Below are positions 1 through 64,000 of a DNA stretch of 64,000 nucleotides, piece by piece. Every line of letters starts with the position of its first letter. Positions within the stretch are counted from its first letter, which is position 1. A program made the translations under genes and the position numbers. Origin of the DNA: Methylocystis sp. (GTDB lineage: Bacteria; Pseudomonadota; Alphaproteobacteria; Rhizobiales; Beijerinckiaceae); the NCBI RefSeq assembly GCF_050181815.1, contig NZ_JBFXCV010000003.1. The stretch is one strand, 5' to 3'. The notes beneath the pieces were generated by a model, which saw nothing but the letters and a program-made list of their open reading frames with translations, was not told the DNA's origin and made no database searches.

Positions 1-1
1 C

Positions 2-406
2 GACCCGCAAGAACTGCTGCGCGATCTGCAGGATCGATTTCCCCGCGCGACGCTGATCGGCGCCGACGAAAATTTTGAGCGCTATGTCGCCGCGGCGGTC
101 GGCATGGTCGAGCGGCCTCAGACGCGCTTCGATCTGCCGCTCGACATGCGCGGCACGGCTTTTCAGCAGCGAGTCTGGGCCGCGTTGAGGGATATTCCGG
201 CGGGAGAGACGGCAAGCTACGCCGAGATCGCGAAGCGCATCGGCGCGCCGAAGGCGACGCGGGCGGTCGCGCGCGCCTGCGCCGCCAATCCGGTTTCGCT
301 TGCGATTCCCTGCCATCGCGTCGTGCGCAGCGACGGGGCGCTTTCCGGCTATTACTGGGGCGTCGAGCGCAAGCGCGAATTGCTAAAGCGCGAACGCAAG
401 TCCTGA
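2..406 (+). CDS. ada: Ada-type O6-methylguanine-DNA methyltransferase, 5' end outside the window
   Basis: Frame is open from base 2. It contains GTAFQQRVW, ASYAEIA, RAVARACAANP and the active-site PCHRV motif. Confidence 0.9.
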   Translation, partial: DPQELLRDLQDRFPRATLIGADENFERYVAAAVGMVERPQTRFDLPLDMRGTAFQQRVWAALRDIPAGETASYAEIAKRIGAPKATRAVARACAANPVSLAIPCHRVVRSDGALSGYYWGVERKRELLKRERKS

Positions 407-418
407 ATGAACGGGGCT

Positions 419-1033
419 CTATTTTTGAAGCGCCGCATATGCCTCATTGATTGCGTCATGCAGTTCTTTCCATAGAGGATTGATCCGCACGTCCGGCCCC
501 CAATTGTAGATCGCCTTGGCGACCTCGGCGATCGTCTCATTGATCGGTTCGCTTTCCCCTTCCTCCAATTCGAAAGAGAATAGCTTCGGCGGAGCGCCGG
601 CTGTCCACGCGTCCCAATGTTCGTTCGAATAACTGGAGACGCCGCGCTGCGCGGCGAGCAGTTCCGGCGCATATTTCGCGAAGCGCCGATGCAGCGGCCC
701 GTCTGAAGGTTCCGCGCGAAAAGCGTCGCGCACCGCGAAATAACGCACATGCTGCACTTCATGCGCGAGGCAGCAGCCAAGACGCGCGTCGCTCATATTC
801 GGGTCATAGTAGATTTCAACGCGGCCGTCGGGGAAAGACTGCCCTTCCGAAGTGAAGCTCTGGCCGAGATAGTCGAAAGTCTTCGTCTGCGGGCTGAGGG
901 TCACTTTGCCGGCATCATAGCCGAAATCCCGCGCCAGCGTTTCAAGCGTTTGGCGCTTCTTCAAGAATTGCGGCGAGTCCGAAAGGTCGCCCCAATCCCT
1001 CGGCTCATCTCGCGCTGTCGAACGGCTCTTCAT
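419..1033 (-). CDS. Hypothetical protein with an HExxH zincin-like metallopeptidase motif (~204 aa)
   Basis: 3' part of ORF 419..1576; ATG at 1033 chosen as start. Contains CCLAHEVQH, a downstream VSSYS and NETIAE (possible third Zn ligand). Confidence 0.6.
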   Translation of the reverse strand: MKSRSTARDEPRDWGDLSDSPQFLKKRQTLETLARDFGYDAGKVTLSPQTKTFDYLGQSFTSEGQSFPDGRVEIYYDPNMSDARLGCCLAHEVQHVRYFAVRDAFRAEPSDGPLHRRFAKYAPELLAAQRGVSSYSNEHWDAWTAGAPPKLFSFELEEGESEPINETIAEVAKAIYNWGPDVRINPLWKELHDAINEAYAALQK

Positions 1034-1481
1034 GCGTAATGACCCAATCGAACTCCGGATGAGCGTCGGCGACATGCTCCCACCATCGCCGCCCGTCCGG
1101 CAAGCGCGGCGAGAGATCATTGACCCTGAGCCGGCGGAAAACATCCGGCCACGCCTTCGCCCCGGCGATGACCGCTTCGACCATGGCGCGCCCCAGGCCG
1201 GGCTGCAGCGAGTTGATCTGCTCGAATACGAGAGAGGGCGGCTCATAGGCGCCGGCGAGCAGAAGCGCGATTCCCGACGCCTGCGTTCCGTCGGGCGTGG
1301 TGATGAGTTTCGGCGAGGTCGAGGCTTTGATTTCGAAAAAGCTGCGCCCGTAGGACCGCGAATCGACGTAAAGGCCAAGCGAAGCGAGATTGCCGGCGAT
1401 CGCTTCGGCGATCGCCTGCATCGCCGGATCGGCGGGTTGGGCCGGCGCTTTCTTGAACCGCCAAGCTTCCCAGAACGCCAT
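1005..1481 (-). CDS. Hypothetical protein (~158 aa), possible GNAT-like fold
   Basis: 3' part of ORF 1005..1835 from ATG 1481 (MAFWEAW), preceded by GGGAG. Normal amino-acid composition; QPGLGRAMV resembles an acetyl-CoA-binding motif A. Overlaps the next gene by 29 nt. Confidence 0.55.
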   Translation of the reverse strand: MAFWEAWRFKKAPAQPADPAMQAIAEAIAGNLASLGLYVDSRSYGRSFFEIKASTSPKLITTPDGTQASGIALLLAGAYEPPSLVFEQINSLQPGLGRAMVEAVIAGAKAWPDVFRRLRVNDLSPRLPDGRRWWEHVADAHPEFDWVITHEEPFDSAR

Positions 1482-1556
1482 AGAGAACTCCCAAACGGGC
1501 GGTGGAAACAGGGCCGCCTGCCGTGCCCTTCCCGCCGTTCCATGCGATAAAGAGCC

Positions 1557-2726
1557 ATGGCGACACCGATTCGCAACGCTTTCGACCCAGGCTTCGGCGT
1601 TTATGTCCACTGGCCGTTTTGCTTGTCGAAATGCCCCTATTGCGATTTCAACAGCCACGTCCGGCGCGGCGACGTCGACGAGGACCGATTCGTCGAGGCC
1701 TTCAGCGTCGAGCTCGCGCATCGCGCGGCGCTGACGCGCGGGCGCGAAGTCCGCTCGATTTTCTTTGGCGGCGGCACGCCGTCGCTGATGTCGCCGTCGA
1801 CGGCACAAGCGATTCTTACCCGGATTTCGAGCCATTGGAGCCTTGCCAAGGACTGCGAGATCACGCTCGAAGCCAATCCGACCAGCGTCGAGGCCTCGCG
1901 CTTCAGGGGGTTCAAGGCGGCCGGCGTCAATCGCGTCTCGCTCGGCGTGCAGGCGCTAAACGACATCGATCTTCGCGCGCTCGGGCGCCAACATTCGGTC
2001 GCCGAGGCGCTGATGGCGCTCGATGTCGCCAATTCGGTCTTCGAACGCACATCTTTTGATCTGATCTACGGCCGCTCCGGCCAGACGCCAGCCGGCTGGC
2101 GAAAGGAACTGGAGCTGGCGCTCGCCCGCGCGCCGGAACATGTCTCGCTCTACCAGCTGACGATCGAACCCGACACGATGTTCGAGCGCATGGTCAATAC
2201 CGGCAAGATGGCGCTGCCCGACGCCGAGGTTCAGCGCGCGCTCTGGGACGTGACCCAGGAAGTCACCGCCCGCGCCGGCCTGCCCGCCTACGAAGTCTCC
2301 AATCACGCGCGGCCGGGCGCCGAGTGCCGGCACAATCTGGTCTATTGGCGCTATGGCGAATATGTCGGCGTCGGCCCCGGCGCCCATGGGCGGGTGGTCA
2401 CCCCGCGCGGACGGCGCGCTCAGGCCGCCGAGCGGCATCCCGAAATGTGGCTTACCTGCGTCGAGACCGAAGGCCACGGCCTCATCGAGGACGAGCTGCT
2501 CTCGACCGAGCAGGAAGGCGACGAATTCCTGCTGATGGGGCTGCGGCTGCGCGAGGGCGTCGATCCGCAGCGCTATTTCCTCTTGACCGGCAAGCGCCTG
2601 TCGCAATCACGCATCAGCGAACTCATCGGCGACGGGCTCGTCGAATTCACCCGCGAGAACCGGCTGCGCGTCAGCTCGGAAGGCTTCCCGGTGCTCGACG
2701 CGGTGGTCGCCGATCTCGCGGCGTAG
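1557..2726 (+). CDS. hemW: Radical SAM heme chaperone HemW
   Basis: YVHWPFCLSKCPYCDF (CxxxCxxC), GGGTPS, EANP and the HNLVYW signature. Confidence 0.93.
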   Translation: MATPIRNAFDPGFGVYVHWPFCLSKCPYCDFNSHVRRGDVDEDRFVEAFSVELAHRAALTRGREVRSIFFGGGTPSLMSPSTAQAILTRISSHWSLAKDCEITLEANPTSVEASRFRGFKAAGVNRVSLGVQALNDIDLRALGRQHSVAEALMALDVANSVFERTSFDLIYGRSGQTPAGWRKELELALARAPEHVSLYQLTIEPDTMFERMVNTGKMALPDAEVQRALWDVTQEVTARAGLPAYEVSNHARPGAECRHNLVYWRYGEYVGVGPGAHGRVVTPRGRRAQAAERHPEMWLTCVETEGHGLIEDELLSTEQEGDEFLLMGLRLREGVDPQRYFLLTGKRLSQSRISELIGDGLVEFTRENRLRVSSEGFPVLDAVVADLAA

Positions 2727-2807
2727 GCCGCTGCAGAGATTGACGATCAGAAGCCGCGACCGGCGCCGCCGCGAGGAGACGGCGCCAGCTGAGCGTTCAA
2801 GCGGAAC

Positions 2808-3581
2808 TTAGCGCTGGTACAATTTCTCCAGCGTGTCGGCGCCGAGGAGTTCGCCCATGCGGCCAAGGATCAGCAGCGCGACTCCGAATGTCGCCAGCGA
2901 CATCCAGCCGAAAAAGACGAAGCCCCAATGAAGCGGGCCGGCAAAGCCTTCGTCCATCGACCAGAACGTATGGCCCCATTCATTGAATCCCACATTCGGG
3001 ATGGTCATGAAGACGCCGACGACAAGCACCACGAAGGCAAGCGAATAGCCCTTGGCGAAAATCGGCAGGCGTGTCTTGGCATAGAGGAACGCGCCGAGCC
3101 CGATGATCGCGAAGAGCGGATAAGAAATATAGAAGGTGATGATATTGCTCGGCGTGAAATCCGTGTCGCGCACGGCGGTCATGTGCCAGACCGCCGTCTG
3201 CTCCGTAAAGAAGCTTAAGCCCCAATAGAGGGCGAGTGAAAAAACCACCAGCCACTGAACCAGATAAATCAGCCGGCGCATTTCGGTTGAGGCGGCGAGG
3301 CTCGCCAGATCGCGGTCGCGCGTGCGCCACAAAAAGCCGACGACGCCGACCGCGCCCAAGCATGACGCGAGAATCGCGAATTGCAGCAGGCTCATCCAAT
3401 AGAACTGGTATTCCGGCGAGAATGAATCGAGGCCGACGCTCCAGGCGAAAATTTGTTCATAGAGGCGGAGGATGGCCACGAAGAGCGTCAACGCCGCAAC
3501 CCCGATGAGAAGGGGCTTCATATCTAGAATTCGTTCGGCGCCCACGGCGGCGGAACGGACTTCAGCTTTTGTCGTGCTCAT
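2808..3581 (-). CDS. pmoC: Stand-alone particulate methane/ammonia monooxygenase subunit C paralog with a degenerate CuC site
   Basis: GLDSFSPEY, FTEQ..WH..VRDTDFTPS, YAKTRLP and PNVGFNEWGHTFW..PLHWGFV are diagnostic PmoC/AmoC blocks. GGAG ribosome-binding site precedes ATG 3581. No pmoA or pmoB is adjacent. Confidence 0.92.
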   Translation of the reverse strand: MSTTKAEVRSAAVGAERILDMKPLLIGVAALTLFVAILRLYEQIFAWSVGLDSFSPEYQFYWMSLLQFAILASCLGAVGVVGFLWRTRDRDLASLAASTEMRRLIYLVQWLVVFSLALYWGLSFFTEQTAVWHMTAVRDTDFTPSNIITFYISYPLFAIIGLGAFLYAKTRLPIFAKGYSLAFVVLVVGVFMTIPNVGFNEWGHTFWSMDEGFAGPLHWGFVFFGWMSLATFGVALLILGRMGELLGADTLEKLYQR

Positions 3582-3778
3582 GATTGTCTCCAAAGGTGTG
3601 GCTGTCGGGGGCTTTGGCGCCCTCCTCAAAGGTCTGATGCGCGCGAGATCGAAAGCTGCATCGATGGCGGCGGCCGACTGGGCGGAAAGGTTTGACGACT
3701 TTCTCGCGCGCGCATCTTTCGTCCGCATCGCCGTCGAAGTGGCGGCGGAAGCGCACAGAATCATCCGCGAGAAAAACC

Positions 3779-4168
3779 TCAGCCTCGCTGAGGAGGAGCC
3801 CTTGGAGACTGGGGCGCGCGACTTGGTTCGATCCGCGACGCAGGAGCGAACGTCTTCAGCCGAGGCGATTCGGCTTCGGAAGGGAAAGCAACGGCGTTTG
3901 AAACGACGGGTCTTAACGGCGGCGCAGCCAACGCGCCGTCATGCAGGATGCAGCAGAACCCCTGGCAATGACGGTTGTGGTGGGGGACAAGCGGCGTCGC
4001 GCCGCCGGTCACATCGACTTGCGGCGCGCAAACTGCGCTGAAGGCGACGCCATCTCCATGCGCCGCGACTTGCGTCGCCGCGATCGTCGTCTGCATGAGA
4101 AACATGCAGGCGACGATCGCCGCGAACAAGCGCGCGCGCAGACAGATGCGCTGAAAGATTGGAGCCAC
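3779..4168 (-). CDS. DUF2946/CutF/CruR-like exported leader protein with a Cys/His motif and C-terminal RAPP arrest motif
   Basis: GTG start after GAGG. Signal-peptide-like N-terminus, HHNRHCQGFCCILH, and a Pro-rich tail ending PQSPRAPPQRG (RAPP codons 3791-3802). Confidence 0.75.
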   Translation of the reverse strand: MAPIFQRICLRARLFAAIVACMFLMQTTIAATQVAAHGDGVAFSAVCAPQVDVTGGATPLVPHHNRHCQGFCCILHDGALAAPPLRPVVSNAVAFPSEAESPRLKTFAPASRIEPSRAPQSPRAPPQRG

Positions 4169-4626
4169 CGCCGCCTCTGGGTTCCAAAGCCAATGTTAGG
4201 TTTCGATCTCTTGCGCGGTCAAGCAAACCGTTGATGCGACGCCGTGCGACGAAACGACGCTTTAAAAATTGATGCGCGACAAGAAGAAAAGCGACGCGCC
4301 TGTTTTCACATTCGGTTTCGAATTTCGCCCATGACCTGATCGCAATTTCGAAAAAAAATTCCGTTCTTCGAATGGACCGACGCGTCGAGGGGCTTCCAAA
4401 GAAAGTTAATCGCTCTCGGCGGCGCGACCTTCGAACGCGTCATCGTCATTCTCGAACAATTTGGAATCGGCTTGCCGAGACGACGCACTGTCACAAATGC
4501 TACTCTTCGCCGACGAAATGGGATGGCGACGCAGAATGCCCCTGACGGCCGGTTGGAGCTTGGAAGCGATAGGATACTGACCATGCGCCATGATCGACGC
4601 GCGGCGCGGCGTTTGAGTTGAAACCC

Positions 4627-7476
<2,850 letters not shown>

Positions 7477-7503
7477 GTGACGCTCAGCGTGCTGCGCGGA
7501 ACG

Positions 7504-8586
7504 TCACCCAGCCTGCCCACGATGGCGCAAAAAATGATCCGCGAGCACGCAAGCCATCATCGCTTCGCCGACCGGAACCGCGCGAATGCCGACGCAAGGA
7601 TCGTGACGGCCTTTTGTCACGATCTCGGTCTCCTTGCCGAAGCGATCGATCGTGCGGCGCGGCGTCAGAATCGACGACGTGGGTTTCACCGCGAAACGCA
7701 CGACCACCGGCTGGCCGGTCGAAATGCCGCCGAGCACGCCGCCGGCGTTGTTCGACAGAAACGTCGGTCCATCTTTTCCGGCGCGCATTTCGTCGGCGTT
7801 TTCTTCGCCGGTGAGCGCGGCGGCGCCAAAGCCCGCGCCGATCTCGACGCCCTTCACGGCATTGATCGACATCATCGCCGCGGCGAGATCGGCGTCGAGC
7901 TTGCCGTAGACCGGCGCGCCCCAGCCGACCGGCACGCCCTCCGCGACGATTTCGATCACCGCGCCGATCGAGGAGCCGTCCTTGCGCACGTCATCGAGAT
8001 AATCCGCCCATAATTGCGCCGTGCGCGCGTCGGGGCAAAACAGCGGATTGCGTTCAACCTCCGCCCAGTCGAAATGCGCGCGGTCGATTTGGTGCGGACC
8101 GACTTGCACCAGCGCGCCACGAATCGTCACGCCGGCGATTACCTTTCGCGCGACGGCGCCGGCGGCGACCCGCGCCGCGGTTTCACGCGCCGAGGAACGG
8201 CCGCCGCCGCGATGATCGCGCACGCCATATTTCGCGTCGTAGACATAGTCGGCGTGGCCGGGACGATATTTGTCGGCGATCTCGCCATAGTCTTTCGAGC
8301 GCTGGTCGGTATTTTCGATCATGAGCGCGATCGGCGTTCCGGTCGTCACCTGTCGGCCGTCGCCGTCGGCGAAAACGCCGGAAAGAATCTTGACCTCATC
8401 CGCTTCCCGCCGCTGCGTGGTGAAGCGCGACTGTCCCGGCTTGCGCTTGTCGAGAAAGACCTGGATGTCCTTCGCCTCGAGCGGAATTTTCGGCGGACAG
8501 CCGTCGACGATCGCGCCGAGCGCCGGCCCATGGCTCTCGCCGAAGGTGGTGACGCGGAAAAGATGGCCGAAACTATTGTGGGACAT
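7504..8586 (-). CDS. aroC: Chorismate synthase
   Basis: [22 protein letters not shown] and RHDPCV motifs. Confidence 0.97.
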
Positions 8587-8694
8587 GCGGGTCTTCTAGG
8601 CCCCGCGCCGGCGCCGGTCAAACAGCGGGGGGCGGGCGCGCAAGTCCAGCGCGCGAGTCATGACGCGGCGCGCGCGCGCCGTTAAGATAGGCGC

Positions 8695-11600
8695 ATGACC
8701 CTTTCCCATAAGCCCGTCGGCCCCGGCAGCCATGTCTTCCTCGTCGACGGCTCCTCTTTCGTCTTTCGCGCCTATTTCCAGTCGATCCGACAGGATGCGA
8801 AATATAATTATCGCTCCGACCGGCTGCCGACCGGAGCCGTGCGGCTGTTCTGCACCAAGATCTTGCAGTTCGTGCGCGAGGGCGCCGCGGGCGCAAAGCC
8901 GACGCATCTCGCGATCATCTTCGACAAGAGCGAGCATTCGTTCCGCAAGGAGATTTATCCGGACTATAAGGCGCATCGCGCCGAGCCGCCGGAAGACCTC
9001 ATTCCGCAATTTCCGCTGATGCGCGCTGCGGTGCGGGCTTTCGGCCTCACCCCGATCGAACAGGACGTCTACGAGGCCGACGATCTCATCGCCACTTACG
9101 CCATGCAGGCGAAGGCCAAGGGCGCCGACGTTCTGATCGTTTCGGCCGACAAGGATCTGATGCAGCTCGTCGGGCCGGGCGTGACAATGTACGACCCGGC
9201 TTCCGGAACCGCCGGCGCGAAAGGCGCGCGTGAAGAGCGCCTGATCGGCGAAGCCGAGGTCGTCGATTATTTCGGAGTCACGCCGGACAAGGTCGTCGAC
9301 GTGCAAGCGCTCGCCGGCGATTCGACCGACAATGTGCCGGGCGCGAAGGGCATCGGCATAAAGACCGCCGCACAACTCATCAACGAATATGGCGACCTCG
9401 ATACGCTGCTCGCCAAGGCGTCCGGCATCAAACAGCCCAAGCGCCGCGAGGCGTTGACCGAACCCGAAGCGGTCGCGCGCATCCGTCTCTCCGAAAAGCT
9501 CGTGACGCTGGTGCGCGACGCGCCTCTTGAGACGCCGCTCGAAGATTTGGGCCTGCACGAACCGGACGCCAAGACGCTCGTCGCCTTTCTGCAGGCGATG
9601 GAGTTCACCACGATCACGCGCCGTGTCGCCGAGCTTTACGGCGTCGATATTCACGACGTTGCGCCGGACCCGAATTTCATCGGCCCCGCCGGCTGGCGCG
9701 CGCGCGACGGCGAAGTGCGCAGTGATGCGCCGGCTGCGCCGCCAGCCGCTGAACTCTCGAAGTCCGCGACGCAGACCGGCGGCCCGAACGCGCAGGAAGG
9801 CTCCACCCCCGCGGGCCTCGTCGCCGCGCGCCGCGCCGAGGCGCAAGCGACAAACATCGATCGCGCCGCTTACGAATGCGTGACCTCGCTTGAACGCCTC
9901 GATCAATGGATCGCCGATGCGACGAACGCCGGCATTGTCGCGCTCGACACCGAAACAACCTCGCTCGATCCGATGAGCTGCGACCTTGTCGGCATCTCGC
10001 TCGCCGTCGCGCCGGGGCGCGCCTGCTACATTCCGCTCGGGCATCGCGAGAATGGCTCCGGCGATCTCTTTGGCGGCGCCGAACTCCTTCCCGGCCAGAT
10101 TCCGCTCGGTAAAGCGATCGAGAAACTGAAGCCTCTGTTCGAAGATTCGTCCATCCTCAAGATCGCGCACAATATGAAATATGATCTGCTCGTTCTCGCG
10201 CGTTACGGAATCGACGTGGCGCCGATCGAAGATACGATGCTGATCTCCTATGCGCTCGATTCAGGCCTCAATAATCACGGGCTCGATGAGCTGGCGCTCA
10301 AGCATCTGCGACATGAGAACATCAAATTCGCCGCGGTCGCTGGCTCGGGACGCAATTTCATCGGCTTCGCCCGCGTCGCGCTCGACAGAGCGACGGAATA
10401 CGCCGCCGAAGACGCTGACGTGTCGTTACGCTTGTGGCGCGCGCTGAAGCCGCGGCTTGCCGCCGAGCATATGACCAATGTTTACGAGTCGCTGGAACGG
10501 CCGATGGTGGCGACTCTCGCCCGTATGGAACGGCGAGGCGTCAGCGTCGACCGCGCGATCCTGTCGCGCCTTTCCGGAGAATTCGCGCAGGACATGGCGC
10601 GTCTCGAAGCCGAAATCTTCGATCTCGCCGGCGAGAGCTTCAATCTCGGCTCGCCCAAACAATTGGGCGACATTCTCTTCGGCAAGATGGGACTGCCGGG
10701 CGCGAAAAAAACTGCCACCGGCGCCTGGTCGACGTCCGCGAGCGTGCTCGAGGACTTGGCCAGCGACGGCAATGATTTCGCGCGCCGCATTCTCGACTGG
10801 CGCCAGGTCTCCAAGCTCAAAAGCACCTACGCCGACGCCCTGCCGGGCTATATCAATCCCGAGACCGGGCGCGTCCACACAAGCTATGCGCTCGCCGCGA
10901 CGACCACGGCGCGGCTTTCTTCATCGGAGCCGAATCTGCAGAACATTCCGGTGCGCAACGAAGCCGGCCGCAAGATTCGAAAGGCCTTTATCTCGCCGCC
11001 CGGCCGTGTGTTGATCTCGGCGGATTATTCGCAGATCGAGCTGCGGTTGCTCGCCCATATCGCCGACATTCCGCAATTGAAGAAAGCCTTCGCCGACGAC
11101 CTGGACATTCACGCGATGACGGCGAGCGAAATGTTCAATGTGCCGATCAAGGACATGCCGCCTGAAACGCGCCGCCGCGCCAAGGCGATCAACTTCGGCA
11201 TCATCTACGGCATTTCCGCCTTCGGACTCGCCAATCAGCTCGGCATTCCGCGCGAAGAGGCCGGCGCCTATATCAAGCGCTATTTCGAACGCTTTCCCGG
11301 CATTCGCGACTATATGGATTCGACGCGAAAAACCGTGCGCGAGAAGGGCGAAGTCTCGACGATTTTCGGCCGCGTCTATCATTTCCCGGGCATCGCCTCG
11401 GCCAACGCCTCTGACCGCGCGTTCTATGAGCGCGCCGCGATCAATGCGCCGATCCAGGGCGCCGCCGCCGACATCATTCGCCGCGCGATGGTCCGAATGG
11501 ATGACGCGCTGGCGCGCGCCGGTCTATCGGCGCAGATGCTTCTGCAAGTGCATGACGAACTTGTCTTCGAAGCGCCGACGCATGAAGCCGAGGCGACGAT

Positions 11601-11709
11601 TGAATTGGCGCGCCGCGTGATGGAGCAGGCGCCGGCGCCCGCCGTCCATCTCTCTGTGCCGCTGAAGGTCGATGCGCGCGCCGCCGCCAATTGGGACGAG
11701 GCGCACTGA
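8695..11709 (+). CDS. polA: DNA polymerase I
   Basis: 5'-3' exonuclease (LVDGSS, YEADD, LAGDSTDN), 3'-5' exonuclease (ALDTET), and polymerase motifs ADYSQIELR, KAINFGIIYG, QVHDEL. Confidence 0.98.
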   Translation: MTLSHKPVGPGSHVFLVDGSSFVFRAYFQSIRQDAKYNYRSDRLPTGAVRLFCTKILQFVREGAAGAKPTHLAIIFDKSEHSFRKEIYPDYKAHRAEPPEDLIPQFPLMRAAVRAFGLTPIEQDVYEADDLIATYAMQAKAKGADVLIVSADKDLMQLVGPGVTMYDPASGTAGAKGAREERLIGEAEVVDYFGVTPDKVVDVQALAGDSTDNVPGAKGIGIKTAAQLINEYGDLDTLLAKASGIKQPKRREALTEPEAVARIRLSEKLVTLVRDAPLETPLEDLGLHEPDAKTLVAFLQAMEFTTITRRVAELYGVDIHDVAPDPNFIGPAGWRARDGEVRSDAPAAPPAAELSKSATQTGGPNAQEGSTPAGLVAARRAEAQATNIDRAAYECVTSLERLDQWIADATNAGIVALDTETTSLDPMSCDLVGISLAVAPGRACYIPLGHRENGSGDLFGGAELLPGQIPLGKAIEKLKPLFEDSSILKIAHNMKYDLLVLARYGIDVAPIEDTMLISYALDSGLNNHGLDELALKHLRHENIKFAAVAGSGRNFIGFARVALDRATEYAAEDADVSLRLWRALKPRLAAEHMTNVYESLERPMVATLARMERRGVSVDRAILSRLSGEFAQDMARLEAEIFDLAGESFNLGSPKQLGDILFGKMGLPGAKKTATGAWSTSASVLEDLASDGNDFARRILDWRQVSKLKSTYADALPGYINPETGRVHTSYALAATTTARLSSSEPNLQNIPVRNEAGRKIRKAFISPPGRVLISADYSQIELRLLAHIADIPQLKKAFADDLDIHAMTASEMFNVPIKDMPPETRRRAKAINFGIIYGISAFGLANQLGIPREEAGAYIKRYFERFPGIRDYMDSTRKTVREKGEVSTIFGRVYHFPGIASANASDRAFYERAAINAPIQGAAADIIRRAMVRMDDALARAGLSAQMLLQVHDELVFEAPTHEAEATIELARRVMEQAPAPAVHLSVPLKVDARAAANWDEAH

Positions 11710-11743
11710 CGGCGCATACGATTTCCGTCTGAAGCGGTTGGGA

Positions 11744-11847
11744 GTCATTCTCGACGCGCGAAGCGCGATCGGGAATCCAGAGCAAAGCCAGCGCTCTCGG
11801 ATCGGCCCTGTCATTCCCGGTCAGGCGTGCGGCCGGCCGGGAATGAC
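11744..11847. repeat. Composite palindromic intergenic repeat (family A; two hairpins plus spacer)
   Basis: GTCATTCTCGAC..GATCGGGAATCCAG, a spacer, then GTCATTCCCGG..CCGGGAATGAC. Aligns along its length with 39087-39192. Lies between convergent polA and cysN. Confidence 0.7.
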
Positions 11848-11879
11848 GGGCCCAGCAAGCACATCAAACCCAGTTCTTA

Positions 11880-13508
11880 TCACAGGCCCGGATCTTCTCC
11901 GTTGCGCGCTTCTTCCGACGCAAGTCCAAAGCTCAATCGTAACCAGAACCGCTCGTGCAGATAATACAGCGCGAAGATCGCCAGCAATTCGACGCCGGTG
12001 ATTTTTGCGGCGAGCTCCATGCTTTGGACGAAGGCGTAAACGATCAGGAAGGTCGAAACGCTTGCAGGCAGCAGCCAGGAAAGCGCTTTCACCAGACTGC
12101 GCGTCGGCGTCGGTTTGAACGACTCTCGCGCCAGCGGCAGGCCTTCCATGGAAGCGTAGCTGAGCTCGGTCAGCGGCGGCGAGGCTCGGCCGTTCGACGC
12201 GGCGACCGCTTTGACCATGCCGACCGCGACCGTTTCATTGGTGACGCGATCGATGAGAATGAATCCGCCGGTTTCGCGATTTTCGACATAAGCGTCGCAG
12301 GCAATCACAGTTTCAAGTGACAGGCGCGCGTCGCCGATTTCGTTGAACGCGAGCGTCGCGCCGCTAGTGAGCTGCTGCGACTGGCCGGTTTCAATATCAA
12401 TGCGCGTATCAACGACAGTCACGGCGGCAGGCGCCGTTTTAGTTCCGATCTTTAAGAGATAACTCTTGCCGGCGACAAGCGGCTCGCGCACCAGCCATAG
12501 GAGCTTGGCTTCGAGCCGATCGCCGATTTTCGCAGGCGAGACCGGCGAACATAAAAGATCGCCGCGCGAAACGTCGATCTCTTCGGCGAGCGTCAGCGTC
12601 GCCGACTGGCCGGACACGGCGCTGTCGAGGTCGCCGTCAAAGGTGACGATCCTGGCGACGCGTGTATCGCGCCCCGACGGCAGAATGCGCACGATATCGC
12701 CCGGCCGAATATTGCCGCCGCTGATGAAGCCGGAGAAGCCGCGGAAGTCGAGATTGGGGCGGTTCACCCATTGCACCGGCATGCGAAACGGCGCGATCTG
12801 CGTCGTGTCGTCCACCGCGACGCCTTCGAGATAGGAAAGAAGCGGCGGCCCGTCGTGCCAAGGCATATTGGCGCTGCGATGAACGAGATTGTCGCCATCC
12901 TTGGCGACAAGCGGCGCGACATAAATGGAGGCGAAGCGAAGCTTGTCGGCGAAGGCACGAAAATCCGACTCGATCTTGCGGAACACCTCTTCGCTGTAGC
13001 CGACGAGATCCATCTTGTTGACCGCGACAACGACATGACGCACGCCGAACATCGAGGTGATGACGCTGTGCCGGCGAGTCTGCGGCAGAATGCCCTTGCG
13101 CGCATCGACAAGCAGAATGGCAAGATCGGCGGTCGAGGCGCCGACCGCCATGTTGCGGGTATATTGCTCATGGCCGGGCGTGTCGGCGACGATGAATTTG
13201 CGCCTGTCGGTGGCGAAATAGCGATAGGCGACATCGATGGTGATGCCCTGTTCGCGCTCGGCGGCAAGACCGTCGACGAGCAGCGCGAAATCCAGCGCCT
13301 CGCCCTGCGTGCCATGCTTCTTTGAATCGCTTTCGAGCGCCGCGATAATGTCGTCGGGCGCAAGGTCGGCGTCGTAGAGCAGACGCCCGATCAGGGTCGA
13401 TTTGCCATCGTCGACCGAACCGCAGGTGATGAACCGCAAAAGCGGCTTTTCCCCGGCTTGGCGCAGAAGCGCGCGCGACGGCGATGCGGCAACGACGGCG
13501 CCGTGCAT
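11880..13508 (-). CDS. cysN: Sulfate adenylyltransferase subunit 1 fused to a C-terminal DUF2061-like membrane domain (no APS kinase domain)
   Basis: FITCGSVDDGKST, AEREQGITID, DTPGH, VNKMD. The C-terminus RSLVKALSW..YYLHERFW is DUF2061-like. Confidence 0.92.
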   Translation of the reverse strand: MHGAVVAASPSRALLRQAGEKPLLRFITCGSVDDGKSTLIGRLLYDADLAPDDIIAALESDSKKHGTQGEALDFALLVDGLAAEREQGITIDVAYRYFATDRRKFIVADTPGHEQYTRNMAVGASTADLAILLVDARKGILPQTRRHSVITSMFGVRHVVVAVNKMDLVGYSEEVFRKIESDFRAFADKLRFASIYVAPLVAKDGDNLVHRSANMPWHDGPPLLSYLEGVAVDDTTQIAPFRMPVQWVNRPNLDFRGFSGFISGGNIRPGDIVRILPSGRDTRVARIVTFDGDLDSAVSGQSATLTLAEEIDVSRGDLLCSPVSPAKIGDRLEAKLLWLVREPLVAGKSYLLKIGTKTAPAAVTVVDTRIDIETGQSQQLTSGATLAFNEIGDARLSLETVIACDAYVENRETGGFILIDRVTNETVAVGMVKAVAASNGRASPPLTELSYASMEGLPLARESFKPTPTRSLVKALSWLLPASVSTFLIVYAFVQSMELAAKITGVELLAIFALYYLHERFWLRLSFGLASEEARNGEDPGL

Positions 13509-13509
13509 C

Positions 13510-14427
13510 TTAGAAATACCCTTCCTGCTTCTTTTGCTCCATCGAGCTGGAGCCGTCGTGATCAATGAGCCGCCCCTGGCGCTCCGAAGAGCGGCTCTCG
13601 CGCATTTCGGTAATGATCTCGTCGAGACTGGCCGCGCCGCTTTCGATGCCGCCGGTCAACGGATAGCAGCCGAGCGTGCGAAACCGCACCATCTTATGTT
13701 CGATCGCTTCGCCGGGCGCGAGCTGCATGCGATCGTCATCGACCATGATGAGCGTGCCGCCGCGGCGCACGACCGGCCGCTCTTTGGCGAAATAGAGCGG
13801 AACGACGGGAATATTTTCGCGCGCGATATAGTCCCAGATATCCGCCTCGGTCCAATTGGACATCGGAAAAACCCGCAGACTCTCGCCGGGCGCCTTTCGC
13901 GTATTGTAAAGACGCCAGAATTCGGGCCGTTGATTCTTGGGGTCCCAGCGGTGCTGCGCGGTGCGAAAGGAAAGCACGCGCTCCTTGGCGCGCGACTTCT
14001 CTTCGTCGCGGCGCGCGCCGCCGAATGCAGCGTCGAACTTATATTTGTCGAGCGCCTGCTTCAACGCCTCGGTCTTCATGATCTCGGTATGAAGCTTCGA
14101 GCCATGAATGAAAGGGCTGATGTTCATCTCAATCCCTTTGGGATTGATGTACTCGATCAGTTCGAGGCCGAGCTCCTTCACGCGACGGTCGCGAAATTCG
14201 ATCATTTCGCGAAATTTCCATGTCGTATTGACATGGAGCAACGGGAACGGCGGCTTCGACGGATAAAAGGCCTTCATGGCGATATGCAGCATCGCCGCCG
14301 AATCCTTGCCGATCGAATAGAGCATCACCGGCCGTTCGCATTCGGCGACGGTCTCGCGCATGATATGGATGCTCTCGGCTTCGAGGCGATCGAGATAGCC
14401 GAGCGGGCGCACAGCGAGCGCGGTCAT
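13510..14427 (-). CDS. cysD: Sulfate adenylyltransferase subunit 2
   Basis: [43 protein letters not shown] overlap with cysH. Confidence 0.97.
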
Positions 14428-15173
14428 TGGTTTGCCTCTTGCGGCGCGCCGCGACGCAACACGCCATCTTCGCCGATATGAAGGCCGCACTCCTTTTTGC
14501 CGTCATCTTCCCACCACCAGCGGCCGGCGCGCTCGCTCTCGCCCGGCAGCACGGCGCGCGTGCATGGCGCGCAGCCGATCGACAAAAAGCCCTTGGCGTG
14601 GAGATCGTTGATCGGCACGGAAAACTCCTCGACCGCCGCGGCGACGGCCTCTCGCGTATAGTCCGCGAGCGGATTGAGCTTGAGCAGCCGGTGCGTCTCA
14701 TCAAAGGCGATGATGGGCGCGTCGGCGCGCGCCTCGGACTGATCCGCCCGAAGCCCCGTCACCCAGGCAGAAACGCCGGCAAGCAGCCGCGACAGCGGCT
14801 CCACCTTGCGCACGTGACAGCAGGCCTTGCGCGCCTCGACCGAGTTATAGAATCCGTTGATCCCCTGCTCTTCGATCAGCGCCTCGAGCGGCGCCGCCTG
14901 CGGATAGGCGGCGCGAATGCGCCGCGCATAGCGCGCTTCGGTGCGCTCCCAGAGCTCATAGGTTTCGGGAAACAGCCGGCCCGTATCGATCGTCGCGACG
15001 TCGATATCGAGTCCCTGGGTGAAGATCGAATGCGTGATGAGCTGATCCTCAATGCCGAAACTCGTGGTGAACACGATCCGGCCGGGAATAAATTCGCGCA
15101 GCAGCAGCAGACGATGATCGAGATCGAGCGGCTCCAATCGCAGCGCCAGCGTTTCAGCGATTGAAGCCTTCAT
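14424..15173 (-). CDS. cysH: Adenylylsulfate (APS)-type reductase CysH with Fe-S cysteines
   Basis: [38 protein letters not shown] and ECGLH. Confidence 0.95.
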
Positions 15174-15676
15174 GGCCGCGCCGCCCTCCGGCGCGCCTCG
15201 AGAATCGAGCCGCTTCCTGAATAGCCGCGCTGGTAGCTCATCGCATAGGCGTTGAGCGCGGCGCGCCACTGTTCTTCATCCTGGCGCTCGGCGAGATCGT
15301 CGGGAATTTCGATCGTATCGAAGCCGCAGCCAACCGCATGGGCGTATTGATCGGCGACGAGCCGCCCGCTGGCGCGAAGTTCGCCCTTAAATCCCGCGCG
15401 CCGCAGCAGGCGCGCCAAGGAGAAGCCGCGCCCGTCGGCGAAGGCGGGGAAAGAAATCGAGACGAGACCCAATCGCGGCAACGCCTCGATGAGCGCCGAC
15501 GGTTCGGTCGTGTTCGGAACGATCACGCCAAGCGCCGACTCCGGGCCAAGGACGTCGATGGCGTGTTGAAGCCGGGCCAGCGACACGATGACCTTTCCCG
15601 CTTTCGGCAGCGCTTCTTCTTCAGCAAGGCGCCGCCAGCCGTCCTCGATAAAGCGGCCGTCAGATATCAGCGCCAT
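15170..15676 (-). CDS. DUF934 family protein
   Basis: FPAFADGRGFSLARLLR..GELRASG; this family typically follows cysI in alphaproteobacteria. Confidence 0.88.
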   Translation of the reverse strand: MALISDGRFIEDGWRRLAEEEALPKAGKVIVSLARLQHAIDVLGPESALGVIVPNTTEPSALIEALPRLGLVSISFPAFADGRGFSLARLLRRAGFKGELRASGRLVADQYAHAVGCGFDTIEIPDDLAERQDEEQWRAALNAYAMSYQRGYSGSGSILEARRRAARP

Positions 15677-17384
15677 CTTCGCCCTCCCGACGCAGAACGT
15701 CTTTGAAGCGCGCATGACCGATGCGCCGCCAGGTGTCGATGAAGGCTTCGCCTTCCTCGCGCTCGGCGAGATAGAAATCGACGAGATGCTCGATCACGTC
15801 CGGCGTCTGCTCCGCGGTCACGCCGGGTCCGAGAATTTCGCCGATCGACGCGGAAAAAGTCGGATCGCCGCCGAGCGTGATCTGGTAGGATTCCTGGCCC
15901 TTTTTTTCGAGACCAAGAATGCCGATCGCGCCGACATGGTGATGGCCACAGGCGTTGATGCAGCCGGAGATCTTGATGCCGAGCTTGCCGATGCGCCGCT
16001 GCCGCGACATGTCCGAAAAGCGTTTCGAAATCGCCTGCGCGATCGGGATCGAGCGCGCGGTCGCGAGCGAGCAGTAATCCAGACCCGGGCAGGAGATAAT
16101 GTCGGAGACGAGGCCGGCGTTCGCCGTCGCCAATCCGGCGGCGTCGAGCATCCGCCACAGCGCGAAGAGATCGTCCTCCTTCACATGCGGCAGTATGATG
16201 TTCTGCTCATGGCTGACGCGCAATTCGCCGAAGCCGAAGCGTTCGCTGGCGTCGGCCAGCACGCGCATCTGATCGGACGTGGCGTCGCCGGGAACGCCGC
16301 CGATCGGCTTCAATGAAACCGTGACGATGGCGTAGCCGGGGATTTTATGCGCGGTGACATTAACGTCGACGAAATTGCCGAAAGCCGGCGTTTCCAATTT
16401 CGCGGCGCGCAGCATTTGCGAGTCGCGCGGCAACGATTCGTAAGGCGGCGGCGCGAAGAAGCCGGCGACGCGCTCGAACTCAGCCGGATCGTGGAAAAAT
16501 ACCGAGCGGTCCATCGCGGCGAATTCTTCTTCGACCGCCGCGCGGATGTCGTCGATGCCCTTCTCGTGGACGAGAATTTTGATTCGCGCCTTATATTTGT
16601 TGTCGCGCCGGCCAAAGCGATTGTAGACGCGCATGATCGCTTCGACAAAGGCGAGCAAATCTTCACGCGGCACGAAGTCGCTGACGATTTTACCGACAAA
16701 GGGAGAACGGCCGAGACCGCCGCCGACGACGACCTGATAGCCGATCTCGCCCTCATCGTTCCTGACGATCCGCAGACCGATATCGTGCACCATGATCGCG
16801 GCGCGGTCATGCTCGGCGCCAGTCACCGCGATCTTGAATTTGCGCGGCAGAAACGAAAACTCAGGATGCAGGCTCGACCATTGGCGAAGAAACTCCGCGG
16901 TCGGACGCGGATCTTCGATTTCGTCCGGCGCGACGCCGGCGAAATGATCCGCCGTCACATTGCGGATGCAGTTGCCGGAAGTCTGAATGGCGTGCATGTC
17001 GACGTCGGCGAGCGCTTCGAGAATGTCCGGCGTATCGACGAGCTTCGGCCAATTGTACTGAAGATTCTGGCGCGTGGTGAAATGGCCGTAGCCCTTGTCC
17101 CATTTGTCGGCGATCTCGGCGAGCCGGCGCATCTGGCGCGCGGTCAGCGTCCCATAGGGAATGGCGACGCGCAGCATATAGGCGTGAAGCTGGAGATAGA
17201 GTCCGTTCATCAGCCGGAACGGACGGAACTCCTCTTCGGTCAGCGCGCCGGAAAGCCTGCGGCGCACCTGTTCGCGAAACTCGGCCACGCGTTCGCGCAC
17301 GAAGGCGGCGTCATATTCATCGTAGCGATAGGTCGTCGTCGGCGCATTGGCCCGACGCATCGCTTCGGGATCGTGAGCGGTCAC
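15660..17384 (-). CDS. cysI: Nitrite/sulfite reductase hemoprotein (ferredoxin-type CysI)
   Basis: HFTTRQN, TSGNCIRN, LPRKFKIA, CPGLDYC and SGCINACGHH siroheme/4Fe-4S ligands. Confidence 0.95.
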   Translation of the reverse strand: MTAHDPEAMRRANAPTTTYRYDEYDAAFVRERVAEFREQVRRRLSGALTEEEFRPFRLMNGLYLQLHAYMLRVAIPYGTLTARQMRRLAEIADKWDKGYGHFTTRQNLQYNWPKLVDTPDILEALADVDMHAIQTSGNCIRNVTADHFAGVAPDEIEDPRPTAEFLRQWSSLHPEFSFLPRKFKIAVTGAEHDRAAIMVHDIGLRIVRNDEGEIGYQVVVGGGLGRSPFVGKIVSDFVPREDLLAFVEAIMRVYNRFGRRDNKYKARIKILVHEKGIDDIRAAVEEEFAAMDRSVFFHDPAEFERVAGFFAPPPYESLPRDSQMLRAAKLETPAFGNFVDVNVTAHKIPGYAIVTVSLKPIGGVPGDATSDQMRVLADASERFGFGELRVSHEQNIILPHVKEDDLFALWRMLDAAGLATANAGLVSDIISCPGLDYCSLATARSIPIAQAISKRFSDMSRQRRIGKLGIKISGCINACGHHHVGAIGILGLEKKGQESYQITLGGDPTFSASIGEILGPGVTAEQTPDVIEHLVDFYLAEREEGEAFIDTWRRIGHARFKDVLRREGEDGADI

Positions 17385-17698
17385 GGCGCGCCTCCCGCCG
17401 CCTGCTTGCCGAGATCGAGGCGAACACTCGGCCCCTTCAAGCGCATTTTCTCGCGATAATGCATGGGCGTGGGCGCGCCGTCGCCGCCGATCTCGACGTC
17501 GGCGAGATAGACGTCAACCACGCGATTGGCCGAAATGTCGCGCTTGCCAGAGGCTTCGAGCGCCGCCGCCTCTTCGGCGCTCCGTGCGACGCGGGCGCGG
17601 CGATGGTCGCGCTCCCAGCCCGATGCGCCGAGAAACACCACTTCGCCATCGGTCAGATTCGAGGCGATCAGAATCTGCGGATGTTTGAACTGGGCCAT
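17381..17698 (-). CDS. DUF2849 family protein
   Basis: ASNLTDGEVVFL..HYREKMRLKGPS; typical gene upstream of cysI. GTG at 17701 is an alternative start. Confidence 0.85.
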   Translation of the reverse strand: MAQFKHPQILIASNLTDGEVVFLGASGWERDHRRARVARSAEEAAALEASGKRDISANRVVDVYLADVEIGGDGAPTPMHYREKMRLKGPSVRLDLGKQAAGGAP

Positions 17699-18069
17699 CA
17701 CGTTTCCTGCGCCAGCTTTAGTCGAAGCCCGCTCATGTCATCCGACCAGATAATCTGGCAGGACAGCCGCGAATGTTCATAAAGCATCGGCAATTCATCG
17801 AGCTTTTCGATTTCCTCGTCGCTCGGCGGCGGCACCCGCCGCGCCGACTCCGCGTCGAGGACGACATGGCATTCCGCACATGCAAGAGCGCCGCCGCAGG
17901 TGTTGTCCATGCCGACGCCATGGTCGCGCAAAATCTCCATCAGCCGCCAACCCTCGACCGCCTCCAGCTCATGGACCGCGCCGTGACGGTCCTCCACATG
18001 AAGGGTCGGAAGAGTTTGCTGGGGCAAGTGCGCGGGCCGATGCGCTGCCATGTTCTCGATGTTGCTCAT
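17698..18069 (-). CDS. [2Fe-2S] ferredoxin (adrenodoxin type)
   Basis: CGGALACAECHV..SRLSCQI (C-x5-C-x2-C..C). Confidence 0.9.
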   Translation of the reverse strand: MSNIENMAAHRPAHLPQQTLPTLHVEDRHGAVHELEAVEGWRLMEILRDHGVGMDNTCGGALACAECHVVLDAESARRVPPPSDEEIEKLDELPMLYEHSRLSCQIIWSDDMSGLRLKLAQET

Positions 18070-18131
18070 GTTTTTGACGCGCCGACTGGTCCGCTCCGGC
18101 GCGCCGGAGCGGACGTTCTGTATTTCGAACG

Positions 18132-18160
18132 CATAAACCTCCAAACCGCGCGAATGTCAA
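18132..18160 (-). promoter_or_regulatory. Candidate sigma70 promoter of the ferredoxin-cys operon
   Basis: On the minus strand: perfect TTGACA (18160-18155), 17 nt, then TTTATG. The -10 is weak. Confidence 0.4.
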
Positions 18161-18184
18161 TTCACGATCTAATCATGGAACTTT

Positions 18185-18219
18185 GAACATAATAACAAAT
18201 TTTATTTGTTGTTATGTTC
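18185..18219. promoter_or_regulatory. AT-rich 16-bp inverted repeat, candidate transcription-factor site
   Basis: GAACATAATAACAAAT-TTT-ATTTGTTGTTATGTTC; arms match at 15/16 positions. Lies in the divergent intergenic region. Confidence 0.55.
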
Positions 18220-18344
18220 TGTCACATTTGCAGCGCCATCCGCGGTTAGCTCAATCGGGGCTGACAAGCGCCCAAAAACCATGTTTGGTGCGCTCTTGTC
18301 CCCCATGAACAGCGGCGCCAGCGCGAGACCCGAGAGGAGCACTC

Positions 18345-19181
18345 ATGGCTAAGAAGCCGGTCAAAACCACCAGGGCGGCGCCAGCCAAACGGATGCCTGA
18401 AAGCCGGGCTCGAACGGCTGAGGCCAAGGTTTCCGCCTCAAGCGCCGCCGTTCGTCCGGCGGTCATTGTCGTCGGCGCGGACAAGGGCGGCGTCGGCAAG
18501 ACGACGATCGCAAGAGCGATCCTCGATTTTCTATCGCTCAATAATATCCATGCGCGCGCCTTCGATACCGAGACGCCGCGCGGGACGCTTCATCGCTTCC
18601 ACCCCGAGGAGACGATGATCGTCGATCTGACCGAGCCTGCCGATCAGATGAAAATCATCGACACGCTGAATACCTCGCAAGCCAAGATCAGCGTCATCGA
18701 CGTGCGCGCCGGCGGCCTCAGTCCCGCGCTCCGAGCGCTCGACGAGATCGGCTTCTTCGATGCGGTGAAGGGCGGCGAATTCCGGTTCGTCTTGCTGCAT
18801 GTGATCGGCCCCTCCATCTCGTCGCTGGAGGAGATCGCCGAGATCGCGCCCTATGTCGCGGGCGCCAATTATTTCATGGTGAAGAACCACGTCAACGACA
18901 CGACCTTCTTCGAGTGGGATCCGCAAACCCACGCGAAATATTTTGAAGATGTCGTCACTTCGGGCGAGATCACGATCCCCAAACTCAGCGAACTCGCCTA
19001 TGAGCAGGTCGAACTTTCCGGCGCGCCCTTCTCAACATTCATCGCCAATCTGGACGCACAGGGCCAGCCGGCCGAACATTCCTTTGTACTGCGCGGCTAT
19101 GTGCGGACCTGGCTGGCGCGCGTCGCCGATGAATTTGAAAGAGTTGGCCTTCTCGAACTTGTCAACGAAAAGAGACAATAG
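18345..19181 (+). CDS. ParA/MinD-superfamily P-loop protein of unknown function
   Basis: Deviant Walker A GADKGGVGKTT, AFDTE and VIDVRAG; basic N-terminal tail; GAGGAG ribosome-binding site. Confidence 0.75.
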   Translation: MAKKPVKTTRAAPAKRMPESRARTAEAKVSASSAAVRPAVIVVGADKGGVGKTTIARAILDFLSLNNIHARAFDTETPRGTLHRFHPEETMIVDLTEPADQMKIIDTLNTSQAKISVIDVRAGGLSPALRALDEIGFFDAVKGGEFRFVLLHVIGPSISSLEEIAEIAPYVAGANYFMVKNHVNDTTFFEWDPQTHAKYFEDVVTSGEITIPKLSELAYEQVELSGAPFSTFIANLDAQGQPAEHSFVLRGYVRTWLARVADEFERVGLLELVNEKRQ

Positions 19182-19279
19182 GCGTCGCGGGCGCGTCATT
19201 CTGCGCGACTGGCCAAAATCGTCGACGTTTGGCGTCGCTTCGACGAGCGCCCGTTCGCGGCCTCGCTAGGGATCGCATC

Positions 19280-20329
19280 GTGGAATATCGCAAACTCGGA
19301 AACACCGACTTTTCGGTCTCCGCAATCTGTCTCGGCTCGATGATGTGGGGAGAGCAGAACAGCGAGGCGGAAGGCCATGCGCAATTGGACTATGCGTTCG
19401 ATCGCGGCGTCAATTTCATCGATACGGCGGAAATCTATTCCATTCCGCCGCGGCCAGAGACTCAAGGGTCGACCGAGCGCATCATCGGAAGCTGGCTTGC
19501 CGCGCGCAAGAACCGCGACAAGGTCGTCATCGCCACCAAGGTCGCCGGGCGCGGCGACGCCAATTGGCTGCGTCCCGGAGGCGCCGGAACCGTTCTCGAC
19601 GCCAAGAACATCGACCATGCGATCGAGGGCTCGCTCAAACGGCTGCAAACCGACTATGTCGATCTTTACCAATTGCATTGGCCGGATCGCTCATTGCCGC
19701 TTTGGGGCGCTGGCGGAACGACCTACCGACGGCCGACAAAGCGAGAAGAAATTCCGATCGAAGAAACGCTCGAAGCGCTGACGCGGCTCGTCAGCGCCGG
19801 CAAGGTTCGCCATATCGGCCTGTCCAATGAAACCCCGTGGGGCGTCGCGCGTTTCCTGCGCGCCGCCGAACTCGGACATGGCCCGCGCGTCGTTTCGATT
19901 CAAAACGCCTACAATCTTGTTAATCGCACCTTCGAAATGGGCCTTGCCGAATTCGCCGAGCGCGATCGCGTCGGATTGCTCGCCTATTCGCCGCTCGCGC
20001 AAGGCTATCTCACCGGCAAATATCAAGGCGGGGCGCGGCCGCCCGGCGCGCGCACCACGCTCTTCGAGCGCGCGCAACGCTATGAGAAGCCGGAAGTCGA
20101 ACAGGCGATCGACGCCTATCTGGCGCTGGCGCGTGACATCGGCGCCGATCCGGCGCAGCTCGCCATCGCCTTCGTCACGTCGCGGCCCTTCGTCACCTCA
20201 AATATCATTGGCGCAACGACGATGGCGCAGCTCGAAACCGACCTCGCCTCGATCGAGTTCACAAACACGCGGGAAATCGAGCGGCGCATCGACGCCATCC
20301 ATCATTTGCACAGCAACCCGGCGCCATGA
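19280..20329 (+). CDS. Aldo/keto reductase (Tas-like)
   Basis: GTG start MEYRKLG; CLGSMMWG, NFIDTAEIY, IATKV, DLYQLHWP, IGLSNET, SIQNAYNL. Confidence 0.92.
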   Translation: MEYRKLGNTDFSVSAICLGSMMWGEQNSEAEGHAQLDYAFDRGVNFIDTAEIYSIPPRPETQGSTERIIGSWLAARKNRDKVVIATKVAGRGDANWLRPGGAGTVLDAKNIDHAIEGSLKRLQTDYVDLYQLHWPDRSLPLWGAGGTTYRRPTKREEIPIEETLEALTRLVSAGKVRHIGLSNETPWGVARFLRAAELGHGPRVVSIQNAYNLVNRTFEMGLAEFAERDRVGLLAYSPLAQGYLTGKYQGGARPPGARTTLFERAQRYEKPEVEQAIDAYLALARDIGADPAQLAIAFVTSRPFVTSNIIGATTMAQLETDLASIEFTNTREIERRIDAIHHLHSNPAP

Positions 20330-20943
20330 CCGGAAGCGCAATTCTTCGCGAAGAAACCGCCGAAGATTATCCGGCCATAGGCGAGCTGCTCACTGCGGCC
20401 TTCCAACGATCGGGTGAGGCCAAACTCGTCGAGGCGCTGCGCAAGGAAGGCGATTTGGTCCTCGGTTGCGTCGCCGCCATCGACGGGCTCATCGTCGGAT
20501 ATGCCGCTTTGTCGAGCATGAAAGCTCCCTTCCCGGCGCTTGGGCTCGGTCCAGTCGCCGTCGCTGCAGCCTATCGCAGAAGAGGCGTCGCCAGCGCTCT
20601 CCTGCGCTGGACCATGGCGCGTGCGCAGAACGACAAGTGGGGCGCGATTTTTGTATTAGGCGACGGCGCCTTTTATGGCCGTTTCGGGTTTCGGCCTGAG
20701 CTTGCGGCAGGCTTCGGCTCGCCCTATTCGGGGCCGCATTTCATGGCGCTGGCGCTCAACGACTCGCTTCCAGCAAGGGAAGGATCGGTAGACTATGCGC
20801 CGGCCTTCAGTCGGCTCACGAGCGAAACGCCTTCCGTAAATCGACCATGCGCACAAACATCGCGCGGCGGGGATCGAACGGCAAATCCTGAAAGCCCCGT
20901 CGCGCATAGAAGCTGCGCACCTCCTCATCGAGGGGATGGGTAA
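20326..20943 (+). CDS. GNAT N-acetyltransferase (YhbS-like) with a read-through tail antisense to the toxin gene
   Basis: LGLGPVAV..YRRRGVASAL, VLGD..FYGRFGF, family-like end YAPAF at about 20808. The frame stays open to 20943. ATGA-coupled to the reductase. Confidence 0.8.
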   Translation: MTGSAILREETAEDYPAIGELLTAAFQRSGEAKLVEALRKEGDLVLGCVAAIDGLIVGYAALSSMKAPFPALGLGPVAVAAAYRRRGVASALLRWTMARAQNDKWGAIFVLGDGAFYGRFGFRPELAAGFGSPYSGPHFMALALNDSLPAREGSVDYAPAFSRLTSETPSVNRPCAQTSRGGDRTANPESPVAHRSCAPPHRGDG

Positions 20944-21322
20944 CAACGCCAACGCTGCCAACAGCATCGGCGGCGTGAATGGCTGTCTTAAGGGCAAACT
21001 GAAGCAAGGAAACGGCGTGGCCTTGCTTTTGAAAGACCTTATCCACCGCAAGCTGACCGAGCAGCGTCGCCGGCAAAGGATCCGGCTGGTTGCGCTGTTG
21101 CGGTTTGGGAAGGAAGCCGCGTTCGATCTGCGCGGCGCTGAGCGTGACATAGCCGACGATACGGCCTGAGGCCGAGTCGATCATGACATTGACGCGGGAA
21201 GCGCCGCTCAGATGATTGAGCCAGGCATGGCGCCGGAACCAGCCGTTGAGCGACTCCCGCCCGCAGTCAAATAATTCGCGATGATCGCACTCAAGGAGCG
21301 GGCGCGGCGGACGAACCGCCAC
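20816..21322 (-). CDS. GNAT-family toxin (TacT/AtaT type)
   Basis: FDCGRESLNGWF, VGYVTLSA, LLGQLAVD..QKQGHA, FYARRGF; immediately downstream of a DUF1778 gene. Confidence 0.9.
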   Translation of the reverse strand: MAVRPPRPLLECDHRELFDCGRESLNGWFRRHAWLNHLSGASRVNVMIDSASGRIVGYVTLSAAQIERGFLPKPQQRNQPDPLPATLLGQLAVDKVFQKQGHAVSLLQFALKTAIHAADAVGSVGVVTHPLDEEVRSFYARRGFQDLPFDPRRAMFVRMVDLRKAFRS

Positions 21323-21598
21323 CTATTGCTCCCAGGACGGCCGACGTTTGGCGAGTTCCGCAAGCGCAGGAATCGCTTTGGCGGGCTTGTGCAGCCATGC
21401 CTCGAACGCCGCCCAATTTTCCGCTGGAATAGTGACGACGCTGCGGTTGAGCACTTCGGCTTCGGCGGACTCTACCGCCTTGCGGCGCACGAAATCGCTC
21501 AACGTCGTGTGTGCTTGAGCCGCCGCCGCTTCGAGGATGGCGCGTTCATCGGAATTGACCCGAACGCTCAAAACCGTTGTCTGGGACGCGCTGCTCAT
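21323..21598 (-). CDS. DUF1778 ribbon-helix-helix antitoxin (TacA type)
   Basis: LSVRVNSDERAILEAAAAQAHTTLSDFVRRKAVESAE..AFEAWLHKP; stop abuts the toxin GTG. Confidence 0.9.
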   Translation of the reverse strand: MSSASQTTVLSVRVNSDERAILEAAAAQAHTTLSDFVRRKAVESAEAEVLNRSVVTIPAENWAAFEAWLHKPAKAIPALAELAKRRPSWEQ

Positions 21599-21634
21599 GC
21601 GTATGACAATGACATACAGGAGGGCTTTGTTCAA
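21599..21634 (-). promoter_or_regulatory. Candidate leaderless toxin-antitoxin promoter with an overlapping palindromic operator
   Basis: Minus strand TTGAAC-N17-CATTGT-N7-ATG with no room for a Shine-Dalgarno. Dyad GTATG-N7-CATAC (21601-21617) overlaps the -10. Confidence 0.45.
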
Positions 21635-21664
21635 TCCTCGAGGCGGCTGTCGATCGCCTGAAAC

Positions 21665-22315
21665 TCAGGCGTGTCCGGCGTTTGAAGACAGCCGTTCGGG
21701 ATCGACGCCGATCGAACGCAAAGCGCGCGCATATTTCGTATCGAGGTCGCGATCGAACAGCAAAGCAGGATCGGAGGGACAATTCAGCCAGCCGTTGCGC
21801 TGAATCTCTTCTTCAAGCTGGCCCGCGTCCCAGCCCGCATAGCCGAGCGCAAGCAGCGCCCGGTCGGGGCCCTCTCCCGCCGCGATGGCGCGCAGAATGT
21901 CGATGGTCGCGGTGAGCGACACGCCGTCGTCGATCGGCAGCGTCGAATTATCGAGGAAGAAATCCGGCGAATGCAGCACGAAGCCGCGGTCGGTCTGCAC
22001 CGGCCCGCCGGAGAGCACCTGGATGTCTTCGGCGCGGCTTGGCAGGCTGATGCGCTCTTGAGGCGCGATCACCTGAAGCTGCACCAGGAGATCGGGGAAA
22101 TTGCGCACGCGTGCCGGCTGGTTGACCACGATGCCCATCGCGCCGTCCTCGGAATGGGCGCAGAGATAAATCACCGACCGCGCGAAGCGCTGATCCAGCA
22201 TGCTCGGCATTGCGATCAGCAGTTGGCCGTCAAGGAAGCGATGCTCAGCGGCATGTCCGCTGCGGCGTTCGCTCACCCTGGCCGCGAAATCTTGCTTCTT
22301 GCCAGCTGGCCTCAT
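21665..22315 (-). CDS. YqgE/AlgH family protein
   Basis: [52 protein letters not shown]. Confidence 0.93.
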
Positions 22316-22417
22316 AGGGTCATGCTACGCTCGCCGCGCTTCAAGAACAAGCGGCGCAAGTGACGTACAAGCGACGTAACTGACTGCCTTGACTGAAAGA
22401 CGGGCCGCCGCAGACCT

Positions 22418-23227
22418 ATGACGCGTTACAATTTCCTGATACTCGCGCAACTCGCCGCAACGCTCGCGCAGGGCGTGTTGAATGGGACGCTCGCCAAGAA
22501 CGCGAATTTCGCTTCCGCGGCCGTCAAAAGCGCGGCGTCCAGCGCTCGGCTTCTGTCGGCCGGACCTCCGCAGAGCGGCGCTTACCGCGCCGCCGTCGAG
22601 ATCGCGCTCGATCCGGAGACGATCACCTACTGGCGTCAGCCCGGCGAAGCCGGCTCCGCGCCCGCGTTCGACTTTTCGAAATCCGTCAATGTCGCCAAGG
22701 TCGAACCGTCATATCCGGTTCCCAAACATATCGACGAGGCGGGAACCGTCGTCGCCGGCTATGAGTCCCGCGTCCTTCTCCCCCTGAAAGTGACGCCGCG
22801 CGATCCCAACGCGCCGGTGACGCTAAATCTCGTGCTGGATTACGTGTCATGCGGCAAAATCTGCCTGCCCGCGCGCGCCGATCTGTCGCTGGAGCTGCCC
22901 CGCGAGGGCGCCTCGCCGCATGCGGCGGCGATCGCTGAAAGCGAACGGCTTGTGCCGAAAAAACTCACCGCGGAGGAAGCGAAAAAACGCTTTGCGCTGT
23001 CGCGCGGCGGCGCGGATGGGTCTTGGCGGCTTCGCTACCTCGGACCCGGCAAGGCGAAGGACCTCTTCGCGGAAGCCAAAGAGCCATTCTTCATCGAGAG
23101 CGCGCGCGCAGGAGATGACTTTGAGCTTAAGCTTTTTTCCGGCGACGCTCCCGCCAAAGCCGCCGACGCCACGCTGACGATTGTCACCGACGGCGGCGCT
23201 TTCGAGGCGCCGGCGCGGCTCGAGTGA
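22418..23227 (+). CDS. Exported DsbD N-terminal-domain protein
   Basis: TYWRQPGEAG and YVSCGKICLP (CxxxC); divergent from yqgE. Confidence 0.8.
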   Translation: MTRYNFLILAQLAATLAQGVLNGTLAKNANFASAAVKSAASSARLLSAGPPQSGAYRAAVEIALDPETITYWRQPGEAGSAPAFDFSKSVNVAKVEPSYPVPKHIDEAGTVVAGYESRVLLPLKVTPRDPNAPVTLNLVLDYVSCGKICLPARADLSLELPREGASPHAAAIAESERLVPKKLTAEEAKKRFALSRGGADGSWRLRYLGPGKAKDLFAEAKEPFFIESARAGDDFELKLFSGDAPAKAADATLTIVTDGGAFEAPARLE

Positions 23228-23250
23228 ACGCGCGCTTCGCGTCTCTCGCC

Positions 23251-24549
23251 CTACTCCGCTTTGGCGTCGATCGGCGCCGCTGGCTCATGATCGAGCTTCG
23301 GCGTGCGCTTGAACGTCGATTTGCGTCCACGCAGAGTCTGCAGGATTTTCGCGCCATTGGCGAAGGCGAGATAGATCATCAGCGGCGGAATTGACGCGAC
23401 CGTCTTCAGATAATCGACAATGGTCCCGCGCTTGAGCGCGAGATAGGGCGGCAGCGTGATGCCAAGCGCCACCAGCGCCGTCATGATCCCGATGATTTCC
23501 AACACATCCGCATAGGGCGCGAGCGATCCGTGCAAGAGCCCGCCAAGAACAAAGGCGATGAATCCGATGGCGGCGGTGGGGAAGAAAATCTGATGGGCGA
23601 TAAGGGAGATCGCCATCACGCGGCGCGTCAGGCTCCAAGGCGAGCGCCAGATCGGCAGAATGGTCTTCTGCGCCACCTGCACGAAGCCGTTGGACCAACG
23701 CCTTTGCTGACGGCGGAAGTCGCGGATTCCCTCCGGCACCTGGCCGGGAATCGGCGGTTCGGAAACGAACAAACCATGCCAGCCATTGAGCGCCGCGCGC
23801 ACGGTGAGATCGAGGTCCTCGCACAGCGAATAGTCCGACCAGCCGCCGGTGTCGTCGATCGTCGCGCGCCGCCAGATGCCGCCCGTGCCGTTGAACTGGA
23901 AGAGCCAGCCCGCATGCGCGCGCGAGCGCTGCTCGACGAGATAATGCCCGTCCTGCACGAGTCCCTGCGCGCGCGTCAGCCAGTTCTTTTCGAAATTCTG
24001 GAATTCGCAGCGCGACTGCACGAAGCCGACGCGATCGTCGATCAGAAACAGCGGCACCGTTCGCCTGAGCCAATTGGCCGGCGGGCGGAAGTCGGCGTCG
24101 AGCATCGCCACGAAAGGTTCATCGGTAATCGTGAGGCCGTGCGCGCAGGCGCCCGCCTTAAATCCCGAGCGGTCGGCTCGGCGCACATGGTCGATCACCG
24201 CGCCGCCGGCGCGAAGCTCCGCCGCCACCGCATCGGCGCGCGCGCTCGTCTCGTCGGTTGAATCATCGAGAAGCTGAATGCGCAGCTTTTCCTTGGGCCA
24301 GTCCAGAAGCGCGACGCAGCGCAAGGATTGCTCAGTGACGAGCGGCTCGTTAAACACCGGGATTTGCAGCAGCACTCGCGGCAAATCGCTGTCGGGCGTC
24401 GCGGGCGCTTCCGAATCGCGCACGCGCCGCAGCTGGTCATAGAAGAAGCGGCCGATGACGACGAGATAGCCGATCCCGATCGCCGCCAGTATCGAAGCGC
24501 AGACAATCACGACTGCGTCGACAAGGAATTGAAAAAGCCCCAGCACCAA
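23251..24549 (-). CDS. Membrane GT2 glycosyltransferase (cellulose-synthase-like)
   Basis: QIPVFNE, GFKAG, LDADF, EDLDL, QQRRW plus flanking TM helices. TTG start; GTG at 24546 is an alternative. Confidence 0.88.
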   Translation of the reverse strand: MVLGLFQFLVDAVVIVCASILAAIGIGYLVVIGRFFYDQLRRVRDSEAPATPDSDLPRVLLQIPVFNEPLVTEQSLRCVALLDWPKEKLRIQLLDDSTDETSARADAVAAELRAGGAVIDHVRRADRSGFKAGACAHGLTITDEPFVAMLDADFRPPANWLRRTVPLFLIDDRVGFVQSRCEFQNFEKNWLTRAQGLVQDGHYLVEQRSRAHAGWLFQFNGTGGIWRRATIDDTGGWSDYSLCEDLDLTVRAALNGWHGLFVSEPPIPGQVPEGIRDFRRQQRRWSNGFVQVAQKTILPIWRSPWSLTRRVMAISLIAHQIFFPTAAIGFIAFVLGGLLHGSLAPYADVLEIIGIMTALVALGITLPPYLALKRGTIVDYLKTVASIPPLMIYLAFANGAKILQTLRGRKSTFKRTPKLDHEPAAPIDAKAE

Positions 24550-24554
24550 ACGGC

Positions 24555-25712
24555 CTATCCTTCTTCGTGCGGAACCGGCGCAGGCCTCGCGCCCGCCCGG
24601 GTGTCCACGCTGCTCTTCGCCCAGACCACGCGATCAGTGACCCAGGCGTTCAACCAGACCGCCAGCATGGCCGCCTCGCGAACCACAAACACCGCCGGCG
24701 CGACCCAGGATAATTGCCATCCTTTGGCCATATAAAGCAATATCTCCACCGCAAACCACAGGAAAAGCGTTGCGGCCGCCGCCAGGGCGGGGTGGAGGCC
24801 GATCAGCGGCGCCGCCAGCGCCGAGGCCATAACTGCCGGAAGCGCTTGACATATTGGCTCGGCGAGGAAGGAGACGAGTTCGTCATTGCGGCGAATGACG
24901 CTCCAGCGCAACTGCCTTTGATAGACGTCCGCGAAATCGCGCGCGCCGAGTTCCTGCCGCACCGGCAGGTGCGAAAAAACCGGTCGTTTGCCGATGCGTC
25001 GCATCGCCTTGGCCAGGGCGTTGTCTTCGCCGACCGTATGAGAAATGGCGTTAAAGCCGCCGGCGCGCAGGAAGTCGGCGCGACGAAACAGCATGATCTT
25101 GCCGACTCCATGTCCCTGCCCCAACGCCGACGCCAGAAACAGCATGCGGGCATGCGGTCCGTTGATGATCGCGGCTTCGACATGGGCGGCGAAATTTTCG
25201 AGCCGCGCGCAATAGGGAATGGCGCAGACCAGCCCGACGTCGTCCGTCAGGTTCCGCATATGCTGCGCCAGCGCATCAGGCTCGAGCAGCACATTGGCGT
25301 CCTTCATCAAGATGACGTCATGGGTCGCCTCCATAAAGGGCGCGTAAAGATTGTCGACCTTCGGGCTTACCGCGAATTTCGCCGTGGAAAGAAGAACGCG
25401 CGACGGGATGGTCGGATGACGCGCGAAAATGGCGCGCATGCGTTGAACGGCAAGCGAGTCGAGGTCGGTTGCGGAGACCGTCACATCGAAGTCGCGATAA
25501 TGCTGCGTCAGCGCGGACTCTTGCGTGCGATCAAATTGATCGTCGACCAGCTTGACCGGCAGAACCACGGAGACCGCCGGCTGATCTCGTCGCGTGGCGC
25601 GTCGGGCGGCGATCCTAGGTTGCACGATGGTCGCCGCCACTGAGACGAAGAGCAAAGCAGTGGCGATGAGCCAGTAGATCGCCGCCGCCCATGTGATGAT
25701 TTCGAAAATCAC
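24555..25712 (-). CDS. Ceramide glucosyltransferase / HpnI-like (GT21) glycosyltransferase
   Basis: SPKVDNL, MKDANV, VGKIMLFRR, GEDNAL, RQLRW. GTG at 25712 overlaps the SDR stop (GTGA). Confidence 0.85.
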   Translation of the reverse strand: MIFEIITWAAAIYWLIATALLFVSVAATIVQPRIAARRATRRDQPAVSVVLPVKLVDDQFDRTQESALTQHYRDFDVTVSATDLDSLAVQRMRAIFARHPTIPSRVLLSTAKFAVSPKVDNLYAPFMEATHDVILMKDANVLLEPDALAQHMRNLTDDVGLVCAIPYCARLENFAAHVEAAIINGPHARMLFLASALGQGHGVGKIMLFRRADFLRAGGFNAISHTVGEDNALAKAMRRIGKRPVFSHLPVRQELGARDFADVYQRQLRWSVIRRNDELVSFLAEPICQALPAVMASALAAPLIGLHPALAAAATLFLWFAVEILLYMAKGWQLSWVAPAVFVVREAAMLAVWLNAWVTDRVVWAKSSVDTRAGARPAPVPHEEG

Positions 25713-26626
25713 CTTTCCCCGCGCTCCGACGTTTCCGGCACCTCGGCGGGAAACTGGCGCATGACGCCGTCGACGAGCGCCGCCGGAAAGAAGGAGAACA
25801 GGCGCATCGCCCAATACATATACCGAGGAAAGGCGATGACGTTGCGGCGGCGTTCAAGCCCTTTCTTGATGATGCGCGCGGCGTCTTCATCGGACAGAGC
25901 GCCGGGTTGCCATGATTCGACGCTCGCCGACGCCGATGGCTTTGCGACAGTGCGCGCCGAGAAGGGCGTCTTCACAATGGTGCGCGCCGACATCGGCGTC
26001 TTCACATAACCCGGCACGATCAGCGCGACATGCACGCCGTGCGACGCGAGCTGGGCGCGCAGGCAGTCCGCCCACATGTGAACGCATGCCTTCGCCGCGC
26101 AATAGGCTGGCGAATGGGGCAGCGCCCGCACGCCGGCCATCGAGCCCACGATGGCGATCCTGCCGCTTTTGCGCGCGCACATCGGCAATATGACGGGTTC
26201 GACCGTGTTGAATATCCCGGCGACGTTGATCGCGAGCATGGCGCGCACCGCATCAGGCGTTTCAACAATCTGGCCGGGCGACAGCCCTGTTGAGACGCCG
26301 GCGTTGGCGACGAGAATGTCGATCGGGCGCTTGTCGTGCGCGGACTGAACGATCCGCGCCATGACTTCGCGATCGCGCACGTCGGCGATGTGAGTCTCGG
26401 CCCCTTCAGCGCCGGCGTCGAGACAGGCGCGCGCGGTCGCCTCGAGCCGTTCGGCGTCGCGCCCAAGCAACACAAGGCTTGCGCCGTCGCGCGCATAGGC
26501 GAGCGCCAGGGCGCGCCCGATGCCGCTCGACGCCCCGGTGATAAGGACATGCGCCTTGCCGCCCTCTTGAGGGGAGCGGACGTTCACCGAAGGCGGCCGT
26601 GTGGGGGTGTCTTCCTGGACGCCCAT
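25709..26626 (-). CDS. Short-chain dehydrogenase/reductase
   Basis: ITGASSGIG, NAG, GSMAG and YCAAK catalytic motif. Confidence 0.9.
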   Translation of the reverse strand: MGVQEDTPTRPPSVNVRSPQEGGKAHVLITGASSGIGRALALAYARDGASLVLLGRDAERLEATARACLDAGAEGAETHIADVRDREVMARIVQSAHDKRPIDILVANAGVSTGLSPGQIVETPDAVRAMLAINVAGIFNTVEPVILPMCARKSGRIAIVGSMAGVRALPHSPAYCAAKACVHMWADCLRAQLASHGVHVALIVPGYVKTPMSARTIVKTPFSARTVAKPSASASVESWQPGALSDEDAARIIKKGLERRRNVIAFPRYMYWAMRLFSFFPAALVDGVMRQFPAEVPETSERGER

Positions 26627-26670
26627 CCCCTACCCCGCCCCGAAAGGCTTCGCCGTCCGACCCTCCCCCT
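26572..26670. repeat. Palindromic repeat (family C) spanning the MaoC/SDR junction inside coding sequence
   Basis: Terminal hairpins CCCTCTTGAGGGGAG and CCCTCCCCCTCGAGGGGAGG, with inner GTGGGGGTG/CCCCTACCCC arms. Confidence 0.55.
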
Positions 26671-27073
26671 CGAGGGGAGGATGAAAACGCAGAGTCGCCT
26701 CGCCGATGATGCCGGGCGCCCGCGCGGCGCCATAGGCCGTCAGACGGACGAAAATCTCATTTTCGGTCGCGCGCAGCACGCGACCTGACAGTCTGACGGT
26801 GTCGCCGCGCAGGATCGGCTGCACGAATTTTCCGGCAAGCGAAGAGATGACGAGGTCGCCGCGCCAAGCCCTCAGCATCGGCTCAAAAAAAGCGAGGAGC
26901 TTCATGCCATGCACCGGCGGCGCCGAGAGGCCGATCGCCGCCGCCACCGCATCGTCGAGATGCAAGGGATTGGCGTCGCCCGAAACCTCAGCATAGCGCG
27001 CCAGCGAAGGCGCGTCGAAGGGGCCGATGATCGTTTCGGGCAGCGTATCGCCGACTTTGATGTCGCCGCTCAT
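26630..27073 (-). CDS. MaoC-type (R)-hydroxyacyl dehydratase, catalytic subunit
   Basis: YAEVSGDANPLHLD..VHGM (D-x4-H hydratase-2 motif) and FVQPILRGD. Confidence 0.88.
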   Translation of the reverse strand: MSGDIKVGDTLPETIIGPFDAPSLARYAEVSGDANPLHLDDAVAAAIGLSAPPVHGMKLLAFFEPMLRAWRGDLVISSLAGKFVQPILRGDTVRLSGRVLRATENEIFVRLTAYGAARAPGIIGEATLRFHPPLEGEGRTAKPFGAG

Positions 27074-27465
27074 GACGCGCTCCCAAATCCGGCGCGCGGC
27101 ACCAGCCGCAGCAATGTTTCGATTCGCGCGCAGCTTTCGCCGCCGGGCGTCGCGACAGTCGCCGCCATGATCAGCCGCGGCGGGGTTTCCTCGCGGCTCA
27201 TAGTGACGCGCAAATCATAGCTCTCGCCGGCGACGAGAGGCATGTCGTAGGCGAAGCTCTGCGACTCATGCACGGGCACGACGTCGAGTTCGACGCAGAG
27301 GTCGCTCACCACCGAAAAAAGCGAGGGCTCGGCGAGCCAGACCGCAGGATAGGCGAGCGGGACGCTGGCGCCGTCGCCGCCGGTTTCCCGCGCATAAGCC
27401 GCGGCGCGCGCAGGATCGACGCGCAGGCGGAAAGGCCCGAGAGCGAGCGGCGGCTCAAGCGGCAT
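27070..27465 (-). CDS. Hotdog-fold MaoC-like partner subunit (HadA-like, probably non-catalytic)
   Basis: AAAYARETG..PLAY and VHESQSFAYDMPLVAG; lacks the D-x4-H motif; ATGA-coupled to the MaoC gene. Confidence 0.7.
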   Translation of the reverse strand: MPLEPPLALGPFRLRVDPARAAAYARETGGDGASVPLAYPAVWLAEPSLFSVVSDLCVELDVVPVHESQSFAYDMPLVAGESYDLRVTMSREETPPRLIMAATVATPGGESCARIETLLRLVPRAGFGSAS

Positions 27466-28690
27466 GACGCACGATCAGCACGGCGTTGATCCCTCCGAAA
27501 GCGAAAGAGTTCGACATTGCCGCATCGATCTTATGCTTGCGCGCGGCGTTGGGGACAACGTCGAGCGGACATTTCGGGTCTCGTTCCAGGAAATTGATGG
27601 TCGGCGGCGCGATCTGTTCACGCAGCGCCTTGATGGTGATGACGAGTTCCAGGCCGCCGCTCGCGCCGAGCGCATGTCCATGAATGGGTTTCGTCGACGA
27701 CACCGGCACCACGCGCCCATAGTCGCCAAATACGCGCAAAATCGCTTCGGCTTCGGTGATGTCATTGGCGTGAGTCGCGGTGCCGTGGGCGTTCACATAG
27801 TGAATGTCCTGCGGCGTCATTTCCGCGTCTTCCAAAGCCAGAGAGATCGAACTCGACGCGCCTTCGAGGTCGGGGCGCACCGGGTCCTTGGCGTCGCTCG
27901 TCGTGCCATAGCCCGCGAGTTCGCATAAGGGTTCGTGGCCCCGCGCCCGCGCCGACTCCTCGGTTTCAAGAATAAAGACCGCCGCGCCTTCGCCAAGCGA
28001 CATGCCGTTGCGGCCCTTTGAAAAGGGACGACACAGACTCGGGCTCAGGACGCGAAGCCCCTCCCAGGCGCGGATCGTCGCATTGATCACGCAGGCTTCG
28101 GCGCCGCCGACGATCGCTTTGTCGACCAGACCCAGTCTGATCATCTGCATGCCGAGTCCGATCGACTGCGTCGCCGAAGAGCAGGCGCTGCCGATCGCGA
28201 AGGTCGGACCGAGACAGGAATAGCGCATCCCGATCGTCGCTGGCGCCGCGCTCGGAATGAGCTTCGGGACGCTCAGCATCTCGGGCCTGGTCCCCTCGAC
28301 GTAATAGCGATAGATGCCGTCCTCGATCGTCGTCATCCCGCCGATGCCCGACCCGATGATGACGGCGGTTCCGGGCCCGGCGATGTCTTTACGCTTAAAC
28401 CCCGCCTGCGCCATCGCTTCGTCGGCGGCGACGATGCAGAACTGGGTAAAGGGATCGCAGAACGGAAGGATATTGGCTTCGATATGTTCGGCAGGATCGA
28501 AGCCGGGCACCTGCGCCGCGATCTTGATGCGGCCGTCGTAGGGGCGTTCGGTCTTGAGCGGACGAATCTGGCCGACGCCGTCGCGCGCTGCTTCCCAGAG
28601 TTTTTGAGCGCCGACGCCCGAGGCGCAGACTGCGCCCATGCCGGAAATAACGACGCGGCGCCCCTGGGGGCGCGCTCGCGAGAACGCCAT
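27455..28690 (-). CDS. Beta-ketoacyl-ACP synthase (FabF/NodE-like)
   Basis: Cys-His-His triad SACSS / NAHGT / GHALG, SNSFAFGG, and the WEGLRVLSPSLCRPFS block that resembles NodE. Confidence 0.93.
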   Translation of the reverse strand: MAFSRARPQGRRVVISGMGAVCASGVGAQKLWEAARDGVGQIRPLKTERPYDGRIKIAAQVPGFDPAEHIEANILPFCDPFTQFCIVAADEAMAQAGFKRKDIAGPGTAVIIGSGIGGMTTIEDGIYRYYVEGTRPEMLSVPKLIPSAAPATIGMRYSCLGPTFAIGSACSSATQSIGLGMQMIRLGLVDKAIVGGAEACVINATIRAWEGLRVLSPSLCRPFSKGRNGMSLGEGAAVFILETEESARARGHEPLCELAGYGTTSDAKDPVRPDLEGASSSISLALEDAEMTPQDIHYVNAHGTATHANDITEAEAILRVFGDYGRVVPVSSTKPIHGHALGASGGLELVITIKALREQIAPPTINFLERDPKCPLDVVPNAARKHKIDAAMSNSFAFGGINAVLIVRHAA

Positions 28691-28966
28691 TTACTGCTTC
28701 TCGCGCTCTTTCTGAATATGGTCCGCGATCGCCTCGATCAGACTTTTCACGTCCTTGGCTTCCTGCAGCGACCCATCCATCGGGATATAGACGTTGAACT
28801 TCTCTTCGAGCGCCGTGAGAATCATGACGATGTCCACGGATTTGAGATCGAGACTCTCGATCGACGCGTCGGGCGTGATCTTGCTTTTGTCGACCATGCC
28901 TTCAGACGCGATCACCTCTACGATCTCGTCGATGAGCTGGCTCCTATCCTGCACATTGTCCGTCAC
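28691..28966 (-). CDS. Specialised acyl carrier protein
   Basis: ITPDASIESLDLKSVDIVMILTALEEKF (Ser in KSVD instead of DSLD); GTG start after GGAGGG. Confidence 0.85.
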   Translation of the reverse strand: MTDNVQDRSQLIDEIVEVIASEGMVDKSKITPDASIESLDLKSVDIVMILTALEEKFNVYIPMDGSLQEAKDVKSLIEAIADHIQKEREKQ

Positions 28967-29261
28967 GGGTCCCTCCGTTTCAGGCTTCTTCGCCGCTTCG
29001 GCGACAACTGACGCGCACGCGGCGCTTTGACGCGGCGCGTCGATCCGACGCCTCTTAATCGGGTCGCGCGGTCGGACCGCCCGCCCTTATCTCGGCTGTT
29101 CCGCCCTCGCGCGCTACCCGCCCGCCCGAAGCGCGATCGGGACTGGTTAAGGCGTTTGGCCCCGAAAATAAAGCCCGTCCCGCCATTCGCGGATTAGCGG
29201 TGGCCCGCCGCACAGGTTCATGCGAAAAGGCCGCCCGAAACAACGGAGGGCGACGGGGCAA

Positions 29262-31127
29262 ATGACGGGACAGGAGACGGCGCTGGCGGGTGTTTTTCCA
29301 CAGGCCACGGAAGCCCAATGGCGCGCCCTGGTCAAGCGCGCGCTCAAAGGCGCGTCTTTCGAAGCGCTGGTCTCCATGACCTACGACGGACTTTCCGTCG
29401 AACCGCTCTACGGCCACGCCGCAGATTCGCCCGTTCGGGCGCTGCGCAAGAACCCGGGCCGCTGGGCCATACTCGCGCGCGTCGACCTCGCCGACGCCGA
29501 CGCCGCCAACCGCCTGGCGCTGCAGGACCTTGATGGCGGCGCGGATGGGCTGAATCTCGTCTTCGCCGGTTCGATCGGCGCTTATGGCGGCGGTCTCGCC
29601 GGCGACGACGATGATTCGATCGCCCATCTGCTCGCCAGTGTTCGCCTCGACTACGGCATTCCGGTCACGCTCGACTATTCGCCGCGCGCGCCGGGCGCCG
29701 CCGAGGCGATCAGGCGATTCATCGACCGCCAACATATCGAGCCCTCGCTCACCCGAGTGTCGATGGGCTTCGATCCGCTCGGCGCGCAGGCGCGGCACGG
29801 CTTCGCCGCCGAGCCTTGGCCGCAGGCTGCCAAAAGCTTCGCGCGCGACGTAAAAACCGCCGCCGACGCTGGCTTCGTTTACGCGACCGCGGTCGCGGAC
29901 GCCCGCGTCGTGCATTCGGCTGGCGGAACCGAATCGCAGGAGCTCGCCTTCGCGCTGTCCTCGGCGCTCGCCTATCTGCGGGCGCTGGCGGAGGCTGGAG
30001 TCGACCTCGACGCCGCGCGCGGCCTGATCGCCTTCCGTTTCAGCGCCGACGCCGACGAATTGCTGGGCGTCGCCAAATTTCGGGCGGCGCGGCGCCTTTG
30101 GGCGCGGGTCGAAGAGGCATGCGGCCTCTCTCCGAAACCGGCGCTGGTCTTCGCCGAGACCGCCTGGCGGATGATGTCGCGGCGCGACCCGTGGAACAAT
30201 ATTCTGCGTGGCACGCTCGCCGCCTTCTCAGCGGCGGTCGGCGGCGCCGACGCCGTCTCGGTTCTGCCCTTCACGCAGGCTTTGGGCGCTCCCGACGAAT
30301 TCGCGCGACGCCTCGCCCGAGACACCCAGCTCGTTTTGCAGGACGAATCCCATATCGACGCCGTCGACGATCCGACGAATGGCGCCGGCGGCTTCGAGAC
30401 GCTGACCGACGCGCTGTGCCGGGAGGCGTGGACTCTGTTTCAGCAGATCGAGGTAGAGGGCGGGCTCCCAAAGGCGCTGGAGACGGGAGCCTTCCGGGCG
30501 CGCGTCGCGGAGGCCGCCGTATTGCGGACGAAGAACATGGCTCGCGCCAAGGACAAGCTGATCGGCGCGAACCAGTTTCCCGACATTCACGAGGGCGCGC
30601 TCGACGTTCTCGCGCCCTATGACGCCCGAGCGGAAAGCGTCGAGCCGCCGGCCGGCGCGCTAACGAACGCCGCGCTCGCGCCGCATCGTCTCGCCGAGCC
30701 CTTCGAGCGGCTACGCGAAGAAGCGGACGCCTACTTGGCCCAAACTGGCGATCGACCCAAGATTTTCCTGGCGAATCTCGGCTCGGTCGCCGCCTTCACG
30801 GCGCGGGCGAATTTCGCCAAGAACTTTTTCGAGGCCGGCGGCGTCGAGGCCGTTTTTGGCCCCGAAACCGAATCAACCATCGAGATCGTCAACGCCTACC
30901 GGGAATCCGGCGCCAAACTCGCTTGCATCTGTTCATCCGACAGGGTCTATGGAGACGCGGCGGAAACGGCCGCGCTCGCGCTCAAGGGCGCAGGCGCGCA
31001 GCTCTATCTCGCCGGCCGGCCGGGGGAACTGGAGGAGCGTCTGCGCCATGCGGGCGTGACGACGTTCATCTACGCAGGCTGCGACATGCATGGCGCGCTG
31101 CGACGCGCGCTTTCGGAGGCCAAATGA
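29262..31127 (+). CDS. Methylmalonyl-CoA mutase small subunit
   Basis: RDPWNNILRGT, DPTNGAGGFE, IGANQFP; the C-terminal B12-like domain lacks DxHxxG (LANLGS..TARANFAKNFFEAGG). Confidence 0.88.
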   Translation: MTGQETALAGVFPQATEAQWRALVKRALKGASFEALVSMTYDGLSVEPLYGHAADSPVRALRKNPGRWAILARVDLADADAANRLALQDLDGGADGLNLVFAGSIGAYGGGLAGDDDDSIAHLLASVRLDYGIPVTLDYSPRAPGAAEAIRRFIDRQHIEPSLTRVSMGFDPLGAQARHGFAAEPWPQAAKSFARDVKTAADAGFVYATAVADARVVHSAGGTESQELAFALSSALAYLRALAEAGVDLDAARGLIAFRFSADADELLGVAKFRAARRLWARVEEACGLSPKPALVFAETAWRMMSRRDPWNNILRGTLAAFSAAVGGADAVSVLPFTQALGAPDEFARRLARDTQLVLQDESHIDAVDDPTNGAGGFETLTDALCREAWTLFQQIEVEGGLPKALETGAFRARVAEAAVLRTKNMARAKDKLIGANQFPDIHEGALDVLAPYDARAESVEPPAGALTNAALAPHRLAEPFERLREEADAYLAQTGDRPKIFLANLGSVAAFTARANFAKNFFEAGGVEAVFGPETESTIEIVNAYRESGAKLACICSSDRVYGDAAETAALALKGAGAQLYLAGRPGELEERLRHAGVTTFIYAGCDMHGALRRALSEAK

Positions 31128-31546
31128 GGATTCTAGCGTTGGCGCTTGCGGCCTGCGTGGCGGCTGGGGGAGCGTACGCCAAACAGCCGCGCGCTCAAAA
31201 AGCCAAGCCGGAAAACGAGCAGACGCTGTCAGGGCCGGTCGGCGATACGAACGGCACATGGAGCATCGAAGCCGCGACGACGGTCGGCGAATGCCAGCTC
31301 TTGATCCCGCCGTCTTTCGATGTCGTCGACGGCAAGATCGCCGCCGCTTCCGGCCCCGCCGGCTCCACCTGGGGCTATGTCGACGAAGGAGGAACGATCG
31401 TCGCGCGGTTCACCGGCCAAGGCGAACGCGTCGTACGCTTCCATGGAACGCTGCGCAACGGCAAGGGCGCCGGCGCGTGGTCGTCGTCGACCGACCTTTG
31501 CGGCGGCACCTGGCGCGCGACGCGCGGCGAAGCTGCGGCGCAATAA
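31124..31546 (+). CDS. Small secreted beta-rich hypothetical protein
   Basis: Signal peptide MRILALALAACVAAGGAYA, GTWSIE..C..GAWSS..CGGTWRA; ATGA overlap with the mutase stop. Confidence 0.75.
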   Translation: MRILALALAACVAAGGAYAKQPRAQKAKPENEQTLSGPVGDTNGTWSIEAATTVGECQLLIPPSFDVVDGKIAAASGPAGSTWGYVDEGGTIVARFTGQGERVVRFHGTLRNGKGAGAWSSSTDLCGGTWRATRGEAAAQ

Positions 31547-31659
31547 GGCAGGCCGCCGCTAAATGCCATTCATGAATCATCGATTCAAGATTGCGATCGA
31601 CTTTCTTGAATTGACGCATTTTCTATGCAGATTCGGCATCCGCGTCGGCGGAAAATGCT

Positions 31660-33009
31660 CTACCGCCTCGGACGCTCCTCGAAATAGCTGTCGTCGTCGC
31701 CCTGGATCAAACCATCGGCGGGCATCGGACGCGCGGCCTGGACGACCGTCGGCGCGGCCGAATTGGCGCCGGCCGAGCGCATCCCGAGTCCGTCGCGCTG
31801 ATAGATGTCGTCACGGAATTGGGTGATTCCGTCCGGCGTCGCCCAAGCCGTGACATAGACCCAGTAAACCGGCACGGCCGGCCAGATTTTGACGTCGACA
31901 CGCTCGCCGGAAGCGATGACCTGATCGATATGGTCGCGGTCCCAGCCTGGCGTCTCCTTTAAGAGCCAGGCGACATAGTCGCGCACGTTCTGAAGCCGGA
32001 TGCAACCGGAGGAGACGAAGCGGAAATCGTCGCCGAAAACGCCTTTCGCGGGCGTGTCATGCATATAGACCCCGTAGGGGTTGGCGATGTCGATGCGGAC
32101 CACGCCGAGCGAGTTGAAGTCGCCGCCGATGTCCTGGCGGAACCGGAAATTGAGCGCGTCGAGCGAGCGCCAGTTGATCTGCTCGGGCTGAAGCTCCTGA
32201 TTATCCTTGTTATAGACGCGGATGTGATTGGCGTTGAGGTAGTTCGGATCGGCCTGCATCTTCGGAATCAGGTCCTTGCGGATCACCGAGGCCGGCACTG
32301 TCCAGAACGGATTGAAATTGACCTGAATGGCCTTGGTCTGCATCACCGGCGACTGGCGGTCGATCTTGCCGACGCCCGCCATGTGATGGGTCATGACCTC
32401 GCCATTCTCCACGGTCTCCACCGTCGCGGCGGGAATATTGGCGGTGACGTAGCGGTTGCCGAGGTCGCGGGAGAAACTGCGCAACCGCACAAGATTGGTC
32501 TCGAGCTGCTGCAGCCGGGTCTCGGCCGGAACATTCAGCGCCTGGATCGTCTGTTGATTGACAACTCCTGTCGCGATAATGCCGTGACGCGCCTGGAAGC
32601 GGCGCACCGCCGCCTCGACATATGAGTCGAAGATCGGGCTTGAGCCGGTTTCGGGCCCGACGTCGCCGGAGGCGATCAGCCGACGACGGAGAGCCGTGAC
32701 CGCCGGGCCGTTCGAGCCGAGCCGCAATTGCTGTCCGGCGACCGAGGGCCAGCCGCCATTGGCGACGATTTCGCGAAAGCGTTCGATCGCAGCCTCGGTC
32801 GCGGCCACCGTCTGAGTCGACAGTATCGGGGTCGTCGAACGGGAAACGGTCAGGCGGGCGTCGGCGTCATAGCGCTGCGCCCATTCGGCCTGCCCGTACT
32901 GATCGTAAGCGGTGCCGGCCGGCGCGAGAGCGACTGCGCCGACAACAAGCGCAGCGCCGCGGACAAAATGCAGAATTGCGGATTCTCGCACAGATCGCTC
33001 CAATCGCAT
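31660..33009 (-). CDS. L,D-transpeptidase with peptidoglycan-binding domain (YcbB/LdtD-like)
   Basis: AVRRFQARHG, NPFWTVP, VYMHDTP..SSGCIR. Confidence 0.92.
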   Translation of the reverse strand: MRLERSVRESAILHFVRGAALVVGAVALAPAGTAYDQYGQAEWAQRYDADARLTVSRSTTPILSTQTVAATEAAIERFREIVANGGWPSVAGQQLRLGSNGPAVTALRRRLIASGDVGPETGSSPIFDSYVEAAVRRFQARHGIIATGVVNQQTIQALNVPAETRLQQLETNLVRLRSFSRDLGNRYVTANIPAATVETVENGEVMTHHMAGVGKIDRQSPVMQTKAIQVNFNPFWTVPASVIRKDLIPKMQADPNYLNANHIRVYNKDNQELQPEQINWRSLDALNFRFRQDIGGDFNSLGVVRIDIANPYGVYMHDTPAKGVFGDDFRFVSSGCIRLQNVRDYVAWLLKETPGWDRDHIDQVIASGERVDVKIWPAVPVYWVYVTAWATPDGITQFRDDIYQRDGLGMRSAGANSAAPTVVQAARPMPADGLIQGDDDSYFEERPRR

Positions 33010-33161
33010 GGCCGGGAGGCGTCCCGGCAGTCAAGCCGAAAGACGGCGCGTCTAGAGGACCACGCCGACCGTTTCGATCGAGTTGTGCATCTTCGATCTT
33101 AACAAGGACCGAATAGTCCGGCGATTTTGTGACCTGCGCAGCTTCGGGAGGGGCGCCGCGC

Positions 33162-33893
33162 TCAGCCCACCCGGACCCAGCCGCTCATGCCCAGACGCTC
33201 CTGGGGCAGGAAGCGGGATTTATATTCCATCTTGCGCGAACCTTCGACCCAATAGCCGAGATAGACATGCGGCAGGCCGAAGCTACGGCCACGCTCGGCA
33301 TGATCGAGAATCATGAACGCCCCGAGCGAGCGATGCTCCAGTTCAGGCTCGTAAAAGGAATAGACCATAGAAAGCCCGTCCGAGAGGCGGTCGGTCAGGC
33401 AGCAGGCGACGAGTGGGCCGATCTCGCCATTCGCGCGCGCCAGGCGATATTCGATGAGCCTGGTGTCGACATGGCTGTCTTCGATCATCATCTGATAATC
33501 AACCATGCTCATATCGGCCATGCCGCCGTCCGAATGGCGCGCGCCGACATAGCGGCGAAACAGCGCGTATTGCTCATGCGTGGCGCGCGCCGGCCGGGTT
33601 TCGGCGATAAGATCGACGTTGCGCCTGCGGATTCTCCGCATGCCGCGCGATGGCGCAAACTCGTCGAGCTTCACCCGCACGGAAACGCAGGCGCGGCACT
33701 GCTCGCAGGCCGGGCGATAGGCGATGGTCTGGGAGCGGCGAAATCCCGATTGCGTCAGCGTGTCGTTGAGCGCCGGCGCCCGAAGGCCGATCAGATGGGT
33801 GAATACCTTCCGCTCCTCGCGGCCCGGCAAATAGGGGCACGGCGCGGGAGAGGTCAGGTAGAATTGCGGCGCGTCGCGCGGCTCTTTCGTCAC
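33162..33893 (-). CDS. bpt: Arginyl/aspartate-glutamate leucyltransferase (ATE1-like Bpt)
   Basis: [40 protein letters not shown]. Confidence 0.9.
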
Positions 33894-33993
33894 GCTCTCT
33901 TGTTCCCGGATTTGAAAGTTAATCTAGAGCGCCCGAGCGGCGCGCGCCAAGGTCAGATTTAAGGCCCGATTTGTGGCTTCGAAATTGCAGATT

Positions 33994-34476
33994 TTAAGAC
34001 GAGCGCCGCAAAATGATCACATCCGCGAGCATGTCGTGCAGGCAGCGCTTGTCGCTCGTAAACAGCGATACGAGCAGCAACGGCGGGAAAAGCCAGGTGA
34101 CATAGAACAACACCGCATGGACCGCCGCCTGCAAAAACGGCACTGAATCTCCCTCCATGGTCCGCATCTCCAAATCCATGAACGCCATGCCGGGCGTCGC
34201 CATTCTCGGCCCCGAGACGGTCAGGCCATTATAAAAAAAGGCGACGATCGGAAACAGCGGCGGCAGGATGAAGGCCGACAGTCCGGCGCTCAAAATGAAG
34301 AGCGCGACGAACAGCGCCGCCGACATGCCGGAGACGAGGATCAAGTCCAGCATGACGGCCATGATTCGGCGGCTGCGCACGCCTTCGAGCGCCTGCGGCG
34401 GAATGTAAGGCGCCGCGCGCGCGCCGGCCCGGCTCATCGGCGGCTCACGGCTTGAAAAGGGATCGCGCTCGGTCAT
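33994..34476 (-). CDS. RDD family membrane protein
   Basis: RRIMAVMLD, ATPGM..DLE, KRCLHDMLA. Confidence 0.88.
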   Translation of the reverse strand: MTERDPFSSREPPMSRAGARAAPYIPPQALEGVRSRRIMAVMLDLILVSGMSAALFVALFILSAGLSAFILPPLFPIVAFFYNGLTVSGPRMATPGMAFMDLEMRTMEGDSVPFLQAAVHAVLFYVTWLFPPLLLVSLFTSDKRCLHDMLADVIILRRSS

Positions 34477-34643
34477 CGACTTGCCGCCTTTCAACTGGCC
34501 CGCCAAAGATTGGCGAACCGGACGGCGGATTCAAGTGCGCCGCTGGTGGTGGATTTCGCGCGAAACACGCAAAAGGCGCTTGCCTCTCTTCTCTCCGAGG
34601 GCGTACCTTGCTGGTTTAATATCGCAAATATTTGGAGTGGAAC

Positions 34644-37172
34644 ATGTTTAAGACTATCGTCCTTTTTTCGGACGGGACGGGCAATAGTTCGGCCTCGACT
34701 TTCAAGACCAACGTCTTTCGTCTCTATGCCGCGCTCGACCTGACGCCGGACCAAGGCCAGATCGCCTATTACGACGATGGCGTCGGCTCCTCGCAGCATC
34801 GCTGGCTGGCCGCCATCACGGGAGCCTTCGGCTTTGGCCTGAAACGCAATGTGCTGGACCTTTATAAGTTTCTCACCCGCCACTACCGCGACGCTTTGGC
34901 GACGCAGCATCTCGCACCCAGCGAAACGACCGACGGGAAGATTTATCCTCCGAAGATCGCATGTTTTGGCTTCAGCCGGGGCGCCTTCACCATCCGCGTT
35001 CTTATCGGCCTCGTGGCCTCGGAAGGCCTGCCGCTCGGCGCCGATTCGGAAGAAGAGCTCAACAGGCTGGCTGAGCGCGCCTATCAGAAGTTCCGAGCGG
35101 ATCATTTTCATACTCTCCTCAGACTCGAGAATATCTGGCGATGGCTGCGCGACGAGGTCGTAATCCGTTGGCTCGATCGCAATTCAACGCCTTACGACCG
35201 CGATAAGAACATCCATGTCGACGCGATCGACTTCCTGGGCTTGTGGGACACTGTGGGCGCCTATGGCATGCCCGTCGAGGAACTAAGAGTCTTTATCGAC
35301 AAATTCATCTTTCCACTGACGTTCAGCAGCTATGATTTACTGCCTGTCGTCCGCGTCACACGTCATGCCCTGTCGATCGACGACGAACGCGACGCTTTCA
35401 CGCCGATTCCTTTCGACGATGCGGAGACGCGCTATGAAGCGTCGTGCAAGCGCGATGCGATCATCGCGACTCTCGTCGCCGAAGGGATGAGTCGCGAGAA
35501 GGCGGAAGACAGGGCGCATCAAGAAGTCTGCGAGCGTAGCCAGCAAATCTGGTTCGCCGGCGTGCACGCGAATGTCGGCGGCGGCTATCCCGACGACAGC
35601 GAAGCGATCCTGCCGATGCGCTGGATCATGCAGGAGGCGGAAAAACACGGCGTCGTCTTTATCGATTCGATCAAGAAAGACATCGAGGCGAAAGCGACCG
35701 CCTTCGGACAGATCTATGATTCCCGCAGCGGATTGAGCGCGCTTTATCGATACAAGCCGCGCGATATCGCTGGAATTCTAAATAACGCGCGCCAGCTCAC
35801 TTTGGAACAGGGCAAAATGAGCCCGACGGCAAGCGCTGCGCCGCCGCCGACGCCGCTGATCCACGAAAGCGTCATCTATCGAATGGCGCTGCGTTTCCAG
35901 GGTTATGCGCCGATCGCCTTGCCTCGACAGTTCCAGGTCGTGGACAATACCGGCCGGTCGAAGGTCTTCTTCGATTTCGCCTCCGATGCGCGGAAGCGTG
36001 AAGGCAGATTTGCCGACGGCGTTGGCGCTTCGCAAAGCAAGATATCGAGCTTGGCGCAATTGGTCGCCAAACTCCAGGCGCCAAGTGAGAGAAATCTCGA
36101 TCTCGTCGACGCCGCCGTCTTTTGGCGGCGCGTCTCCTACCAGCTCACGCTCTGGTCGCTCATCATACTCTTGTTGATGCCCTTGCTGGAGCGCCAGGAC
36201 GGCGACTCGAATTGGGCCGCGGCGAAGCTATTCAATTCGATCATCGGTTTCGTGGCCGGCTACCTTCCCGGCTTTCTATCGCCCTGGCTCAGCACTTTTC
36301 AACAATATCCGATCTGCGCGGGCGTGTTGCTGCTGATTTTCGGGATCACCTTCTGGTGGGGCGGGCATTTGAGGCGCGTCATCGCCGACCGCTCGCGCTT
36401 CGCATGGGGGATGACCGAGCGACCATCGCAGAGCGTGCTGGGTCGTCTGTTTTGGGACCCGATCGCCATATTCCTGTTAGATTGCAAACTTGCCAATCGG
36501 ATCGGGGGTTTCGTCGCCAATTGGGCGATGCCAAGCTTCCTGTTTGTCATCGCCGTTTTCGCGGTCTTCTTCTTTTTCGATCGGCTCTATTTTCACTACC
36601 GCGCCTATCAAGGCGAAATATGTAAAAGCACGCTCATGGCCAAAAGCCTATCGAGTGAAGCAAGCATAGAATTTTCTACCGCGAACCCCTGCAAGGCGAC
36701 CGGCTACACATTGGAAAAGGGCCGCTTCTACGCCGTGACATTCAAAATCGATAAGGAATGGACGGACGGCGGGCTCGCCGCCAATCTCGGCGGCCTGAAG
36801 CGCAACGAACTTTCGCTCGGCCAAAAAGTCGGGTTTTTCCTTGCGGGGCTCACCATCAAACGGGTGCTCGGCGAACCCTGGGTGGAGCCAATCCTGCAAA
36901 TTGGCGCAGAGGGCTTCGACATCATCCCGGGACAACCTTTCGTCCCATTCCCGAACGGATCGCTCAAGGACGAAATGACGGTGCGGTTCAAAGCGCCCGC
37001 CGCCGGAGAACTGTTCCTTTACGTCAACGACGCCTATTCCGGCTTCGTTCCGCTCGCGACGCTCTTTGGGCAGAAGCCAAATTCCGACGGCGACCAGCGC
37101 CATACGTACGGCAATAATGAAGGGACGGCGAAGATTACAGTCGAACCCCTGTCTGCGGAATACGGGGATTAG
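34644..37172 (+). CDS. DUF2235 (Tle1-like alpha/beta hydrolase) protein with TM segments and a C-terminal soluble domain
   Basis: [45 protein letters not shown]; hydrophobic helices around residues 490-645. Confidence 0.87.
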
Positions 37173-37269
37173 TCCTCGGTCCGCCTTGACGGGGCCGGTT
37201 CCTTTGTCGCAAGGCTCCGGCCTGCCGGCGCGCATCCTCGCCCGCCCGGAGCAGCCTCGGGAAATACAT

Positions 37270-37512
37270 ATGGCCAGCAATGCCGTCGACGGCGGACATT
37301 TGCGCGCCTTCATCGAGCGGATCGAAAAGCTCGAGGAGGAAAAACGCGCGATCGGCGACGACATCAAGGATGTCTACGCGGAAGCGAAGGGAACGGGCTT
37401 CGATCCCAAGGTGATGCGCAAGATCGTGTCGCTGCGCCGGCAGGATAAGCACAAGCGCCAGGAGGAGGAGGAAATCCTCGACCTCTATCTCTCCGCTCTC
37501 GGCATGGAATAA
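37270..37512 (+). CDS. gapR: GapR/DUF2312 nucleoid-associated protein
   Basis: [48 protein letters not shown]. Confidence 0.9.
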
Positions 37513-37580
37513 GCCTGATCCCACGCCGGAGAGGCGGCCCTTGGGCGGCAGGGCTTTGGCGGACGACATCGGGGCGCAAA

Positions 37581-39107
37581 ATGGATTTTGGCGCGCAGGA
37601 AGAGGTCGTGCGCTTTCTCGCTTCGCTCGACGGCGGCGCGGCGCGGATCGTCACGACCCACATCTCCGTCGTCGCGCTGTGCCGGACCCGCGCCTACAAG
37701 CTGAAAAAGGCAGTGCGCTTCTCCTATCTCGATTTCTCGACGCCGAGCCGCCGATTGGAAATGTGCGAACGCGAGGCGGCGCTCAACTTGCGCTTCGCGC
37801 CCGAACTTTATCTTGGCGCCCATCGCGTGACCCGCGAGGCGGACGGTTCGCTGGCGCTCGATGGCGCAGGAGAGATGATCGACGCGGTTGTCGTCATGCG
37901 CCGCTTCGCCGACGACGACCTCTTCGAGCAGATCGCGAAAGATGGCCGCCTGACGCGCGACATGGTGGAGTCGCTCGCGCGTCGAATCGCCAGGACTCAC
38001 GACGAAGCAGTGCCGGATTATGAGAGGGGCGGCGGGGCGGCGATGCGCCGAATTCTGGACGATGCGTCCTTGAGCCTGCGCCATGCGGCGACCGCAAGCG
38101 CGGAAGGAATCGACGCGCTCGTCGCGCGGCTGAGCAAAGCCCTCGAAGCGCAAAGCGCGCTTCTCGACAGGCGAAAGGCGCAGGGCAAGGTGCGCCGCTG
38201 CCACGGCGATCTGACGCTGCGCAACATCTGTCTCTTCGAAGGTGCGCCGACGCTCTTCGACTGTCTCGAATTCGACGATGAGATGGCGACGATCGACGTG
38301 CTCTATGACGTCGGTTTCCTGCTGATGGATTTCTGGCGGGCGGGCGCGCGCGCCTTCGCAAATCTCGCCCTCAACCGCTACCTCGACGCGCGCGACGAGA
38401 CCGACGGCCTGCCGCTCCTCCCCTTGTTCATGTCGCTGCGCGCCGCGATCCGCGCCCATGTCGAAGCCTCGCAAGGAAACGGCGAACGCGCGCGCCTTTA
38501 TTTCGATCTCGCGGACGCCCTGCTCGCGCCGGCCAAAGGCGCTGTCGTCGCGATTGGCGGCCTCAGCGGGTCAGGCAAATCGAGCGTCGCGGCGGCTCTC
38601 GCGCCATTGGTCGGATGTCCGCCCGGCGCGCGAATCATCAACAGCGACCGCATTCGCAAGCGGCTCTATGGCGCCCCGCCGACCGCGCGTCTTCCGCAGG
38701 AGGCCTATGCGAGCGCCGTCTCGGAAAAAGTCTATGGCGAAATGTTCGAGGAAGCGGCGCGAATAGCCGCGCTCGGCTGGCCGGTCATCGTCGACGCGGT
38801 CTTCGATCGTCCTGAAGATCGCGACGCGATCGCAGCCGCAGCCGGGCGTGCGCGCGCGCCCTTCTGCGGCGTCTGGCTCGATCTCGATCTCGCGCGGCGC
38901 GCGGCGCGCGTCGACGCGCGCGTCAATGACGTGTCCGACGCGACGCGCGAGGTTCTCAAGGCGCAGATGGAAAAGGCGACCGGCGCGATCGAATGGTTCA
39001 AGATCGATGCCTCGAAAGATACGGCGACCGTCGCCGCAGAGATCAAAAGGCCTGTTGATTTGGCGTTGCCTGCTCCAACTCCTCCTGTCTTTCCCGACGC
39101 GCGCTAA
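37581..39107 (+). CDS. Aminoglycoside-phosphotransferase-like domain fused to an AAA_33-type kinase
   Basis: TTHIS, RRCHGDLTLRNI, FDCLEFD, C-terminal GGLSGSGKS and SDRIRK. Confidence 0.88.
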   Translation: MDFGAQEEVVRFLASLDGGAARIVTTHISVVALCRTRAYKLKKAVRFSYLDFSTPSRRLEMCEREAALNLRFAPELYLGAHRVTREADGSLALDGAGEMIDAVVVMRRFADDDLFEQIAKDGRLTRDMVESLARRIARTHDEAVPDYERGGGAAMRRILDDASLSLRHAATASAEGIDALVARLSKALEAQSALLDRRKAQGKVRRCHGDLTLRNICLFEGAPTLFDCLEFDDEMATIDVLYDVGFLLMDFWRAGARAFANLALNRYLDARDETDGLPLLPLFMSLRAAIRAHVEASQGNGERARLYFDLADALLAPAKGAVVAIGGLSGSGKSSVAAALAPLVGCPPGARIINSDRIRKRLYGAPPTARLPQEAYASAVSEKVYGEMFEEAARIAALGWPVIVDAVFDRPEDRDAIAAAAGRARAPFCGVWLDLDLARRAARVDARVNDVSDATREVLKAQMEKATGAIEWFKIDASKDTATVAAEIKRPVDLALPAPTPPVFPDAR

Positions 39108-39192
39108 GCGGCGATCGGGAAACCAGCGCAAAACCAGCACTCTTGGCTCGACTCTGGATTCCCGATCAGGCCTTCGGCCTATCGGGAATGAC
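39087..39192. repeat. Second copy of palindromic repeat family A, overlapping the stop codon of the AAA gene
   Basis: GTCTTTCCCGACGCGCG..GATCGGGAAACCAG, a spacer similar to that at 11781-11807, then CTGGATTCCCGAT..ATCGGGAATGAC. Confidence 0.7.
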
Positions 39193-39196
39193 ACGC

Positions 39197-39279
39197 GCCG
39201 TCATTGCGAGCGGAAGGCGAAGCAATCCGGTATCGCGCAGCGGAATGGATTACTTCGTCGCTTCGCTCGCAATGACGGC
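39197..39279. repeat. Palindromic repeat (family B, RPE-like)
   Basis: Perfect 15-bp terminal inverted repeat GCCGTCATTGCGAGC/GCTCGCAATGACGGC, with inner GAAGCAATCC/GGATTACTTC arms. Confidence 0.75.
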
Positions 39280-39290
39280 CGCCCCTCGAG

Positions 39291-40286
39291 CTAAGGAATA
39301 AGCACCGCTGCGCCTTGCAGCCGGCCCTCGCGCAGATCGGAGAGCGCCTCGTTCGCCTTCGCCAGCGGATAGCGCGTCACATGCATCTTCAGCGGCAGCG
39401 TCGGCGCCAGCGCGAGGAATTCGCGCGCGTCTTCGCGCGTGAGATTGGCGACCGAAAGAAGCCGCCGTTCCTCCCAGAGCAGCGCGTAGGGAAAGCTCGG
39501 AATGTCGCTCATGTGAATGCCGCCGCAGACGACGGCGCCGCCCTTCTTCGTCGCGGCGAGCGCGCGCGGGATCAGCGCGCCGACCGGCGCGAAAATCAGC
39601 GCGGCGTCGAGCGGCTCCGGCGAGGGCGCGTCGGAATCCTGCGCCGACGCTGCGCCGAGCGACAGCGCAAAATCAGCCGCCGCCCGATCGCCCGGCCGCA
39701 CGAAGGCGTGAACGCGCCTGCCCTGCGCGATCGCCACCTGAGCGATGATATGCGCCGCGGCGCCGAAGCCGTAAATGCCGATCACGTCCGCCGGACCCGC
39801 CAGCTTCAGCGTCCGCCAGCCGATGAGGCCGGCGCAAAGCAGCGGCGCGAGCGTCGCCGGATCGCCGTCTTCCGGCAGCGGGAAGCAGTAAGAGGCGTCG
39901 GCGACGGCATGAGTGGCGTAGCCGCCGTCTCGCGTATAGCCGGTAAAGAGCGGATCGTCGCAAAGGTTTTCGCGCGCGCTCAGGCAATAGGGGCAATGCC
40001 CGCAGGTGTGGCCGAGCCAGGGGACGCCGACCCGCTGTCCAAGCCGGACGCCGGTCACGCCGGCGCCGATCGCCTCGACGCGGCCGACGATTTCATGGCC
40101 CGGAACGATCGGAAGCTTGGGTCGCGTGAGTTCGCCGTCGACGACATGGAGATCAGTGCGGCAAACGCCGCAAGCCTCGACCTTGAGCCGCAATTCGCCA
40201 GCGCCCGGCGAAGGCGCGGGCCGCTCCTCCATGACCAGCGGCGCATGGGGCGCCGGCAAAACCATCGCTAACATCGCTTGCGTCAT
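39291..40286 (-). CDS. Zinc-dependent alcohol dehydrogenase
   Basis: CGVCRTDLH, PGHEIVG, CGHCPYC..ENLC, LLCAGLIG, GFGAAAH. Start taken at MTQAML (40286). Confidence 0.92.
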   Translation of the reverse strand: MTQAMLAMVLPAPHAPLVMEERPAPSPGAGELRLKVEACGVCRTDLHVVDGELTRPKLPIVPGHEIVGRVEAIGAGVTGVRLGQRVGVPWLGHTCGHCPYCLSARENLCDDPLFTGYTRDGGYATHAVADASYCFPLPEDGDPATLAPLLCAGLIGWRTLKLAGPADVIGIYGFGAAAHIIAQVAIAQGRRVHAFVRPGDRAAADFALSLGAASAQDSDAPSPEPLDAALIFAPVGALIPRALAATKKGGAVVCGGIHMSDIPSFPYALLWEERRLLSVANLTREDAREFLALAPTLPLKMHVTRYPLAKANEALSDLREGRLQGAAVLIP

Positions 40287-40298
40287 GTTCCCCCTGCT

Positions 40299-40416
40299 CC
40301 CCCTCCCCGGCTCTCCCCCGCGACTTCCCCCTTCGGGCCTTTGTTGCAATTTGCGCGAAAGCTGCTCGTTAGCGTCCCCTCTCCCGCGAAGCGGGGGAGG
40401 GACAGGGAGGGGGCGC
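40299..40416. repeat. Palindromic repeat (family C) at the GNAT/ADH junction
   Basis: CCCCCTCCCCGGCTCTCCCCCGC ... CCCCTCTCCCGCGAAGCGGGGGAGGGACAGGGAGGGGG. Confidence 0.6.
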
Positions 40417-40848
40417 ATCGGCCAACTGCTTGCTCAAGATGTATCGCTCGTGTCCAGGGGGAAACCCGACGATCTCGCCGGCGCGTTCAAATCCGAGGGC
40501 TTCATAGAAAGCGGCCGCTCGCAGATCGAATGTATCGACATAGACCCCGACGCAGCCGCGCTCCCTGGCGATCCGCTCGGCATCCGCGATCAGCCGGCGT
40601 CCCCAGCCGCGGCCGCGCTGAGATTGCTCGACCCAGAGATGACGCACATAAAGCCAGCGCCAGTGCGAGACCCCATTGAGGCCGGCGACGAGAGTCCCCT
40701 CGGGATCACGCGCGACGACGCAGACGGGCCGTTCCTCGCGCGGTCCGAAATGAGCCGCGATCTCTTCGCCCAGTCTTGCCGCAAGCTCGGCCGACTCACT
40801 CGGTTCGAACGAAAGAATGATCTTCTCAATTTCTTCGTTTTTGATCAT
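40369..40848 (-). CDS. GNAT N-acetyltransferase
   Basis: WLYVRHLWV..QRGRGWGRRLI..AE, VDTFD..AAAFYEALGF. Confidence 0.88.
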   Translation of the reverse strand: MIKNEEIEKIILSFEPSESAELAARLGEEIAAHFGPREERPVCVVARDPEGTLVAGLNGVSHWRWLYVRHLWVEQSQRGRGWGRRLIADAERIARERGCVGVYVDTFDLRAAAFYEALGFERAGEIVGFPPGHERYILSKQLADAPPPCPSPASRERGR

Positions 40849-40857
40849 GATCGCGTC

Positions 40858-41829
40858 GTGAGACGAGTCCTCGTCCTGCTAGTGTGGGCGTATGTCGCCT
40901 GCGCCGCAACGGCGCGCGGCGAAGAGGATAGTTGCGGCCCCGTCAATATCGCGCCGGGACCGGCGCCGAATGGCGCGCGGGTGCGCGACTATGCGCCGAT
41001 TTTCGAAGCCTGCGTCAATGGCGAAGGCGAATCGCGGCTCGCCATCCGACGGATGAGCGTCGACGGGAACCCGCTGATCCTGACCGTCGATCCGCAATCG
41101 CTGCATACCTCGCTGGAGCGCGCGTCATGCTGGCGCTGCGAAGCGACCAGCGACGGCGAACAGGCCGAGACGCGCTACATTAAGGCGCTGCATCCGCCGC
41201 AGGACCCCACGCGTCCGCCGGCGCTCGTCAACGCCGGGCTCATTCACGGCGTCGGCGTCGGCGCCTTCGTCACCGGCGACCTTTGCCCAAGCCGCAAACG
41301 GCTCGACCGCGCCTTCTTCGAAAAGCTCGCCGCGCAAGGTCGAGGCGCGCCAGTGACGCTCGCCGTCTCCGGCGGCTGGATCGCCCGCCACGGCGCCGAT
41401 TTCGCCTGGCTGCGCGAGAAGGAGCGGATCGGCGCGCTGGCCATCACATGGGCCAATCATTCCTACAGCCATCCCTATATTCGCCGCCTTGCGGACAGCC
41501 GGAACTATTTCCTGCGGCCGGGCGTCGACGTCGATCGCGAAATTTTCGAGACGGAAAAGCTCATCATCGCCGAAGGGGAAACGCCGTCGGTGTTTTTTCG
41601 CTTTCCGGGACTCGTCGCCGACACGGCGCTGCTCGAGCGCATACGCGACCGCCATCTGGCGCCGCTCGGCGCCGACAGCTGGCTGGCGCTGGGGTTGCGG
41701 CCCCGCCCCGGCTCGATTGTGCTCGTTCATCCCAACGGCAATGAGCCGGTGGGGCTGAAGCTCTTCTCGCGGCTCATCGACGCCGGCGCGATGCCTCTGC
41801 CGCTGCGGCCGATCAATGAGGCGCCGTAG
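40858..41829 (+). CDS. Secreted polysaccharide-deacetylase-like protein
   Basis: 3' part of ORF 40006..41829 from GTG 40858: signal peptide MRRVLVLLVWAYVACAATARG, TGDLCPS, NHSYSH, FFRFPG, IVLVH. Confidence 0.78.
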   Translation: MRRVLVLLVWAYVACAATARGEEDSCGPVNIAPGPAPNGARVRDYAPIFEACVNGEGESRLAIRRMSVDGNPLILTVDPQSLHTSLERASCWRCEATSDGEQAETRYIKALHPPQDPTRPPALVNAGLIHGVGVGAFVTGDLCPSRKRLDRAFFEKLAAQGRGAPVTLAVSGGWIARHGADFAWLREKERIGALAITWANHSYSHPYIRRLADSRNYFLRPGVDVDREIFETEKLIIAEGETPSVFFRFPGLVADTALLERIRDRHLAPLGADSWLALGLRPRPGSIVLVHPNGNEPVGLKLFSRLIDAGAMPLPLRPINEAP

Positions 41830-41921
41830 ACTCTTTATTTGACGAGATCGATTGTGTAACTGATGTAGCTGCCGAAATATCTCTGACGACGGCTAACTGC
41901 CGGGCGCATAAAGCGAATTTG

Positions 41922-42050
41922 TCAATCGACGCTGCATTTGGACGGAATCATCCAAATCCAGACAAGGTGATCGATTCCAAAAGCTTAGAACGCGCTTTGC
42001 GCGAAAAACTTGATTCCGCATTTTTCGCAAACCCCGCCCCAGACAGCGCG
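41922..42050. repeat. Degenerate MITE-like intergenic element (family D)
   Basis: Hairpins ATTTGGA/TCCAAAT (41936-41957) and GCGAAAAA/TTTTTCGC (42001-42028) joined by GTGATCGATTCCAAAAG..TTAGA. It resembles a Rhizobiales dispersed repeat as recalled from memory; only one copy is in the window. Confidence 0.4.
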
Positions 42051-42125
42051 TCGGCCGCCGTCAACGCCCTTCATCCCGCCCTTCGGGGCCGTCAGCCGCA
42101 TGGCGTCGTGCGCAATTCCCTTACG

Positions 42126-42154
42126 TTGACAAGGTTTCCGGCGGCTCTTATCTC
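42126..42154 (+). promoter_or_regulatory. Candidate sigma70 promoter of secA
   Basis: TTGACA-N17-TATCTC, about 155 nt upstream of the secA ATG. Confidence 0.45.
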
Positions 42155-42309
42155 TCCCGCGGAAACGCCGCGTCGGTCTCGGCGCCCCCGCCATTGGGGC
42201 GATGTCGCAGGCGGATGTTATTCATGCATTCAGCGACGCTCCGCCGGCCGCCGTTAACCGGCGCGCCGACAAGGCGGCAGACGCTGCGCGGGGAGAAAGG
42301 TTCGCAAGG

Positions 42310-45135
<2,826 letters not shown>

Positions 45136-45142
45136 GCCGAAG

Positions 45143-45568
45143 ATGAGGGCGGCGATGTGGAGGATCGGCGTCGCGGCGCTCACGTCGGCGCTCGCGTCTT
45201 CCGCATTGGCCCGGGACAATTGGGCTCAGGTCTCCAAGGACGATTTTTCCACCATATACACGGACGTCGCCTCCCGCCGAACGTCCGCCGATGGAATCGT
45301 CACGATCGACGCGCTCACCGATTACAACGCGGCCTCGCCCAAAGCCGCCGCCTTTGGACTTGCCGAAAAGGGTCTGTCCGAAATCGAGAAAGCGTCGTTC
45401 GATTGCGTCAATCGGAAATACCGGTCAGAGGGCGGCGCCTGGTATGCAGGCCAGATGGGCGAAGGAAAGATCACCAAGACCTATCCGCCGAGAGACCACT
45501 GGTCGCCGGCGCCTGACTATTACGACGGACTCTTCGCCAAGGTCTGCGCGGCCCGAACTCCAGAATAG
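45143..45568 (+). CDS. Secreted hypothetical protein (surface-adhesin-E-like fold possible)
   Basis: Signal peptide, NW..V..IYTD.., FDCVNRKYR, C-terminal KVC (two Cys). Confidence 0.65.
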   Translation: MRAAMWRIGVAALTSALASSALARDNWAQVSKDDFSTIYTDVASRRTSADGIVTIDALTDYNAASPKAAAFGLAEKGLSEIEKASFDCVNRKYRSEGGAWYAGQMGEGKITKTYPPRDHWSPAPDYYDGLFAKVCAARTPE

Positions 45569-45678
45569 CTGTCACGTCGAATTGAACCGCCTCGCAGGTC
45601 AGAATATAAGCGCGGCGCGTTTGAAGCGCCGCCGTCCCGCGATCGTGGGAAAGCGCCGCAGGTTCTCAGGAGCTTGTC

Positions 45679-46899
45679 GTGACCGCTATCGATTTTTCCA
45701 AAGTGCTCGTCGCCCAGGGCGGCGGCCCCACCGCCGTCATCAACCAGTCGCTGGTCGGCGCCGTGCTGGAGTCGCGCAAATTTCGCGAGGTCGAGCGGGT
45801 TTATGGCGCCTTCCACGGGGTGCGCGGGATCGTCAATGAGGATTTCGTCGACCTCACCCAGGAGACGACCCATAATCTCGAACTCGTCGCCAACACCCCT
45901 TCTTCGGCGCTCGGTTCGACGCGCGACAAGCCCGACCTCAAATATTGTCAGGAAATCTTTCGCGTCCTGCGCGCGCATGGGATCGGCTGCTTTTTCTATA
46001 TCGGCGGCAATGATTCATCCGACACCGTCCGAATCGTCTCGCAGGAAGCGCAAAGCGCCGGCTATCCGCTGCGGACCGTTCACATCCCCAAAACCATCGA
46101 CAATGATCTGATGGTCAACGACCATACGCCGGGTTTTCCTTCGGCGGCGCGCTGGGTGGCGCAGGCCTTCGCCGGCGCCAATCTCGACAATTGGGCCCTG
46201 CCCGGCGTCTATATCGCCACCGTCATGGGTCGCCACGCCGGATTTCTGACCGCCGCCTCGGCGCTCGGCAAGAAGTTTCCCGACGACGGCCCGCACCTCA
46301 TCTACATCCCCGAGCGCGCCTTCATCGTCGATAAATTCCTGGCCGACGTGAAGGCGACGATGACCAAATACGGCCGCTGCGTCATCGCGATTTCGGAAGG
46401 CGTCTGCGACGAGAACCATACGCCGATCGCCGAAAAGCTGGCCAAGTCGGTCGAGCGGGACGATCACGGCAATGTCCATCTCGGCGGCGGCGCGCTCGCC
46501 GACGAGCTCACCCGGCTGGTCAAGGACCGGCTGGGGTTCAAGCGGGTGCGCGCCGACACCTTCGGCTATGTGCAGAGGAGCTTCGTCGGCTGCGTCTCCG
46601 ACGTGGACCAGCGCGAGGCCCGCGAAGTCGGCGAAAAGGCGGTGCAATACGCCATTTGGGGCGACCGCGACGGCTCGGTGACGATCCACCGGACCGGCTT
46701 TTATTCCGTCGACTATCGGTTGACGCCGCTCGAGGAGATCGCGGCGAAGACAAAAGTCATGCCGGACGAATATATTAGCCCCTGCGGCACGGACGTCACC
46801 GACGCCTTCCGGCTCTATCTTCGCCCGCTGCTCGGCAGCGGCATGCCGGACGCCTATCGGTTGCGGCTCAACCGGGTCCCCAAAATCCTCACCGCCTGA
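45679..46899 (+). CDS. pfp: Pyrophosphate-dependent 6-phosphofructokinase
   Basis: QGGGPTAVIN, GGNDS (Asp) and PKTIDND (Lys) PPi-specificity residues, MGRHAG. Confidence 0.88.
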   Translation: MTAIDFSKVLVAQGGGPTAVINQSLVGAVLESRKFREVERVYGAFHGVRGIVNEDFVDLTQETTHNLELVANTPSSALGSTRDKPDLKYCQEIFRVLRAHGIGCFFYIGGNDSSDTVRIVSQEAQSAGYPLRTVHIPKTIDNDLMVNDHTPGFPSAARWVAQAFAGANLDNWALPGVYIATVMGRHAGFLTAASALGKKFPDDGPHLIYIPERAFIVDKFLADVKATMTKYGRCVIAISEGVCDENHTPIAEKLAKSVERDDHGNVHLGGGALADELTRLVKDRLGFKRVRADTFGYVQRSFVGCVSDVDQREAREVGEKAVQYAIWGDRDGSVTIHRTGFYSVDYRLTPLEEIAAKTKVMPDEYISPCGTDVTDAFRLYLRPLLGSGMPDAYRLRLNRVPKILTA

Positions 46900-47149
46900 G
46901 CCGGCGGCTCGGGCGCCAATCTTGCTTTAAGGGAATTTCCGGCGCAGGTTGCAATTTGACCGTCGTCTAAAATACACTCGCCAGTCATAGTTCTCGGGCG
47001 CTCGTCGCTGACGACCGAAACGATGGATTGGGAGCCGGAACGGATGAGGAGCGGGAACGCCAACCGCTTCCACCTTTTGTTAGTTTGGCGCCGGTAACAA
47101 AAGTGTTCGGGCTGATTCGCCCGGCGCGCCGGCCCGATAGGAGAACGAG

Positions 47150-48415
47150 ATGAGCAAGGTCGGCGGCGGCGATTCCAAAAACACGCTGTACTGTTCCTTC
47201 TGCGGCAAGAGCCAGCATGAGGTGCGTAAGCTTATCGCCGGACCGACGGTGTTCATCTGCGACGAATGCGTCGAACTCTGCATGGACATCATTCGCGAGG
47301 AGAACAAGTCCTCGCTCGTTAAGCAACGCGACGGCATTCCCACCCCACGAGAGATTTGTAAGGTTCTGGACGACTATGTCATCGGCCAGGCCCAGGCGAA
47401 GCGCGTTCTCTCTGTCGCGGTCCACAACCATTACAAGCGCCTCAACCACGCGACGAAACACGGCGACGTGGAGCTCGCGAAGTCCAATATTCTGCTGGTC
47501 GGTCCGACCGGCGTGGGCAAGACCATGCTGGCGCAGACCCTCGCCCGCATTCTCGACGTGCCCTTCACCATGGCCGACGCCACCACCCTGACCGAGGCGG
47601 GCTATGTCGGCGAGGATGTCGAAAACATCATCCTGAAGCTTTTGCAGGCGTCGGACTATAATGTCGAACGCGCCCAGCGCGGCATCGTCTATGTCGACGA
47701 AATTGATAAGATTTCCCGCAAGTCCGACAACCCCTCGATCACCCGCGACGTCTCGGGCGAAGGCGTGCAGCAGGCGCTCCTGAAAATCATGGAGGGCACC
47801 ATCGCCTCCGTTCCCCCGCAGGGCGGACGCAAACATCCCCAGCAGGAGTTCCTGCAGGTCGACACGACGAACATCCTCTTCATCTGCGGCGGCGCTTTCG
47901 CCGGGCTCGAAAAGATCATTTCCGCCCGTGGCCGCAACACCTCGATCGGTTTCGCGGCGACCGTGCAGGCGCCTGACGAACGACGCACCGGCGACATTTT
48001 TAGGCAGGTGCAGCCCGAAGACCTGCTCAAATTTGGGCTCATTCCTGAATTTGTCGGCCGTCTTCCCGTCATCGCGACGCTCGAAGATCTCGACGAGGAA
48101 GCGCTCAAACGGATTCTCACCGAGCCCAAAAACGCGCTGGTCAAGCAATATCAGCGGCTCTTCGAGATGGAAAACGTCGAACTGACCTTCCAGGACGACG
48201 CGCTGTCGTCCGTCGCCCGCAAGGCGATCGAACGCCACACCGGCGCGCGCGGCCTGCGCTCGATCATGGAAGGAATCTTGCTAGACACAATGTTCGATCT
48301 GCCAGGGTTGGAGGGCGTTGAACAGGTTGTGATCGGTCCGGAAGTCGTCGAGGGTAAAGCCCGGCCCCTCTATATTTACGCCGAGCGCAGCGAAAAAAGC
48401 GGCGCGAGCGCCTGA
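47150..48415 (+). CDS. clpX: ATP-dependent Clp protease ATPase ClpX
   Basis: CSFCGK..ICDECV zinc finger, [27 protein letters not shown]. Confidence 0.98.
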
Positions 48416-48470
48416 CGCGCTGCAGTAAAGGGAGCCATGCTCCCGGCAATGAGCTTCCGCGCCGCAGCGA

Positions 48471-48499
48471 CTTGAATCAATTGTTTGCGTATACCATTT
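48471..48499 (+). promoter_or_regulatory. Candidate sigma32-type promoter of lon
   Basis: CTTGAA-N17-CCATTT upstream of lon; the spacing is at the long end of the consensus. Confidence 0.35.
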
Positions 48500-48644
48500 G
48501 CGTTAGCGAGGCCGTCTGGCGCGATCGCGGGCGGTCTTTTATGGCGCGACGTCGGCGGGCGACCGCATCGCGGCCTCAAACCCAAATCGCCCGCGGTCTC
48601 GCGTCGCCGCCTGAGCGGGGCGTGGTCTAGGACAGGACAAGAAA

Positions 48645-51074
48645 ATGTCGAACGAAAAGCGAGACGCCGTCACGCCCGGAGCCATCGAAAGCTATCCGGT
48701 TCTGCCGCTGCGCGACATAGTCGTCTTTCCGCACATGATCGTCCCGCTTTTCGTCGCGCGAGAGAAGTCCATCCGCGCGCTCGAAGAGGTGACGAAATCC
48801 GACAGGCTTATTCTTCTGGCGACCCAGAAGAACGCGGGCGACGACGACCCCTCGACGGACGCCATCTATTCGATCGGGACGCTCGCCTCGGTATTGCAGC
48901 TTCTGAAGCTGCCCGACGGCACGGTGAAGGTGCTGGTCGAGGGCGTGGCGCGGGCCAGCGTGCGCACGTATACGCGCGCGGACGATTATTATGAGGCCGA
49001 CGCCGAAGTTCTCGTCGACGATCTTGGCTCTCCGGTCGAGGTCGAAGCGCTCGGCCGCTCGGTGATCGCCGAATTCGAAAGCTATGTGAAGCTCAACAAG
49101 CGGGTCTCGTCCGAGGTCGTCGGCGCGGTCACGCAGATCGACGACTATTCGAAGCTCGCCGACACGGTGGCGTCTCACCTTTCGGTCAAGATCGCCGAGA
49201 AGCAGGATGTGCTCGAGACGCTGAGCGTCGCGCGGCGTCTCGAAAAATGTCTGTCGCTGATGGAGAGCGAAATCTCGGTGCTGCAGGTTGAGAAGCGCAT
49301 TCGCACGCGCGTCAAGCGCCAGATGGAGAAGACGCAGCGCGAATATTATCTCAACGAGCAGATGAAGGCGATCCAGAAGGAGCTGGGCGACGAGGAAGGC
49401 AAGGACGACCTCGCCGAACTCGAGGAGCGCATCAAGAACACCAAGCTCTCCAAGGAAGCGCGCGACAAGGCCTTCGCTGAATTCAAGAAGCTGCGGCAGA
49501 TGTCGCCGATGTCGGCCGAAGCCACCGTCGTGCGCAACTATCTCGACTGGATCCTGTCAATTCCATGGGGCAAGCGCTCCAAGGTGAAAAAGGATCTCGG
49601 ACAGGCGGAGGAAGTGCTCAACGCCGAGCATTTCGGCCTCGAGAAGGTCAAGGAGCGCATCCTCGAATATCTCGCCGTGCAGAGCCGCGCCAACAAGCTG
49701 ACCGGCCCGATCCTCTGCCTCGTCGGCCCGCCCGGCGTCGGCAAGACCTCGCTCGGCAAGTCGATCGCCAAGGCCACGGGCCGCGAATTCGTGCGCATGT
49801 CGCTTGGCGGCGTGCGCGACGAAGCGGAAATCCGCGGACATCGGCGCACCTATATCGGCTCGATGCCCGGCAAGATCATCCAGTCGATGCGCAAGGCGAA
49901 GACATCCAATCCGCTCTTCCTTCTGGACGAGATCGACAAGATGGGCATGGACTTCCGCGGCGATCCGTCGTCGGCCTTGCTCGAAGTGCTGGACCCGGAG
50001 CAGAACGCCACGTTCAACGATCATTACCTCGAAGTCGACTACGACCTTTCGAACGTCATGTTCGTAACGACGGCGAATACGCTCAACATTCCGCCGCCGC
50101 TGATGGACCGTATGGAAATCATCCGCATCGCCGGCTACACGGAAGACGAAAAGGTCGAGATCGCGCGCCGGCACCTCATTCCCAATGCGGTGCATAAGCA
50201 TGGTCTTGCGCCTGAAGAATGGATGATCGCCGACGACGGCCTGCTCACCCTCATTCGCCGCTATACGCGCGAAGCGGGCGTGCGCAATCTGGAGCGCGAA
50301 ATCTCCAATCTGGCGCGCAAAGCGGTCAAGGAGATCCTCCTTAAGAAAAAGGAGAAGATCGTCGTCACGAACGAGAACCTCTCGGATTATCTCGGCGTGC
50401 CGAAATTCCGCTATGGCGAGGCCGAACTCGAGGATCAGGTCGGCGTCGTGACCGGACTTGCCTGGACCGAGGTCGGTGGCGAGCTGTTGACGATCGAAGG
50501 CGTCATGATGCCCGGCAAGGGCAAGATGACGGTCACCGGCAATCTGCGCGACGTGATGAAAGAGTCAATTTCCGCGGCCGCGTCCTATGTCCGCTCGCGC
50601 GCCGTCGACTTCGGCGTCGAACCGCCGGTCTTCGATCGCCGCGACTTCCATGTGCATGTGCCGGAAGGCGCGACGCCCAAGGATGGGCCGTCGGCGGGCG
50701 TGGCGATGGCAACCGCCATCGTCTCGATCATCACCGGCATTCCCGTCAAGCGCGACATCGCCATGACCGGCGAGATCACCCTGCGCGGCCGGGTGCTGCC
50801 GATCGGCGGCTTGAAGGAAAAGCTGCTTGCGGCCTTGCGCGGCGGCTTGAAGAAGGTGCTGATCCCCGAGGAGAACGCCAAGGATCTGGCGGAAATCCCC
50901 GACGCGGTGAAGAACGGCCTGGAGATTGTCCCGGTTGCGCGCATGGATGAAGTGCTGCGGCACGCGCTCGTCTCCCAGCCGACGCCGATCGAATGGCGGG
51001 AAGACGAAGCCGCCATCGCCAAGCACGGCGCCGCCATCGGCGACGAAGACGGGTCGGGCGTGCGCGCACACTGA
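48645..51074 (+). CDS. lon: Lon protease
   Basis: [31 protein letters not shown] (catalytic Ser), GGLKEK. Confidence 0.98.
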
Positions 51075-51100
51075 CCGACGGCGGTTCTGACCCGAGGCTT

Positions 51101-51134
51101 AAGAGCCCCGCTGAAAAGCGGGGCTCTTTTCTTT
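51101..51134 (+). terminator. Intrinsic terminator after lon
   Basis: Stem AAGAGCCCCGC/GCGGGGCTCTT with a 6-nt loop, followed by TTCTTT. Confidence 0.8.
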
Positions 51135-51354
51135 CCGGCCGTTGACGCACGCGCCGCAGCCCCCGGATTGCATGGCCATTTCGCGTCGCAGCGGCCATTT
51201 CCTCCGGAAATCCAGCGATTCTGGGCCTTTGACGGCCGGCATCCCTTGCATTTCCTGCGATTCGCGACCAACACTCGCCATCGCTGCTCAATGCCGATTC
51301 GAGGTCGCGCATTCCACGCCGGGCGGCTCGCAGCGAAACAGAAGGACAAAAGCC

Positions 51355-51636
51355 ATGAACAAACTGGAACTCGTCGAGCACGTCGCGAACGAGACGGACA
51401 GCTCGAAAGCGGCGGCGGCCGCCGCCATCGACGCCGTCATCGACGGCATCACCAAGGCCCTCAAGAAGGGCGACGAAGTCCGCCTCGTCGGCTTCGGCAC
51501 TTTCTCGGTCAAGAAGCGCGCGGCCGGCAAGGGCCGCAATCCGGCGACCGGCGAAGAGATCAAGATTCCCGCATCGAAGAGCGCCCGCTTCAAACCCGGC
51601 GCGACGCTGAAGACCGCGCTCAATAAGGCCAAGTAG
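51355..51636 (+). CDS. hup: DNA-binding protein HU
   Basis: [31 protein letters not shown]. Confidence 0.96.
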
Positions 51637-51785
51637 CCTCCTGCGCAGGCAGGCGCTGGCGCCGCAGGCGTTTTCCAGAACTTCGCACGATGGCCGTCGG
51701 CGTTCCGGCGGCCGTCGTTTTGGTCCGGCTTGCTTCGCGCCGACCCCGCCCTTAAAACCTCGCAGGCCGCATGTCGCGTTGTTTG

Positions 51786-51861
51786 GGGCGGTTAGCTCAG
51801 TTGGTAGAGCATCTCGTTTACACCGAGAGGGTCGGCGGTTCGAGACCGTCACCGCCCACCA
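51786..51861 (+). tRNA. tRNA-Val (anticodon TAC)
   Basis: 76 nt; acceptor stem GGGCGGT/ACCGCCC, AGCTCAGTTGGTAGAGC D-arm, anticodon loop TTTACAC, GGTTCGA T-loop, encoded CCA. Confidence 0.97.
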
Positions 51862-51908
51862 GCGCGGCACTTCGCTTTAGGCTGCTCGGACCAAAGAAGG
51901 CCGCCAGG

Positions 51909-52556
51909 ATGAAACTGATCAAAACCGTCCTGCTCGCTCTATGCCTCGCCGCCGCCTCATCGGCGCGCGCCGAGGAAATGAGCTTTCGCGTCATCGATTT
52001 GAATTCTGGCGGCCCGCAGGTGATCGCGGCGCAAGGCGAAATCGGCGAAGCGACGCCCGACGCCTTTCTCGCCTTCGTGCGCGAAAACGCGCGCGGGGGA
52101 AATTTGCATGGAATCGTGCTGCTCGATTCGCCCGGCGGCAAGGTCGTCGCTTCGATGGAGCTCGGCCAGGCCTTCCGCAAGCTCGGCATGGCCGTCATCG
52201 TCGCCCGTCCCGCAGCCGATCGATCGCGCACCATGGCGCTTGTTTCGGGCCGTTGCTATTCGGCCTGCGTCTATGCGCTGATGGGCGGCCGGAAGCGCGT
52301 CATCCCGGCGCAAAGCAGCGTCGGCGTGCACCGCATGTTCAATTATTCGACGAATTTCGATGTCGCCGAAGGCGGCTTCGTTCGCGAGCGCAATTTGGAT
52401 GATGGCGGCATGCTCAAGACGCTGTCGCGCTATGCGGCGATGATGGGCGTCAGCACCGAACTCGTGAAACTCGCCGAGCGGACCTCGCCGGACAGGCTTT
52501 ACATGTTGACCAGCGCCGACATCGCGCGCTGGCGGCTTGGCTCGCGCAAGCTTTAG
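51909..52556 (+). CDS. Exported ClpP/crotonase-fold protein (COG3904-like)
   Basis: Signal peptide, LDSPGG, CYSACVY, VGVH. Confidence 0.7.
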
Positions 52557-52596
52557 GCGCGCCCGACATCAGTCATCATCAGCAACAGGCCAGAAC

Positions 52597-54132
52597 ATGA
52601 AACATATTCTCGATGGGCTCGAACAGCGGCGCGCGTCCGCGCGTCTGGGCGGCGGACAAAAGCGCATCGAAGCGCAGCATGCTCGTGGCAAGCTCACCGC
52701 GCGAGAAAGAATCGAACTGTTGCTCGATCATGAATCGTTCGAAGAGTTCGACATGTTCGTCGCCCATCGCTGCACCGATTTCGGGATGGATCGGGGCGAG
52801 AAAATCTCGGGCGACGGCGTCGTCACCGGCTGGGGAACCGTCAACGGCCGCGCCGTCTTCGTCTTCGCCAAGGACTTTACCGTCTTCGGCGGCTCGCTCT
52901 CGGAGACTCACGCGCAGAAAATCACCAAGCTGCAGGACATGGCGCTCAAGAATCGCGCCCCGATCATCGGCCTCTTCGACGCCGGCGGCGCGCGCATTCA
53001 GGAAGGCGTCGCAGCGCTTGGCGGCTATGGCGAAGTGTTCCAGCGCAATGTGCTGGCCTCCGGCGTCATCCCGCAAATTTCGGTGATCATGGGCCCCTGC
53101 GCCGGCGGCGACGTCTATTCGCCGGCGATGACCGATTTCATCTTCATGGTGCGCGACACGAGCTACATGTTCGTGACCGGACCGGACGTCGTGAAGACCG
53201 TGACGAACGAGACCGTGACGGCGGAAGAACTCGGCGGCGCTTCGGTGCATACGACTAAGAGCTCGATCGCCGATCGCGCTTACGACAATGACGTCGAAGC
53301 GCTTTTGCAAATGCGGCGGCTGATCGATTTTCTCCCCTCCTCCAATCAGGAGGAGCCGCCGGAGTGGCCGGCTTTCGACGAAGTCGACCGCTTCGACGAA
53401 TCGCTCGACACGATCATTCCGGATAATCCCAACAAGCCGTACGACATCAAGGAGCTCATCCATAAGATCGTCGACGAGGCCGACTTCTTCGAGATCCAGG
53501 GCGCCCATGCGCGCAACATCGTCGTCGGCTTCGGCCGCATCGAAGGACGCACCGTCGGCATCGTCGCCAACCAGCCGCTTGTGCTCGCCGGCGTGCTCGA
53601 CATCGACGCCTCCAAGAAGGCGGCGCGCTTCGTGCGCTTTTGCGACTGCTTCAACATTCCGATCGTCACCTTCGTCGACGTGCCGGGATTTCTCCCCGGC
53701 ACCGCGCAGGAATATGGCGGTCTCATCAAGCACGGCGCGAAGCTGCTGTTCGCCTATGCCGAAGCGACGGTGCCGAAGGTGACGCTGATCACGCGCAAGG
53801 CGTTCGGCGGCGCCTATGACGTCATGGCGTCGAAACATCTTCGCGGCGACGTCAATTACGCCTGGCCGTCGGCGCAGATCGCGGTCATGGGCGCGAAGGG
53901 CGCAGTCGAAATCATTTTCCGCTCCGACCTCGACGATCCAGAGAAAATCGCTCAGCGCACCAAGGAATATGAAGACCGATTTCTGTCCCCCTTCGTCGCC
54001 GCCGAACGCGGCTACATCGACGAAGTCATCATGCCGCGTTCGACGCGCAAACGAATCGCGCGCGCGCTTGCGTTGCTTCGTCACAAGGAACTCGAGAATC
54101 CTTGGAAGAAGCACGACAACATTCCATTGTGA
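52597..54132 (+). CDS. pccB: Propionyl-CoA carboxylase beta (carboxyltransferase) subunit
   Basis: [45 protein letters not shown]. Confidence 0.93.
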
Positions 54133-54294
54133 CGCGCCACAACAGCGGCGCGCGGACAGTCCCCGACCTCCCGCATTGCGCCAATTTGACGCGGTGCAGT
54201 CGGTCGCCTAAATCATCGGCGCCGCATCACAAAATTCGCCAAACTGCTTCATTTTTGAAGTGACAGGCCGAGTGTTTTGTCATAGTGTGCGCTC

Positions 54295-54530
54295 GCCAGG
54301 TTGGTTGGGTAAAAGCCTAAGCGTCGAATGCGTCGCAGGAATTAGGCCCAGCTACGGTCCAAGTCGGGGAGGACGCCGAACAGAACGCGGTTCGCCAAGG
54401 TTCGAACAAGAGCCCGCGAACAGGCTATCGGAGCGACTTAAGACTTCGGAGCTTGGCGATTCAGTTCGGTTAAGGACGGGGTGCCAAAGAGCGGGGAGCG
54501 GCGGGACGCCATCCCCGCTCTTTGTGTTTT
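54295..54530 (+). ncRNA. Candidate ~230-nt small RNA (unassigned family)
   Basis: GTGACA-N17-TAGTGT (54260-54288) upstream, internal helices TCGCCAAG/CTTGGCGA and CCGAAC/GTTCGG, strong terminator at the end, and no credible ORF. Confidence 0.45.
54486..54530 (+). terminator. Intrinsic terminator
   Basis: Perfect 12-bp stem AAAGAGCGGGGA/TCCCCGCTCTTT followed by GTGTTTT. Confidence 0.75.
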
Positions 54531-54616
54531 GTCGACCTGTGATTCAGTCGTTAAGCGATTCTCTACGCCGCGCAGACTATCTACAATCGACCTGAACCGG
54601 AGCCGCGGGCCGTCGC

Positions 54617-54645
54617 CTTGACGGGCGATGACGCGCTTCCTACTT
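54617..54645 (+). promoter_or_regulatory. Candidate trxA promoter
   Basis: CTTGAC-N17-CTACTT, close to the alphaproteobacterial CTTGAC-N17-CTATAT consensus. Confidence 0.5.
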
Positions 54646-54687
54646 TTCGCGCACGCGAAACAAAGCAGTCCCGATGAAAGGCTGGCC

Positions 54688-55008
54688 ATGACCACGCAAA
54701 AAATCACTGACGCAACTTTCGAACAGGAAGTGCTCAAATCAGCCGAGCCGGTGGTCGTCGATTTTTGGGCGGAGTGGTGCGGTCCCTGCCGTATGATCGC
54801 CCCGGCGCTCGAAGAGATCGCTGCCGAAATGAAGGGGAAAATCAAAGTCGTTAAGCTCAACATCGACGAAAATCCCGCGGTGGCGAGCAAGCTCGGCATA
54901 AGGTCGATTCCGACGCTCATTCTGTTCAAGGACGGCAAGGCCGCCGCGCAAAAGGTCGGCGCCGCCCCCAAGGGCGAATTGTCGCGGTGGATCACTGCGG
55001 CCGTGTGA
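54688..55008 (+). CDS. trxA: Thioredoxin
   Basis: [10 protein letters not shown] and IRSIPTL. Confidence 0.97.
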
Positions 55009-56302
55009 GCGAATCCGCGGCAAGGCTCGACAGCCATAGCGCCGCAAGGGCGCCGACGAGCGCGAGAATCGAAGCGGCGGCGAGCCGGCGTCCCATCCCG
55101 GCGCCGCCGATCGCTGTTCCCATCACCATTTTTGATGTCGTGTTCGAGAGCAGAGCCAGCAATACAGAGCCGGCCGCCGCCCTTGCGCCGATCTCGGTTG
55201 CGCCGAGGCGGGCCATAGTGAGCGTAATCGCGTCGACGTCCACGATGCCGGAAATGAGCGCCAACGCATAAGCGCCAACGCTTCCCGCGAAATGAGTCGC
55301 GAGTCGCGACAGCACCATCACTGTCGCGAGCAGCGCGCCGAATTTCAGCACCGCGACAAGATCGAGCGGATTGGCGACGGCAAGGCTGCTCGATTCCCCG
55401 GGACGCTCGCTTGCGCTTCGTCGCAGCAGAAAGACGCCAGCGAGCGCAAAAAGAACGCCGGCCGCAATGACCGGCGGCGCCAGGCGCCAGGCGAGCGGCG
55501 GGTTGATGACGGCGACAATGGCGAGGACGCGCGGCGCCATGATCGCATTCGCGAAAATCGCGCCCGCCGCGCAAGCGCCCATTTGCGAAGGATGTTCGCG
55601 CGCCAGCCGCGACATCGCCGCCGTTGCGGCGGTGGACGACGCCAGCCCTCCCGCCATGCCGGCGACAGCGACGCCGCGTCGATAGCCGACCAGCTTCACG
55701 GCGACATAGCCTGCGAAGGAAATCACGCCGATCAGAACGGTCATCAGCCACAATTCGAACGGGTTCACCGCGTCCCAAGGATCAATGGCGCGATTGGGCA
55801 GAACCGGAAGCAGGATGAAGCTCATGACGAGCAGCGCCACGCCGGAACGCAGTTCGTCCCAAGTGATGCGCTCGACGAATCCGTGCAGGAACGGCTTGAG
55901 CGCCAAAATCGCCGTTGTCGCCACCGCCGCGGCGACGGCCGCCTGAATATCGCCGACGACCGCATAGGCCCCGAGCGAGAAGGCAAGCAAGACCGCAACA
56001 GCGGTGGTTGCGCCATAGGTCTTGTCATGCATAGTTTCGCGGAAGCGATAAGCGCCGATCAACGCGCCGACGAAAACGAAGGCGATGGCCAATGCGACGA
56101 CGCCGATAGCGCCGTATGGCTGGACGATCGCGCCCCACACGCCGCCAAGCAGGCCGGCGAGCCCATGCGTGCGCAGACCGGCTGCGCGCTCGCCCTCCGC
56201 CTCGTCGCGCGACGCCCAGCCACGTTCGACGCCAATCAGCAAGCCGATCGCCAGCGCGATCGACAGTCTTTGGATGAGTTCGGCCGCGCTTAATTCGTAC
56301 AT
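54992..56302 (-). CDS. MgtC/SapB family, DUF4010-containing membrane protein
   Basis: [33 protein letters not shown]; 17-nt convergent overlap with trxA. Confidence 0.88.
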
Positions 56303-56631
56303 TGCGTTTTCTTGCTGGTCCTTTTGTGTCTGGCGCCGCGCCAAGCGGTTTCAAGCGCGTCGCGCAGTTCGGCGATATCAACCGCTTCGAGCCGAATCGT
56401 GGTCCATCCCTGCCGTCCCCAGGCGTTGGGGACGGGCGCAAACGCCTGCGGCGCCATCATGCATTTGAACGCCTGCTCGTCAGGGGTGAATTTCAAATTC
56501 GCCGTCAGCCCATCGGCCGCAAGAGTCGCGTAGTTCCGCGCGACTTTGAATGCGGTTCTGTCGAAATGCGGCGCTTCGCCCGTTCCCTCTAGAGACAATG
56601 CGATGCGGCGAAACTCTTTGCTGGTGGCCAC
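56290..56631 (-). CDS. MmcQ/YjbR family protein
   Basis: ALSLEG..EAPHFDRTAFKV, WGRQGWT..L, AW. Confidence 0.85.
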   Translation of the reverse strand: MATSKEFRRIALSLEGTGEAPHFDRTAFKVARNYATLAADGLTANLKFTPDEQAFKCMMAPQAFAPVPNAWGRQGWTTIRLEAVDIAELRDALETAWRGARHKRTSKKTQCTN

Positions 56632-56726
56632 GAATGCTCCTTAAAACGCTAGCGCGGCGCGCCGCTCATATCATATGGCGCACGGCAGAACGTGCGCCCG
56701 AACGAAATCGGAAATAGAACAGTCGC

Positions 56727-57890
56727 ATGAATTTGCCCTTCGTTCCTTCAAATCGCTCCCAAGTCGCGCCGTTCATGGCCATGGACGTGCTTCGCGACGC
56801 CAAGGCGTTAGAGCGCGCCGGCCGCAGCATCGTCCATTTGGAGCTGGGCGAACCCGGCGTCGCAGCCCCGCGCCGCGTCCGCGAGGCCGCCATTGAGTCA
56901 CTGCGCCACGGCGCGATCGGCTATGGCGAGGCGCTCGGCGACGCGCCACTTCGCGCCCGCATCGCGCGTCACTATGGCGAGCGTTATGGCGTCGACGTCG
57001 CCCCCGACCGGGTCATCATTGCGACCGGTTCGTCCGGCGGCTTTCTCATCGCCTTTCTCGCCGCCTTCGACTCCGGCGCGCGCATCGCCGTCACCGCGCC
57101 TGGCTATCCGGCTTATGCGAATATTCTTTCAGCGCTCGGCTTGGAGCCGGTGCTGCTCGACGTCGGCGAGGAGACGCGCTTTGCGCCCACCGCCGCGATG
57201 CTCGAAGCCGCCCATCGCGAGAAAAAGCTTCACGGCGCGCTCTTCATGAGTCCGGCCAATCCGACCGGGGCGATGATTGCGCGCGACGAATTGGCGCAAA
57301 TCTGCGCCTTTTGCGACGAAGCCGGAATCGTCTTCGTCTCCGACGAAATCTATCACGGGCTCGAATATGAAATGCGGGCGGAAACCGCACTGCGCTTTTC
57401 GGATCGCGCGCTCGTCATCAATTCCTTCTCGAAATATTACGCGATGACCGGCTGGCGGCTCGGCTGGCTGGTGGCGCCTCCCGAGCTGATGCGTCCGCTC
57501 GAGCGCCTGCAGCAGTCGCTCGCGATCTGCGCGCCGACCTTGTCGCAGCGGGCGGCGCTCGCCGCTTTCGAGGCAGGCGACGAATTGGAGGCCAACCGCG
57601 CCGCCTATGCGCGCAACCGCACTTTCCTGCTCGATCGGCTTCCGCAATTGGGGCTGGACAAATTCGCGCCGCCCGACGGCGCCTTTTACATCTATGCCGA
57701 CGTGTCGCGATTCACCGACGACTCAATCACCTTCTCTCGGCGAATGCTGCATGAGGCCGGCGTCGCGACGACGCCCGGTCTCGATTTCGATCCGCGCCGG
57801 GGCGGGAAGACGCTGCGGATTTCCTACGCCGGACCGGAGGCCGACGTGCGCGAGGGCGTCGCCCGCCTGGAGGCGTGGCTCAAAGGTTAG
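56727..57890 (+). CDS. Class I/II PLP-dependent aminotransferase
   Basis: SPANPTG, SDEIYHG, INSFSKYYAMTGWRLGW. Confidence 0.93.
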   Translation: MNLPFVPSNRSQVAPFMAMDVLRDAKALERAGRSIVHLELGEPGVAAPRRVREAAIESLRHGAIGYGEALGDAPLRARIARHYGERYGVDVAPDRVIIATGSSGGFLIAFLAAFDSGARIAVTAPGYPAYANILSALGLEPVLLDVGEETRFAPTAAMLEAAHREKKLHGALFMSPANPTGAMIARDELAQICAFCDEAGIVFVSDEIYHGLEYEMRAETALRFSDRALVINSFSKYYAMTGWRLGWLVAPPELMRPLERLQQSLAICAPTLSQRAALAAFEAGDELEANRAAYARNRTFLLDRLPQLGLDKFAPPDGAFYIYADVSRFTDDSITFSRRMLHEAGVATTPGLDFDPRRGGKTLRISYAGPEADVREGVARLEAWLKG

Positions 57891-60826
57891 CCGCCGAAAG
57901 GCGTGCGCACTCGCTGCCACCAACCGCCTTTCTTCGGACGGTTGGGGTCGGCTTGAGTAATGACGACTTCCGTCGCCTCGCGCTGCACAACCGGCTGCGG
58001 CTCTGGCTCAGGCGCCAGCGCCTCGCGCGGAACGATCTCCGTCGAAATTTCGCGCGCAGGTCCTTCTGCGAGCGGCGCGGCTTCGGTTCCGTTCGCCGAG
58101 ACTGCGGGAGGAAACTCCGGTGCAGCATCTTCGCGCGAAGATATCAGCGCCTGAGCGTCTTCGCCCGTCTCGTCGAGCGGGAAGACCGCGGAAGGATCTT
58201 TGAATTCCTCCGGCAAAGGCGCCGATCGCCGCCAGCGGCCGGGACCGCGGTCCGGACCGCGGCCCGCGCCGCGTCTGCCGCCGCGACGGTCGGGCCGCTC
58301 TTCGGTCGGCGCCGGCGCACCCTCGATCGCCGCCATGAATGCGAGGCCTTCGTCGGACGGCTGCTCGATGCCGGGCGCCTGCTGCTCTCCGCCCTGCGCG
58401 CCGCCGCGACCACGGCGACGGCGCCGCCGTCGGCCACGCGACGCGGCGTCGTCTTCGGCGGCAAAGCGCGACCGGCCGCCGTTCTCCTGTCGACGCGGTT
58501 CACCGCCCGCCTCGGCGCCTTCCTCTTCGGCCTCCAAGATTTCGCCGGCGGCCGAGTCGTCGACCGCCTCTTCTTCCAATGGTTCGGCGCGGACCGAGTC
58601 GACGCGCAGCGGCGCATCGCGCTGCGACACGCGCGGTCCAGTCGCGAGTTCGCCGCGCTCGAGCGCGTGATAGGTCGCGCCGGTCAGCGTATCGTCGGCG
58701 GCGACCGTGATATGCACGCCGAAGCGGCTCTCCAGATCCTGCAGATGGGCGCGCTTTTGGTTGAGGATATAAAGCGCCACGACGGCGCGGGTGCGCAGCG
58801 TCACGTCATGCGCTGCGCTCTTGACAAGCGCCTCCTCCAGCACGCGCAGGACATGTAGCGCGATCGAAGCAGTGGACCGCACATGGCCGGCGCCGGCGCA
58901 ATGCGGACAGGGCACCGTCGAGCCTTCGACGACGCCGGCGCGGATGCGCTGACGCGACATTTCGAGCAATCCGAAATGCGAAATGCGACCTACCTGAATG
59001 CGGGCGCGGTCGCTCTTTAAGGCGTCCTTGAGCCGCCGTTCCACGGCGCGATTGTTGCGGCTCTCCTCCATGTCGATGAAATCGACGACGATCAAACCGG
59101 CAAGATCGCGCAGCCGCAGCTGCCGCGCGACTTCATCGGCGGCCTCGAGATTGGTGCGAAGCGCCGTGTCCTCGATATTGTGCTCGCGCGTCGAGCGCCC
59201 CGAGTTCACGTCGATCGCGACCAGCGCCTCGGTCTGGTTGATGACCAGATAGCCGCCCGACTTCAGCGTGACATGGTTTGAGAACATCGCGTCGAGCTGG
59301 GCTTCGACGCCGCTCTCGGCGAAAATTGGAAAAGGTTCGCGATGCGGGCGCACGTTCTTGGCGTGGCTCGGCATCAGCATGCGCATGAAGTCTTTCGCCT
59401 CGCGATAGGCGTCTTCGCCGGAAACCACCACTTCCTCGACGTCGCGTCCGTAAAGATCGCGAATGGCGCGCTTGATGAGCGAGCCTTCCTCATAGACGAG
59501 CGTCGGCGCCGAGGAGCGCAGCGTCAGTTCGCGCACGCTCTCCCACAGTCGCAGCAGATATTCGAAGTCGCGCTTAACCTCCTGCTTGGTGCGGGTCGCG
59601 CCGGCGGTGCGCAGAATGACGCCCATGCCCTCCGGCACTTCGAGATCATGGACGATCTCCTTGAGACGCTTGCGGTCGGCGCCGTCAGTGATCTTGCGCG
59701 AAATGCCGCCGCCGCGCGCGGTGTTGGGCATCAGCACCGAATAGCGGCCGGCGAGCGAAAGATAGGTCGTGAGCGCGGCGCCCTTGTTGCCGCGCTCTTC
59801 CTTGACGACCTGAACAAGCAGCACCTGACGGCGCTTGATGACTTCTTGAATCTTGTACTGACGGCGCGCGCGGGGGGCGCGATAGGGCGCTTCGTCCATG
59901 GCGTCGCCGCCGATATGTTCGACCTGATCTTCCTCGTCGTCGTGCTCTTCCTCATCGTGCTCCTCGACCGGAGCTTCGACGCGGGCATGGAGGTCCGCCG
60001 TTTCGTCTTGCGATTCTTCGCGGGCGCGTTCGCGCGCCGCGTCACGCTCGTCCTGCCGGCGCGCTTTCGACTCATGGTCGGGCTCGGGGGCTTGCAGCAC
60101 GAACTCCTCGGCCTCGCCGGTCTCGACCGAGCCGAAGCCGGCGGGATCGATGGAAATCTGCTCATGCTGCGCCGAGAGGACGGGCGGCTCGCCCTCCTCG
60201 CTCGGCGCAACTTGGGTCTCGCTGGCGACGCTTTCGGTCTGAGCCTCCGCCTCCTCCGCGAGAGGCTCGACAGCCGGCGCTTCCGTCTCGATCGCGGCGG
60301 GCGAAGCTGCGACAGCGGCTTCCGCTTCGGTTTCGGCGTCCGGCGCGTCGGCGAAACCCGTCTCGGCCTGGTCCTCGACGACGATCGACGTCGCGACCGA
60401 GTCGTCGACAGGCTCGCTCGTCACCGCCTCGTCGGCGTTGGCGCGCTTTTCGGCGCCTTCATACTGGCGGCGGCGCGAACGCCGTCCACGACTGTCGCGA
60501 CTGTGAGGCGCGCGCTCTTCCTCGTCCGCCAGCTGGTGGGCGCGGCTCTCTTCTTCGAGCAGCGCCTGCCGGTCGGCGACCGGAATTTGATAATAATCGG
60601 GATGGATTTCGGCGAAGGCGAGAAAGCCGTGACGGTTTCCGCCATAGTCGACGAAGGCGGCCTGCAGGGACGGCTCTACGCGCGTGACTTTCGCGAGATA
60701 AATATTGCCGCGCAGCGGTTTTTTGTCGGCAGCCTCGAAATCAAATTCCTGAACGCGGTTTCCGCGTAGAACGACTACGCGGGTCTCCTCCGGGTGGGAG
60801 GCGTCGATGAGCATCTTATTAGCCAT
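57887..60826 (-). CDS. rne: Ribonuclease E
   Basis: MLIDASHPEETRV, GNIYLAKV, long acidic S1 insertion, IDVNSG, DFIDM, CPHC, disordered C-terminus ending KGGWWQR. Confidence 0.96.
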   Translation of the reverse strand: MANKMLIDASHPEETRVVVLRGNRVQEFDFEAADKKPLRGNIYLAKVTRVEPSLQAAFVDYGGNRHGFLAFAEIHPDYYQIPVADRQALLEEESRAHQLADEEERAPHSRDSRGRRSRRRQYEGAEKRANADEAVTSEPVDDSVATSIVVEDQAETGFADAPDAETEAEAAVAASPAAIETEAPAVEPLAEEAEAQTESVASETQVAPSEEGEPPVLSAQHEQISIDPAGFGSVETGEAEEFVLQAPEPDHESKARRQDERDAARERAREESQDETADLHARVEAPVEEHDEEEHDDEEDQVEHIGGDAMDEAPYRAPRARRQYKIQEVIKRRQVLLVQVVKEERGNKGAALTTYLSLAGRYSVLMPNTARGGGISRKITDGADRKRLKEIVHDLEVPEGMGVILRTAGATRTKQEVKRDFEYLLRLWESVRELTLRSSAPTLVYEEGSLIKRAIRDLYGRDVEEVVVSGEDAYREAKDFMRMLMPSHAKNVRPHREPFPIFAESGVEAQLDAMFSNHVTLKSGGYLVINQTEALVAIDVNSGRSTREHNIEDTALRTNLEAADEVARQLRLRDLAGLIVVDFIDMEESRNNRAVERRLKDALKSDRARIQVGRISHFGLLEMSRQRIRAGVVEGSTVPCPHCAGAGHVRSTASIALHVLRVLEEALVKSAAHDVTLRTRAVVALYILNQKRAHLQDLESRFGVHITVAADDTLTGATYHALERGELATGPRVSQRDAPLRVDSVRAEPLEEEAVDDSAAGEILEAEEEGAEAGGEPRRQENGGRSRFAAEDDAASRGRRRRRRRGRGGAQGGEQQAPGIEQPSDEGLAFMAAIEGAPAPTEERPDRRGGRRGAGRGPDRGPGRWRRSAPLPEEFKDPSAVFPLDETGEDAQALISSREDAAPEFPPAVSANGTEAAPLAEGPAREISTEIVPREALAPEPEPQPVVQREATEVVITQADPNRPKKGGWWQRVRTPFGG

Positions 60827-61408
60827 GGGGAACTCTTCTGCGGCGCCGCGCGCGATGACGCCGACGGGGCAAGCCTGAGTCCGGGTGGGGACTCGGCGAC
60901 CGCTCTTTGGCGCAGCTTTAAGGCGCGAACGCTTGTTGTGAGGATAAAGGAGACAGGCCTGAAGCCTGCGATACGCTGGCCGACGCGCGCGCCGGTGGGA
61001 AGAGGAAGCGCGCTGCGCCCCGCCCCCCAGAATTGACGAACGAGCCGAGAGGCCATGCTTTTGGCGAAACCGCGCCCCACCGCGCGGATTATCCGCTCGG
61101 AGAAAAGGCCTTTACTGGCGCCTGTCACGGTTCTCGCCATCAGATCGTCAAAAAACCTTTCGCGACGCCTTAAGGCGGCGATCAAACGTCGCAGCTTGCG
61201 CTAGGCGGCGCGACGGAAAGATGTCAACTGTCCTGAAATTCCGCTGGCCCGATTTGACGGCCGCACTGCGCGGCAATTATCGCGCCACGGAACTCCCGCA
61301 GCCTTCACCCTACATATCGATCGGATTCGGTCGGCGCAAGCGCCGCCTCGGCTATTCACCAAAAAATTGGCGGAGAAAGTGTCCCAGAGTTGGCGGCTTT
61401 CAGATAGG

Positions 61409-61423
61409 CTAACGATGCGTTAA
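61409..61423. promoter_or_regulatory. Candidate CtrA box upstream of amiC
   Basis: CTAA-N7-TTAA, a 7/8 match to TTAA-N7-TTAA, 47 nt before the amiC GTG. Confidence 0.35.
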
Positions 61424-61470
61424 GGACGCTCTTTCAAATTGGAGGTCGCCGGACCAATTTAAGGACCAAC

Positions 61471-62733
61471 GTGAGCAGGATCGCTTTGCGCGCAGGGGCC
61501 AAACGATTGTTTATTCTGGCGCTCGCGGTCGCCGGCTGGCTTGCGCAAGCCGCCGCGGCCGACGAACGCCAGAAGGAAATCTCTGCGCTCACCGCCCGGA
61601 TTGAGGCGCTTCACGATCGTTCCCGCCTAGTCTTCGATCTCACGGGCCTGCCGCCGGTGACCGCCTATCCGGTGGCGAATCCGCCGCGCATTATCGTCGA
61701 TTTGCCTCAGGTGCTCTTTCGCATGGAGGCGAACGCGGGCCTATCTCCAGGTGATAAGCTCATAAAATCCTACCGTTACGGGATATTCGCGCCGGGACGC
61801 TCGCGCGTCGTGATCGATCTGACGGGACCGGCCAAGATACTCAAGGCGGACAGCGAGCCGGCGGCGAGCGGACCGCGGCTCGTCGTCGAACTCGCCCCGA
61901 CCAGCCCTGCCTATTTCGCCACGATTGCCGAAGAGGCCCGTCGCCAGTCTGGCGAGCCGCCAGCGCCGACCTTGACGCCACAGGCGGTCAAGCCATCCAC
62001 GGATAAGCCGGTCGTCGTCATCGATCCCGGCCACGGCGGGCTCGATATGGGCGCGACCGGCAAGCACGGGGAACTCGAAAAGGACGTGGTGCTCGAATTC
62101 GCGCTGGCGCTGCGGCAGAAGATCGAGGAGGGCGGCCGAGCGCGCGTCCTGCTGACCAGGGACCACGACACGTTCCTGCCGCTCGCCGAACGCGTGCGAA
62201 TCGGCCGCGAAAACAATGCGTCGCTGTTTGTTTCGGTCCACGCCGACACGCTCGCCGCCGCCCATGTCGAAGGCGCGACCGTCTACACCGCTTCGGAGCG
62301 CGCGTCGGACGCCGAAGCGGCGCGGATGGCGGAGAAGGAAAACCTCGCGGACCAGGCCGCCGGCCTCGAAAGCAAGGCGGACGCCGATGAGGTTGGAGAC
62401 ATATTGTTCGAACTGACGCGACGAGAGACCCGCGCCTACAGTCGCCAGTTTTCACATTCGCTGATCTCCTTTTGGAAGGAGGTCGGCGCGATTAATAAAA
62501 ATCCCAATCGCTCTGCAGGCTTCGTCGTGCTCAAAGCCTTTGACGTTCCATCGGTCTTGCTCGAGCTCGGATATCTCTCGAGCGACAAGGACCTCGCCCG
62601 GCTGACCTCCCAGGAATGGCGCGAGCGCGCGGCGCAGAAAACCGCCGAAGCCGTCGACGTCTTTATCAGCAAGCGCAGCCGCGAGGCGCGGGCTCCGGCA
62701 AATGGTCCCGCCGGCGCGGCGCGCCCACAATAA
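61471..62733 (+). CDS. amiC: N-acetylmuramoyl-L-alanine amidase
   Basis: AMIN-like N-terminal domains, VVIDPGHGG, EKDVVL, SVHAD, SVLLELGYLS. Confidence 0.92.
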   Translation: MSRIALRAGAKRLFILALAVAGWLAQAAAADERQKEISALTARIEALHDRSRLVFDLTGLPPVTAYPVANPPRIIVDLPQVLFRMEANAGLSPGDKLIKSYRYGIFAPGRSRVVIDLTGPAKILKADSEPAASGPRLVVELAPTSPAYFATIAEEARRQSGEPPAPTLTPQAVKPSTDKPVVVIDPGHGGLDMGATGKHGELEKDVVLEFALALRQKIEEGGRARVLLTRDHDTFLPLAERVRIGRENNASLFVSVHADTLAAAHVEGATVYTASERASDAEAARMAEKENLADQAAGLESKADADEVGDILFELTRRETRAYSRQFSHSLISFWKEVGAINKNPNRSAGFVVLKAFDVPSVLLELGYLSSDKDLARLTSQEWRERAAQKTAEAVDVFISKRSREARAPANGPAGAARPQ

Positions 62734-63116
62734 AACACAAAATAGCGGCACATGGAGACCGTCGCGACGCACGACCGCCCGGGCGTCGCAGGCGCCGAAC
62801 AACGCTAATGCGACGCCATATATTTGCTTTGCGGATAAATGCCGCCGGCGTCGCGGCAATTCGTGACCGTCGGCGTTCGCTTGCTCTGGGCAGGTCACCG
62901 ACGCCGAAACCCGCCAAACGGCGGAATGATGCAAAGGGGCGTTGTTTGGGGCGTTGTTTAAAGAAGGCGACGCAAAACGCGCAATCGCTCACTATATCCG
63001 AGCCGGAGGAACCGGCTGTGCGCCGGCCGGGGCCCTTCCCCGACTTCGCGAAATCGAATTCAACATCGGAAACGCTAGCCGACGCCCGGCGCCGGCCGCT
63101 CTAAGGGTGATATTTC

Positions 63117-64000
63117 ATGCGAATGCTCGCAAGGTTTTTGGGCTTCGTCTTCGCGACCGCGACGATCGTCTTCCTTATCGGGTCGTTCGCCGCCGGGGGG
63201 CTGATCTACTATTTCTCCAAGGACCTGCCCGACACTGAGCAGCTGCGCAATTACGAACCGCCGGTGACGACAAGACTCCATGCCGGCGACGGCTCGATCC
63301 TCGCAGAATATTCGCATGAGCGCCGGCTGTTCCTGCCAGGCTCCGCTATTCCGCAATTGGTGAAGCAGGCGTTCATCTCGGCCGAAGACAAGAATTTCTA
63401 CAATCACATCGGCGTCGACCCTGAAGGCGTGATGCGCGCCGTGACCGTGCTCGCGCAGGGCGGCCGCCATATGCAGGGCGCGTCGACCATCACGCAGCAG
63501 GTCGCCAAGAACTTCCTTGTCGGCAACGAACGCTCGATCGAGCGCAAGGTTCGCGAGGCGCTTGTCGCCTTCCGGATCGAGGCGGCCTATCCCAAGGACA
63601 AGATTCTCGAACTTTATTTGAACGAAATCTATCTTGGGCTCGGCAACTATGGCGTCGCCTCCGCCGCGCTCAACTACTTCAACAAATCGGTCAATGAACT
63701 CACGCTTGCCGAAGCGGCGTATCTCGCGGCGCTTCCCAAGGCGCCGAGCAATTATCATCCGTTTCAGAATCGCGAGCGCGCCATCGAGCGCCGCAACTAT
63801 GTCATCGATCGCCTGATCGCCGACGGCTATGTGACGGCCGAAGAGGGTGCCAAGGCGAAGGCCGAGCCGCTCGGCGTCAATCCGCGCGTTCTCTCGCCCA
63901 ACACCTATGTCGCTGGCTATTTCGCCGAAGAAGTGCGCCGTCAGCTGCTGGAGCAATATAGCGAGAAGAAGCTTTACGAGGGCGGACTCTCGGTTCGCAC
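63117..64000 (+). CDS. mrcA: Penicillin-binding protein 1A, 3' end outside the window
   Basis: TM anchor, AEDKNFY.H.GVD, GASTITQQVAKN, RKVRE, ILELYLN transglycosylase motifs. Confidence 0.92.
   Translation, partial: MRMLARFLGFVFATATIVFLIGSFAAGGLIYYFSKDLPDTEQLRNYEPPVTTRLHAGDGSILAEYSHERRLFLPGSAIPQLVKQAFISAEDKNFYNHIGVDPEGVMRAVTVLAQGGRHMQGASTITQQVAKNFLVGNERSIERKVREALVAFRIEAAYPKDKILELYLNEIYLGLGNYGVASAALNYFNKSVNELTLAEAAYLAALPKAPSNYHPFQNRERAIERRNYVIDRLIADGYVTAEEGAKAKAEPLGVNPRVLSPNTYVAGYFAEEVRRQLLEQYSEKKLYEGGLSVR

Follow-up and report, generated by a model that had tools for sequence, protein, structure and literature searches.

Orphan pmoC genes have been known in methanotroph genomes for decades, and the locus analyzed here raises the question of what sets the output of such a lone paralogue. 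A 2026 preprint describes the role of orphan pmoC as 'function still unclear' (bioRxiv 10.1101/2025.08.29.672306), and the singleton pmoC1Gs and pmoC2Gs of Methylocystis sp. SC2 (which, like the gene studied here, lie outside pmoCAB, as is typical of Methylocystis) have been called monocistronic (PMC9600857); in contrast to what we report below, neither account mentions an upstream leader. In the 64,000-nt stretch of Methylocystis DNA under analysis (hereafter, the window), a single gene matches AmoC: an orphan pmoC paralogue on the minus strand (2808..3581, 257 aa), whose product gives a full-length match to PF04896 (310 bits, E 1e-92), scores 289 against the TIGR03078 cut-off of 280.6, and is 57% identical to the PmoC of Methylocystis sp. 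M (3RFR_C). A radical-SAM/HemN_C gene (1557-2726, plus strand) converges on it, while an AMP-binding/acyltransferase gene (4618-7476, plus strand) diverges upstream of a small ORF that precedes pmoC. We consider it probable that this ORF is a cis-acting, metal-sensing (most likely copper) ribosome-arrest leader that sets the output of the orphan pmoC, where the arrest and the copper ligand are what we infer.

Architecture, kinship and selection of the leader ORF

The leader ORF (4168..3779, minus strand, 129 aa, of a divergent DUF2946/CruR-CutF type) starts at a GTG preceded by AGAGGCGGCG and stops at a TGA (3781..3779). Judged by a heuristic on sequence features, its first 36 residues (4061..4168, minus strand) look like a signal peptide, in which three arginines (R7, R11 and R13) are followed by a 12-residue hydrophobic core (LFAAIVACMFLM, residues 14-25, mean Kyte-Doolittle 2.8) and by an AxA-like end (IAATQVAAHG); an N-terminal export signal is found in >95% of the DUF2946 family (PMC9426467). 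Cys47 (4028..4030, minus strand) is perhaps the counterpart of the Cys that is semi-conserved among DUF2946 proteins (C51 in CruR, PMC9426467), a match made by position and not by alignment. It is succeeded by the Cys/His cluster HHNRHCQGFCCILH (residues 63-76, 3941..3982, minus strand), in which the conserved cysteines C68-QGF-C72-C73 (C68-x3-C72-C73) are flanked by H63, H64, H67 and H76, so that the metal-type motif takes the form CxxxCC or CC, not CxxC. The peptide ends in PQSPRAPPQRG-stop, with QRG and the stop following RAPP (residues 123-126, codons AGG GCT CCT CCT, 3791..3802, minus strand), the predicted arrest site; by analogy with the CruR toeprint (PMC12992588), Pro125 is predicted to occupy the P site and Pro126 the A site. 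These codons are rare in the host genome (AGG 3.6%, GCT 6.5%, CCT 10.4%), and their rare spelling creates the sequence CUCCUCC. The first-pass annotation had described a 129-aa ORF with a signal-like N-terminus, a Cys/His cluster and a RAPP tail, placed 197 nt upstream of a stand-alone pmoC in the same orientation, and all of this is borne out at its positions, with both genes on the minus strand.

The same annotation likened the ORF to DUF2946-type leaders and named PF11162 as the profile to check; the kinship stood and the direct score did not. The window ORF covers profile positions 4-117 of 117 at 15.9 bits (E 0.023), below the cut-off of 23.7; direct assignment by Pfam and NCBIfam returned only sub-threshold or irrelevant matches, and 11 of 13 close homologues match PF11162 weakly (best E 4.6e-4). 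On the other hand, hmmsearch with a family profile built from 13 leader homologues retrieved 70 proteins at E<=1e-3 (26 at E<=1e-10), most of which match DUF2946, and PF11162 is matched by 44 of the 57 relatives compared (best 3.4e-11). Transitive profile homology to these true members supports the placement of the leader within the DUF2946/CruR-CutF superfamily. C47, C72, R123, P125 and P126 are invariant among the 57 relatives (C73 is retained in at least 90%), and the distance from the CC pair to RAPP, 49 residues in the subclade of the window, is 49-50 in almost all of the 70. Since the tail RIEPxxAPQSPRAPPxxG-stop is present in all close homologues and R-x-P-P remains invariant in the 57 relatives despite identities of just 22-42% to the window ORF, the leader is not a product of chance. 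RAPP stands exactly 3 residues from the stop in all members of the window's subclade, and the layout attributed to the leader class (export signal, Cys motif, fixed spacer, RAPP 3 residues before the stop) was thereby recovered in full.

The annotation of one assembly calls an antisense ORF in place of the leader, which illustrates that DUF2946-type leaders can escape annotation. A 194-aa 'fusion' homologue (P0010, locus L026) was rejected as a leader variant; it is probably an assembly indel error, as the adjoining chorismate synthase gene is also split.

The kin of the leader bear on the signal that it would report. Some CutF-like proteins sense metals other than copper, and His-only CutF-like clusters adjoin Ni/Co genes (PMC9973294), while RAPP peptides serve as monitors of Sec and YidC too (PMC12992588), all of which is consistent with an arrest leader of the same class that reports another metal, the redox/thiol state or the Sec export load. 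The leader motif is nevertheless Cys-rich, like copper-linked clusters, its target is a copper-enzyme subunit, and its nearest relatives head a CopC-CopC locus (40% identical to the leader) and a PepSY_TM locus (34% identical), contexts reported for CruR homologues (PMC9426467) and RAPP uORFs (PMC12992588); we thus regard a non-copper signal as unlikely.

The substitution pattern speaks to whether the peptide matters and which part of it does. The pN/pS of the whole leader is 0.46, from which we conclude that it is a translated gene under selection, and synonymous change proceeds at a normal level. Constraint falls from the last 17 codons (0.21) over the Cys/His segment (0.31) to the linker (0.62), and is strongest at SPRAPP (0.06 at pS 0.40). 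Given its export signal, the conservation of its Cys/His cluster and its conserved syntenic link to a copper-enzyme subunit, the ORF could also encode an accessory protein that is secreted, stable and copper-binding, serves the PmoC paralogue as chaperone or partner, is co-located by joint function and regulates nothing. Such a protein would not be expected to have its tightest constraint on the residues just before the stop, at a fixed distance from the Cys motif, next to a poorly conserved linker; moreover, ordinary proteins strongly avoid RAPP and RGPP (PMC12992588), exported CutF is broken down and has its effect only in cis (PMC9973294), and a spacer of about 200 nt is unusual between plain operon partners. 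On these grounds we hold an accessory role to be quite unlikely, and argue that the leader is probably regulatory and joins a known leader class, to which its target is new.

Conserved linkage to a PmoC clade with altered copper sites

The question posed by the first-pass annotation, whether singleton pmoC genes keep this upstream partner, was addressed by a genome-contig scan, a metagenome scan and 12 contig look-ups. Wherever a locus of the subclade offered enough DNA (17 distinct loci, the window included), pmoC lies 189-203 nt downstream of the leader, and the pairing is kept in two distant subclades: an MJC1-type locus (leader of 131 aa, spacer of 198 nt, PmoC 71% identical) and an M. bryophila-type locus (RGPP in the tail, spacer of 257 nt, PmoC 58% identical). 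It is not kept on plasmids, since no leader homologue was found in the plasmid collection, where a plasmid-borne Methylocystis pmoC (~52% identical) has a divergent HTH regulator in place of the leader. The pairing was also put forward as undescribed, and we found no description of it in the searchable literature or in the supplements of three surveys; monooxygenase, AmoC, methane and Methylocystis are all absent from the text and the 80 supplementary files of one of these (PMC12992588).

The PmoC encoded behind the leader deviates from the canonical protein, in which CuC is bound by Asp156/His160/His173 and CuD by Asn227/His231/His245 (Bath numbering, PMC12576850). The window PmoC and the 10 orthologues checked carry T129/H133/N146 at the CuC site in place of the canonical D/H/H, T129 and N146 replacing its Asp and one His, and the CuD ligands are intact in the window PmoC (N200/H204/H218). 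The leader-linked clade is therefore without two of the three CuC ligands and retains CuD, a peculiarity of the target on which the first-pass annotation is silent. The resulting signature (THN-NHH) is found in 93 of 122 aligned PmoC sequences, comprising the 120 best homologue clusters, the window (THN-NHH) and the canonical 3RFR_C.

Promoter, spacer and RNA features

A promoter-like TTGACC-N18-TAACAT (4193..4222, minus strand) lies upstream of the leader and is the sole sigma-70-like match within 2500-4700; both hexamers are kept in 17/17 related loci, and the conserved promoter, SD and GTG form a single set, all of it ahead of the leader. Further upstream, the block TTGTCGCGCATCAA...AGCGTCGTTTCGYCGCA (4243..4282, minus strand) is near-invariant in the 17 aligned upstream regions and represents a possible candidate operator. 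The leader-to-pmoC spacer (3582..3778, minus strand, 197 nt) yielded no promoter-like site, and its sequence is unconserved between subclades. A search of Rfam over 3400-4400 gave no family at gathering score, and two sub-gathering matches to Burkholderia sRNA families were taken as chance.

A terminator-like hairpin (CCUCAGC-GAG-GCUGAGG, 7 bp, then UUUUU; 3767..3793, minus strand) spans the leader stop. It is stable only in the window (-13.1 kcal/mol) and in locus L008 (-11.3 kcal/mol), the others of the 17 having an internal mismatch, and the UUUU run, shared without change across the window's subclade, is absent from loci L028 and L030; an intrinsic attenuator was accordingly rejected as the general mechanism, hairpin and U-run being convincing together only in the window and L008. 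The same structure could be a plain terminator in these two loci, and would then fit a reading in which the pair consists of two independent genes, the leader transcript ending at the hairpin, pmoC having its own unrecognized promoter in the spacer and the synteny being historical, much as the SC2 singletons were called monocistronic (PMC9600857). Against it stand the weakness of the hairpin in 15/17 loci, its lack in the distant subclades where the pairing persists, a spacer devoid of promoter-like sites and a linkage that has outlasted the divergence of PmoC down to 58% identity, and we consider it very unlikely; co-transcription from the promoter ahead of the leader would be the more plausible arrangement.

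How the arrest would be relayed to pmoC is a separate matter, for which CutF of Rhodobacter capsulatus offers one template. Here an arrested ribosome would hide C/U-rich codons (UCUCCAAGGGCUCCUCCUCAG) that, when free, would pair either with the ribosome-binding site of pmoC or with the UUGAGGAGG box, the spacer would refold with A:B replacing B:C, and pmoC translation would start; the cutF-cutO stem-loop provides the precedent (PMC9973294). Several predicted pairings are in keeping with such control. The pmoC ribosome-binding region UUUGGAGAC (3586..3594, minus strand) is invariant in the 17 loci, and in the window the S-P-R codons pair with UUUGGAGA; masking the arrest footprint raises the predicted unpaired probability of the SD from 0.00 to 0.48 (in the window, with L003 and L006 alike), and the CUCCUCC that arises from the rare RAPP codons points the same way. 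According to RNAalifold, the UUGAGGAGGG box (3620..3629, minus strand) can form 10 bp with UCCUCCUCAG (3788-3797, the A-P-P-Q codons), with 91% of cells paired across the 17 sequences and covariation not above controls. Furthermore, the GC-rich segment B (3700-3716) can pair in most sequences either with C (3636-3648; the stem spans 3636..3716, minus strand) or with A (3766-3774): the B:C duplex reaches -13 to -25 kcal/mol in 15/17 sequences (-4.9 and -10.7 in the other two) and the A:B duplex -5 to -13 kcal/mol (88-94% paired, covariation not significant).

Set against these pairings, full pairing of UUUGGAGAC with the S-P-R codons (UCUCCAAGGG, 3799-3808) is limited to 6/17 loci (the window among them), SD accessibility barely responds to masking in 8 of the 11 loci examined, neither the GAGGAGG box nor the rare codons occur in the two distant subclades, and the spacer is far longer than a simple SD-shielding hairpin requires. 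None of five candidate helices (long-range CCUCCUCAG:UUGAGGAGG, A:B, a local GGGC/GCCC hairpin, the terminator-like hairpin and anti-SD:SD) covaried above shuffle/slide controls among the 17 sequences, which are too similar for it. SD sequestration was dismissed as the general mechanism, being complete in 6/17 loci and in none of the distant subclades, and translational control of the CutF type appears rather doubtful to us. The RNA feature common to all three pmoC-linked subclades is solely a long spacer with C>G: C minus G reaches +10 per 40 nt at the arrest codons and in mid-spacer, this patch recurs in all three, and spacer C/G amounts to 1.02-1.27 in 11 subclade spacers and 1.18-1.20 in L028 and L030, an excess that proline codons partly explain.

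Proposed mechanism and its significance

We favor a route of the CruR type, with spacer remodelling that frees the pmoC ribosome-binding site (as in CutF) as the main alternative. Transcription would begin at the conserved promoter (4222-4193), and the leader would be translated while its N-terminus is exported co-translationally. The RAPP tail would arrest the ribosome once Pro125 and Pro126 fill the P and A sites, in the manner of CruR, whose in vitro arrest places its two Pro codons in these sites; RAPP and RGPP arrests are strong and not relieved by EF-P (PMC12992588). As the Cys/His cluster lies about 50 residues back, it would at that moment be beyond the exit tunnel, at or past the membrane, where the binding of copper (or its lack) could alter the dwell of the ribosome on 3791-3802. 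Ribosome occupancy there would decide whether expression passes the 197-nt spacer into pmoC: a stalled ribosome would shield the C-rich stretch and the polymerase from Rho, and its release would lead to termination in the spacer. Taken together, the features of the locus suggest that copper supply may control the amount of this PmoC that is made, and the copper-arrest-leader reading of the first-pass annotation passed in those parts that sequence can address, with the exception of the ORF's own Pfam score and of the RNA-level features.

The closest parallel is CruR (Bp2923) of Bordetella pertussis, the DUF2946 prototype (PMC9426467), which likewise comes first in its unit as a small gene, encodes an export signal, an N-proximal Cys that is semi-conserved and a Cys motif set at a fixed distance from a RAPP exactly 3 residues before the stop, and is followed by a long gap to the next gene (162 nt vs 197 nt here) and marked by a C>G stretch that starts in the 3' part of the ORF (here partly from proline codons). 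Two differences count against our preferred explanation: the CxxxCC within a His-rich cluster, where CruR has CxxC, and a Cys-to-RAPP spacing of 49-50 residues, 4-5 longer than the 45 of CruR. The targets differ as well, CruR controlling a TonB-dependent copper importer, and the leader described here preceding an inner-membrane pMMO subunit paralogue. With CutF (PMC8456105, PMC9973294, bioRxiv 10.1101/2025.02.05.636593) the leader shares a Sec signal, a CxxxC motif, a proline-rich arrest tail (here predicted), a next gene that encodes a cuproenzyme and an anti-SD potential (here in part of the subclade only), and the action in cis on the next gene that characterizes CutF is proposed here from sequence. 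The CutF spacer is short with a defined SD-shielding stem-loop, whereas the present one is long and its SD shielding unconserved, and the CutF proline motif is weaker and EF-P-sensitive, whereas this leader has a true RAPP. ApdA, ApdP and SecM-like arrest peptides resemble it in their C-terminal RAPP/RGPP and in being small secretory proteins upstream of a regulated gene but, unlike the sensor proposed here, monitor Sec or YidC; the other targets in the same survey are TonB, YcnI, PCuAC, PepSY, DsbA and thioredoxin (PMC12992588).

DUF2946 leaders have been tied to proteins of copper transport and detoxification; with this pairing, a subunit of a major metabolic enzyme would join their targets. 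Discussion of how copper controls methane oxidation has centered chiefly on transcription up to now, and an arrest leader before one pmoC clade offers a concrete and cheaply testable hypothesis, namely that the subunit is made according to periplasmic copper. Because this clade retains CuD but is missing two of its CuC ligands, the locus is also relevant to the question of which copper site of PmoC performs catalysis. We tentatively propose, as a possibility, that Methylocystis possesses a post-transcriptional switch in which a nascent-peptide sensor of periplasmic copper times the production of a CuC-less (CuD-only) PmoC, and thereby remodels the subunits of pMMO and their copper stoichiometry. 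Should this be true, the orphan pmoC would gain a function, and the organism would provide a natural CuC-less enzyme for testing which copper site oxidizes methane.

Organisation of the leader-pmoC unit

The leader ORF (minus strand, 4168..3779; 129 codons) opens with a GTG start after AGAGGCGGCG and closes with a TGA stop (3781..3779). A 197-nt spacer (3778..3582, minus) separates it from pmoC (3581..2808, minus; 257 codons), which matches PF04896 (E 1e-92) and scores above the TIGR03078 cut-off; the 64-kb window holds no other AmoC-like gene. As a radical-SAM/HemN_C gene converges on the pmoC 3' end and a 952-aa gene (PP-binding/AMP-binding/acyltransferase; 4618-7476, plus) diverges from the leader promoter region, the unit consists of leader and pmoC alone. 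The 952-aa gene has the leader promoter on one side and an AroC-like gene (7504-8586, minus) on the other, and looks like an insertion in this lineage, since at the homologous locus L026 the leader has chorismate synthase as its immediate upstream neighbour.

Twelve leader homologues were retrieved from a set of 5.8 billion proteins, to which 11 genome loci, 4 metagenome loci and several further contigs were added; removal of duplicates left 17 distinct leader-spacer-pmoC sequences (including that of the window). The loci surveyed are those reached by two pattern scans and 12 look-ups. The leader that the first-pass annotation had placed ahead of pmoC is kept there wherever the downstream DNA extends far enough, pmoC starting 189-203 nt past the leader stop. 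The sole sigma-70-like site in 2500-4700 (TTGACC-N18-TAACAT, 4222-4193, some 25 nt ahead of the GTG start) is conserved as a promoter-like site, together with the SD and start codon of the leader, in 17/17 loci, and a site of this kind did not turn up in the leader-pmoC spacer; one conserved promoter and none in the spacer make co-transcription of the two genes likely, judging from sequence. Furthermore, a block lying some 30-90 nt ahead of the -35 element (TTGTCGCGCATCAA-N-AGCGTCGTTTCGYCGCA; 4243-4282, minus) is near-invariant in the 17 loci; it may serve as an operator at which a transcription factor adds a further layer of control to that of the leader.

The leader peptide and its relatives

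The N-terminus of the leader combines R7/R11/R13 with a 12-residue hydrophobic core (a heuristic signal-peptide call), residues 63-76 read HHNRHCQGFCCILH, and the C-terminal end is ...RIEPSRAPQSPRAPPQRG; the RAPP codons occupy 3791-3802, as first annotated, and the motif (RPPP in two loci) stands constantly 3 residues ahead of the stop. The proposed DUF2946 membership was borne out in extent but not in score: the whole profile (PF11162) is matched, but at 15.9 bits against a cut-off of 23.7. A homologue-profile search of 1.84 billion representatives returned 70 proteins, and in an alignment of 57 of these 70 relatives (22-42% identical to the window's leader) C47, C72, R123, P125 and P126 are invariant, C73 and P62 are near-invariant, and RAPP almost always follows the CC pair at 49-50 residues; 44 of the 57 match PF11162 (best E 3e-11). 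The nearest relative not linked to pmoC (40% identical) is the first gene of a CopC-CopC locus, and another (34% identical) is followed by a PepSY_TM gene, contexts reported for CruR homologues (PMC9426467) and RAPP uORFs (PMC12992588). The leader shows the hallmarks described for the copper leaders CruR (Bordetella pertussis) and CutF (Rhodobacter capsulatus; a CxxxC motif and a proline-rich tail of its own), but differs in its CxxxCC motif and in a spacer to RAPP 4-5 residues longer than that of CruR. Taken together, hallmarks and relatives lead us to place it among the divergent members of the DUF2946/CruR-CutF superfamily, though below the Pfam gathering score.

Across 16 of the 17 leaders (L026, frameshifted, was left out), pN/pS was 0.46 for the whole ORF, 0.62 in the linker, 0.31 in the Cys/His segment, 0.21 in the last 17 codons and 0.06 in SPRAPP, where synonymous divergence is normal (pS 0.40). 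Low pN/pS at normal pS indicates that the peptide is under selection, its last residues above all; arrest peptides should show such a pattern, folded proteins rarely do. In L026, a 194-aa product (P0010; 1501-2085) reads, after the frameshift, through the spacer into pmoC; we rejected a real leader-pmoC fusion, as the adjoining chorismate synthase gene is likewise broken into two pieces, suggesting indel errors in the assembly. Within the window's subclade RAPP is encoded by AGG/CGG GCT CCT CCT (rare codons, whose share within their families is 3.6-10% in this genome); common codons are used in the CopC-linked relative (CGT GCG CCG CCG) and in the leader of Methylocystis sp. MJC1 type (CGC GCG CCC CCT). 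The rare codons could make decoding slower or serve the pairing of the A-P-P-Q codons with 3620-3629.

The probable PmoC target and its linkage to the leader

The leader-linked PmoC is 57% identical to the PmoC of Methylocystis sp. M (3RFR_C); it has T129 and N146 where the CuC ligands Asp156 and His173 (Bath numbering) stand, and retains the CuD ligands N200/H204/H218, a signature common to the 10 leader-adjacent orthologues examined. When 122 PmoC sequences were aligned (the 120 best homologue clusters, the window's PmoC and 3RFR_C), T129/H133/N146 with N200/H204/H218 was found in 93 and the canonical D/H/H with N/H/H in 21; the T129/N146 type includes M. rosea, M. parvus, M. echinoides, M. 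bryophila and MJC1.

The upstream regions of two distant members of this T/N clade were examined. The MJC1-type pmoC (PmoC 71% identical) is preceded, 198 nt upstream, by a 131-aa leader (HGLCCILH...QSPRAPP), and the M. bryophila-type pmoC (58% identical), 257 nt upstream, by a 130-aa one (HGLCCILH...PRGPPSLEI). Spacer sequences are unrelated between the three pmoC-linked subclades while the gene order is the same; the arrangement has thus outlasted the drift of the RNA sequence. At the MJC1-type locus the gene caller took a 201-aa antisense ORF (703-1308, minus; no Pfam match) lying over the leader (907-1302, plus), which is therefore unannotated there. No leader was found upstream of plasmid-borne Methylocystis pmoC genes (about 52% identical). 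On the M. rosea plasmid (NZ_CP044330.1, 8776-9549) a divergently transcribed HTH regulator lies 165 nt upstream of pmoC, an alternative regulatory arrangement in a separate clade of orphan pmoC.

Spacer RNA and proposed mode of control

Four pairings are possible around the spacer: (a) the A-P-P-Q codons UCCUCCUCAG (3788-3797) with UUGAGGAGGG (3620-3629; RNAalifold, 91% of alignment cells paired); (b) a hairpin with U-run (3793-3767) across the leader stop, which only the window and one other locus (L008) have in stable form; (c) a segment at 3700-3716 with 3766-3774 or, more strongly, with 3636-3648; and (d) the S-P-R codons UCUCCAAGGG (3799-3808) with the pmoC SD region, complete in 6/17 loci; in the window this pairing is predicted to close off the pmoC SD except when the arrest footprint is masked. 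None of the spacer pairings showed covariation above controls in the 17 loci, since these sequences are too alike, and none of the four is retained in the two distant subclades. A single RNA trait is shared by all three subclades: the spacer is long and has more C than G, a bias that starts within the last 60-90 nt of the leader and is partly due to proline codons; the rut region of cruR has been described likewise, with C > G from the 3' part of the ORF. As only Rho-type control fits all subclades, we weakly prefer such a CruR-like mode over CutF-like RNA remodelling.

From sequence and by analogy, we consider it probable that the leader is a cis-acting arrest leader governing pmoC. The nascent chain would be drawn to the membrane by its export signal, and RAPP would arrest the ribosome with Pro125 in the P site and Pro126 in the A site (by analogy with the CruR toeprint); RAPP/RGPP arrest resists EF-P (PMC12992588). 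During arrest the Cys/His cluster, fixed 49 residues upstream, would lie outside the ribosome, its metal state (presumably copper) may set the duration of arrest, and ribosome occupancy of 3791-3802 would control passage through the spacer. We agree with the first-pass annotation that the direction of the copper response is unreadable from sequence; CruR and CutF respond in opposite directions, and the loss of two CuC ligands, which supplies a rationale for copper-linked control, does not give it either.

The pairing had been thought undescribed, and we found no paper combining DUF2946, CruR or CutF with pmoC or Methylocystis. In Roy et al. 'methanotroph' occurs only in the title of a cited reference, and AmoC, monooxygenase and methane have no entry in the text and supplements examined of Roy 2022, Ozturk 2023 and Fujiwara 2025; Table S1 of Roy lists one Methylocystis sp. 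MJC1 DUF2946 protein, without context. Recent Methylocystis papers treat singleton pmoC genes as monocistronic and of unknown function. The leader-linked pmoC would be a new class of target for a known class of leader.

Follow-up and report, generated by a model that had tools for sequence, protein, structure and literature searches.

The stretch of Methylocystis DNA analysed (the window, 64,000 nucleotides) carries seven co-directional genes on its minus strand, running from 28966 to 23251, and all seven open reading frames were confirmed over this span. In order, they encode an acyl carrier protein (ACP), a FabF-like beta-ketoacyl-ACP synthase (KAS), a hotdog-fold protein (HotX), a HadB-like MaoC dehydratase, a classical SDR, and glycosyltransferases of families GT21 and GT2; this content had been proposed in a preliminary description of the DNA and agrees with the domain calls. 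The tight spacing with short overlaps described there also holds once the start of the GT21 gene is corrected. Its longest open reading frame begins at TTG 25814, and would overlap the SDR gene by 106 nt. Initiation is likely at GTG 25712, a codon that overlaps the SDR stop codon as GTGA, lies behind GGGGAAAGG, and gives a protein of 385 amino acids (homologues, 378-393). With this start, the junctions range from an 11-nt overlap (KAS/HotX) to a 5-nt gap (GT21/GT2); ACP and KAS abut (0 nt), HotX and MaoC overlap by 4 nt (ATGA), and 3 nt separate MaoC from the SDR. A check for conserved homologous clusters, which had been suggested, returned the identical seven-gene order in approximately 45 loci of Methylocystis and Methylosinus, and hence the arrangement is not a product of chance. 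In the divergent spacer between the ACP gene and mutA, a conserved 34-nt motif, GGGCTTTATTTTCGGGGCCAAACGCCTTAACCAG (29143..29176, minus strand), is the sole block kept from Methylocystis to Methylosinus. A scan with the sigma-70 consensus did not flag this motif; read as CTTTAT-N16-CTTAAC, GGGCTTTATTTTCGGGGCCAAACGCCTTAACCAG is a possible promoter that could face either direction.

The dedicated ACP (28691..28966; 91 amino acids) matched PF00550 with 28.9 bits, and scored under the cut-offs of all curated ACP equivalogs, AcpM and PRK06508 included. As previously noted, its attachment serine lies within LKSVD, where ACPs usually have DSLD. The serine is conserved across the ACPs of Hyphomicrobiales clusters, together with the family-specific motif EGMxD...IVMIL..EE.F, and the lysine is a lineage variant, given that D, E or A occupies its position in other families. 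The KAS (27455..28690; 411 amino acids; PF00109 and PF02801) scored 390 bits on the fabF model TIGR03150 (cut-off, 494), and its triad, already described as intact, is Cys169/His302/His337. Phylogenetic analysis grouped it with the KAS of every related cluster in a single clade (support 99/97) that excludes both NodE and the genome's own FabF and FabB (33% and 31% identity); by this tree, the clade is dedicated to such clusters. The resemblance to NodE claimed earlier consequently stands at the superfamily level only (40-43% identity), the clades being separate. A second KAS paralogue, with 67% identity, is encoded on contig C103.

HotX (27070..27465; 131 amino acids) found no match in Pfam or NCBIfam, and was recognized from profile and structure matches as a non-catalytic, single-hotdog partner of the HadA/HadC type; the D-x-N-P-x-H motif is missing from its alignment. 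Its profile matched HadA best among PDB entries (E 0.011), a search in which chain A of the HadAB complex is HadA, while the best Foldseek matches of its AlphaFold model (pLDDT 83) were the partner chains of the HadBC and HadAB crystal complexes (TM ~0.6, E 5e-5). The adjoining MaoC/HadB-like (3R)-hydroxyacyl dehydratase subunit (26630..27073; 147 amino acids; PF01575, 50 bits) has an intact hydratase-2 motif, read from the translation as YAEVSGDANPLH-x5-A / YAEVSGDANPLHLDDAVA, and its best PDB matches were 4rv2_B, the MaoC-family chain of the Mycobacterium smegmatis HadAB dimer, and HadB. The PDB profile and Foldseek matches thus uphold the suggested parallel to HadAB: as in HadAB and HadBC of mycobacterial FAS-II (with KasA and AcpM), a catalytic MaoC subunit bearing the hydratase-2 motif is paired with a non-catalytic hotdog partner. 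Unlike that system, the MaoC subunit reaches only 46 bits on its best NCBIfam model, the HadB equivalog (cut-off, 203), the setting is proteobacterial, and no counterpart of InhA or MabA was assigned. The rhizobial cluster for very-long-chain fatty acids, acpXL-fabZXL-fabF2XL-fabF1XL-adh-lpxXL, likewise joins a dedicated ACP to a KAS and a dehydratase, and relies on housekeeping FabG and FabI, as the present genes would. It differs in having FabZ rather than a MaoC pair, in possessing LpxXL, and in its linkage to lipid A genes instead of ceramide-type genes; with the ACP scoring 30 bits on NF005079 / PRK06508 (cut-off, 83), the operon was rightly set apart from the AcpXL cluster.

The SDR (25709..26626; 305 amino acids; PF00106, 157 bits) is of the classical type, with TGxxxGIG and YxxxK motifs and a hydrophobic C-terminal extension; its best NCBIfam match is the generic PRK07024, and a 30-bp stretch of its gene is duplicated in tandem and in frame at 25950-26006. 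Residues 21-374 of the GT21 enzyme (24555..25712; PF13506, 155 bits) aligned with residues 26-385 of the solved ceramide glucosyltransferase 26qf (E 1e-30), including the motifs PK(V/I)(D/N)NL, (G/A)ED...AK, and R..RW. It is a full-length ceramide glucosyltransferase homologue, in keeping with the lipid-type glycosyltransferases proposed earlier. The GT2 enzyme (23251..24549; 432 amino acids; PF13632/PF13641/PF00535) is a membrane protein with a cellulose-synthase-like catalytic domain, a QQRRW motif, and weak similarity to BcsA (66 bits); in all related clusters its gene comes after that of GT21 or straight after that of the SDR.

A second operon, 39.8 kb from the seven genes on the same contig but outside the window (C3:75524-79679), encodes a serine-palmitoyltransferase-like oxoamine synthase (AOS), a GNAT N-acyltransferase of the bCerS family (c5; named an N-acetyltransferase-domain protein in the sources), a Lipid_DES sphingolipid-desaturase-like enzyme (DES), and a fatty-acid hydroxylase (FAH). 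The preliminary description had found serine palmitoyltransferase absent and no match to the sphingolipid cluster; both statements are correct inside the operon, but fail once these four genes are considered. The distance of 40 kb in Methylocystis counts against a joint pathway; however, three sister genera carry both operons tail to tail, joined into one locus of 11 genes (ACP-KAS-HotX-MaoC-SDR-GT21-GT2 facing FAH-DES-c5-AOS in L095; similarly in L096, L097, and L048), and in L091 a single operon reads c5-ACP-KAS-MaoC-SDR-GT21-GT2-GT2. Homologues of c5 (34-38% identity) also occur at a distance of approximately 8 kb from clusters arranged like the Caulobacter locus, as Spt-ACP-(extended SDR)-AMP-ligase. 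Of the four oxoamine synthases in the genome, AOS scores highest on the Spt models, the others being HemA and two BioF-like paralogues encoded elsewhere. Nevertheless, AOS reaches the threshold of no curated Spt model (score/cut-off of 291/500, 271/640, and 207/670), and bioF gives it a higher score (341/426), which counts against a sphingolipid reading and leaves its amino-acid substrate presumptive.

The two gene sets were also compared across 121 genomes of the family. HotX was present in 27 of these, accompanied by the orthologous GT21 in 25, AOS in 24, and c5 in 23, and each of the three was found in 0 of the 94 HotX-negative genomes, counts that take no account of phylogeny (10 genera); in this sample, all three are confined to genomes with the KAS/hotdog core. 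The reverse does not hold. In one genus (G534, G576), the KAS core is present while AOS, c5, and GT21 are all missing, and in other families the core adjoins PlsC-type acyltransferases, such that it is not tied to sphingolipids alone; both observations count against a glycosphingolipid reading.

The seven genes appear to form half of an as yet undescribed pathway to a ceramide-type glycolipid in Methylocystis and its relatives, as the earlier claim of an uncharacterised glycolipid pathway had anticipated, and no paper describing such a system was found in the literature. We consider it likely that a glycosphingolipid-type pathway is split in two here, and that the operon serves the half concerned with chain supply, reduction, and the head group. 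From gene content, synteny, co-occurrence, family membership, and fold, we infer its substrates, products, and order of steps, together with the enzyme accepting the ACP-bound chain. AOS would join an acyl thioester to an amino acid (presumably serine) by condensation, forming a 3-keto long-chain base that c5 would N-acylate, and the DES-like desaturase and FAH would modify the product. The SDR, in the role of CerR or KDSR, would then reduce the 3-keto group, following which GT21 would place the first hexose on the 1-OH of the ceramide and GT2 would attach one or more further sugars. With the SDR probably a sphingoid reductase and both glycosyltransferases probably acting on ceramide, the ACP, KAS, and HadAB-like dehydratase would constitute a portable add-on for building a special acyl chain. 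It would extend a housekeeping acyl chain on the private ACP, borrowing FabG and possibly FabI, and the longer and/or alpha,beta-unsaturated chain may be passed to the bCerS-type acyltransferase or to AOS. Serine palmitoyltransferase has been noted in Methylocystaceae (PMC10411912), and a dedicated acyl-ACP is preferred by bacterial Spt (PMC9386255). Counting against the pathway, a lipidomic study of Methylosinus trichosporium OB3b did not report ceramides, though these were not targeted (PMC9239053).

The preliminary interpretation was of a self-contained, private fatty acid synthase cycle (KAS, SDR as ketoreductase, HadAB-like dehydratase, no enoyl reductase) producing an unsaturated or hydroxylated chain that is itself mono- and di-glycosylated, with no sphingolipid link. 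All four FAS-type activities can be read in the operon, and the seven genes are tied together by translational coupling and by their conservation as one block. However, the operon has no enzyme to release or transfer the chain from the ACP, and in several other families a bCerS-family gene lies directly upstream of that for the ACP (L064, L066, L072, L074, L091). Moreover, SDR homologues of the same subfamily accompany c5, AOS, and glycosyltransferases in c5-SDR-GT21-GT2-FAH (L089), AOS-SDR-c5 (L092), and c5-SDR...AOS (L090), where no KAS core stands alongside (the genomes of L089 and L090 lack any core), and six loci have the core without an adjacent SDR. Given also that the operon co-occurs almost perfectly with AOS-c5-DES-FAH and is repeatedly found physically fused to it, a private cycle is unlikely. 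Judged by the company of its homologues, the SDR is probably a sphingoid or ceramide 3-keto reductase and not a fatty-acid ketoreductase; no CerR orthologue was found in the genome.

The sequences suggest that GT21 and GT2 probably glycosylate ceramide. Against this, the bacterial GT21 enzyme Pgt of Agrobacterium tumefaciens and Mesorhizobium loti prefers diacylglycerol to ceramide (PMC3972451), and the plcP-agt mutant of Methylosinus OB3b keeps its MGDG, from which its authors inferred another glycosyltransferase (PMC9239053); GT21 and GT2 might then make glycosyl-diacylglycerols such as this MGDG, the acyl genes merely tailoring the diacylglycerol chains. Compared by description only, Pgt is likewise a glucosylceramide synthase homologue that glycosylates membrane lipids and can accept ceramide, but it is phosphate-regulated and stands alone (PMC3972451), whereas GT21 is embedded among bCerS, SDR, and hydroxylase genes. 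This glycosyl-diacylglycerol alternative is improbable in view of the operons that GT21 and GT2 share with a bCerS-family gene and a hydroxylase (L066, L089, L091), the occurrence of the orthologous GT21 alongside AOS and c5, in HotX-positive genomes only, and the lack of a phospholipase C or diacylglycerol-forming gene near the operon. It is very improbable that GT21 is an HpnI-like enzyme by which the operon decorates bacteriohopanepolyols: methanotrophs are rich in hopanoids and HpnI is its best NCBIfam match, yet its 155 bits fall short of the 310 required, a second GT21 paralogue (contig C79) scores higher (189 bits), and no hpn genes flank the operon.

In rhizobial Nod-factor synthesis, NodF and NodE (with NodN) feed NodA. 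There, too, an unusual chain arises from a private ACP working with a specialised KAS, a MaoC-type hotdog protein, and borrowed housekeeping reductases, and an N-acyltransferase attaches it to an amine; the KAS clade, ACP signature, acceptor, and acyltransferase are different. Despite these parallels, the KAS identity to NodE, and a QxxRW motif in GT2, a Nod-factor-like lipo-oligosaccharide system with a NodC-like processive GT2 is scarcely credible, with GT2 scoring 28 bits on the NodC model (cut-off, 550), the KAS in its separate clade, and no nodA or nodB homologue found among the neighbours examined.

The glycosphingolipid-type reading may be set beside two established pathways. The Caulobacter-type locus comprises spt-acpR-cerR-aasR and bcerS, with Sgt1/Sgt2 for glycosphingolipid (PMC11087976, PMC9386255, PMC9393093). 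Shared with it are an alpha-oxoamine synthase, a bCerS-family GNAT, a dedicated ACP, a reductase, glycosyltransferases, and an adjacent FA_hydroxylase-type gene. In contrast to that locus, the reductase is a classical SDR rather than the NDUFA9-like CerR, the ACP has no BLAST similarity to the Spt-linked AcpR (E 5.5), a KAS and HadAB-like dehydratase take the place of the acyl-ACP synthetase AasR, AOS fails all three curated Spt models, the glycosyltransferases are of families GT21 and GT2, and the DES-like desaturase is extra. The eukaryotic glucosylceramide pathway employs SPT, KDSR, CerS, DEGS, a SUR2/FA2H-type hydroxylase, and UGCG. Five of its steps have counterparts from the same families in AOS, the classical SDR, the Lipid_DES desaturase, the FA_hydroxylase, and GT21, whereas the N-acyltransferase is of the bacterial GNAT type and not Lag1/CerS, and the private ACP/KAS/dehydratase module and GT2 are additional.

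The seven minus-strand genes from 28966 to 23251 probably belong to a bacterial sphingolipid-type pathway, a reading based on homology, fold and gene context; on the same grounds, the single steps within that pathway are assigned with less confidence. The preliminary description of a run of seven head-to-tail open reading frames (ORFs) was borne out; in order, they encode an acyl carrier protein (ACP), a 3-ketoacyl synthase (KAS), a 131-aa putative non-catalytic hotdog partner (HotX), a MaoC dehydratase, a short-chain dehydrogenase/reductase (SDR) and two glycosyltransferases (GT21 and GT2), all but HotX recognized by Pfam and NCBIfam models. The ACP and KAS genes abut (0 nt), KAS overlaps HotX by 11 nt and HotX overlaps MaoC by 4 nt, while 3 nt separate MaoC from SDR and 5 nt separate GT21 from GT2. 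The SDR/GT21 junction is a 4-nt overlap (GTGA) if GT21 starts at GTG 25712 and not at TTG 25814, the start of the longest ORF; the shorter product, of 385 aa, is in line with its homologues. The neighbouring genes are unrelated and on the opposite strand, with mutA upstream and genes for a DsbD_N protein and AlgH downstream. Scans for sigma-70 promoters and terminators inside the operon found none above shuffled expectation. The spacer between the ACP gene and the divergent mutA is variable apart from a 34-nt block conserved from Methylocystis to Methylosinus (GGGCTTTATTTTCGGGGCCAAACGCCTTAACCAG; 29143-29176, minus strand), which may represent a promoter or operator.

At L048, a related locus of a distant member of the Beijerinckiaceae, ACP-KAS-HotX-MaoC-SDR-GT2 adjoins three convergent genes encoding a desaturase (DES) that bears at its N terminus the Lipid_DES domain of sphingolipid desaturases, a 380-aa protein without a Pfam match (c5), and a class I/II aminotransferase-fold enzyme. 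Used as queries against the Methylocystis genome, the three proteins matched genes that lie together on the operon's own contig (C3), in a plus-strand four-gene operon that also encodes an FA_hydroxylase-family protein (FAH). This operon, AOS-c5-DES-FAH (C3:75524-79679), lies 39.8 kb from the seven genes and just past the end of the window, which spans C3:6799-70798 of the 3.39-Mb genome. The oxoamine synthase AOS (C3:75524-76762) gave the top Spt-model scores among the genome's four enzymes of this type, HemA and two BioF-like paralogues being encoded elsewhere. It passed no curated Spt model (score/cut-off of 291/500 for NF047599, 271/640 for NF047600 and 207/670 for NF047603) and scored slightly higher on bioF (341/426). 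A Methylocystaceae protein has been counted as a serine palmitoyltransferase (SPT) (PMC10411912). The c5 protein, annotated at source as 'N-acetyltransferase domain-containing', shares 34-38% identity (E 1e-72 to 1e-78) with a GNAT in three alphaproteobacterial genomes, where the GNAT gene lies approximately 8 kb from an Spt-ACP-(extended SDR)-AMP-ligase cluster, as in the sphingolipid locus of Caulobacter. The GNAT position in that locus is that of bcerS. Because its homologues hold this position in Caulobacter-type loci, c5 was treated as a putative bCerS-family N-acyltransferase, an assignment made by way of these GNATs. The Caulobacter pathway itself has been described (PMC11087976, PMC9386255). 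Its locus has spt beside an AcpR/AasR pair, whereas no AasR gene accompanies AOS, and the operon ACP is not similar to the ACP linked to Spt at L084, a Caulobacter-type locus (E 5.5).

A profile of HotX homologues run over species-representative genomes yielded 53 loci, with genes in the GC-rich related loci called by GC at the third codon position. In approximately 45 loci of Methylocystis and Methylosinus the set of seven is complete and its order unchanged, and the mutA and DsbD_N flanks are usually kept as well. The ACP-KAS-HotX-MaoC core (the KAS core) is present in 27 of the 121 sampled genomes of the family, from 10 genera, and also in six or more further families of the sampled order (probably Hyphomicrobiales). 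Within three further genera (L095, L096 and L097), the complete ACP-KAS-HotX-MaoC-SDR-GT21-GT2 operon stands tail to tail with FAH-DES-c5-AOS. Among the HotX-positive genomes of the family, orthologues of GT21 (25/27), AOS (24/27) and c5 (23/27) were nearly always found, and each was absent from all 94 HotX-negative genomes (Fisher p 7e-24 to 5e-21, ignoring kinship among genomes). The exceptions are incomplete assemblies and one genus (genomes G534 and G576) with the core and without orthologous AOS, c5 or GT21, the sole clear departure from the pattern. At the level of the order, c5 was found in 78 of 301 genomes, including 22 of the 24 solidly HotX-positive ones; since the HotX-positive genomes nest almost entirely within the c5-positive set, the KAS core is accessory to a wider c5/AOS system. 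Some operons have no adjacent KAS core (c5-SDR-GT21-GT2-FAH at L089, AOS-SDR-c5 at L092, and c5-SDR followed by AOS at L090), and at L091 and L066 c5-ACP-KAS-(HotX)-MaoC-SDR-GT21-GT2-GT2 forms a single operon. The SDRs of L066 and L089-L092 share their best NCBIfam model with the SDR of the window.

Outside the family, the KAS core of three loci (L067, L070 and L073) lies beside genes for a PlsC-type acyltransferase, a GT4, a Frag1-family membrane protein and a desaturase, with no c5, SDR or GT21 gene beside it. The KAS core thus seems to be a portable module serving more than one lipid pathway. At five other loci from other families (L064, L068, L069, L071 and L074), genes for DUF4833, an LptF/LptG-like permease and PgpA recur beside c5, ACP or KAS, a hint that this lipid system may have variants in export and head group.

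In Caulobacter, reduction of the 3-keto group is the task of CerR and in eukaryotes that of KDSR, which is a classical SDR. The SDR of the operon is likewise of the classical type. Caulobacter-type CerR, an NDUFA9-like extended SDR, is missing here, and the classical SDR is proposed as its replacement: the best matches of two CerR candidates in the genome were approximately 30% identical over approximately 200 aa (E 1e-10 to 1e-13), a generic epimerase-family similarity, and hence no CerR orthologue was recognized. The simplest reading is that the SDR would reduce the 3-keto group of a long-chain base or of an oxidised ceramide, because it accompanies AOS and the bCerS-family gene in operons without a neighbouring KAS core, because the KAS core lacks an adjacent SDR in six loci, and because the genome holds no CerR orthologue. 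A sequence search of the PDB returned generic SDRs, with no KDSR-specific signal. The SDR also varies more among close relatives (69-91% identity) than any other protein of the operon, and its gene carries an in-frame 30-bp tandem duplication (25950-26006; 1.9 copies, 88% match), encoding VKTPMSARTI/VKTPFSARTV, in a variable stretch ahead of a C-terminal hydrophobic segment.

The ACP matched PF00550, and the FabF-like KAS has Cys169, His302 and His337. Identification of this KAS as the housekeeping FabF was rejected, as it scored 390 bits on TIGR03150 (cut-off 494) and is only 33% identical to the FabF encoded beside FabG in the genome; its identity to the genome's FabB is 31%. In a phylogenetic tree, the KAS proteins of all related clusters formed a single clade (support 99/97). 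The likeness to NodE proposed in the preliminary description holds as to identity (40-43% with rhizobial NodE) but not in the tree, where the NodE of N. galegae falls outside this clade; no nod genes were found near the operon. Two further comparisons made there, with a catalytic and non-catalytic hotdog pair and against the AcpXL cluster, were both upheld. HotX matched no Pfam or NCBIfam family, and its model is a single hotdog fold (pLDDT 83) whose best PDB structure matches are the partner chains in the HadBC and HadAB complexes of mycobacteria (TM approximately 0.6, E 5e-5), namely HadA in HadAB and, presumably, the non-catalytic partner in HadBC; its sequence profile also placed HadA first in the PDB (E 0.011). 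MaoC has HadB as its top curated model, matched in the PDB both HadB and, from the HadAB dimer of M. smegmatis, the MaoC-family chain, and retains intact the hydratase-2 motif that is missing from HotX. Orthology of MaoC with HadB was rejected (NF010246, 46 bits; cut-off 203). MaoC and HotX are accordingly predicted to form a HadAB-like heterodimeric (3R)-hydroxyacyl-ACP dehydratase that is not orthologous to HadB. As to AcpXL, PRK06508 gave 30 bits against 83, and neither FabZ-type nor LpxXL genes occur within the operon or next to it.

Another KAS belonging to this clade, with 67% identity to that of the operon, is encoded outside the window on contig C103 of the genome (C103:2592-3815). It stands alone, without an ACP gene, flanked by galE/galU-like genes (UDP-sugar supply) on one side and murA on the other, and may be a partner elongase comparable to FabF1XL/FabF2XL or KasA/KasB. 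The best plasmid match to the operon KAS, from Xanthomonas sacchari (48% identity), was set aside, as its divergent GNAT and its ACP are unlike c5 and the operon ACP.

Once the SDR is reassigned, the ACP-KAS-HadAB module is left without a ketoreductase or an enoyl reductase of its own. In this it is like NodF/NodE(/NodN) and the AcpXL cluster, whose special chains are assembled on a private ACP with the help of housekeeping FabG and FabI. The module would act as an optional private chain-builder, its special chain being passed to AOS or to the bCerS-type acyltransferase. The preference of Caulobacter Spt for a dedicated acyl-ACP (PMC9386255) favours AOS as recipient, and the position of c5 immediately upstream of ACP in five loci from three families favours the N-acyltransferase. 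A more elaborate scheme, to which we give little credence, is that the module, having no enoyl reductase, would halt at the trans-2-enoyl stage and deliver enoyl-ACP to the SPT-like synthase, the 4-ene of a sphingosine-type base thereby being built in at condensation without oxygen; the SDR would reduce the ketone, and GT21 and GT2 would lead to a eukaryote-like glucosylceramide. If true, such a lipid might have a part in shaping intracytoplasmic membranes in type II methanotrophs.

The GT21 protein scored 155 bits on PF13506 (cut-off 21.7) and aligned over nearly its full length with the solved ceramide glucosyltransferase 26qf (E 1e-30), with the signature motifs in register. As GT21 shares an operon with the bCerS-family gene at L066, L089 and L091, gene context points to ceramide as the likeliest acceptor. 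GT2, a membrane GT2 with QQRRW, in all related clusters follows GT21 (or, at L048, directly follows the SDR) and would add a further sugar. Taken in isolation, the two enzymes could plausibly make glycosyl-diacylglycerols: the bacterial GT21 Pgt prefers diacylglycerol while also accepting ceramide (PMC3972451), and the MGDG of Methylosinus OB3b is made by an unidentified transferase (PMC9239053). The operon contexts and the co-occurrence of GT21 with AOS and c5, however, speak against this. Hopanoid glycosylation, a Nod-factor-like product of NodFE/NodC type and the AcpXL lipid A pathway were each rejected on their defining test, namely the HpnI model (TIGR03472, 155 bits against a cut-off of 310, on which a second GT21 elsewhere in the genome outscored that of the operon), the NodE clade, and PRK06508 with LpxXL.

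What tells most against the preferred sphingolipid model is the lack of any reported ceramide in these bacteria; a lipidomics paper on OB3b mentions none (PMC9239053). The specificity of AOS is also unassigned, its amino-acid substrate being unproven. A Methylocystaceae SPT homologue has been noted in the literature, together with speculation on ceramide and intracytoplasmic membranes (PMC10411912). Our searches of the literature on methanotroph glycolipids, sphingolipids and ceramides, and on KAS/dehydratase with SPT, found no account of this cluster and no description that places this SDR, GT21 with GT2, or the KAS/hotdog module in a sphingolipid pathway. What is rated as new here for bacterial sphingolipid synthesis is a different reductase, tailoring and head-group enzymes of eukaryotic type, and an optional private chain-builder.

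Bacterial sphingolipids are known mainly from the Sphingomonadales, Caulobacter, the Bacteroidota and some deltaproteobacteria, with the Spt/bCerS/CerR scheme. The present locus predicts a second architecture, found across the Beijerinckiaceae/Methylocystaceae as well as in six or more further families of the sampled order, with a classical SDR in place of CerR, GT21, DES and hydroxylase of eukaryotic type, and sometimes the private KAS/dehydratase chain-builder. If confirmed, it would represent a new class of methanotroph lipids, of use as biomarkers and for understanding intracytoplasmic membranes, and would fill the place of the missing reductase in many bacteria where Spt and bCerS occur without CerR. 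It would also bear on the proposed alphaproteobacterial roots of the eukaryotic sphingolipid enzymes (PMC10411912). A knockout method has been published for Methylosinus trichosporium OB3b (PMC9239053).

The sole AasR-like match in the genome (34% identity) is a FAAL-type ORF of 952 aa within the window (4618-7476, plus strand), which combines a fatty acyl-AMP ligase domain (PRK09192, 432 bits, under cut-off) with a C-terminal extension of approximately 270 aa. It is followed by an ORF of 1004 aa, and together with the following ORFs to approximately 11709 this stretch looks like another lipid-type cluster.
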